Part shown: piece by piece, positions 1 to 14,514 of the stretch
Numbering within the stretch: position 1 is the stretch's first letter
How the letters are laid out: the number at the start of each line of letters is the position of its first letter
Origin: a virus
Taxonomy: Duplodnaviria; Heunggongvirae; Uroviricota; Caudoviricetes
DNA length: 14,514 nt
Direction: 5' to 3' (one strand)
IMG/VR virus record: IMGVR_UViG_3300046516_000964
Notes under the pieces: generated by a model
What the model saw: only the letters and a program-made list of their open reading frames with translations
What the model was told of the DNA's origin: nothing
Database searches by the model: none
Program-made: the position numbers and the translations under genes

Positions 1-781
1 CAGGGAGGATGCCCTGGAAGAACCCGCCAGGACCACCGCCGCCGAAGAAGTTCCCGATCCCACGACGAGCATTGCCGCCGCCGCCGCTGAAAAACCGTCC
101 GATGTTCCTCAGGAATGACACTCCATACTCGGCTTCCCGCGTCGCACCGTAGCTTCGGTGGGCTTCCGTCTCACCAAGCCTTCGACTAAGGATCTGAGAA
201 CCAGTAAGTGGGCCCGGTGGGCTCCATCCTCTGAGAATCGCTTCGGCCTGCGTCATTGGTCCAAGTCTCGCCCCGCCCTGCGACTGGACTAGACGAGTCA
301 TGTAATCGCGGTAATCCTGCATCCCGCCGACACCACCCGATGCCGCAGCAAGCGGGATCGCGTTGCGTCCGAACAACCCACTAGATGAGCGCGTTTGCAC
401 ACGGAGAGATGCGAGTTGAGCTTCGATCTCGGCGTCGGTGAGTCTCTTCACCGCTTCGGTTTGCGCGTTGATCTCGGCGATGTTCTTCGCCGTTCTCGTC
501 GGGGAGACAGACAGATCATTCGCAGCCTTGTTCGCCTCCAGGAACTTCGTGCGAAGATCACCGACCTGGTTGCCGAGTTCCTTGAGTTTCCCAATGCTCT
601 TGTCCATCTGAGAAGCGTCAACCCCGAGCTTCTTCATCGTCTCTTGGAGCTCAATCGTGGTCTTCTCCAGGTCGCGCATCACCTTCTGAACTTCCTTGAG
701 CATTCGCTCAGCCGCAGCCATCTGCGACTGGAACGCAGAGATTTGAGCCTCAAGGCGAGTGGTGAGAACCGCGACTTCCAT
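1..781 (-). CDS. Tape measure protein, N-terminal 260 aa (runs off the left edge; absent from the ORF track)
   Basis: Manual translation from ATG 781 is open to base 1: MEVAVLTTRLEAQISAFQSQMAAAERMLKEVQKVMRDLEK... The N-terminus has the typical TMP 'L...L.A..S.F...M..A' pattern and is helical. It lies directly downstream of the chaperone genes. Confidence 0.88.
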   Translation of the reverse strand, partial: MEVAVLTTRLEAQISAFQSQMAAAERMLKEVQKVMRDLEKTTIELQETMKKLGVDASQMDKSIGKLKELGNQVGDLRTKFLEANKAANDLSVSPTRTAKNIAEINAQTEAVKRLTDAEIEAQLASLRVQTRSSSGLFGRNAIPLAAASGGVGGMQDYRDYMTRLVQSQGGARLGPMTQAEAILRGWSPPGPLTGSQILSRRLGETEAHRSYGATREAEYGVSFLRNIGRFFSGGGGNARRGIGNFFGGGGPGGFFQGILP

Positions 782-797
782 GCGTAACTAGTTACGC
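782..797. promoter_or_regulatory. Perfect 16-bp palindrome GCGTAACTAGTTACGC (dyad site 1)
   Basis: Exact palindrome. It contains the last codon and stop of the chaperone GT product (GCG TAA) and fills the space between an AGGAGG (802-797, minus) and the TMP ATG (781). Function is inferred. Confidence 0.6.
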
Positions 798-1462
798 CTC
801 CTGATTGTGTTCGGCGATGTCAGCGCGAGTCAGTGGCTTCAACGTGTTCGTGCCGCTGCTTTTCTTCTCCGAGGCTTCCATCGCGGCCTGCTCCTCTTCC
901 GGGCGGAGCACCCCCAGCTCAACGATCCACTCCTCCAGCTCGGAGGAACCCATGCGCTGAAGGAGCTCGCTCACAGTGCAACCGATCTTCTCAGCGATCA
1001 GGAAGTACCAGCGCCGTTCGGGGTGGTTTCGGAGTTTCCCTCCGCCGCTCCCGAGTACTGACCGAGAGACGACAGACGCTCGATCGTGTCGATGATCTCA
1101 GCGATCTTGCCGCCGCCGATCCGCATCACACGATCCATGTCACCCGGGCGGAACAGCGTCGAGCGACCGCCCGGAGGGGACTGAGGGTCCATCACGCCGG
1201 CCTGAATCAAGGTGCGCTCGTATCCCTTGCGGTCGAACTTCTTCGTATCGGCCATCATCCCTGTCGCCTGCTGGCCGATCAGATCCGCGCGTGTCTCAGC
1301 AGTGATCTCGGAGAGAAGCAGGGTGCCGAGACCCTCCACGTTCTTCGTCTCCTCCTTCAGTTTGTTCGCTGCGGAAAGCATCGCGTCACGGGTCAGGTAG
1401 ACAGGCCCGTTGTCCACGGGAATCTCCTGCTGCTTGACAGGTGCTTCAGTTGTAGGGCTCAA
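792..1462 (-). CDS. Tail assembly chaperone GT, -1 frameshift fusion (about 223 aa: 143 aa of G plus 80 aa of the -1 frame)
   Basis: The -1 frame after GGGAAAC reads LRNHPERRWYFLIAEKIGCTVSELLQRMGSSELEEWIVELGVLRP..., the usual 'LA..LG.TV.EL..R.SS.EL.EW' chaperone T segment. It is the same frame as track ORF 792..974. Confidence 0.85.
998..1462 (-). CDS. Tail assembly chaperone G (154 aa)
   Basis: TTG start with AAGGAG 6 nt upstream. Sits between tail tube genes and TMP and ends just after a slippery heptamer. Confidence 0.85.
   Translation of the reverse strand: MSPTTEAPVKQQEIPVDNGPVYLTRDAMLSAANKLKEETKNVEGLGTLLLSEITAETRADLIGQQATGMMADTKKFDRKGYERTLIQAGVMDPQSPPGGRSTLFRPGDMDRVMRIGGGKIAEIIDTIERLSSLGQYSGAAEGNSETTPNGAGTS
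1034..1040 (-). other. Programmed -1 ribosomal frameshift site G GGA AAC
   Basis: X XXY YYZ heptamer in the correct phase of ORF G (GAG GGA AAC). The -1 frame is open to the stop at 792-794. Equivalent to the lambda G/T site GGGAAAG. Confidence 0.85.
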
Positions 1463-1997
1463 AGGTCACTCCTTCATCGTCGAACATGATTTGAACTCCT
1501 GCGTTCACTTGGGTCATCTCACCGAAACCGACGTACGCCCCCTTCTGGAACGGGAGCAGCACGAACGCTTTCTTAAGCGAGGATGCGATGACACCGTCCA
1601 CGGTCGCGACCGTGTCCAACGTTTTCACAGACGCCCCCACCGGTGAGGTCATGGAAGGGGACGTGTTGACCTCAGTGTCGATCGTGATCCGCCACGAGCT
1701 CCCCCACCCGATCAGACTCGTCGGGTAACAGAGCCCGCTCGCACGAACCCAATGCTCCATCAGGGCTCGCGGGAACACGACACGACCGAGATGCGGGTAC
1801 ATCTCATCCGGGACGATCTCGTCCCATGACTCCGCATCGTCAGACACCTCGAACAGCACGTCACCCTCCCAGCAACCAAGACCAGGGGGCGAAGCCCAGC
1901 TCCAACCGTCCCCACAGTTGTAGAGCTGGACGTTCTGGAACGAGAACGCGTCCCCGACAGCGCACACGTTCCCTCCCTTGCCGGAAATCCTATTCAT
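1446..1997 (-). CDS. Tail-tube-like paralogue with inserted domain (183 aa; start moved to ATG 1997)
   Basis: MNRISGKGGNV matches ALAGKGGSV of the tail tube, and IGWGSSWRITID matches IANIHQWTMTVD after an ~80-aa insert. ATG 1997 overlaps the tail tube stop (TATGAATAG). Confidence 0.65.
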   Translation of the reverse strand: MNRISGKGGNVCAVGDAFSFQNVQLYNCGDGWSWASPPGLGCWEGDVLFEVSDDAESWDEIVPDEMYPHLGRVVFPRALMEHWVRASGLCYPTSLIGWGSSWRITIDTEVNTSPSMTSPVGASVKTLDTVATVDGVIASSLKKAFVLLPFQKGAYVGFGEMTQVNAGVQIMFDDEGVTFEPYN

Positions 1998-2400
1998 ACG
2001 GGTGCTGCAAGCTCCCCGTTCCGACATACGTAAAGTCGAGAGTGATCAGACCATCGACCGGGTCGGTGATCGCAAACTGCGTGATGTTCACCGTTCCCTC
2101 GTACTGCAACCGTGCTGGGGAACCCTGGAACACGCACACCACCGACAGGGAGTTCAGCAGCGCGTTGTGAAGCTGCTGCTGACCGGACGGGTCAAGATCC
2201 ACGTCCCAGTACCCGTTGATCGTACCGTTCCACCCACGGAGACCCGGGATGAAATGGCGCCATGAGTCACCGAGAACCGAGGCGTCGTAGTTGCCGGCGT
2301 CCACCGTCATCGTCCACTGATGGATGTTCGCGATCGGCACCGTCGGGGTGCCAGGGACGTACACGGATCCGCCTTTACCTGCTAGCGCAGTTTCAGGCAT
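1990..2400 (-). CDS. Major tail (tube) protein (136 aa)
   Basis: Siphoviral tube motifs: W-T-M-T-V-D, 'D.S.LGD.W..FI.GL.GW.GTI.G', 'Y.G...IT.......DG......Y.GTG.L'. RBS GAAAGGTGG. Expected position in the module. Confidence 0.88.
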   Translation of the reverse strand: MPETALAGKGGSVYVPGTPTVPIANIHQWTMTVDAGNYDASVLGDSWRHFIPGLRGWNGTINGYWDVDLDPSGQQQLHNALLNSLSVVCVFQGSPARLQYEGTVNITQFAITDPVDGLITLDFTYVGTGSLQHPYE

Positions 2401-2450
2401 TGCACACCACCTTTCAGAGAGGTCAAGATGGGGTGCTTATCGGACTCTAG

Positions 2451-2479
2451 TTGCACTAACCATGCGGAACGCGTAGTCT
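2451..2479 (+). promoter_or_regulatory. Putative sigma70/SigA promoter TTGCAC-N17-TAGTCT, probably giving a leaderless or near-leaderless mRNA
   Basis: -35-like hexamer at 2451-2456, 17-nt spacer, TANNNT -10 at 2474-2479, ATG 8 nt later (2488), and no Shine-Dalgarno sequence. Confidence 0.5.
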
Positions 2480-2487
2480 TTAGACCC

Positions 2488-2763
2488 ATGGACAGGAGAA
2501 AGTTCCTCAAGATCGTTGGTGTTGGTACGGCCGGCTTGTTCGCCGGGGTCGAGCTCCCGAAAGCAGAAGCGGTTGAGCCGGAGCTCGTCGTCTCCAAACC
2601 ATTGACGAACATCACCGTCGAGTACATGAAGAAATCCTCTTGGAGGATCCCGTTCGGGCCGCTGCCCCCGCCCAACCCGGAAGTCGGGGACAGGTGGTGG
2701 AGGCTAGGAGAGTACGGTCACTACGAAGTGACCACGTTCAACGGACATCATTGGAAACGCTGA
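2488..2763 (+). CDS. Small twin-arginine (Tat) signal protein (91 aa; start moved to ATG 2488)
   Basis: MDRRKFLKIVGVGTAGLFAGVELPKAEA has an RRxFLK motif, a hydrophobic region and an AxA cleavage site. The ~63-aa mature part contains a P-P-x-P-x-x-G-D-x-W...F-N-G-x-x-W motif. Confidence 0.7.
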   Translation: MDRRKFLKIVGVGTAGLFAGVELPKAEAVEPELVVSKPLTNITVEYMKKSSWRIPFGPLPPPNPEVGDRWWRLGEYGHYEVTTFNGHHWKR

Positions 2764-2945
2764 TGCCGTACAAGCACCCCACCGACCGGCAAGCCTGGCA
2801 TCGCCGTCACTACCAGGATCACAAGGAAGCGATCAAACAGGCCGCGGCGGAATGGTATGAGGATCACAAGGACGACCCGGCGCTCCTGGATCGGAAGCGG
2901 ATCTACATGGTGGTGTGGCGGCGTAGGAAGAAGAACGGGGCGTAA
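2763..2945 (+). CDS. 60-aa basic helical protein, similar to the N-terminal helical arm of phage HNH/endonuclease VII proteins
   Basis: TGATG-coupled to the Tat gene. MPYKHPTDRQAWHRRHYQDHKEAIKQAAAEWYEDHK follows the 'MPYKDP..R..Y.R.YY..NKE' pattern. No nuclease domain follows. Confidence 0.6.
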   Translation: MPYKHPTDRQAWHRRHYQDHKEAIKQAAAEWYEDHKDDPALLDRKRIYMVVWRRRKKNGA

Positions 2946-2955
2946 CTAGTTACGC
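2940..2955. promoter_or_regulatory. Perfect 16-bp palindrome GCGTAACTAGTTACGC (dyad site 2)
   Basis: Identical to 782-797. It lies at the convergent junction and provides GCG TAA on both strands. Confidence 0.6.
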
Positions 2956-3072
2956 TATGCCGGCTTCTTGAGCAACCGCTTCGGCCTCAGGTTCGGGCGC
3001 GAACTCAAGTTCCGCTTCGGCGCCGCCAGACCTCGATGGCGTGATCGGCCTCCGTGGTTCGCGCACCCCCAA
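2950..3072 (-). CDS. Small acidic protein with GVREPRRP motif (40 aa from TTG 3072; alternative basic ORF 2955..3089 in another frame)
   Basis: Reads MGVREPRRPITPSRSGGAEAELEFAPEPEAEAVAQEAGIA*. Codons have G-rich first positions, GAGGA lies ~10 nt upstream, and the stop falls inside dyad site 2. The start is uncertain because the frame is open up to 3114. Confidence 0.42.
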   Translation of the reverse strand: MGVREPRRPITPSRSGGAEAELEFAPEPEAEAVAQEAGIA

Positions 3073-3088
3073 AGTGGGATCTTCCTCA

Positions 3089-3559
3089 TCAGGCTCTCTG
3101 CGTATTCTCCCACATTACACGGAAGTTCTGAGACCACTGATGCCGCTCCTTGTGGTCCCTGCCCAGGTACATCGGTGACTGCATCGCCTCCACCAAGTGG
3201 AACAGCGCGCCACCGACGTTCAGAACTTGCTCCACCACTCCTTGCAACGCGCCGAACACGCCCTCCGCCAGGGTGTTGCCGGCGTTGTACCCGGTCATGC
3301 TCGACCGAGTGAAGATCTGTACGACAGGCTGATCCAGAAGGGATTCGTTCACAGGAGGCACGAACGTTGTCGCATGAGACCCGGGGCCCGTCAGCCACGT
3401 GACCGGACGGATCCCACCACGCTCCAGCACCGCGACCGCAACATCGGGCTGATCGAGCAGGTGGCTGCTGAAACAGTTGATCGTGCCGGCGCCGTTGAAG
3501 TTCAAGCCCAACCCCTGCCCTTGCAGGTAGATGCAGAACTCGTCGCCAAGGGAGCTCAT
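3089..3559 (-). CDS. Tail terminator (Minor_capsid_3-like) (156 aa)
   Basis: 'PD.AV.V...GG..P', 'QP.VQI..R', 'QSP..LGRD...R...S.NF.V' motifs. Lies between the gp10-like gene and the tail tube. Confidence 0.85.
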   Translation of the reverse strand: MSSLGDEFCIYLQGQGLGLNFNGAGTINCFSSHLLDQPDVAVAVLERGGIRPVTWLTGPGSHATTFVPPVNESLLDQPVVQIFTRSSMTGYNAGNTLAEGVFGALQGVVEQVLNVGGALFHLVEAMQSPMYLGRDHKERHQWSQNFRVMWENTQRA

Positions 3560-4218
3560 GGGCGCCTAGAGAACTGGCCTGGGTTCAACGGGTTCCCGCC
3601 ACGGAACGATGTCCCGCCGCCGATCGAAGGAACACCGGTCGGGAGACCAACCAGGTCGGTGAGAGTGACGGAACGGTCAGGCCCGCCGACCACAGCAGTT
3701 GTGCGTTGCGCCCCGATGCGCATAAACGAAGCAACACCCGGGCCGAACTCAGCCGAATGCTCCAACAGCGGATCAAGCAAGAAATGGTCCTTCGTTGGTG
3801 GCATGTGTGTGGCGTCGCGAATCTCGTGCACCGGTACCGCGTACTGCGAGGCGCGCCGACCATCCACCGGGGACGGCTCATCCCCGTACCCGTACCCCAT
3901 CGTGATCCGAATCTTCCTTCCCGACCGCCTAGGGGGCTCAATGTCATGGGACTCCTTCAGTGTCCCGGACACCTCAGGTGTCTCCGCGAGAGACGAAACC
4001 ATCACGCGGTTCGCGAACACCTCCATCCCCTGGACCGCACCGGCGATCATGCCCTGACCCACGTCGCTGTTCGACCGGCTCTTCACCCTCGAACCAGCAG
4101 ACTTCTTGAAAGCCTCCGTGGCCATGTCAGCCATCTTCAACGCGGCCTCAAAGCTTGCTGTGTCGAGCTCCACCGTGGCAGTAAGGAGCTCGTCATAGGA
4201 GGAGTCACCAAAGATCAC
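3556..4218 (-). CDS. HK97 gp10-like neck/tail completion protein with N- and C-terminal extensions (220 aa)
   Basis: 'P..SGTL..S' and 'YA..VHE.....H.......FL..PL' motifs. GTGA and ATGA overlaps with neighbours. Confidence 0.75.
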   Translation of the reverse strand: MIFGDSSYDELLTATVELDTASFEAALKMADMATEAFKKSAGSRVKSRSNSDVGQGMIAGAVQGMEVFANRVMVSSLAETPEVSGTLKESHDIEPPRRSGRKIRITMGYGYGDEPSPVDGRRASQYAVPVHEIRDATHMPPTKDHFLLDPLLEHSAEFGPGVASFMRIGAQRTTAVVGGPDRSVTLTDLVGLPTGVPSIGGGTSFRGGNPLNPGQFSRRP

Positions 4219-4619
4219 AGGGTCACCCTAACGACCCACGCGTTCCGATTGTCGAACGGGGGCCCGTAGAACGTCGCGATCCACACCGCCTGCAACGACT
4301 GGGGCTCTGGGTCGAACAACCCCGCCACGTTGATCCCGATGCTCTGCGGTGTGAACCGATCGTACAACCGGAAGCCCTTCACGTCAGCGTCGTCACCGTC
4401 GAAATAGAGGTCGAGGACCGGCTCAACCACCGTTCCGTTCGGGAGCCTGATCGCCTCAACACCACCCGTCACCATCCCGTGCTCCTCGAGAAAACATTTC
4501 TTCACGACTGGAGGACGGTACGAAGGTTCCGCGTGGCCGTCCCACCCGTCGAACCCCTCCCACACCACAGGAATGTTCATCATCTGCTTGATCTCCGGAG
4601 GACAGGAGGGGATCGGCAT
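4215..4619 (-). CDS. Head-to-tail stopper (head closure protein) (134 aa)
   Basis: 'D.H.EPSY..P.....C......R..NG..V......Y.......DR.T' pattern. Lies directly after the adaptor. Confidence 0.7.
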   Translation of the reverse strand: MPIPSCPPEIKQMMNIPVVWEGFDGWDGHAEPSYRPPVVKKCFLEEHGMVTGGVEAIRLPNGTVVEPVLDLYFDGDDADVKGFRLYDRFTPQSIGINVAGLFDPEPQSLQAVWIATFYGPPFDNRNAWVVRVTL

Positions 4620-5107
4620 CAGAACTCGATAACCTCCTCGTCGACCCCCTCGTCACCGCCACCGGTAGCAGGGATCAGGCTGTCCGTGGTGTACCCACCG
4701 ACGCGAGGATTTTCCATCATGGTTTTCGTGAACACCGGCTGGATCAGATCGGTGTTCGTCGCGAAGTTGATCTGATCGGTGAGGTTCGCGCCACCCACCC
4801 ACGGAGGAGTCGTACCCAGTGATTTGGAGCGCAGCATGCGAGCCATCTGGAACCACTGGTCCGCCATCTTTGAGTACGTGATCTGCATCGAGCGACCCAA
4901 ATGCACATCCGCCTTGCGGAGCACCCTGCGGCCGATCATCTCGGCGCAACGGGCCGCGGCAGCCCACATGTTCCGCTCCGCCGCGAGCGCGTAAGCGATC
5001 TCCTCGTCCTGGAGCTGCTGATCGTTTGGATCAGTGTCCTGCAGCTCCGCGCGCACCTGCATCACCGGGTCGGTGTCGAGGGCCTCCGGGTTGTAGTTCC
5101 AGCCCAC
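4619..5107 (-). CDS. Head-to-tail adaptor (162 aa)
   Basis: 'VR..L.DTD....L.DEEI.Y.L......AAA..A..I...' and 'G...I.YS..A.Q....A..LR' are typical adaptor motifs. First gene of the neck block. Confidence 0.8.
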   Translation of the reverse strand: MGWNYNPEALDTDPVMQVRAELQDTDPNDQQLQDEEIAYALAAERNMWAAAARCAEMIGRRVLRKADVHLGRSMQITYSKMADQWFQMARMLRSKSLGTTPPWVGGANLTDQINFATNTDLIQPVFTKTMMENPRVGGYTTDSLIPATGGGDEGVDEEVIEF

Positions 5108-5421
5108 TAGGTGATCTCCAACAGGCCGGCCTTAATCACAGGGACCTCGGGGTTGTCGGTGACCTTCACATACACATCGTAGAACCCATTGATGAGGATC
5201 GCTGACGTTCCCGGCCCGACCAGAGCTTGCGCGTAATAGATCCCGTTCTCGGTTAGCCACTGGCCGGCAACGAACACCGTCGGATCATCACCAGGAGCAG
5301 GAAACGAGAGAGCAACATTGTCACCGGTCGGGTCACCGCCAGTGATCGACTCAGCGACAGGCACGGTGACGTACTGCTTCGATACGGAGGAGACTTGGAT
5401 GTCAGCGAGCGGCCCGGTCAC
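5107..5421 (-). CDS. Small beta-sandwich virion protein (BppU-N/Ig-like, 104 aa)
   Basis: 'S.QYV.VPV...DPT', 'A..LVGP......G.YDV.V...D.PE..V...G.L.IT' pattern, recalled from actinobacterial prophage neck regions. Coupled on both sides. Confidence 0.6.
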   Translation of the reverse strand: MTGPLADIQVSSVSKQYVTVPVAESITGGDPTGDNVALSFPAPGDDPTVFVAGQWLTENGIYYAQALVGPGTSAILINGFYDVYVKVTDNPEVPVIKAGLLEIT

Positions 5422-5654
5422 AAGTCACCTGTCTTCCAATCGTCCGTTGGACTATCGGTATCCCAGCCGGTCCCCGGCTCACGCGTCTGATCGTTCTCCG
5501 TTGGTGCATCGGGAGTCCAGTCCGACCGAGCTCGCATCGTGTTCCACAGGAGCCCGGGAGCACCAACGAGCCACTTGATGCTCTTTTTGATCGTGCCAAT
5601 GACCGTCGGCGGTGAAGCGAACGGAGACTGTCCGAAGTAGCTACCTCCGAACAT
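5418..5654 (-). CDS. Hypothetical virion-associated protein with MFGxxxFGxxPF N-terminus (78 aa)
   Basis: Coupled ORF. Aromatic/Gly N-terminal motif and Trp/Asp-rich C-terminus. Confidence 0.6.
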   Translation of the reverse strand: MFGGSYFGQSPFASPPTVIGTIKKSIKWLVGAPGLLWNTMRARSDWTPDAPTENDQTREPGTGWDTDSPTDDWKTGDL

Positions 5655-6294
5655 TGCCGAACCTGCCGACCGCGCAATCGTTCGCGCCTTCGAACTGCCA
5701 GTACTCCACCTTGATGCCGCGCTGGTCGAACGGGACCTCGGACAGATAGTTCCTTCCTGATGGGCCGGAGAGGTAGACGTCCCCGCCGAGCTCCTCCACC
5801 ATCATCGCGATCCGATCGCTGATCGGAAGCAGCTCGTACTCTTCGTCACCCTGAGCCCACACGGCGTGACCGCCGTCCAGGTGTGACTGAAAATGCCAGG
5901 AAGTTTGAGAATCAAAGCGACGCTGCTCGCCAGTAGGATCGACCAGAAGACGAATCAACGCAAGGTTGAGACCGACCAGGAGACGGTAGGGACGCATGAT
6001 CTCCTCGCATAGATCCTCCACCAATCCACCTTTGTAGTGTTGGCGGAGCGCCTTCGCGTGACTTTCACGCCACCCACCGTGTTCGCTGATTCGCACCCGG
6101 TTGATCGGACCCATGTCGGTTCTGCGCTCCACCGGTACGGTCAGCCAGGAACCATCCGGCATACGGTTGCGGTTCGTCCAACCACCGTGGCTGTACTGCA
6201 CCTCGTCCAACCAAATCACTGCGTTCGCAGCCTCAACTTTCTCGATCACCGAGAGGCCGGGGAGGTAGTTCGCTTGGTGGGCGGTAACGATCAT
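5641..6294 (-). CDS. wbqC: WbqC-family protein (putative sugar N-glycyl transferase; 217 aa, start moved to ATG 6294)
   Basis: MIVTAHQANYLP...LDEVQY....W.NRN, 'WLTVPV', and 'YLSGPSGRNYL...F....I.V' are WbqC signatures. ATGA overlap with the methyltransferase stop. Confidence 0.88.
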   Translation of the reverse strand: MIVTAHQANYLPGLSVIEKVEAANAVIWLDEVQYSHGGWTNRNRMPDGSWLTVPVERRTDMGPINRVRISEHGGWRESHAKALRQHYKGGLVEDLCEEIMRPYRLLVGLNLALIRLLVDPTGEQRRFDSQTSWHFQSHLDGGHAVWAQGDEEYELLPISDRIAMMVEELGGDVYLSGPSGRNYLSEVPFDQRGIKVEYWQFEGANDCAVGRFGNVRR

Positions 6295-6848
6295 CGCCAC
6301 ATCACCAGTAGCAGATCGTTGTGTCGGTGCTTCTCAACGCGCCAACGGTCAGCGTGATTGCGAGCGAAATCGCAGAGGTCGTACTCGTCGTAGCGCAAAC
6401 ACGACTCATCCTCGCCGCAGTACAGAGATGCGACAAGAACGCGATCGGTGATCTCCCACAGAGACATCAAAGTCCGCCAGGTTTCGTAAGTCGATCCTGG
6501 GAGGTTGAACGTACCGATGCACACAACAGCGTCGAATCGGCGCCAGGACAGCGCAGATGTGAACTCATGGTCTGGGTGCTCATCCCTGGCGCGCTGAACC
6601 ATCGACTGCGACCAGTCATAGCCGAAATACTCATGAGAGGGGATGTGCTCGCTGAATGCTCCCGTCCCACAACCGAAGTCAAGAAGAGAAGTCGAGAGGG
6701 ATCCTTTGAGCGCATCGAGAGCAGCCTCAAACCTGTCCTTCTGCCCTTGCGCGGACCACATCACCGCACCGAGGGAGGTGGGCTCGTCAGCGCGAGCGCT
6801 CCAAGCCTCCGGGGTGTTCAGGCTGCGCGCTTCTGCATTTCCAGACAC
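6291..6848 (-). CDS. Class I SAM-dependent methyltransferase (185 aa)
   Basis: Motif I LLDFGCGTG, then 'Y.GYDWS..MV..AR..HP', 'FDAVVCIGTF', and an N-terminal 'WS..GQ..RF' of the kind seen in glycan-locus methyltransferases. Start is uncertain (GTG 6848). Confidence 0.88.
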   Translation of the reverse strand: MSGNAEARSLNTPEAWSARADEPTSLGAVMWSAQGQKDRFEAALDALKGSLSTSLLDFGCGTGAFSEHIPSHEYFGYDWSQSMVQRARDEHPDHEFTSALSWRRFDAVVCIGTFNLPGSTYETWRTLMSLWEITDRVLVASLYCGEDESCLRYDEYDLCDFARNHADRWRVEKHRHNDLLLVMWR

Positions 6849-8365
6849 CTGTTGATCATCCTCCGTTTTCGCTCCGTCTGGCCTGGCTGCAAGTACAGCC
6901 TATCTGGGGCATCAGCGAACTCCCTGACCGCGTACCCGAAATCAGCTCGGACCCAGTTCACCAGTGTCCCGAAAATGAAGTCCGCCTCGACGAGAACATC
7001 GTCGTCCCACGGGTGCTGCTCGAAATACTTGGAGAAGATCTCCTGCGGCAGGTGTGCGTCGCAGAGAGACCCCGCGCCGAACAGCGCGGTGTGCTCGTAC
7101 CCCGCTCCCCTTATCCAAGCATCGTCCATGTTCGCGATCGCCACCCCCGGTTGGTAGTTGTCGAGCAGAGCCTTGTGGTTCGCGAAGATCACGTCGTCGT
7201 CCTGCCAGTACACCACCGAGTGGCGTGCCTGCGGGATCGCAGCGTAACGACCGAATATCTTGTAGTCGTAGTCGCTCTTCGAGTTGTCCCAGACGATCAC
7301 ATCCGAATAAGGGAGCGTTTCTAGACAAGGGTTGAGATCGACGTCTCCACGAGTGACGATGATCGCGGTGATCTCCTTCGCTGTGATCGGAACCCTACGG
7401 CGACGCTTGTGCTTGCAGCGGATATCCGGCAACGGAGGCATCAGTTCGCCAGTTGGAAGCTGCACGATCTCCGCTGGCTTTCTGTAGGCGCCCGGTTCAA
7501 CGAACAGAACCTCGCCGGTGGGAAACGGGACCTTGTCGGCTACGCTGTTCGAGCACCCTGCCAAGGCGCGGAGAGCTTCCGCGCGGTTCTGCTTCATCTC
7601 CGCGGCGGCGATCAGAAGCTTCGCACCCTCGTAGTAGTTCACGTGCTCACACAGGAGCATCCCGGCCTGGTAGAGGGACTGGTAGACCTCTTCGGCCCAC
7701 CCTCCGAGCGACGCACGGATCTTGTACGCAGCGATCGCCTTCTCTACTTGGTCCAGGTCTCGGTAGGACTGCGCGAGGTAGAACCAGGAGCGCGCATCAG
7801 CCGGATTCTTCCCAACCTCGTCGGCGAGCTCAACCGCGTCCTCCTCGATCTTGCCAGGGCGATGCCCCCCGCCACCGTGGTCAATCAGCCGAACCTGGTT
7901 GAGCTCTATACCGTTACTGGGCCCGTCGTCGCAGGCCAGATAACAGTGGGCTCTACCGGCGTAGAAAAAACTCCGCTTGGTAGAAGTGAGAAGTGGGAGT
8001 GGGTAGCGAAGCCCGCGATCGAAAATCGGGAGCATGTACTCGTCCTGGTCCAGCTCGGGGATCTCACCCTCAATCACGAGTTCCATGTCCGCGTCGAGCA
8101 TCAGGCAGTAGTCCGCACCCGTCTCGCGCACCTTCTTGAGCAGGATTGTGCGGTTGATGTAGTGACGCTTCCACTCCTCCTGGAACTCCGTGAGCGGGAT
8201 TCTGTCTCGTAACGTGTTACGCACGATCTCCATCGTGTTGTCGGTGCACCCGGTGTCGATGAAGAGAGCTCGATCAACACCAGGGAACTTGAGCGCGCTC
8301 TCGATGCAGCGCTCGATATGTGACTCCGCGTCCTTGACGTTGAGGGCTAGGCAGACGGAGGTCAC
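6818..8365 (-). CDS. Bifunctional glycosyltransferase: GT2 + TPR + second GT-A domain (515 aa)
   Basis: N-terminal GT2 (CL...VK...IERC, DTG.TD.T, LMLDAD at aa 91-93). TPR helices (RSWFYLAQSYRD, GGWAEEVYQSLY). C-terminal GT-A domain from about aa 332 with VIVWDNS and YWQDDD (aa 388-391). Confidence 0.9.
   Translation of the reverse strand: MTSVCLALNVKDAESHIERCIESALKFPGVDRALFIDTGCTDNTMEIVRNTLRDRIPLTEFQEEWKRHYINRTILLKKVRETGADYCLMLDADMELVIEGEIPELDQDEYMLPIFDRGLRYPLPLLTSTKRSFFYAGRAHCYLACDDGPSNGIELNQVRLIDHGGGGHRPGKIEEDAVELADEVGKNPADARSWFYLAQSYRDLDQVEKAIAAYKIRASLGGWAEEVYQSLYQAGMLLCEHVNYYEGAKLLIAAAEMKQNRAEALRALAGCSNSVADKVPFPTGEVLFVEPGAYRKPAEIVQLPTGELMPPLPDIRCKHKRRRRVPITAKEITAIIVTRGDVDLNPCLETLPYSDVIVWDNSKSDYDYKIFGRYAAIPQARHSVVYWQDDDVIFANHKALLDNYQPGVAIANMDDAWIRGAGYEHTALFGAGSLCDAHLPQEIFSKYFEQHPWDDDVLVEADFIFGTLVNWVRADFGYAVREFADAPDRLYLQPGQTERKRRMINRCLEMQKRAA
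8208..8221. promoter_or_regulatory. Dyad site 3 CGTAAC-GT-GTTACG inside the glycosyltransferase gene
   Basis: Both 6-bp arms are identical to sites 1 and 2. Encoded as CGT AAC ACG TTA CGA (RNTLR), which includes an AT-rich TTA Leu codon. Confidence 0.55.
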
Positions 8366-8553
8366 CTGTGATCTACCTTTGCCATGATCTTTCGTTCGTG
8401 TGGCAAGGGAATAGAACTCGTCGCACCAGTTCTATTCGCCGACGAGCCGATGCAGAGCTCATGAATATGCCACTCGGGGCCGAACTGTGGTCCAGCAATG
8501 CTGAGCCAGTGATCGTTGAGGGGCCCACCGCAGATCGCGCATTTATCAGTCAC
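8362..8553 (-). CDS. Cys/His microprotein, probable Zn finger (63 aa; start moved to GTG 8553)
   Basis: MTDKCAICGG...WHIHELC gives CxxC...HxxC. GTGA overlaps at both ends. Confidence 0.6.
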   Translation of the reverse strand: MTDKCAICGGPLNDHWLSIAGPQFGPEWHIHELCIGSSANRTGATSSIPLPHERKIMAKVDHR

Positions 8554-8786
8554 TGCACCAACACCATGACTTCCATTGGGTGCTCGTCCCAACTCGATGG
8601 GCCGGTGCAGCACGGCTCAAGCCCCGCGATGTCGGAACGGTAGGTGTTCCGGCAGACGGGGCAGCGGTAGGTGAGCACGCCCTTCTTCACCGGCTGCAAC
8701 ATCAGCGTCTCCAGATCCTCCGGGTCGCTGGTGTCGGGCAGATTAACCCAATCAGGGACCAGGACCCCGGTCGGTAGGCGACGCAT
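8550..8786 (-). CDS. Cys-rich microprotein, probable Zn ribbon (78 aa)
   Basis: YRCPVCRNTY...PCCTG...H gives CxxC plus CC/H. In-strand ORF filling the gap. No clear RBS. Confidence 0.6.
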   Translation of the reverse strand: MRRLPTGVLVPDWVNLPDTSDPEDLETLMLQPVKKGVLTYRCPVCRNTYRSDIAGLEPCCTGPSSWDEHPMEVMVLVQ

Positions 8787-8801
8787 CGGTTGGTGAGTCT
8801 A

Positions 8802-9146
8802 CTACGTGCTGATGACGCCGGAAGCAAGCCCGTTCACGGTGGCGCTGTTCGCATACCCGCACAGGAACGAGTTCACGGGAACCGTGTACCAGCCGTTCAC
8901 GAAATACGGGGACGACGCTGTCAGAGGGTACGAGTCGACGAAGAGCGCTGACGCGATCGCTGTCGCACCCGTGACTCCCATCTGTACGTTCACCTGACCG
9001 GTCGCTCCGGCCTGACCCGTGAACGCCATCGAACGGCACGCCGACTCGGCAGAACCGGTGTTCTGATACTGCCAGGTCGCGATGTTCGCCGCAGCGTTCC
9101 CCATCGCCTTCGTCGTAATCAGAGTTTTCACGGTGTATGTGGCCAT
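8802..9146 (-). CDS. Small beta-rich virion accessory/adaptor protein (114 aa)
   Basis: Strong RBS (GAAAGGA). 'N.G.......I....G.....A.....DSY.L.A......NG...V.....L.GYA....VN...SG' resembles the small jelly-roll proteins found next to phage fibres. Confidence 0.7.
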   Translation of the reverse strand: MATYTVKTLITTKAMGNAAANIATWQYQNTGSAESACRSMAFTGQAGATGQVNVQMGVTGATAIASALFVDSYPLTASSPYFVNGWYTVPVNSFLCGYANSATVNGLASGVIST

Positions 9147-9188
9147 GTATTCCTTTCTATCGGATTGGACTAGGAAAAAGTGAGAGCA

Positions 9189-9806
9189 TCAAAGGTTCCC
9201 ACCCCCGAAAGCGGAGACCCTGCCGACCGTTTGGGGAATCGTGAGCCCGATCTGGCTGGCCACAACGCTGTTGCCATCAGATGTGGTCAGAACCTTCACC
9301 CCGTTCTTGTAGCCAATCAACGAGGTTCCGATCGCACGCGCCCCAAACTGGTCCCCCGGGCTCAGAGAGATCCCCGTTGCTGTTGCCAGAACACTCGGGG
9401 AGCTAGCCGCAAAAGACGTGAACGCGAACTCTCCGCTGTTGGTGGAATCCCACGTGAACCGGTACCCGCGCTGCAAGCCCCCCGTGAGAGCGAGTCTGAG
9501 CCAAACCCCAATGATGATCCCTCCGGTGGGCGCAACGGAAACAGTCATCCACGCTTCCTGGTCGCGATTGAAAGTCGTGCTGATCGCCTGCGAGTTGAGG
9601 CTTGCTGCCGAACCGGCAGCCAGGTTAGTGGAAACTTTCAGCGCCGTATTGACCCCTGACTGCCCGTTCCACGTTGCCGACCATGTGGCCCCACTCGATG
9701 AGGTCGCAAGCGGGTTCTCGTCCGCGCGAGTGAAGTTGTCGATCTGGGCAGTGAACGGGAAGGCCGCAGGCACGAATCTTATTGGGGAGCGAATACCGAG
9801 CTGCAT
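9189..9806 (-). CDS. Lectin/ConA-like beta-sandwich virion protein (205 aa; start moved to ATG 9806)
   Basis: TAATG coupling at 9804-9808. 'DNFTRAD...W', 'GY...W', 'GD......IGT.L..YKNG.......D.....S..GL' pattern. The upstream 107 codons of the track ORF overlap another gene. Confidence 0.7.
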   Translation of the reverse strand: MQLGIRSPIRFVPAAFPFTAQIDNFTRADENPLATSSSGATWSATWNGQSGVNTALKVSTNLAAGSAASLNSQAISTTFNRDQEAWMTVSVAPTGGIIIGVWLRLALTGGLQRGYRFTWDSTNSGEFAFTSFAASSPSVLATATGISLSPGDQFGARAIGTSLIGYKNGVKVLTTSDGNSVVASQIGLTIPQTVGRVSAFGGGNL

Positions 9807-10507
9807 TAGAAAAACCCGGGATCGTTGATGTTGATCGTGGAGTTGCGCGGAGTGCGCGCTGCTCCTTTGAAGGTGGCGATTGCGCCGGAATACACGACCG
9901 CCGCCCCGGTAGAGAAAGTCGGTGTGGCGCTCTGCGTCCCCGTCGCGGACACGATTTGGTACTCCGCAAACGACTGCCTGGTCGCGGTGCCGAACCCGGC
10001 TGTCCCCGTCGTGAATAACGAGTAGGCGGCATCTTTCGTCCATGTTTTCCCAGTAGTGGCAATACAGACACCAGCAGTCACCAGCTCCGATGCCTGACTC
10101 GTTGTCCCGGACGGGCCAATCGCACATGCCCCACCAGCCGTAGAGGTGCCCGGAGAGTTTGCTGAGGCGTCAAACCACCCGCTCGTCAGGAGGCCGGAGA
10201 ACTCCTCGATAATGATTCCTCGCAACACCCCCGAGGTTGCACCAAAAGTGATTGTGTCGCTAGTCGCAATCCCATTCGGAGCGTAGATAGAACCGATCGC
10301 GAACAGAGTCCCAGTTCCCACTATGACGTTCGTCTGCGCGGTCGCACCAGACGCGCTTGTGCTCAACGTCGCAGTTGTAGCGGAGTTAGCACCCCAGAAA
10401 CAGATCGCGTGGTTGCCCGCAGCGACCGCCGTTGCGGGATTGATCGCGAGGCTCGCCCCGGACGGGGCTTGGTTCACGTAGTTCTCATGCACATAGACGA
10501 TCGCCAT
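9806..10507 (-). CDS. Ala/Thr/Ser-rich beta-sandwich virion protein (233 aa)
   Basis: Start abuts the fibre gene stop. 'EFSG.......D', 'T.QASELV.AG', 'EYQIVSATGTQSAT' pattern of putative fibre head/decoration domains. Confidence 0.7.
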   Translation of the reverse strand: MAIVYVHENYVNQAPSGASLAINPATAVAAGNHAICFWGANSATTATLSTSASGATAQTNVIVGTGTLFAIGSIYAPNGIATSDTITFGATSGVLRGIIIEEFSGLLTSGWFDASANSPGTSTAGGACAIGPSGTTSQASELVTAGVCIATTGKTWTKDAAYSLFTTGTAGFGTATRQSFAEYQIVSATGTQSATPTFSTGAAVVYSGAIATFKGAARTPRNSTININDPGFF

Positions 10508-13500
10508 TTAGACCCTCGTGTAGGCGATCATCACGCCGATCAGCCCGGCAGAGACCGTGAGGGTGTCCGCCGTGGCGGCAGCACGACGGTAGACACGGAA
10601 CAACGCGAGATTCGACGCAGCGCCCGTCACACCACCGGTTGTGATCGCTGAGGTCGCAGAGGTTGTCATCTCGAACGCTCCTGTCGCTGCGGACTGATAG
10701 TTCTGAGTGACCTCCTGCCCTGTGCCCCACGTCTGGTCGAGAGTGCGGCCGCTGCTGTACTGGTTCCACTGAGCACCCCATGTCACTGCTCCCGTTGAAG
10801 CCGTCGCAGCGACCCCGATCGTCCACACGAACGTCGCGGTGACGGTACCGCCGTCGTAGTCAGACGGGAGCATCAGATTCCCTTGCGCGTAACTCGTTAC
10901 GGCATCAACAAACCCAAGCGTGTAGTAGTCCTGAAGGTTCGTGGTGGTCTCGTTCAACGTCACCGCAGCAGCTCCTGATGTGTTCGAACCCCACATTCCT
11001 GCTCCGGACAGCCAGATCTGCCCCGCTGGCTTCGACCCGGTCGGGCCGGTGGCACCTGTCGCGCCGGTAGGTCCAGTCGCGCCCGTTGATCCCTTCTGAC
11101 CGTCCAGACCATCAAGACCGTCCTGACCAGACGGGCCAGTGAACCCTGTGGCGCCAGTAGCTCCGGTAGCACCAGTCTGTCCGCGCTGACCCGTCGAGCC
11201 GGGAGGGCCCTCCAAACCATCGAGGCCATCCGACCCGGCGGAACCAGTCGCTCCCGTTGCACCAGTGGCTCCCGTAGGACCAGTCGCGCCGGTTGTTCCG
11301 ACACCAGCGCCAGCGAGATCCCCGAACAAATCCCATGTATCCGTCCCCGTCTTAACAAGCGTCGCGCCGGAGTACCGAGCACGGAACAACAAAGACGGGG
11401 TCGCGTTTACAGTGACCCCCCCAGCCCCAGCAACCGTGACCTGGCCTGTGTTGATCTGCGCTAGATCAATGCGAGTCCCGATGGGGAACGCAACCACCGA
11501 GTTCGGCGGGACAGTGAGAGCGATCGGAGACGAGTTCGACAGCGTGACGAGCTCGCCAGCGTCGCCCAGAACAAGCGTGTATGTCGTGTTGGTCTGCGCG
11601 TTGATCGTTTGGGCGGCGTCATAGGACGGCCCCGTTGAGCCCTTGTTCCCGTCAAGGCCATCGAGTCCATCAGAGCCAGTTGATCCCGTCACACCTGTAG
11701 CACCAGTGACTCCCGTAGGGCCAGTAACACCAGAGACACCAGTTGACCCCGTAGCGCCGGTCGCGCCAGTCGATCCTGTCACGCCCGTAACACCCGCAGA
11801 TCCCGTCGCACCCACGTTCCCGGCGCGGCTAAAGCTGACGAGGAGTGCATCGCCGTCCCACCACGGCGCCGTCACGGTCTGCGACACGAATGTCGCTGTC
11901 AGCGCCGCGTAGGTGCCGGAACTCGTGTCGACGGCAGTGATGTTCCAGGTCGCGGATTGCGTCTGGTTCCTCGTGGTCGAGATCACGATGGTGCCCTTCA
12001 CCGTGTTCGTGGAACCGCCGATCGCAGCGAGGAGCGCCGAGTAGTCAGCGCCATCAGAGCCGGTGTTCGAGAGCCGGATCGTGGTGATGTTGTTGACCTG
12101 CGTGTCATTGCCGCGCATGAACCCGGAGCCGGGGTCACCGGCCGTCGTAAGGGCTGAGTAGGTGTACGGGAACGTGAGCGCCCCAGCCGCGCCCGTGACG
12201 CCCTTGTTACCAGCGAGTTCGAGCATCGCGAGCACCGAGTCGCTCGTGTTCAGTGTCCCGTTCGTGACGCCGTTCTGGACATCGAGGTCGACGACGCTCG
12301 CGGGCGCGATCGTCCAGGTGTCGTTGATGAAGGTGTTTAGGGATGATCCGTTGTTAGCGGAGCCGCCGTGAAGCACGGCCCGTTTCCGTGCGGTGTCGTA
12401 GACCATCACGCCGCGGTAGCGCGGGTACGGGAGGTTCAGGCTCGTGAGTTGCGTCCAGGTGGTCCCGTCCCACTTCCACATCACGTTCGTGAGCGTCCCG
12501 AAGTAAAGGTCTCCGCCAAACATGACGACGTAGCCGCGGTCGGCGTCATACGCGATCACTGCCCCGTCGACGTTCGTTGGTTTCGTCGCGGGGGACTGCA
12601 ACGTCCAGTCGGTGCCCGACCACAGGTAGGTGGAGCAGGTGTCGATCGTTCCGAACACTCCGGGGGAGACGTGGACGAGTTTGCTGTTGGTGCCGTCGTA
12701 GACGAGCGCGGGCCACGCCGCCGCTGCCGGGGTTGTCGACGGCGTCAGCTGCGTCCATGTCGAGCCGTCCCACTTCCAGGTCTGTGTGTTGTTGCCGCCC
12801 GACTGCCCCCCGAACCAGAGCGCGTACCCGTGGTTCGTGTCCCAAGCGGCGCGGCCGTAGTAGGCGGTGCGCGTCCCGACTGGTGTGAGTTGCGTCCAGT
12901 CGGAGCCATCCCACTTCCATGTCTCGTTGTCGGCAGATCCGCTCGCGATCCGACCGCCGGAGAGGATCACAACGCTGTTGACGTGGTCGTAGAACATCAC
13001 CGACCCGTACCGCGCCGACGGCGCGTGCGTCGGCGACTTCAGCGTCCAGGTAGCACCATCCCACACCCACGTCTCGGCGCTGTAGGTACCGCCAATGACG
13101 AATCCGCCGAACAGCACGGCCTGGTTGTTCGTCTCGTCGTAGGTCATCGCTGTGTCGAAGCGAGCCGACGGCGCAGTCGGCGGCTGCTCCTGCCCCCACG
13201 ACCCGGGCGGCGCGATCGACGTGACGTCCCACGACTTCATCGTCGACTGAGTCGCAAAGTTCGCAACACGAAGCGTTCCCTTAATCGTGGAAGTGCCGCC
13301 TCCGAGCGAGTTGAGGAGCGCCGACCAGTCGGTGCTGTTCGCGTCTGTCTCGTGGATCGAGACGCGCGTGATCGCAGACGGCTTGTTGAACGTCAACCCC
13401 CCCGAACTCGGGGTTAGCGTCGAGGGTGCGGTGATGGTGTAGGGGATCGTTAGCGGCCCGCCGTAGTCACCAGTGGATCCAGGACGCCCAGGCCCTCCGT

Positions 13501-13684
13501 CCAGACCATCCAAACCGTCAGACCCGGCGGACCCCGTTGGCCCGGACGGCCCGGTCTGACCGGTCGCTCCGGTGACACCCGTAGCACCAGTTGTTCCAGT
13601 GGCACCGGCGCCGGTCGGGCCAGTCTGGCCGCGAAGACCACTCTCCTTAATCGCCCCCGTATCGTCATAGACAGACCAGCCCAT
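10508..13684 (-). CDS. Collagen-like fibre protein with duplicated beta domain, six-blade Kelch-like beta-propeller, INAQT domain and C-terminal beta-sandwich (1058 aa)
   Basis: Three GXY tracts (20, 22 and 30 triplets), six TWxWDG-type blades (aa ~161-460), an INAQTxTTYTLVLxDAG module (aa ~689-791), and a C-terminal 'F.D....YAQ...LP.DY.GGT.T..F.W' domain. Confidence 0.9.
10888..10901. promoter_or_regulatory. Dyad site 4 CGTAAC-TC-GTTACG inside the fibre gene
   Basis: 14 of 16 bases match the palindrome (GCGTAACTCGTTACGG, 10887-10902). Encoded as GCC GTA ACG AGT TAC GCG (AVTSYA). Confidence 0.55.
11030..11299 (-). repeat. Collagen GXY tract 3 (30 triplets, 18 GXT)
   Basis: aa 796-885 of the fibre, counted by hand. 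Confidence 0.9.
11624..11821 (-). repeat. Collagen GXY tract 2 (22 triplets, 14 GXT)
   Basis: aa 622-687 of the fibre. Confidence 0.9.
12303..13218 (-). repeat. Kelch-like beta-propeller repeats bounded by the 10-bp direct repeat GGCGCGATCG (12303-12312 and 13209-13218)
   Basis: Six ~50-aa units (PSAR..M.YD....V.FGG......TW.WDG..W). The two repeats are 906 bp apart, so they are in frame, and both encode I-A-P. Confidence 0.8.
13454..13639 (-). repeat. Collagen GXY tract 1 (20 triplets with one GA interruption, 10 GXT)
   Basis: aa 16-77 of the fibre. Confidence 0.9.
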
Positions 13685-13692
13685 ATTCGCCC

Positions 13693-14514
13693 CTAGAAAT
13701 ACGTGGTGATGACGGCGATCCCGTCGCCGCCGTTGCCGCCAGTTCCGCCCGAGCCAGCGGTGGCAAGAGTGGATGATCCGCCGCCGCCACCGCCGGAGCC
13801 GGTCTGTCCGTTTCCTCCATGCCCTCCGGCCACCCCAGTCCCTCCGCCGCCGCCGCCGCCACCGTTCCCAGCGAACGTACCGTGCGAGACAGTCGTGCCC
13901 GAGTTACCGTTATCAGGAGGGTTCCCTCCTGCACCGCCGTCGATATCTCCTCCAGCGGCGAGCCACTCTCCGTTATCACCGGCGGAGCCGCCAGGAAGCC
14001 CGTCGGTTGTGGACGTGCCGCCGCCGCCGCCGCCGCCGGAGCCGCCGTAAACGGAGCCGCCTCCGGGGGAGCCACCGACGTTCGTAACGGAGCCGCCACC
14101 CGACGCGCCACCCCATTCGGTCGGGTTGCCCTGACCGCCTGACGCGGATGGCTTACCTGACATCCCGCCGACCGCTTTGACGGTACCGGTCGCGGACGGG
14201 TCCGCGCTCGAAGCGCCACCAACCGAGTTGTTCGTGTGGGTGCCGCCGCCGCCGCCGTTCACGGAGGTCCCTACAGCGCCTTTCAAACCGCCGCCTCCGG
14301 CGCCAGCCTTCAGCGTGATCGCGCCGGGGCCGTCGAAGATCGCTGTCTGGACGCTAGGGGTGCCCCCATTCGTGTTCGATCCGCCGCCGGTTCCGCCGGT
14401 GCCGACGTTGACTGTCAGCGTGTCAGGGAGCATCGCGGCGGTAAACCACCCGATGTTGCAGGCACCGCCCCCGCCCGCGCTGCCTCCGGACGACGCGGCA
14501 CCGTTCGCCGGGAT
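13693..14514 (-). CDS. Glycine-rich virion protein (5'-truncated, at least 273 aa visible)
   Basis: The frame stays open upstream of ATG 14433 to the window edge ([41 protein letters not shown]...). 'LP.T.TV.VG.GG.GG' and the terminal 'GG.GG.G.AVITTY' are typical of the phage Gly-rich domain. Confidence 0.85.

Follow-up and report, generated by a model that had tools for sequence, protein, structure and literature searches.

In the temperate mycobacteriophages of Cluster A (L5, Bxb1), a monomeric immunity repressor binds stoperators, 13-bp asymmetric sites that are oriented with transcription. NarL and other dimers of the GerE/LuxR family of helix-turn-helix (HTH) proteins bind inverted heptamers in a 7-2-7 arrangement, as seen in the structure of the NarL C-terminal domain with DNA. 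The present phage adds a new member to a kind of repeat already known from Corndog-type mycobacteriophages. In Cluster O (Corndog and its relatives), a 17-bp dyad, TGTTCGG-NNN-CCGAACA, occurs in about 30 copies per 70-78 kb genome, mostly off promoters, in short intergenic gaps chiefly among leftward early genes and partly within genes; sites have been lost between relatives by single-base changes, and neither the genomes of M. smegmatis mc2 155 and M. tuberculosis nor other mycobacteriophages contain the repeat (Cresawn et al. 2015, PMC4351075). Its authors read the repeat as protein-binding sites, as we do here, and its function was left unexplained (PMC4351075). On plasmid RK2, the ParB-family protein KorB works at its OB sites with KorA, a small clamp-locking HTH protein (PMC11790492), and the plasmid prophage N15 carries dispersed centromere sites, IR1-4 (PMC7205306).

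Here we analysed a window of 14,514 nt that belongs to a 39-kb viral record of an uncultured soil phage; with a 5.8-kb identical extension, 44.8 kb were scanned. An exact pattern scan located CGTAACNNGTTACG at window positions 783-796, 2941-2954, 8208-8221 and 10888-10901, which places all four CGTAAC-NN-GTTACG copies of the first-pass annotation where it had reported them, flanking letters included. No extra copy was found in the window at 2 mismatches, and dinucleotide-preserving shuffles gave a mean of 0.00 against the 4 observed. The sites and the genes around them are as follows.

2-781, minus strand: tape measure protein gene, 5' part (phrog_305, E 1.3e-13; 1215 aa in the full record)
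782-797 (genome 20034-20049): site 1, GCGTAAC-TA-GTTACGC, intergenic, between AGGAGG and the tape measure ATG
792-974, minus strand: tail assembly chaperone extension ORF, 60 aa, ending at the TAA within site 1
998-1462, minus strand: tail assembly chaperone ORF (phrog_344 match), neighbouring the extension ORF
2763-2945, plus strand: 60-aa basic protein of an antisense insert, with its stop codon TAA in site 2
2940-2955 (genome 17876-17891): site 2, GCGTAAC-TA-GTTACGC, intergenic
3089-3559, minus strand: head-tail connector gene (phrog_2595; GC3 0.79)
6818-8365, minus strand: glycosyltransferase gene, 515 aa, holding site 3 (phrog_13126 beta-1,4-glycosyltransferase, E 1.1e-10)
8207-8222 (genome 12609-12624): site 3, tCGTAAC-GT-GTTACGc, intragenic, in the glycosyltransferase gene
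10508-13684, minus strand: collagen-like tail fibre gene, 1058 aa, holding site 4 (tail fibre/collagen-like PHROGs, best E 5e-34)
10887-10902 (genome 9929-9944): site 4, GCGTAAC-TC-GTTACGg, intragenic, in the collagen-like fibre gene

Site 1 supplies the stop codon of the upstream chaperone extension ORF and lies 1 nt from the tape measure start codon; G001, a relative, has the identical 16-mer, and the relative L068 carries the site as well, with diverging flanks. Site 2 stands at a convergent junction between the minus-strand head-tail connector genes, of which 3089-3559 is the last late gene before the junction, and the small plus-strand insert. The 60-aa protein that terminates in site 2 has no family match, and the gene directly before it (2428-2763) has a Tat signal match (2428-2760). 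We count site 2 as intergenic because the ORF at genome positions 17433-17876 shows a non-coding GC3 pattern, and G001, with different adjoining genes, carries a site at this junction too. Site 3 is spelled by the codons CGT AAC ACG TTA CGA (RNTLR), and site 4, near the C-terminal end of the fibre gene, by GTA ACG AGT TAC (VTSY). The first-pass annotation had proposed to check homologues for conservation of the synonymous positions under these two sites. Site 4 is conserved in the relative G004 and absent from G003 (TCC ACG ACG TAT). G001 is without site 3 at the orthologous codons, but 24 nt downstream its glycosyltransferase gene bears GTAACATATTAC, a copy with one mismatch. The site has thus turned over within the glycosyltransferase gene between G001 and this phage.

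The enrichment extends beyond the window. The 39-kb record holds nine full 14-mers and 12 GTAAC-NN-GTTAC sites against a single 1-mismatch variant, and the 44.8-kb extended sequence holds 14 such sites, about 1 per 3 kb. They are distributed over the whole genome, with a higher density among the leftward early genes, instead of being the late-operon feature that had been described. Across 146 kb from this phage and its relatives, 43 exact copies stand against five with one mismatch, a sharp, all-or-none excess. The arms read GTAAC in 100% of these 43 sites; C occupies position -6 in 93% of the half-sites and G occupies position -7 in 65%, and 34 of the 43 sites have a W-W centre at a G+C content of about 59-63%. 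By contrast, searching one genome for each of 185,579 prokaryote species gave 11 single matches to the exact 16-mer, none of them clustered; a sequence so nearly absent is not a common host site.

Eight of the 14 sites in the 44.8 kb are intergenic, and the positions that are not wholly coding, where these eight fall, make up 7.5% of the sequence (P 2e-6). The remaining six are intragenic, against 0.087 expected and a maximum of 2 in 1000 rounds of synonymous codon shuffling, which is an excess of about 70-fold. These six are written in codons of 1-6% usage in this phage: among the codons for the same amino acid, TTA (Leu) has a share of 1%, and GTA (Val), AGT (Ser) and CGA (Arg) have 6% each, in agreement with the earlier remark that intragenic copies use rare codons (TTA in site 3, GTA and AGT in site 4). 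The best-supported reading is that selection acts on the DNA of the palindromes itself. With respect to genes, the intergenic sites are strikingly regular, standing 2-26 nt 5' of Shine-Dalgarno (SD) sequences, with one between SD and ATG; two sites lie at convergent gene ends, past the last gene. A promoter scan found no promoter-like site in the window, and the sole SigA-like promoter detected lies about 110 nt upstream of one site, most sites being away from promoters. Several lie at module borders: capsid/fibres, connectors/antisense insert, chaperone/tape measure and lysis/early genes.

In relatives with 70-75% nucleotide identity, the intergenic sites are exact where their flanks barely align, as seen at the post-capsid, chaperone-tape measure and lysis-early junctions and between early genes, and three lineages share a site within the methylase gene, each with a centre of its own. 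The group of this phage uses GCGTAAC-NN-GTTACGC (V1). More distant relatives carry GCGTTAC-AT-GTAACGC (V2, two copies in 3.9 kb), ATTAAC-AT-GTTAAT (V3, at least eight copies in about 24 kb) or GTGAC-AT-GTCAC (V4). Copies within any one genome are alike and the arms change symmetrically between lineages, which argues for a trans-acting reader of the sequence and not for mere structure.

From the observed motif, the selection on it, its conservation, its symmetric diversification and the genes adjacent to it, we infer binding, a binder and an effect: we lean towards the palindromes being dispersed, putative double-stranded DNA sites for a phage-encoded symmetric dimer. Its two subunits would read one (G/C)CGTAAC arm apiece; the central 2 bp would not be read directly, and their A/T preference would resemble that of sites with bent DNA or a narrowed minor groove. 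The protein would act genome-wide and not at single promoters, since the sites lie mostly in tiny gaps separating co-transcribed genes and some are accommodated in genes through rare codons. Once bound, it might block or slow elongating RNA polymerase in the manner of a stoperator, as a roadblock or silencer; alternatively, it might load and spread as the ParB-family proteins KorB or Noc do. The first-pass annotation had proposed a symmetric site kept at the DNA level for a dimeric protein; the invariant arms, the A/T centre, the conserved copies and the symmetric changes all speak for that proposal, and the roadblock effect attached to it remains putative.

The likeliest binder is a product of a conserved regulator cluster. 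Its order is a ribbon-helix-helix (RHH) gene, a LuxR/GerE-type HTH gene (66 aa), a site, a MarR/PadR-like winged-helix gene (120 aa) and a ParB-like gene (306 aa), and in every lineage read one site separates the GerE-type gene from the pair of winged-helix and ParB-like genes. In the V4 lineage, no RHH gene was detected at the cluster position, and annotation of roughly 64 kb from this phage and G003 revealed neither an integrase nor a CI-like repressor. We tentatively put the ParB-like protein forward as a slightly likelier candidate than the others. It matches phrog_1033 over residues 24-291, its predicted fold matches ParB, Noc and KorB including their DNA-binding domains (Foldseek; 185-260 columns, E 1e-4 to 1e-3), and it has VNGQHRSKAA, a variant of the DGQHR type, at the place of the CTP-binding GERRxRA box; distant homologues are encoded by phages without dispersed dyads. 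The GerE protein is an almost equally likely candidate. Its ORF matches PF00196 GerE over residues 3-53 (E 1.1e-13), and it comes from a family that binds 7-2-7 inverted heptamers. As in NarL sites, two 7-bp arms stand tail to tail around a 2-bp spacer that is often TA, and a stand-alone GerE-family HTH is encoded directly upstream of the conserved site. Unlike NarL, however, the phage protein is without a receiver domain and the heptamer is unrelated to TACYYMT. The predicted recognition helices of both the GerE and the winged-helix proteins vary within the V1 group, and the co-variation of motif and protein, compared over five lineages, is not decisive for GerE. The winged-helix protein, whose 50 best PDB fold matches are all winged-helix regulators, mostly of the MarR/PadR family, is a rather unlikely binder, and the RHH protein or some other protein an improbable one.

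The position of the sites beside ribosome-binding sequences raises the question of whether they act in RNA. A transcribed palindrome could form a small hairpin, either bound by an RNA-binding protein or nuclease of the phage or acting in cis on translation initiation, coupling or mRNA stability of the gene that follows. The regular spacing to the SD fits such an element, as do the left-arm TAA, which often serves as the stop codon of the upstream gene, the recurrence of the same architecture in V1- and V3-bearing relatives and the base pairing kept through arm changes between lineages. At the tape measure gene, moreover, AGGAGG and ATG are 16 nt apart with the site between them, a distance that a hairpin would shorten and that is kept in three lineages. 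In the relative L054/L068, the sense strand of the local operon carries AA at 11 of 12 sites, in both directions of transcription, which counts against a DNA dimer because a dimer that binds duplex DNA symmetrically has no means of telling the strands apart. Yet the hairpin is weak (16-mer, -6.1 kcal/mol; a 14-mer, -2.6) and is not the preferred fold in context, and none of the 43 V1 copies is a G-U or compensatory variant, which structure alone would tolerate. The invariant C and G of the C-NN-G loop are unnecessary for a stem, and an RNA element sits poorly with the six selected copies deep inside genes and the two beyond the last gene at convergent ends. We therefore consider an RNA-level element unlikely. 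An intrinsic terminator or structured RNA family was a separate candidate and was rejected, given the weak stem, the absence of a T tract after the palindromes, a terminator scan without match at the sites and no Rfam match for the palindromes.

The other alternatives keep the site in DNA and change its reader or purpose. LuxR-type and MarR-type host regulators bind similar dyads, and a transcription factor or nucleoid protein of the actinobacterial host might read sites that the phage exploits or tolerates; this has a slight chance only, as the exact 16-mer is nearly absent from the 185,579 species genomes and the symmetric variants differ among close phage relatives from similar soil samples, which fits co-evolution with a phage-borne reader better than a conserved host factor. 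The module borders, the non-homologous DNA that abuts conserved sites and the identical 'gcagagag' SD leaders downstream of some copies would suit recombination hot spots or mobile site-plus-SD cassettes with little regulatory role, and deletions between Cluster O repeats have been described (PMC4351075). We regard this as very improbable, since exactness over 70-75% identity, rare-codon selection and coordinated arm change all require a sequence reader, a length of 16 bp does not suffice for homologous recombination, and the annotated parts showed no dedicated site-specific recombinase. Still more improbable is DNA modification or self-marking, for instance by the phage N6_N4 methylase (476 aa), whose own gene holds a conserved site, or by the ParB-fold protein, whose NGQHR motif recalls DndB/DpdB: targets of modification are usually 4-8 bp and neither over-represented nor conserved in position, a CTAG-type target is incompatible with the variable centre, and no modification-pathway genes were found next to the regulator cluster.

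If the palindromes are sites for a phage-encoded dimer, their nearest counterpart is the Cluster O dyad, of which we counted 34 copies in Corndog. Both have 7-bp inverted arms that are invariant within a genome around a short, variable, A/T-rich centre, and both are dispersed genome-wide, intergenic and intragenic, mostly off promoters. Corndog-type phage also encodes a ParB-like protein and further proteins that bind DNA, has glycosyltransferase and methyltransferase genes within its structural region, and carries a leftward insert inside its late operon. The spacer, however, is 2 bp here and 3 bp there, the sequences differ, and neither phage has a copy of the other's motif. Only an HNH-endonuclease-like ORF is common to the two phages (tblastn); with the motifs unshared, the systems are analogous and not homologous. 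Symmetric variants in sister lineages and a site fixed in the regulator cluster are seen in the present phages. The stoperators of Cluster A are comparable in their many near-identical sites through operons, mostly in short gaps, in a sequence that co-varies with lineage and in the proposed block of elongation. Unlike them, as the first-pass annotation had pointed out, the arms here are perfectly symmetric, and orientation is confined to the central dinucleotide in the relative L054/L068.

The likeness to KorB-OB, Noc-NBS, parS and the N15 inverted repeats lies in 13-16-bp palindromes dispersed over a replicon, in genes and off promoters, and, for KorB-type systems, in a ParB-fold gene beside one site with a coupled gene for a small DNA-binding protein; KorB-type long-range silencing needs no promoter overlap. 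The parS-like, genome-organising option raised earlier gains from the ParB-fold protein encoded beside a conserved site. It loses in that NGQHR replaces the CTP-binding box of KorB, Noc and ParB, no ParA-like gene was found in the annotated regions, and the motif has no sequence likeness to parS, NBS or OB, the OB and OA sequences (PMC11790492) being unrelated to it. We offer only as a speculative extension that the ParB-fold protein might load or anchor at the palindromes, perhaps with its translationally coupled MarR/PadR-like partner as KorB does with KorA, and so silence or organise the whole phage chromosome; on the same loading model, V1-V4 could conceivably be mutually blind specificity groups of sister phages. 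If true, loading of a ParB-fold protein would supply a mechanism for the palindromes scattered through the genomes of Cluster O and many uncultured phages.

The first-pass annotation had reported four copies of a dyad, CGTAAC-NN-GTTACG, and had read it as the target of a dimeric DNA-binding protein. An exact pattern search for CGTAACNNGTTACG returned all four copies in the window where they had been placed, and the sequence agrees with the flanking letters given for each.

783-796, site 1: preceded by an AGGAGG and followed by the start codon (ATG) of the tape measure gene; the TAA of the site is the stop codon of the chaperone extension ORF.
2941-2954, site 2: where the connector genes and an antisense insert converge; the TAA of the site is the stop codon of a 60-aa gene.
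8208-8221, site 3: inside a glycosyltransferase gene.
10888-10901, site 4: inside a fibre gene.

Allowing two mismatches added no copy in the window, and 200 dinucleotide-preserving shuffles of the window contained none. The window corresponds, on the reverse strand, to positions 6317-20830 of a 39,025-bp IMG/VR viral record (61% G+C, estimated half complete), which holds nine of the 14-mers, 12 GTAAC-NN-GTTAC sites and just one one-mismatch variant; lengthened to 44,775 bp with contigs identical to its end, the sequence holds 14 such sites. With 12 sites in the record and 14 in the extended sequence, the motif is thus enriched beyond the window, where a lack of enrichment had been named as speaking against the proposal. 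Pooling 146 kb from this phage and the relatives that share its motif, we counted 43 exact sites versus five one-mismatch copies, with the consensus (G/C)CGTAAC-WW-GTTACG(C/G). Six centres in this phage are TA, two are GC and the remainder are mixed. The sole one-mismatch copy of the 39-kb record, GTAACTGGGTAC (genome 3777-3788, outside the window), aligns with an exact GTAACCGGTTAC at 6247-6258 of relative G004; it lies inside a 105-aa gene and is a site that has either decayed or been newly gained.

The phage is a siphovirus-like virus of soil or rhizosphere, and the public runs containing its sequence are all soil or rhizosphere DNA, with no RNA run among them. From right to left, the window encodes collagen-like fibres, glycosyltransferases and methyltransferases, head-tail connectors, a small antisense insert, the major tail protein, chaperones and the tape measure; past it lie minor tail and lysis genes and then a long leftward early block (Rpf-like transglycosylase, DUF6197, RusA, N6/N4 methylase and PD-(D/E)XK nuclease). 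The antisense insert (window 2428-2945, + strand), between connector and major tail genes, consists of two genes overlapping at ATGA: the first encodes 111 aa with a Tat signal (NCBIfam TAT_signal_seq), the second a basic protein of 60 aa. No tRNA gene or Rfam family was found in the window. Since a megablast search of 50,697 phage records with the window gave no match and the best capsid relatives (Arthrobacter phages Ottawa and Kharcho and the Roseobacter RDJL phages) are only ~40% identical, there is no cultured relative to compare. Another relative, G003, has its glycosyltransferase/methyltransferase gene run (L026:5840-17085) between the terminase on one side and the portal on the other, and encodes a 781-aa NUDIX-histidine phosphatase-prohead protease fusion (L026:17507-19852).

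Coding density is 93%, and 8 of the 14 sites are not wholly intragenic, a class that takes in 7.5% of positions (binomial P 2e-6). The intragenic copies are in excess as well: six were observed versus 0.087 expected when synonymous codons were shuffled within genes (maximum 2 in 1000 trials), the control for which the first-pass annotation had called. Its remark on AT-rich codons is likewise borne out: among the codons under these copies, TTA makes up 1% of Leu codons and GTA, AGT and CGA 6% each.

Four IMG/VR records at 70-75% DNA identity carry 2-5 sites each. At this distance the intergenic sites after the capsid gene, between the chaperone and tape measure genes, between the lysis and early genes, and between early genes are letter-perfect in relatives, and their flanks scarcely align; at the connector junction, a site is kept in a relative despite different neighbouring genes. 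Among intragenic sites the picture is mixed. Three lineages retain the one in the methylase gene, each with a different centre; site 4 is present in one relative and missing from another, and site 3 (window 8209-8220) is missing at the orthologous codons of relative G001, where a one-mismatch copy occurs 24 nt downstream in the same gene.

G001 (contig L024), about 2010-2025: one-mismatch copy GTAACATATTAC, in the glycosyltransferase gene.

This difference looks like site turnover.

The gene for a LuxR/GerE-type HTH protein of 66 residues (Pfam 1.1e-13) ends in a stop codon that overlaps the site at genome 36375.

L006:17359-17559 (genome 36384-36584), - strand: GerE-type regulator, a TTG-start ORF of 66 aa with the whole HTH (Pfam residues 3-53).

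The metagenome gene call is a 36-aa fragment; as the 66-aa ORF carries the whole HTH, the product is truncated in public protein sets. Upstream, a 63-aa protein without any family match is read as a ribbon-helix-helix (RHH) protein from its sequence pattern. Downstream of the site, a 120-aa protein has a predicted fold (pLDDT 77) whose 50 best PDB matches are winged-helix regulators, mostly MarR/PadR; a PDB profile search gave only weak matches (E 0.1-0.5), to winged-helix regulators. The overlapping next gene encodes a 306-aa protein that matches the PHROG 'ParB-like partition protein' and whose structure model matches ParB-CDP, Noc-NBS, ParB-parS and KorB, with no match in a profile search of PDB sequences. 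A predicted complex of the MarR-like and ParB-like proteins scored 0.13 versus a mark of 0.32, which speaks neither for nor against their pairing. The order GerE gene, site, winged-helix/ParB-like pair recurs in every lineage read. Searching viral contigs with the GerE protein found no relatives, and a word-based search of proteins picked up nothing beyond the truncated 36-aa call; alignment of the ParB-like protein to metagenome and viral contigs gave just two short contigs and two distant loci, and no dispersed dyads were seen at the latter. A more distant GerE homologue (58% identical; contig L063, also L064 and L065) is directly followed by a 23-bp palindrome, GCCGTGTCTAA-A-TTAGACACGGC (L063:2871-2893), which differs from GCGTAAC-NN-GTTACGC.

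Through homologues of these cluster proteins, more phage contigs sharing this gene order were reached. L054/L068, from one 76-kb Logan contig (L054:1-20384, L068:1-21296), has 12 sites of the motif of the window's phage in 29.9 kb, and L057 has three in 2.8 kb. L058 carries GCGTTAC-AT-GTAACGC twice in 3.9 kb; L055/L056 carries at least eight core copies of ATTAAC-AT-GTTAAT, mostly just 5' of ribosome-binding sites; and L062 has GCGTGAC-AT-GTCAC at the GerE/winged-helix junction. Among the capsid relatives L016-L023 (72-78% identity; 4-15 kb read), two have one copy of this last variant, GTGAC-AT-GTCAC, after the capsid gene and none has the motif of the window's phage. Between lineages, both arms are altered symmetrically, and within one genome the copies are all alike. 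L068 also encodes, in its late structural operon (L068:602-1606, + strand), a protein of 334 aa that has both Sigma70 region 4 and GerE domains. Its gene follows the tail terminator and precedes a leftward gene pair and the chaperone genes, roughly the position of the antisense insert in the window's phage.

Conservation, intragenic selection and symmetric arm variants make the palindromes likely DNA-binding sites, and to that extent the proposed symmetric site for a dimeric protein stands; the roadblock or genome-organising role proposed for it is hypothetical. A role at the RNA level is kept alive by their placement: intergenic copies precede Shine-Dalgarno sequences by 2-26 nt and often take in the upstream stop codon, and at the tape measure start the site sits between Shine-Dalgarno and ATG in three lineages. 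Moreover, 11 of the 12 L054/L068 sites read GTAAC-AA-GTTAC on the sense strand, in rightward late and leftward early genes, an orientation imperceptible to a symmetric dimer. This orientation may instead reflect the spread of a site-plus-Shine-Dalgarno cassette, and the sense-strand AA bias is absent from the window's phage. As RNA, the palindrome forms only a weak hairpin (-6.1 kcal/mol in the 16-mer, -2.6 in a 14-mer), which lacks a U tract and is not the favoured fold in context; terminator and promoter scans did not hit the sites, and Rfam gave no match. A strong SigA-like promoter, cTAGACA-N17-GGTATACT, lies outside the window (genome 34270-34345, - strand; L006 about 15250-15320), ~110 nt upstream of site J, which is embedded in a longer G+C-rich inverted repeat.

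The exact 16-mer has only 11 single, unclustered matches among 185,579 prokaryote species (one genome per species), a near-absence that argues against a common host operator. We also weighed a target of restriction or methylation, a site for packaging and one for nicking, and set them aside, as none accounts jointly for the over-representation, positional conservation and symmetric diversification.

Our best reading is that the palindromes would be duplex-DNA binding sites for a phage-encoded symmetric dimer whose specificity may have co-evolved with them, like stoperator-repressor pairs, which define immunity groups in Cluster A phages. Since most sites lie inside operons, away from promoters, the bound protein could act as a roadblock, or a ParB-family protein might load at the dispersed palindromes and silence at a distance. 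On RK2, KorB silences in this way in concert with small HTH proteins that lock the clamp (PMC11790492). Of the four cluster proteins the ParB-like one is best conserved, but its distant homologues occur without dispersed dyads. Dimers of the GerE/NarL-type HTH also use the 7-2-7 geometry of these sites, in which TA or AA is preferred at the centre. Among phages that share the motif of the window's phage, the recognition helices predicted for the GerE and winged-helix proteins are variable. In L062, the gene called upstream of the GerE gene is Zn-finger-like rather than an RHH gene. Matching the predicted DNA-reading residues to the motif variants in five or six lineages did not single out a binder.

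Among described systems, the nearest is the 17-bp dyad repeat of Cluster O mycobacteriophages, which likewise has invariant 7-bp arms, a variable A/T-rich centre and both intergenic and intragenic positions, mostly without a nearby promoter; the study that described it proposed dimeric regulators, and no clear role emerged there (PMC4351075). Our re-count gave 34 copies in Corndog. Because the motif is not shared with Cluster O phages and only an HNH-endonuclease-like ORF is common at BLAST level, the present system is an independent case of this kind rather than a relative; BLASTP found no similarity between the ParB-like protein and Corndog gp90. Corndog-type genome-wide dyad repeats have been known since 2015 without a binder or a function. 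Four natural site variants, four candidate proteins and an orthologous protein set for each variant offer an entry point, and a concrete, cheap experimental route to the question those dyads left. The identity of the binder could tell whether a distributed roadblock or ParB-like silencing serves the timing of phage genes.

Follow-up and report, generated by a model that had tools for sequence, protein, structure and literature searches.

In Bacillus anthracis, the collagen-like Gly-x-Thr nap formed by BclA carries an O-linked rhamnose-anthrose glycan, the terminal sugar of which is both O-methylated and N-acylated, and the Ant operon provides for the synthesis of anthrose in nucleotide-sugar form. 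In Clostridioides difficile, the protein SgtA, which consists of a GT-A domain plus TPRs within 358 residues and whose gene adjoins bclA3, transfers beta-O-GlcNAc in vitro onto Thr of GPT collagen repeats (PMC7157674). The Listeria flagellin O-GlcNAc transferase GmaR and the enzymes SunS and ThuS also glycosylate proteins or peptides in the cytoplasm, their substrates being flagellin or small Cys peptides; SunS is encoded on the prophage SPbeta. Phages may also decorate their own particles: according to a source citing Freeman 2023 (PMC11600133), the mycobacteriophages Che8, Corndog/Cluster O and Myrna modify virion structural proteins with their own glycosyltransferases, and in Cluster O an O-methyltransferase and three glycosyltransferases modify the capsid and the tail tube. 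In the bacillithiol (BshA-BshB-BshC) and mycothiol (MshA-MshB-MshC) pathways, a glycosyltransferase is followed by an LmbE/PIG-L de-N-acetylase and a class I aaRS-like ligase of the BshC/MshC type, which puts an amino acid onto the freed sugar amine (PMC6178380).

The locus compared here with these systems belongs to an uncultured soil phage of the Caudoviricetes (IMG/VR record IMGVR_UViG_3300046516_000964), of which a stretch of 14,514 nt, hereafter the window, was analysed. It is read, with moderate confidence, as a cassette expressed late that glycosylates proteins in the cytoplasm and tailors the glycan, its targets being the phage's own collagen-like fibres, which would be decorated before assembly or in its course. 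Virion glycosylation is supported by comparison, not proven, and we infer both the modification of the virion and its chemistry.

Organization of the locus

Gene calling places three overlapping open reading frames at 5641-8365 on the minus strand: a three-module glycosyltransferase of 515 residues (6818..8365), a minimal class I SAM methyltransferase of 185 residues (6291..6848) and a WbqC-family protein of 219 residues (5641..6300), or 217 if started at the ATG at 6294. The overlaps amount to 31 nt between glycosyltransferase and methyltransferase, 10 nt between methyltransferase and WbqC, and 14 nt between WbqC and the next gene, and overlaps of 1-4 nt carry on past the cassette among the neck genes. 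Two small, translationally coupled genes (5107..5654, minus strand; 78 and 104 aa; overlaps of 14, 4 and 1 nt), which are conserved in locus L058, lead from WbqC to the connector block. The first gene of this block (4619..5107, minus strand) encodes a 162-residue protein whose sole match is phrog_1732, a family with no assigned function (4.7e-12), and which is, judging by its position, probably the head-tail adaptor; the gene is conserved downstream of the cassette in L013 and L058, and in a second lineage a phrog_442 head-tail adaptor occupies the equivalent slot. Further downstream follow genes for the tail terminator (PF12691), the major tail protein, a chaperone and the tape measure.

The gene immediately upstream of the glycosyltransferase encodes a Cys-rich protein of 78 residues with a CxxC ... 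CC-TGPS motif (8550..8786, minus strand) and is next to that of a Ser/Thr-rich protein of 114 residues (8802..9146, minus strand), which possibly serves as a substrate or a fibre accessory. Neither protein has family matches. Homologues of the former are found in L013, L058 and L014, and of the latter in the same loci (61-69% in L013 and L058, 27% in L014), in both cases with the position kept. Two called genes for proteins of 233 and 205 residues, which gave no match in the family scans (9189..10507, minus strand), separate these companions from the gene of a 1058-residue collagen-like Gly-x-Thr fibre with an inserted Kelch beta-propeller (10508..13684, minus strand), which lies upstream of the cassette. 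The major head protein is encoded just beyond the window (phrog_1005, 2.6e-70); its gene and two collagen-like fibre genes of the Gly-x-Thr kind precede the cassette in an uninterrupted operon, in which the neck and tail genes come next. Between positions 4500 and 10600 no promoter-like sites were found, and the five terminator-like sites do not exceed the number in shuffled sequence (mean 3.2). From this operon structure alone, the cassette would be expected to be expressed late.

The original prediction had described a three-gene cassette embedded in the virion structural operon. The identities of its three reading frames, GT2-TPR-GT, SAM methyltransferase and WbqC, are borne out by Pfam and predicted folds, and its embedding by the overlaps into the neck genes and the lack of promoter-like sites in the block; replication genes, which it had reported as missing, were not found in the window either. 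Its size has to be revised, since the 114- and 78-residue companions travel with the three genes.

The glycosyltransferase

The model of the 515-residue protein (pLDDT 91.6) comprises a GT-A/GT2 domain (residues 1-165), a TPR-like helical domain of six helices (residues 172-276), a K/R-rich linker of low confidence (residues about 280-325) and a GT64-like GT-A domain (residues 326-515). The residues D91 and D93 of the first transferase domain (D91-x-D93) and D389-D390-D391 of the second (DDD389-391) are invariant in an alignment of 35 homologues with 41-80% identity. Residues 12-98 match GT2 families of Pfam above cut-off (PF13704, 6e-07; PF00535, 3e-06), TPR families match residues 175-269 weakly and below cut-off, and in the PDB profile search residues 173-266 are covered by designed-TPR and SunS matches. 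The kinship of this part with protein and peptide glycosyltransferases, which had been proposed from the sequence, finds support in profile matches to GmaR (2e-13) and SunS (7e-11) and in the fold comparison, where SunS and ThuS match residues 1-294 with Z 23-24 (SunS: Z 24.2, rmsd 2.4 over 262 aa) and the alignment extends through residue 294. GmaR, SunS and ThuS are thus the best profile or fold matches of this region, although their identity to the phage enzyme is only about 14-15% and they have neither a GT64-like domain nor WbqC or methyltransferase partners.

The second transferase domain was missed by sequence searches, and the PDB profile search gave no significant match for it. In the model, residues 326-515 resemble the GT64 enzyme EXTL2 (1on8_B; Z 14.8, rmsd 2.9 A over 177 residues) and EXT1/EXT2 (Z 13.0), in agreement with the predicted GT2-TPR-GT architecture. 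The domain is called GT64-like by its modelled fold and is not filed as a GT64 family member, because fold and DxD motif match but the sequence model PF09258 does not: a Pfam scan of residues 318-515 with E up to 10 returned only Glyco_transf_21 (E 0.23). As a lead only, PF09258 is found on 16% of the members of a neighbour cluster in the ESM Atlas.

Given that no structure matches better than those of SunS and ThuS, a SunS-like enzyme could also S- or O-glycosylate the Cys-rich 78-residue peptide, as SunS does with sublancin; the product would resemble a glycocin or be a small glycosylated protein, either of the virion or accessory. Four lineages have the gene with the CxxC...CC-TGPS motif immediately before the glycosyltransferase, and in L012 two small Cys-containing genes lie directly downstream of it. 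Such a role is nevertheless highly improbable: the surroundings hold no transporter, immunity or thiol-disulfide oxidoreductase gene, the Cys pattern resembles a zinc ribbon, the setting is a virion operon, and glycocin loci have no counterpart of the second GT domain, of WbqC or of the methyltransferase.

Hardly credible is the attachment of a tailored amino sugar to the phage DNA shortly before packaging, given that the glycosyltransferase is of the protein/peptide type with TPRs and matches no DNA glycosyltransferase in Pfam, PHROG or the PDB. The genome of roughly 78 kb does encode, elsewhere, ParB-like proteins and DNA methyltransferases, which would fit DNA decoration; its Pfam labels include no hydroxymethylase or thymidylate-synthase-like gene, and the ParB gene is about 20 kb away from the cassette, whose neighbours are head and neck genes.

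WbqC and the methyltransferase

The WbqC protein matches PF08889 with E 3.6e-28 (99.3 bits against a cut-off of 21.3; profile positions 1-186 of 218). Its model (pLDDT 86) is closest to BshC (4wbd_A; Z 11.8, rmsd 3.0 over 193 of 219 aa), followed by class I LysRS (Z 10.3), while MshC matches with Z 6.3 and many class I aaRS, ATP sulfurylases and cytidylyltransferases with Z 6-8. Matches in AFDB include Rv1507c, as well as BshC entries, the latter at E about 1e-4. The model therefore predicts a class I aaRS-like (HUP), BshC-like nucleotide-binding core. At the sequence level, however, the protein, which with 219 residues is far shorter than BshC (about 540), matches no BshC model: a Pfam scan (E up to 0.1) gave WbqC only, and a phmmer search against the PDB (E up to 1) gave no match.

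In bacterial relatives of WbqC, the gene of a PIG-L/LmbE deacetylase is found directly upstream in 32 of 41 loci. The pair of PIG-L and WbqC in Paenibacillus, for instance, lies between GT4 genes within a Wzy-type polysaccharide cluster, an arrangement reminiscent of the BshA-BshB-BshC and MshA-MshB-MshC series (PMC6178380), and PIG-L also accompanies WbqC in L014 (order GT-WbqC-PIG-L) and in four distant viral loci. Because of this pairing and the closeness of the model to BshC, WbqC is proposed to be an amino-sugar N-acylating or aminoacylating ligase, whereby the earlier idea of an aminoacyl modification gains support. The likeness to the bacillithiol and mycothiol pathways has its limits: fold similarity to BshC cannot fix the chemistry of WbqC, as the catalytic mechanism of BshC itself is not established (PMC6178380), and the proposed acceptor is a protein-linked glycan instead of a small thiol precursor. 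The phage also has a methyltransferase at the place where WbqC relatives have the deacetylase; no PIG-L was found in the 39-kb record of the phage or among the precomputed Pfam labels of the roughly 78-kb genome, which, as WbqC would need a free amino group, counts against the proposed role.

The 185-residue protein is classified by its sequence motifs as a class I SAM-dependent methyltransferase with a Rossmann domain: its residues 50-116 match Methyltransf_12/25/23/11, all four models above cut-off in Pfam, and the translation contains the glycine-rich SAM motif LLDFGCGTG. A PDB search gave nothing significant, with sugar N,N-dimethyltransferases among the matches at E 0.05-0.08. Fusions were found in none of its 51 metagenomic relatives, and its pairing with WbqC is seen in two phage lineages and is constant in the phage's own clade.

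The surface-polysaccharide clusters in which bacterial WbqC relatives occur (PMC5532660), such as the Paenibacillus locus, would also suit enzymes that act as a moron in the late operon and, in the infected host, remodel an envelope glycan such as O-antigen, teichoic acid or capsule intermediates, for instance so as to block superinfection or release progeny. GT2 enzymes often use lipid-linked or polymer acceptors, TarS, TarP and RmlT match the fold with Z 13-14, and the nearest PHROG family is labelled "moron, auxiliary metabolic gene." Remodelling of the host is still quite unlikely, as protein/peptide enzymes reach Z 23-24 compared with 13-16 for polymer enzymes, in agreement with the sequence profiles, and Pfam, PHROG and NCBIfam give no membrane-transporter, flippase or Gtr-type match for the three proteins. 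Host-conversion genes, in addition, are not usually coupled in translation to neck genes or kept in a fixed head-adaptor slot across unrelated lineages, and the link to collagen genes would be left without an explanation.

Collagen-like fibres as probable targets

Collagen-like genes are common among phages. The 1058-residue fibre matches Pfam Collagen (3.6e-26), Kelch (6.5e-14) and PHROG tail-fibre families, and has 69 triplets with Thr at the Y position in 58% of them; for the three collagen-like proteins of the phage, the third of which is placed at the tail tip, this share is 58-75%.

The order GT-(MTase)-WbqC recurs in L013, L014, L015 and L058 within phage morphogenesis modules. In the lineage of L059, the genes follow the order TerL, portal, major head, MTase, WbqC, collagen-like virion protein, GT2-TPR, head-tail adaptor, major tail, so that two or more unrelated phage lineages have GT2-TPR, WbqC and methyltransferase after the head gene and ahead of the head-tail adaptor. 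Among 31 dereplicated loci with GT2-TPR or phage-clade WbqC, 17 contain a run of 12 or more collagen triplets, compared with 2 of 21 control viral loci with a GT64-like domain alone or a distant WbqC alone, a small and host-unmatched set (Fisher p = 0.001). Of the 11 groups with phage-clade WbqC, 9 have collagen in the vicinity, and the remaining two reach the contig end within 3.4 kb upstream. The collagen-like gene lies 2.7 kb upstream of the glycosyltransferase in the phage described here and only 0.4-0.8 kb from it in L015, L074, L073 and L108, and WbqC is about 0.5 kb from collagen in L061, L062 and L064. The original prediction had named no target; judged by the loci compared, the likelier targets are the collagen-like Gly-x-Thr fibres rather than capsid or tail tube, since collagen is enriched near the cassette, and the case would then resemble that of SgtA and BclA3 in C. 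difficile.

SgtA resembles the phage enzyme in being a soluble GT-A domain followed by TPRs whose gene is near a Gly-x-Thr-rich collagen-like gene, a comparison of architecture drawn from the published description (PMC7157674). Thr of the repeats is the proven acceptor for SgtA (PMC7157674) and the presumed one for the phage enzyme, which differs in its fused GT64-like domain and its WbqC and methyltransferase partners; BclA3, moreover, belongs to the spore exosporium and the phage fibres to the virus particle.

It is unlikely that the nearness of collagen is incidental and that the cassette glycosylates other structural proteins, for which the major head protein, the tail tube, the Ser/Thr-rich 114-residue protein and the 233- and 205-residue proteins would be candidates. 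About half of the GT2-TPR loci have no collagen-like gene within the available DNA, and the genes for the 114- and 78-residue proteins accompany the glycosyltransferase in three lineages. In L012, the glycosyltransferase homologue is located between portal and capsid genes, with neither collagen nor WbqC, and loci of this kind indicate that other virion proteins may be targets. The targets shown for mycobacteriophage glycosyltransferases, furthermore, are the capsid and the tail tube and not collagen-like fibres, and those systems have no WbqC (PMC11600133). On the other hand, the enrichment and the very tight adjacency of collagen in several lineages argue for the fibres, and SgtA, the only GT-A plus TPR enzyme biochemically proven to act on a structural fibre, uses collagen GPT repeats. 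Nor were close relatives seen among the mycobacteriophage enzymes: a tblastn search of 50,697 deposited phage records with the 515-residue protein (E up to 1e-5) gave three hits, one in a Tunturiibacter jumbo phage and the others in two uncultured phages; no actinophage was among them.

Proposed pathway

In the favoured decoration of the collagen-like fibres, the N-terminal GT2 plus TPR module would act like SgtA, GmaR or SunS: the TPR domain would grip the protein substrate, and a first sugar, probably HexNAc from a host UDP-sugar, would be placed onto Thr/Ser of the Gly-x-Thr repeats. The fused GT64-like domain, whose closest fold match is an alpha-N-acetylhexosaminyltransferase, would attach a second sugar, the amino group of the glycan would be acylated or aminoacylated by WbqC as a BshC-like nucleotide-binding enzyme, and the small methyltransferase would methylate the glycan or the added group. 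A glycan of the BclA type could be the kind of product within reach of the cassette, although anthrose comes from a nucleotide-sugar pathway and no pathway of this kind was found in the phage. The predicted absence of nucleotide-sugar synthesis genes extends beyond the window, with no PIG-L, epimerase or NTP-transferase match in the 39-kb record and none of these synthesis genes among the precomputed Pfam labels of the roughly 78-kb genome.

The cassette had also been thought to go beyond systems of glycosyltransferases only. This holds for the tailoring pair of WbqC and methyltransferase and for the GT64-like fusion, which are new, whereas methylation alongside glycosyltransferases is already known from the Cluster O phages (PMC11600133), where an O-methyltransferase serves the phage's own virion proteins.

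The position of the fibre genes, with the major head gene on one side and that of the head-tail adaptor on the other, favours appendages of the head or neck over fibres of the tail tip as the decorated structures; the third collagen-like protein, at the tail tip, could also be a substrate. A second glycosyltransferase island is located between terminase and portal in the roughly 78-kb genome, which, in addition to the cassette, suggests that this phage invests heavily in glycans.

Gene order and genomic setting

The stretch corresponds to the minus strand of bases 6317-20830 in the 39-kb IMG/VR virus record, and the same phage was found as a 78-kb contig. A search of sequencing runs for this phage returned soil and rhizosphere metagenomes as DNA sources and no RNA data set, and identical cassette proteins are present on several contigs from different samples. 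All credible genes of the window lie on the minus strand. In transcription order, the block starts with the prohead protease, a 390-aa protein, the major head protein (phrog_1005, 2.6e-70) and two small genes, followed by a 596-aa collagen-like protein, 108- and 327-aa proteins, a 1058-aa collagen-like fibre with a Kelch propeller (10508-13684), and proteins of 233, 205, 114 and 78 aa. Then come the glycosyltransferase (GT), methyltransferase and WbqC genes, proteins of 78, 104, 162, 134 and 220 aa, the tail terminator, the major tail protein, chaperones, the tape measure protein and the tail-tip genes, among them a third collagen-like protein. The original prediction of a cassette embedded in a structural gene run is thus borne out, with head and collagen-like fibre genes before it and neck and tail genes after it. 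The prohead protease (L129:4947-7358, on a contig of the same phage) is an 803-aa fusion in which NUDIX and histidine-phosphatase domains precede Peptidase_S78_2.

The three gene identities proposed from the sequence hold as well: the ORF at 6818-8365 matches GT2 and, weakly, TPR, the one at 6291-6848 class I SAM methyltransferases, and the one at 5641-6300 WbqC (3.6e-28). Neighbours among the three share 31 and 10 nt, WbqC shares 14 nt with the gene that follows it, and short overlaps of 1-4 nt run on into the neck genes. The cassette block contains no promoter-like site, and terminator-like sites are not in excess. An 83-aa ORF (8362-8613, minus), which carries a CxxC...HxHxxC pattern and a GTGA overlap with the GT start, is a doubtful gene that is not conserved in relatives and was missed by the gene finder; if it is discounted, a 185-nt gap is left there.

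Genes for nucleotide-sugar synthesis, which had been reported as missing from the window, are also absent from the 39-kb record, searched directly for them and for PIG-L. The 78-kb contig was read gene by gene through precomputed Pfam labels, its final 8 kb via a related contig only, and none of these labels denotes nucleotide-sugar synthesis, PIG-L or a hydroxymethylase. The sugar donors must therefore be host-derived, and the reading of the cassette as a DNA-modification system was set aside, as no gene in the genome labels backs DNA glycosylation. A further glycosyltransferase island of ~7 kb (L130:5727-12961 on the 78-kb contig) lies between terminase and portal and comprises three GT2, one GT6-like and several unlabelled genes, a sign that the phage invests heavily in glycan building beyond the window.

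The fused glycosyltransferase and its companions

The structure model of the 515-aa GT, built from 35 homologues (mean pLDDT 91.6), agrees with the predicted GT2-TPR-GT architecture. The model places a GT-A domain at residues 1-165 and a TPR-like region of six helices at 172-276; a basic linker of low confidence then leads to a second domain, Rossmann-like, at 326-515. SunS and ThuS, which are glycocin S-glycosyltransferases, align with residues 1-294 at Z 23-24, far above the polymer-acting GT2 enzymes TarS, TarP and RmlT (Z 13-14). The best solved profile relatives are GmaR, the flagellin O-GlcNAc transferase of Listeria (2e-13), and SunS (7e-11), so that the suggested kinship to protein and peptide glycosyltransferases is found both by fold and by profile. 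A glycocin reading was weighed and set aside.

In sequence searches the C-terminal domain had no significant match, either in Pfam at E up to 10 or in a PDB profile search, and fold comparison alone resolved it: residues 326-515 superpose on the GT64 enzyme EXTL2 with Z 14.8 and an rmsd of 2.9 Å over 177 residues. An invariant DDD motif is kept in this domain, which, given a superposition without a significant sequence match, is GT64-like in fold only. The fused GT2-TPR-GT64-like enzyme is a possible tool for one-pot protein O-glycosylation. A longer variant of ~694 aa (685-735) carries an FkbM methyltransferase inserted between the TPR and the GT64-like domain (L013:8144-10228 in a related viral locus, protein P0015; relatives P0013, P0016, P0018 and P0023), so that one polypeptide can hold a methyltransferase together with the GT modules. 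For the separate methyltransferase of the cassette, matches in PDB and NCBIfam were too weak for substrate assignment, and its homologue list held no informative fusions. On other viral contigs (L077, L079, L080 and L081), stand-alone GT64-like genes of ~190 aa form tandem arrays of two or three, with no GT2-TPR, WbqC or collagen-like gene nearby.

Two small proteins always precede the GT across three to four lineages: a Ser/Thr-rich protein of 114 aa (8802-9146, minus) and a protein of 78 aa (8550-8786, minus) with a conserved CxxC...CC-TGPS motif. The same region lies at L013:7458-8037, L058:1207-1753 and L014:9430-10004 in relatives. The conserved block therefore has five genes rather than the three originally described. 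Possible roles of these companions are as substrates, adaptors or parts of the fibre; when GT residues 1-290 were modelled together with the 78-aa protein, the complex scored 0.00 with a partner pLDDT below 50, too low for either reading.

Association with collagen-like genes

Viral loci were dereplicated to 60 groups, and a collagen run was counted if it had at least 12 triplets in the available DNA. Such runs occur in 17 of 31 loci with GT2-TPR or phage-clade WbqC and in 2 of 21 control loci, drawn by a GT64-like domain alone or a distant WbqC alone (Fisher p 0.001), the controls being few and not host-matched. Among the phage-clade WbqC groups, 9 of 11 have a collagen-like gene, and the other two reach a contig end at most 3.4 kb upstream. 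Most of these runs have Thr or Ser at the Y position in 60-85% of their triplets; in the three collagen-like proteins of this phage, Thr fills it in 58-75%. In Clostridioides difficile, SgtA, a 358-aa GT-A and TPR protein whose gene adjoins bclA3, transfers beta-O-GlcNAc onto Thr of the BclA3 GPT repeats in vitro (PMC7157674). This pair is a precedent exact in kind for the proposed action of a GT2-TPR beside a collagen-like gene. Roughly half of the GT2-TPR loci have no collagen in the available DNA; for this reason, and since the controls are few and not matched by host, other targets are possible.

The two large collagen-like genes sit between the head gene and the adaptor, and the third collagen-like protein is at the usual tail-tip position. 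Judged by position only, the two large proteins are thus likelier to be appendages of the head or neck; SPP1 gp12 is an example of a collagen-like capsid accessory protein (PMC6316719). Kelch beta-propellers are found in both the 1058-aa fibre and the 669-aa tail-tip protein (L131:16482-18491, on another contig of this phage), where they may be the receptor-binding parts.

Distribution of the cassette

Near-full-length GT homologues number ~75 and phage-type WbqC proteins several hundred, all of them metagenomic. Among genome bins, the closest WbqC match belongs to a Solirubrobacterales bin. Against deposited phages, megablast of the cassette and tblastn of the 162-aa connector protein gave no match, and tblastn of WbqC against 50,697 phage records gave a single distant one, Ralstonia phage RP13 (22% identity); at these thresholds, deposited phages are therefore without the cassette. 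The contexts fetched for divergent homologues are a phage morphogenesis module in every case. Locus L013 combines a GT2-TPR-FkbM-GT, a methyltransferase, WbqC, a further GT2, a collagen-like gene and connector genes; L014 has a collagen-like gene, GT, WbqC and PIG-L; in L015 a collagen-like gene directly precedes GT and WbqC; and in L012 the GT stands by itself, with portal genes on one side and capsid genes on the other. In a second lineage (L059 and relatives), whose head genes differ, the order runs from terminase, portal and major head protein through methyltransferase and WbqC to a collagen-like virion protein, a 354-aa GT2-TPR of SgtA size, the head-tail adaptor and the major tail protein. 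The cassette genes thus stay in the slot from head gene to adaptor even as their order varies.

A putative ligase role for WbqC

No assigned function for WbqC was found in the literature. In an exhaustive alignment against 48,161 representative chains, its structure model (pLDDT 86) is closest to BshC, the putative bacillithiol cysteine ligase (Z 11.8, rmsd 3.0 Å, 193 of 219 residues), followed by class I lysyl-tRNA synthetase (Z 10.3). Weaker matches are to other class I synthetases, ATP sulfurylases and cytidylyltransferases (Z 6-8) and to MshC (Z 6.3). A phmmer search against PDB returned nothing and Foldseek against PDB weak matches only (best BshC, E 6e-3), whereas the exhaustive aligner gave a clear BshC match. 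The nearest reviewed protein in AlphaFold DB is Rv1507c of M. tuberculosis, itself uncharacterised, with many BshC entries after it.

Of 41 loci with the closest cellular relatives of WbqC (L017-L057), from Actinomycetota, Bacillota, Chlorobiota, Pseudomonadota and one archaeon, 32 have a PIG-L/LmbE gene immediately upstream in the same orientation, and the two genes often overlap. The Paenibacillus contaminans pair is flanked by GT4 genes in a Wzy-type polysaccharide cluster, and a Streptomyces operon contains a ProRS paralogue, GT4, WbqC, LmbE, a tRNA and murG (PMC10404621). This is the order of the BshA-BshB-BshC and MshA-MshB-MshC pathways, in which GlcNAc is added, the acetyl group removed and an amino acid placed on the freed amine (PMC6178380). 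Since the fold is closest to BshC and the gene context, with its PIG-L and GT4 neighbours, mirrors this order, WbqC is read here as a putative nucleotide-dependent ligase that would re-acylate a sugar amine, a role that we infer by analogy. WbqC (PF08889), a large family found in O-antigen and capsule clusters, thereby gains a proposed function that can be tested.

The 39-kb record has no PIG-L. Phage-clade WbqC proteins (50-84% identical) have a small methyltransferase as partner instead; in the L014 lineage, PIG-L follows WbqC. A speculative and rather improbable extension is that WbqC, as an ATP- or aminoacyl-tRNA-dependent BshC-like ligase, puts an amino acid or acyl group on the amino sugar of a protein-linked glycan, which the methyltransferase then caps. 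If so, the collagen-like head or neck fibres would be coated with an aminoacylated, methylated, anthrose-like glycan, a chemistry undescribed on any virus, and WbqC, large and uncharacterised as a family, would receive its first assigned function.

Relation to known virion glycosylation

To our knowledge, virion glycosylation is experimentally known for a few mycobacteriophages only, in which it blunts antibody recognition. Judging by the cassette, uncultivated soil phages may have a separate, widespread route that is directed at collagen-like fibres and relies on different enzymes; its chemistry and target are proposed from comparison. Such a route bears on adsorption, on particle stability in soil and on immune recognition of phages, and the cassette offers a concrete, cheap test of SgtA-type enzymes on phage collagen repeats. 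Two papers that cite Freeman 2023 describe phage virion proteins glycosylated by phage-encoded transferases, with an O-methyltransferase in Cluster O (PMC11600133, PMC13313380). Virion glycosylation with methylation is therefore not new, and the claim that the cassette goes beyond glycosyltransferase-only systems stands in part. New are the GT64-like domain fused to the GT, the WbqC-methyltransferase tailoring pair conserved within the head-neck module and the structural and contextual case for a predicted BshC-like WbqC. No paper was found that describes GT2-TPR genes beside collagen-like genes in phages.

Other features of the window

Between the genes for the tail terminator and the major tail protein, the operon is broken by two small opposite-strand genes, at 2428-2763 (plus) and about 2765-2945; they encode 111 and 60 aa and were called by the gene finder in three samples. 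The 14-bp palindrome CGTAAC-NN-GTTACG occurs four times (783-796, 2941-2954, 8208-8221 and 10888-10901) against a chance expectation of 0.01, with one copy within the GT gene and one within the fibre gene.
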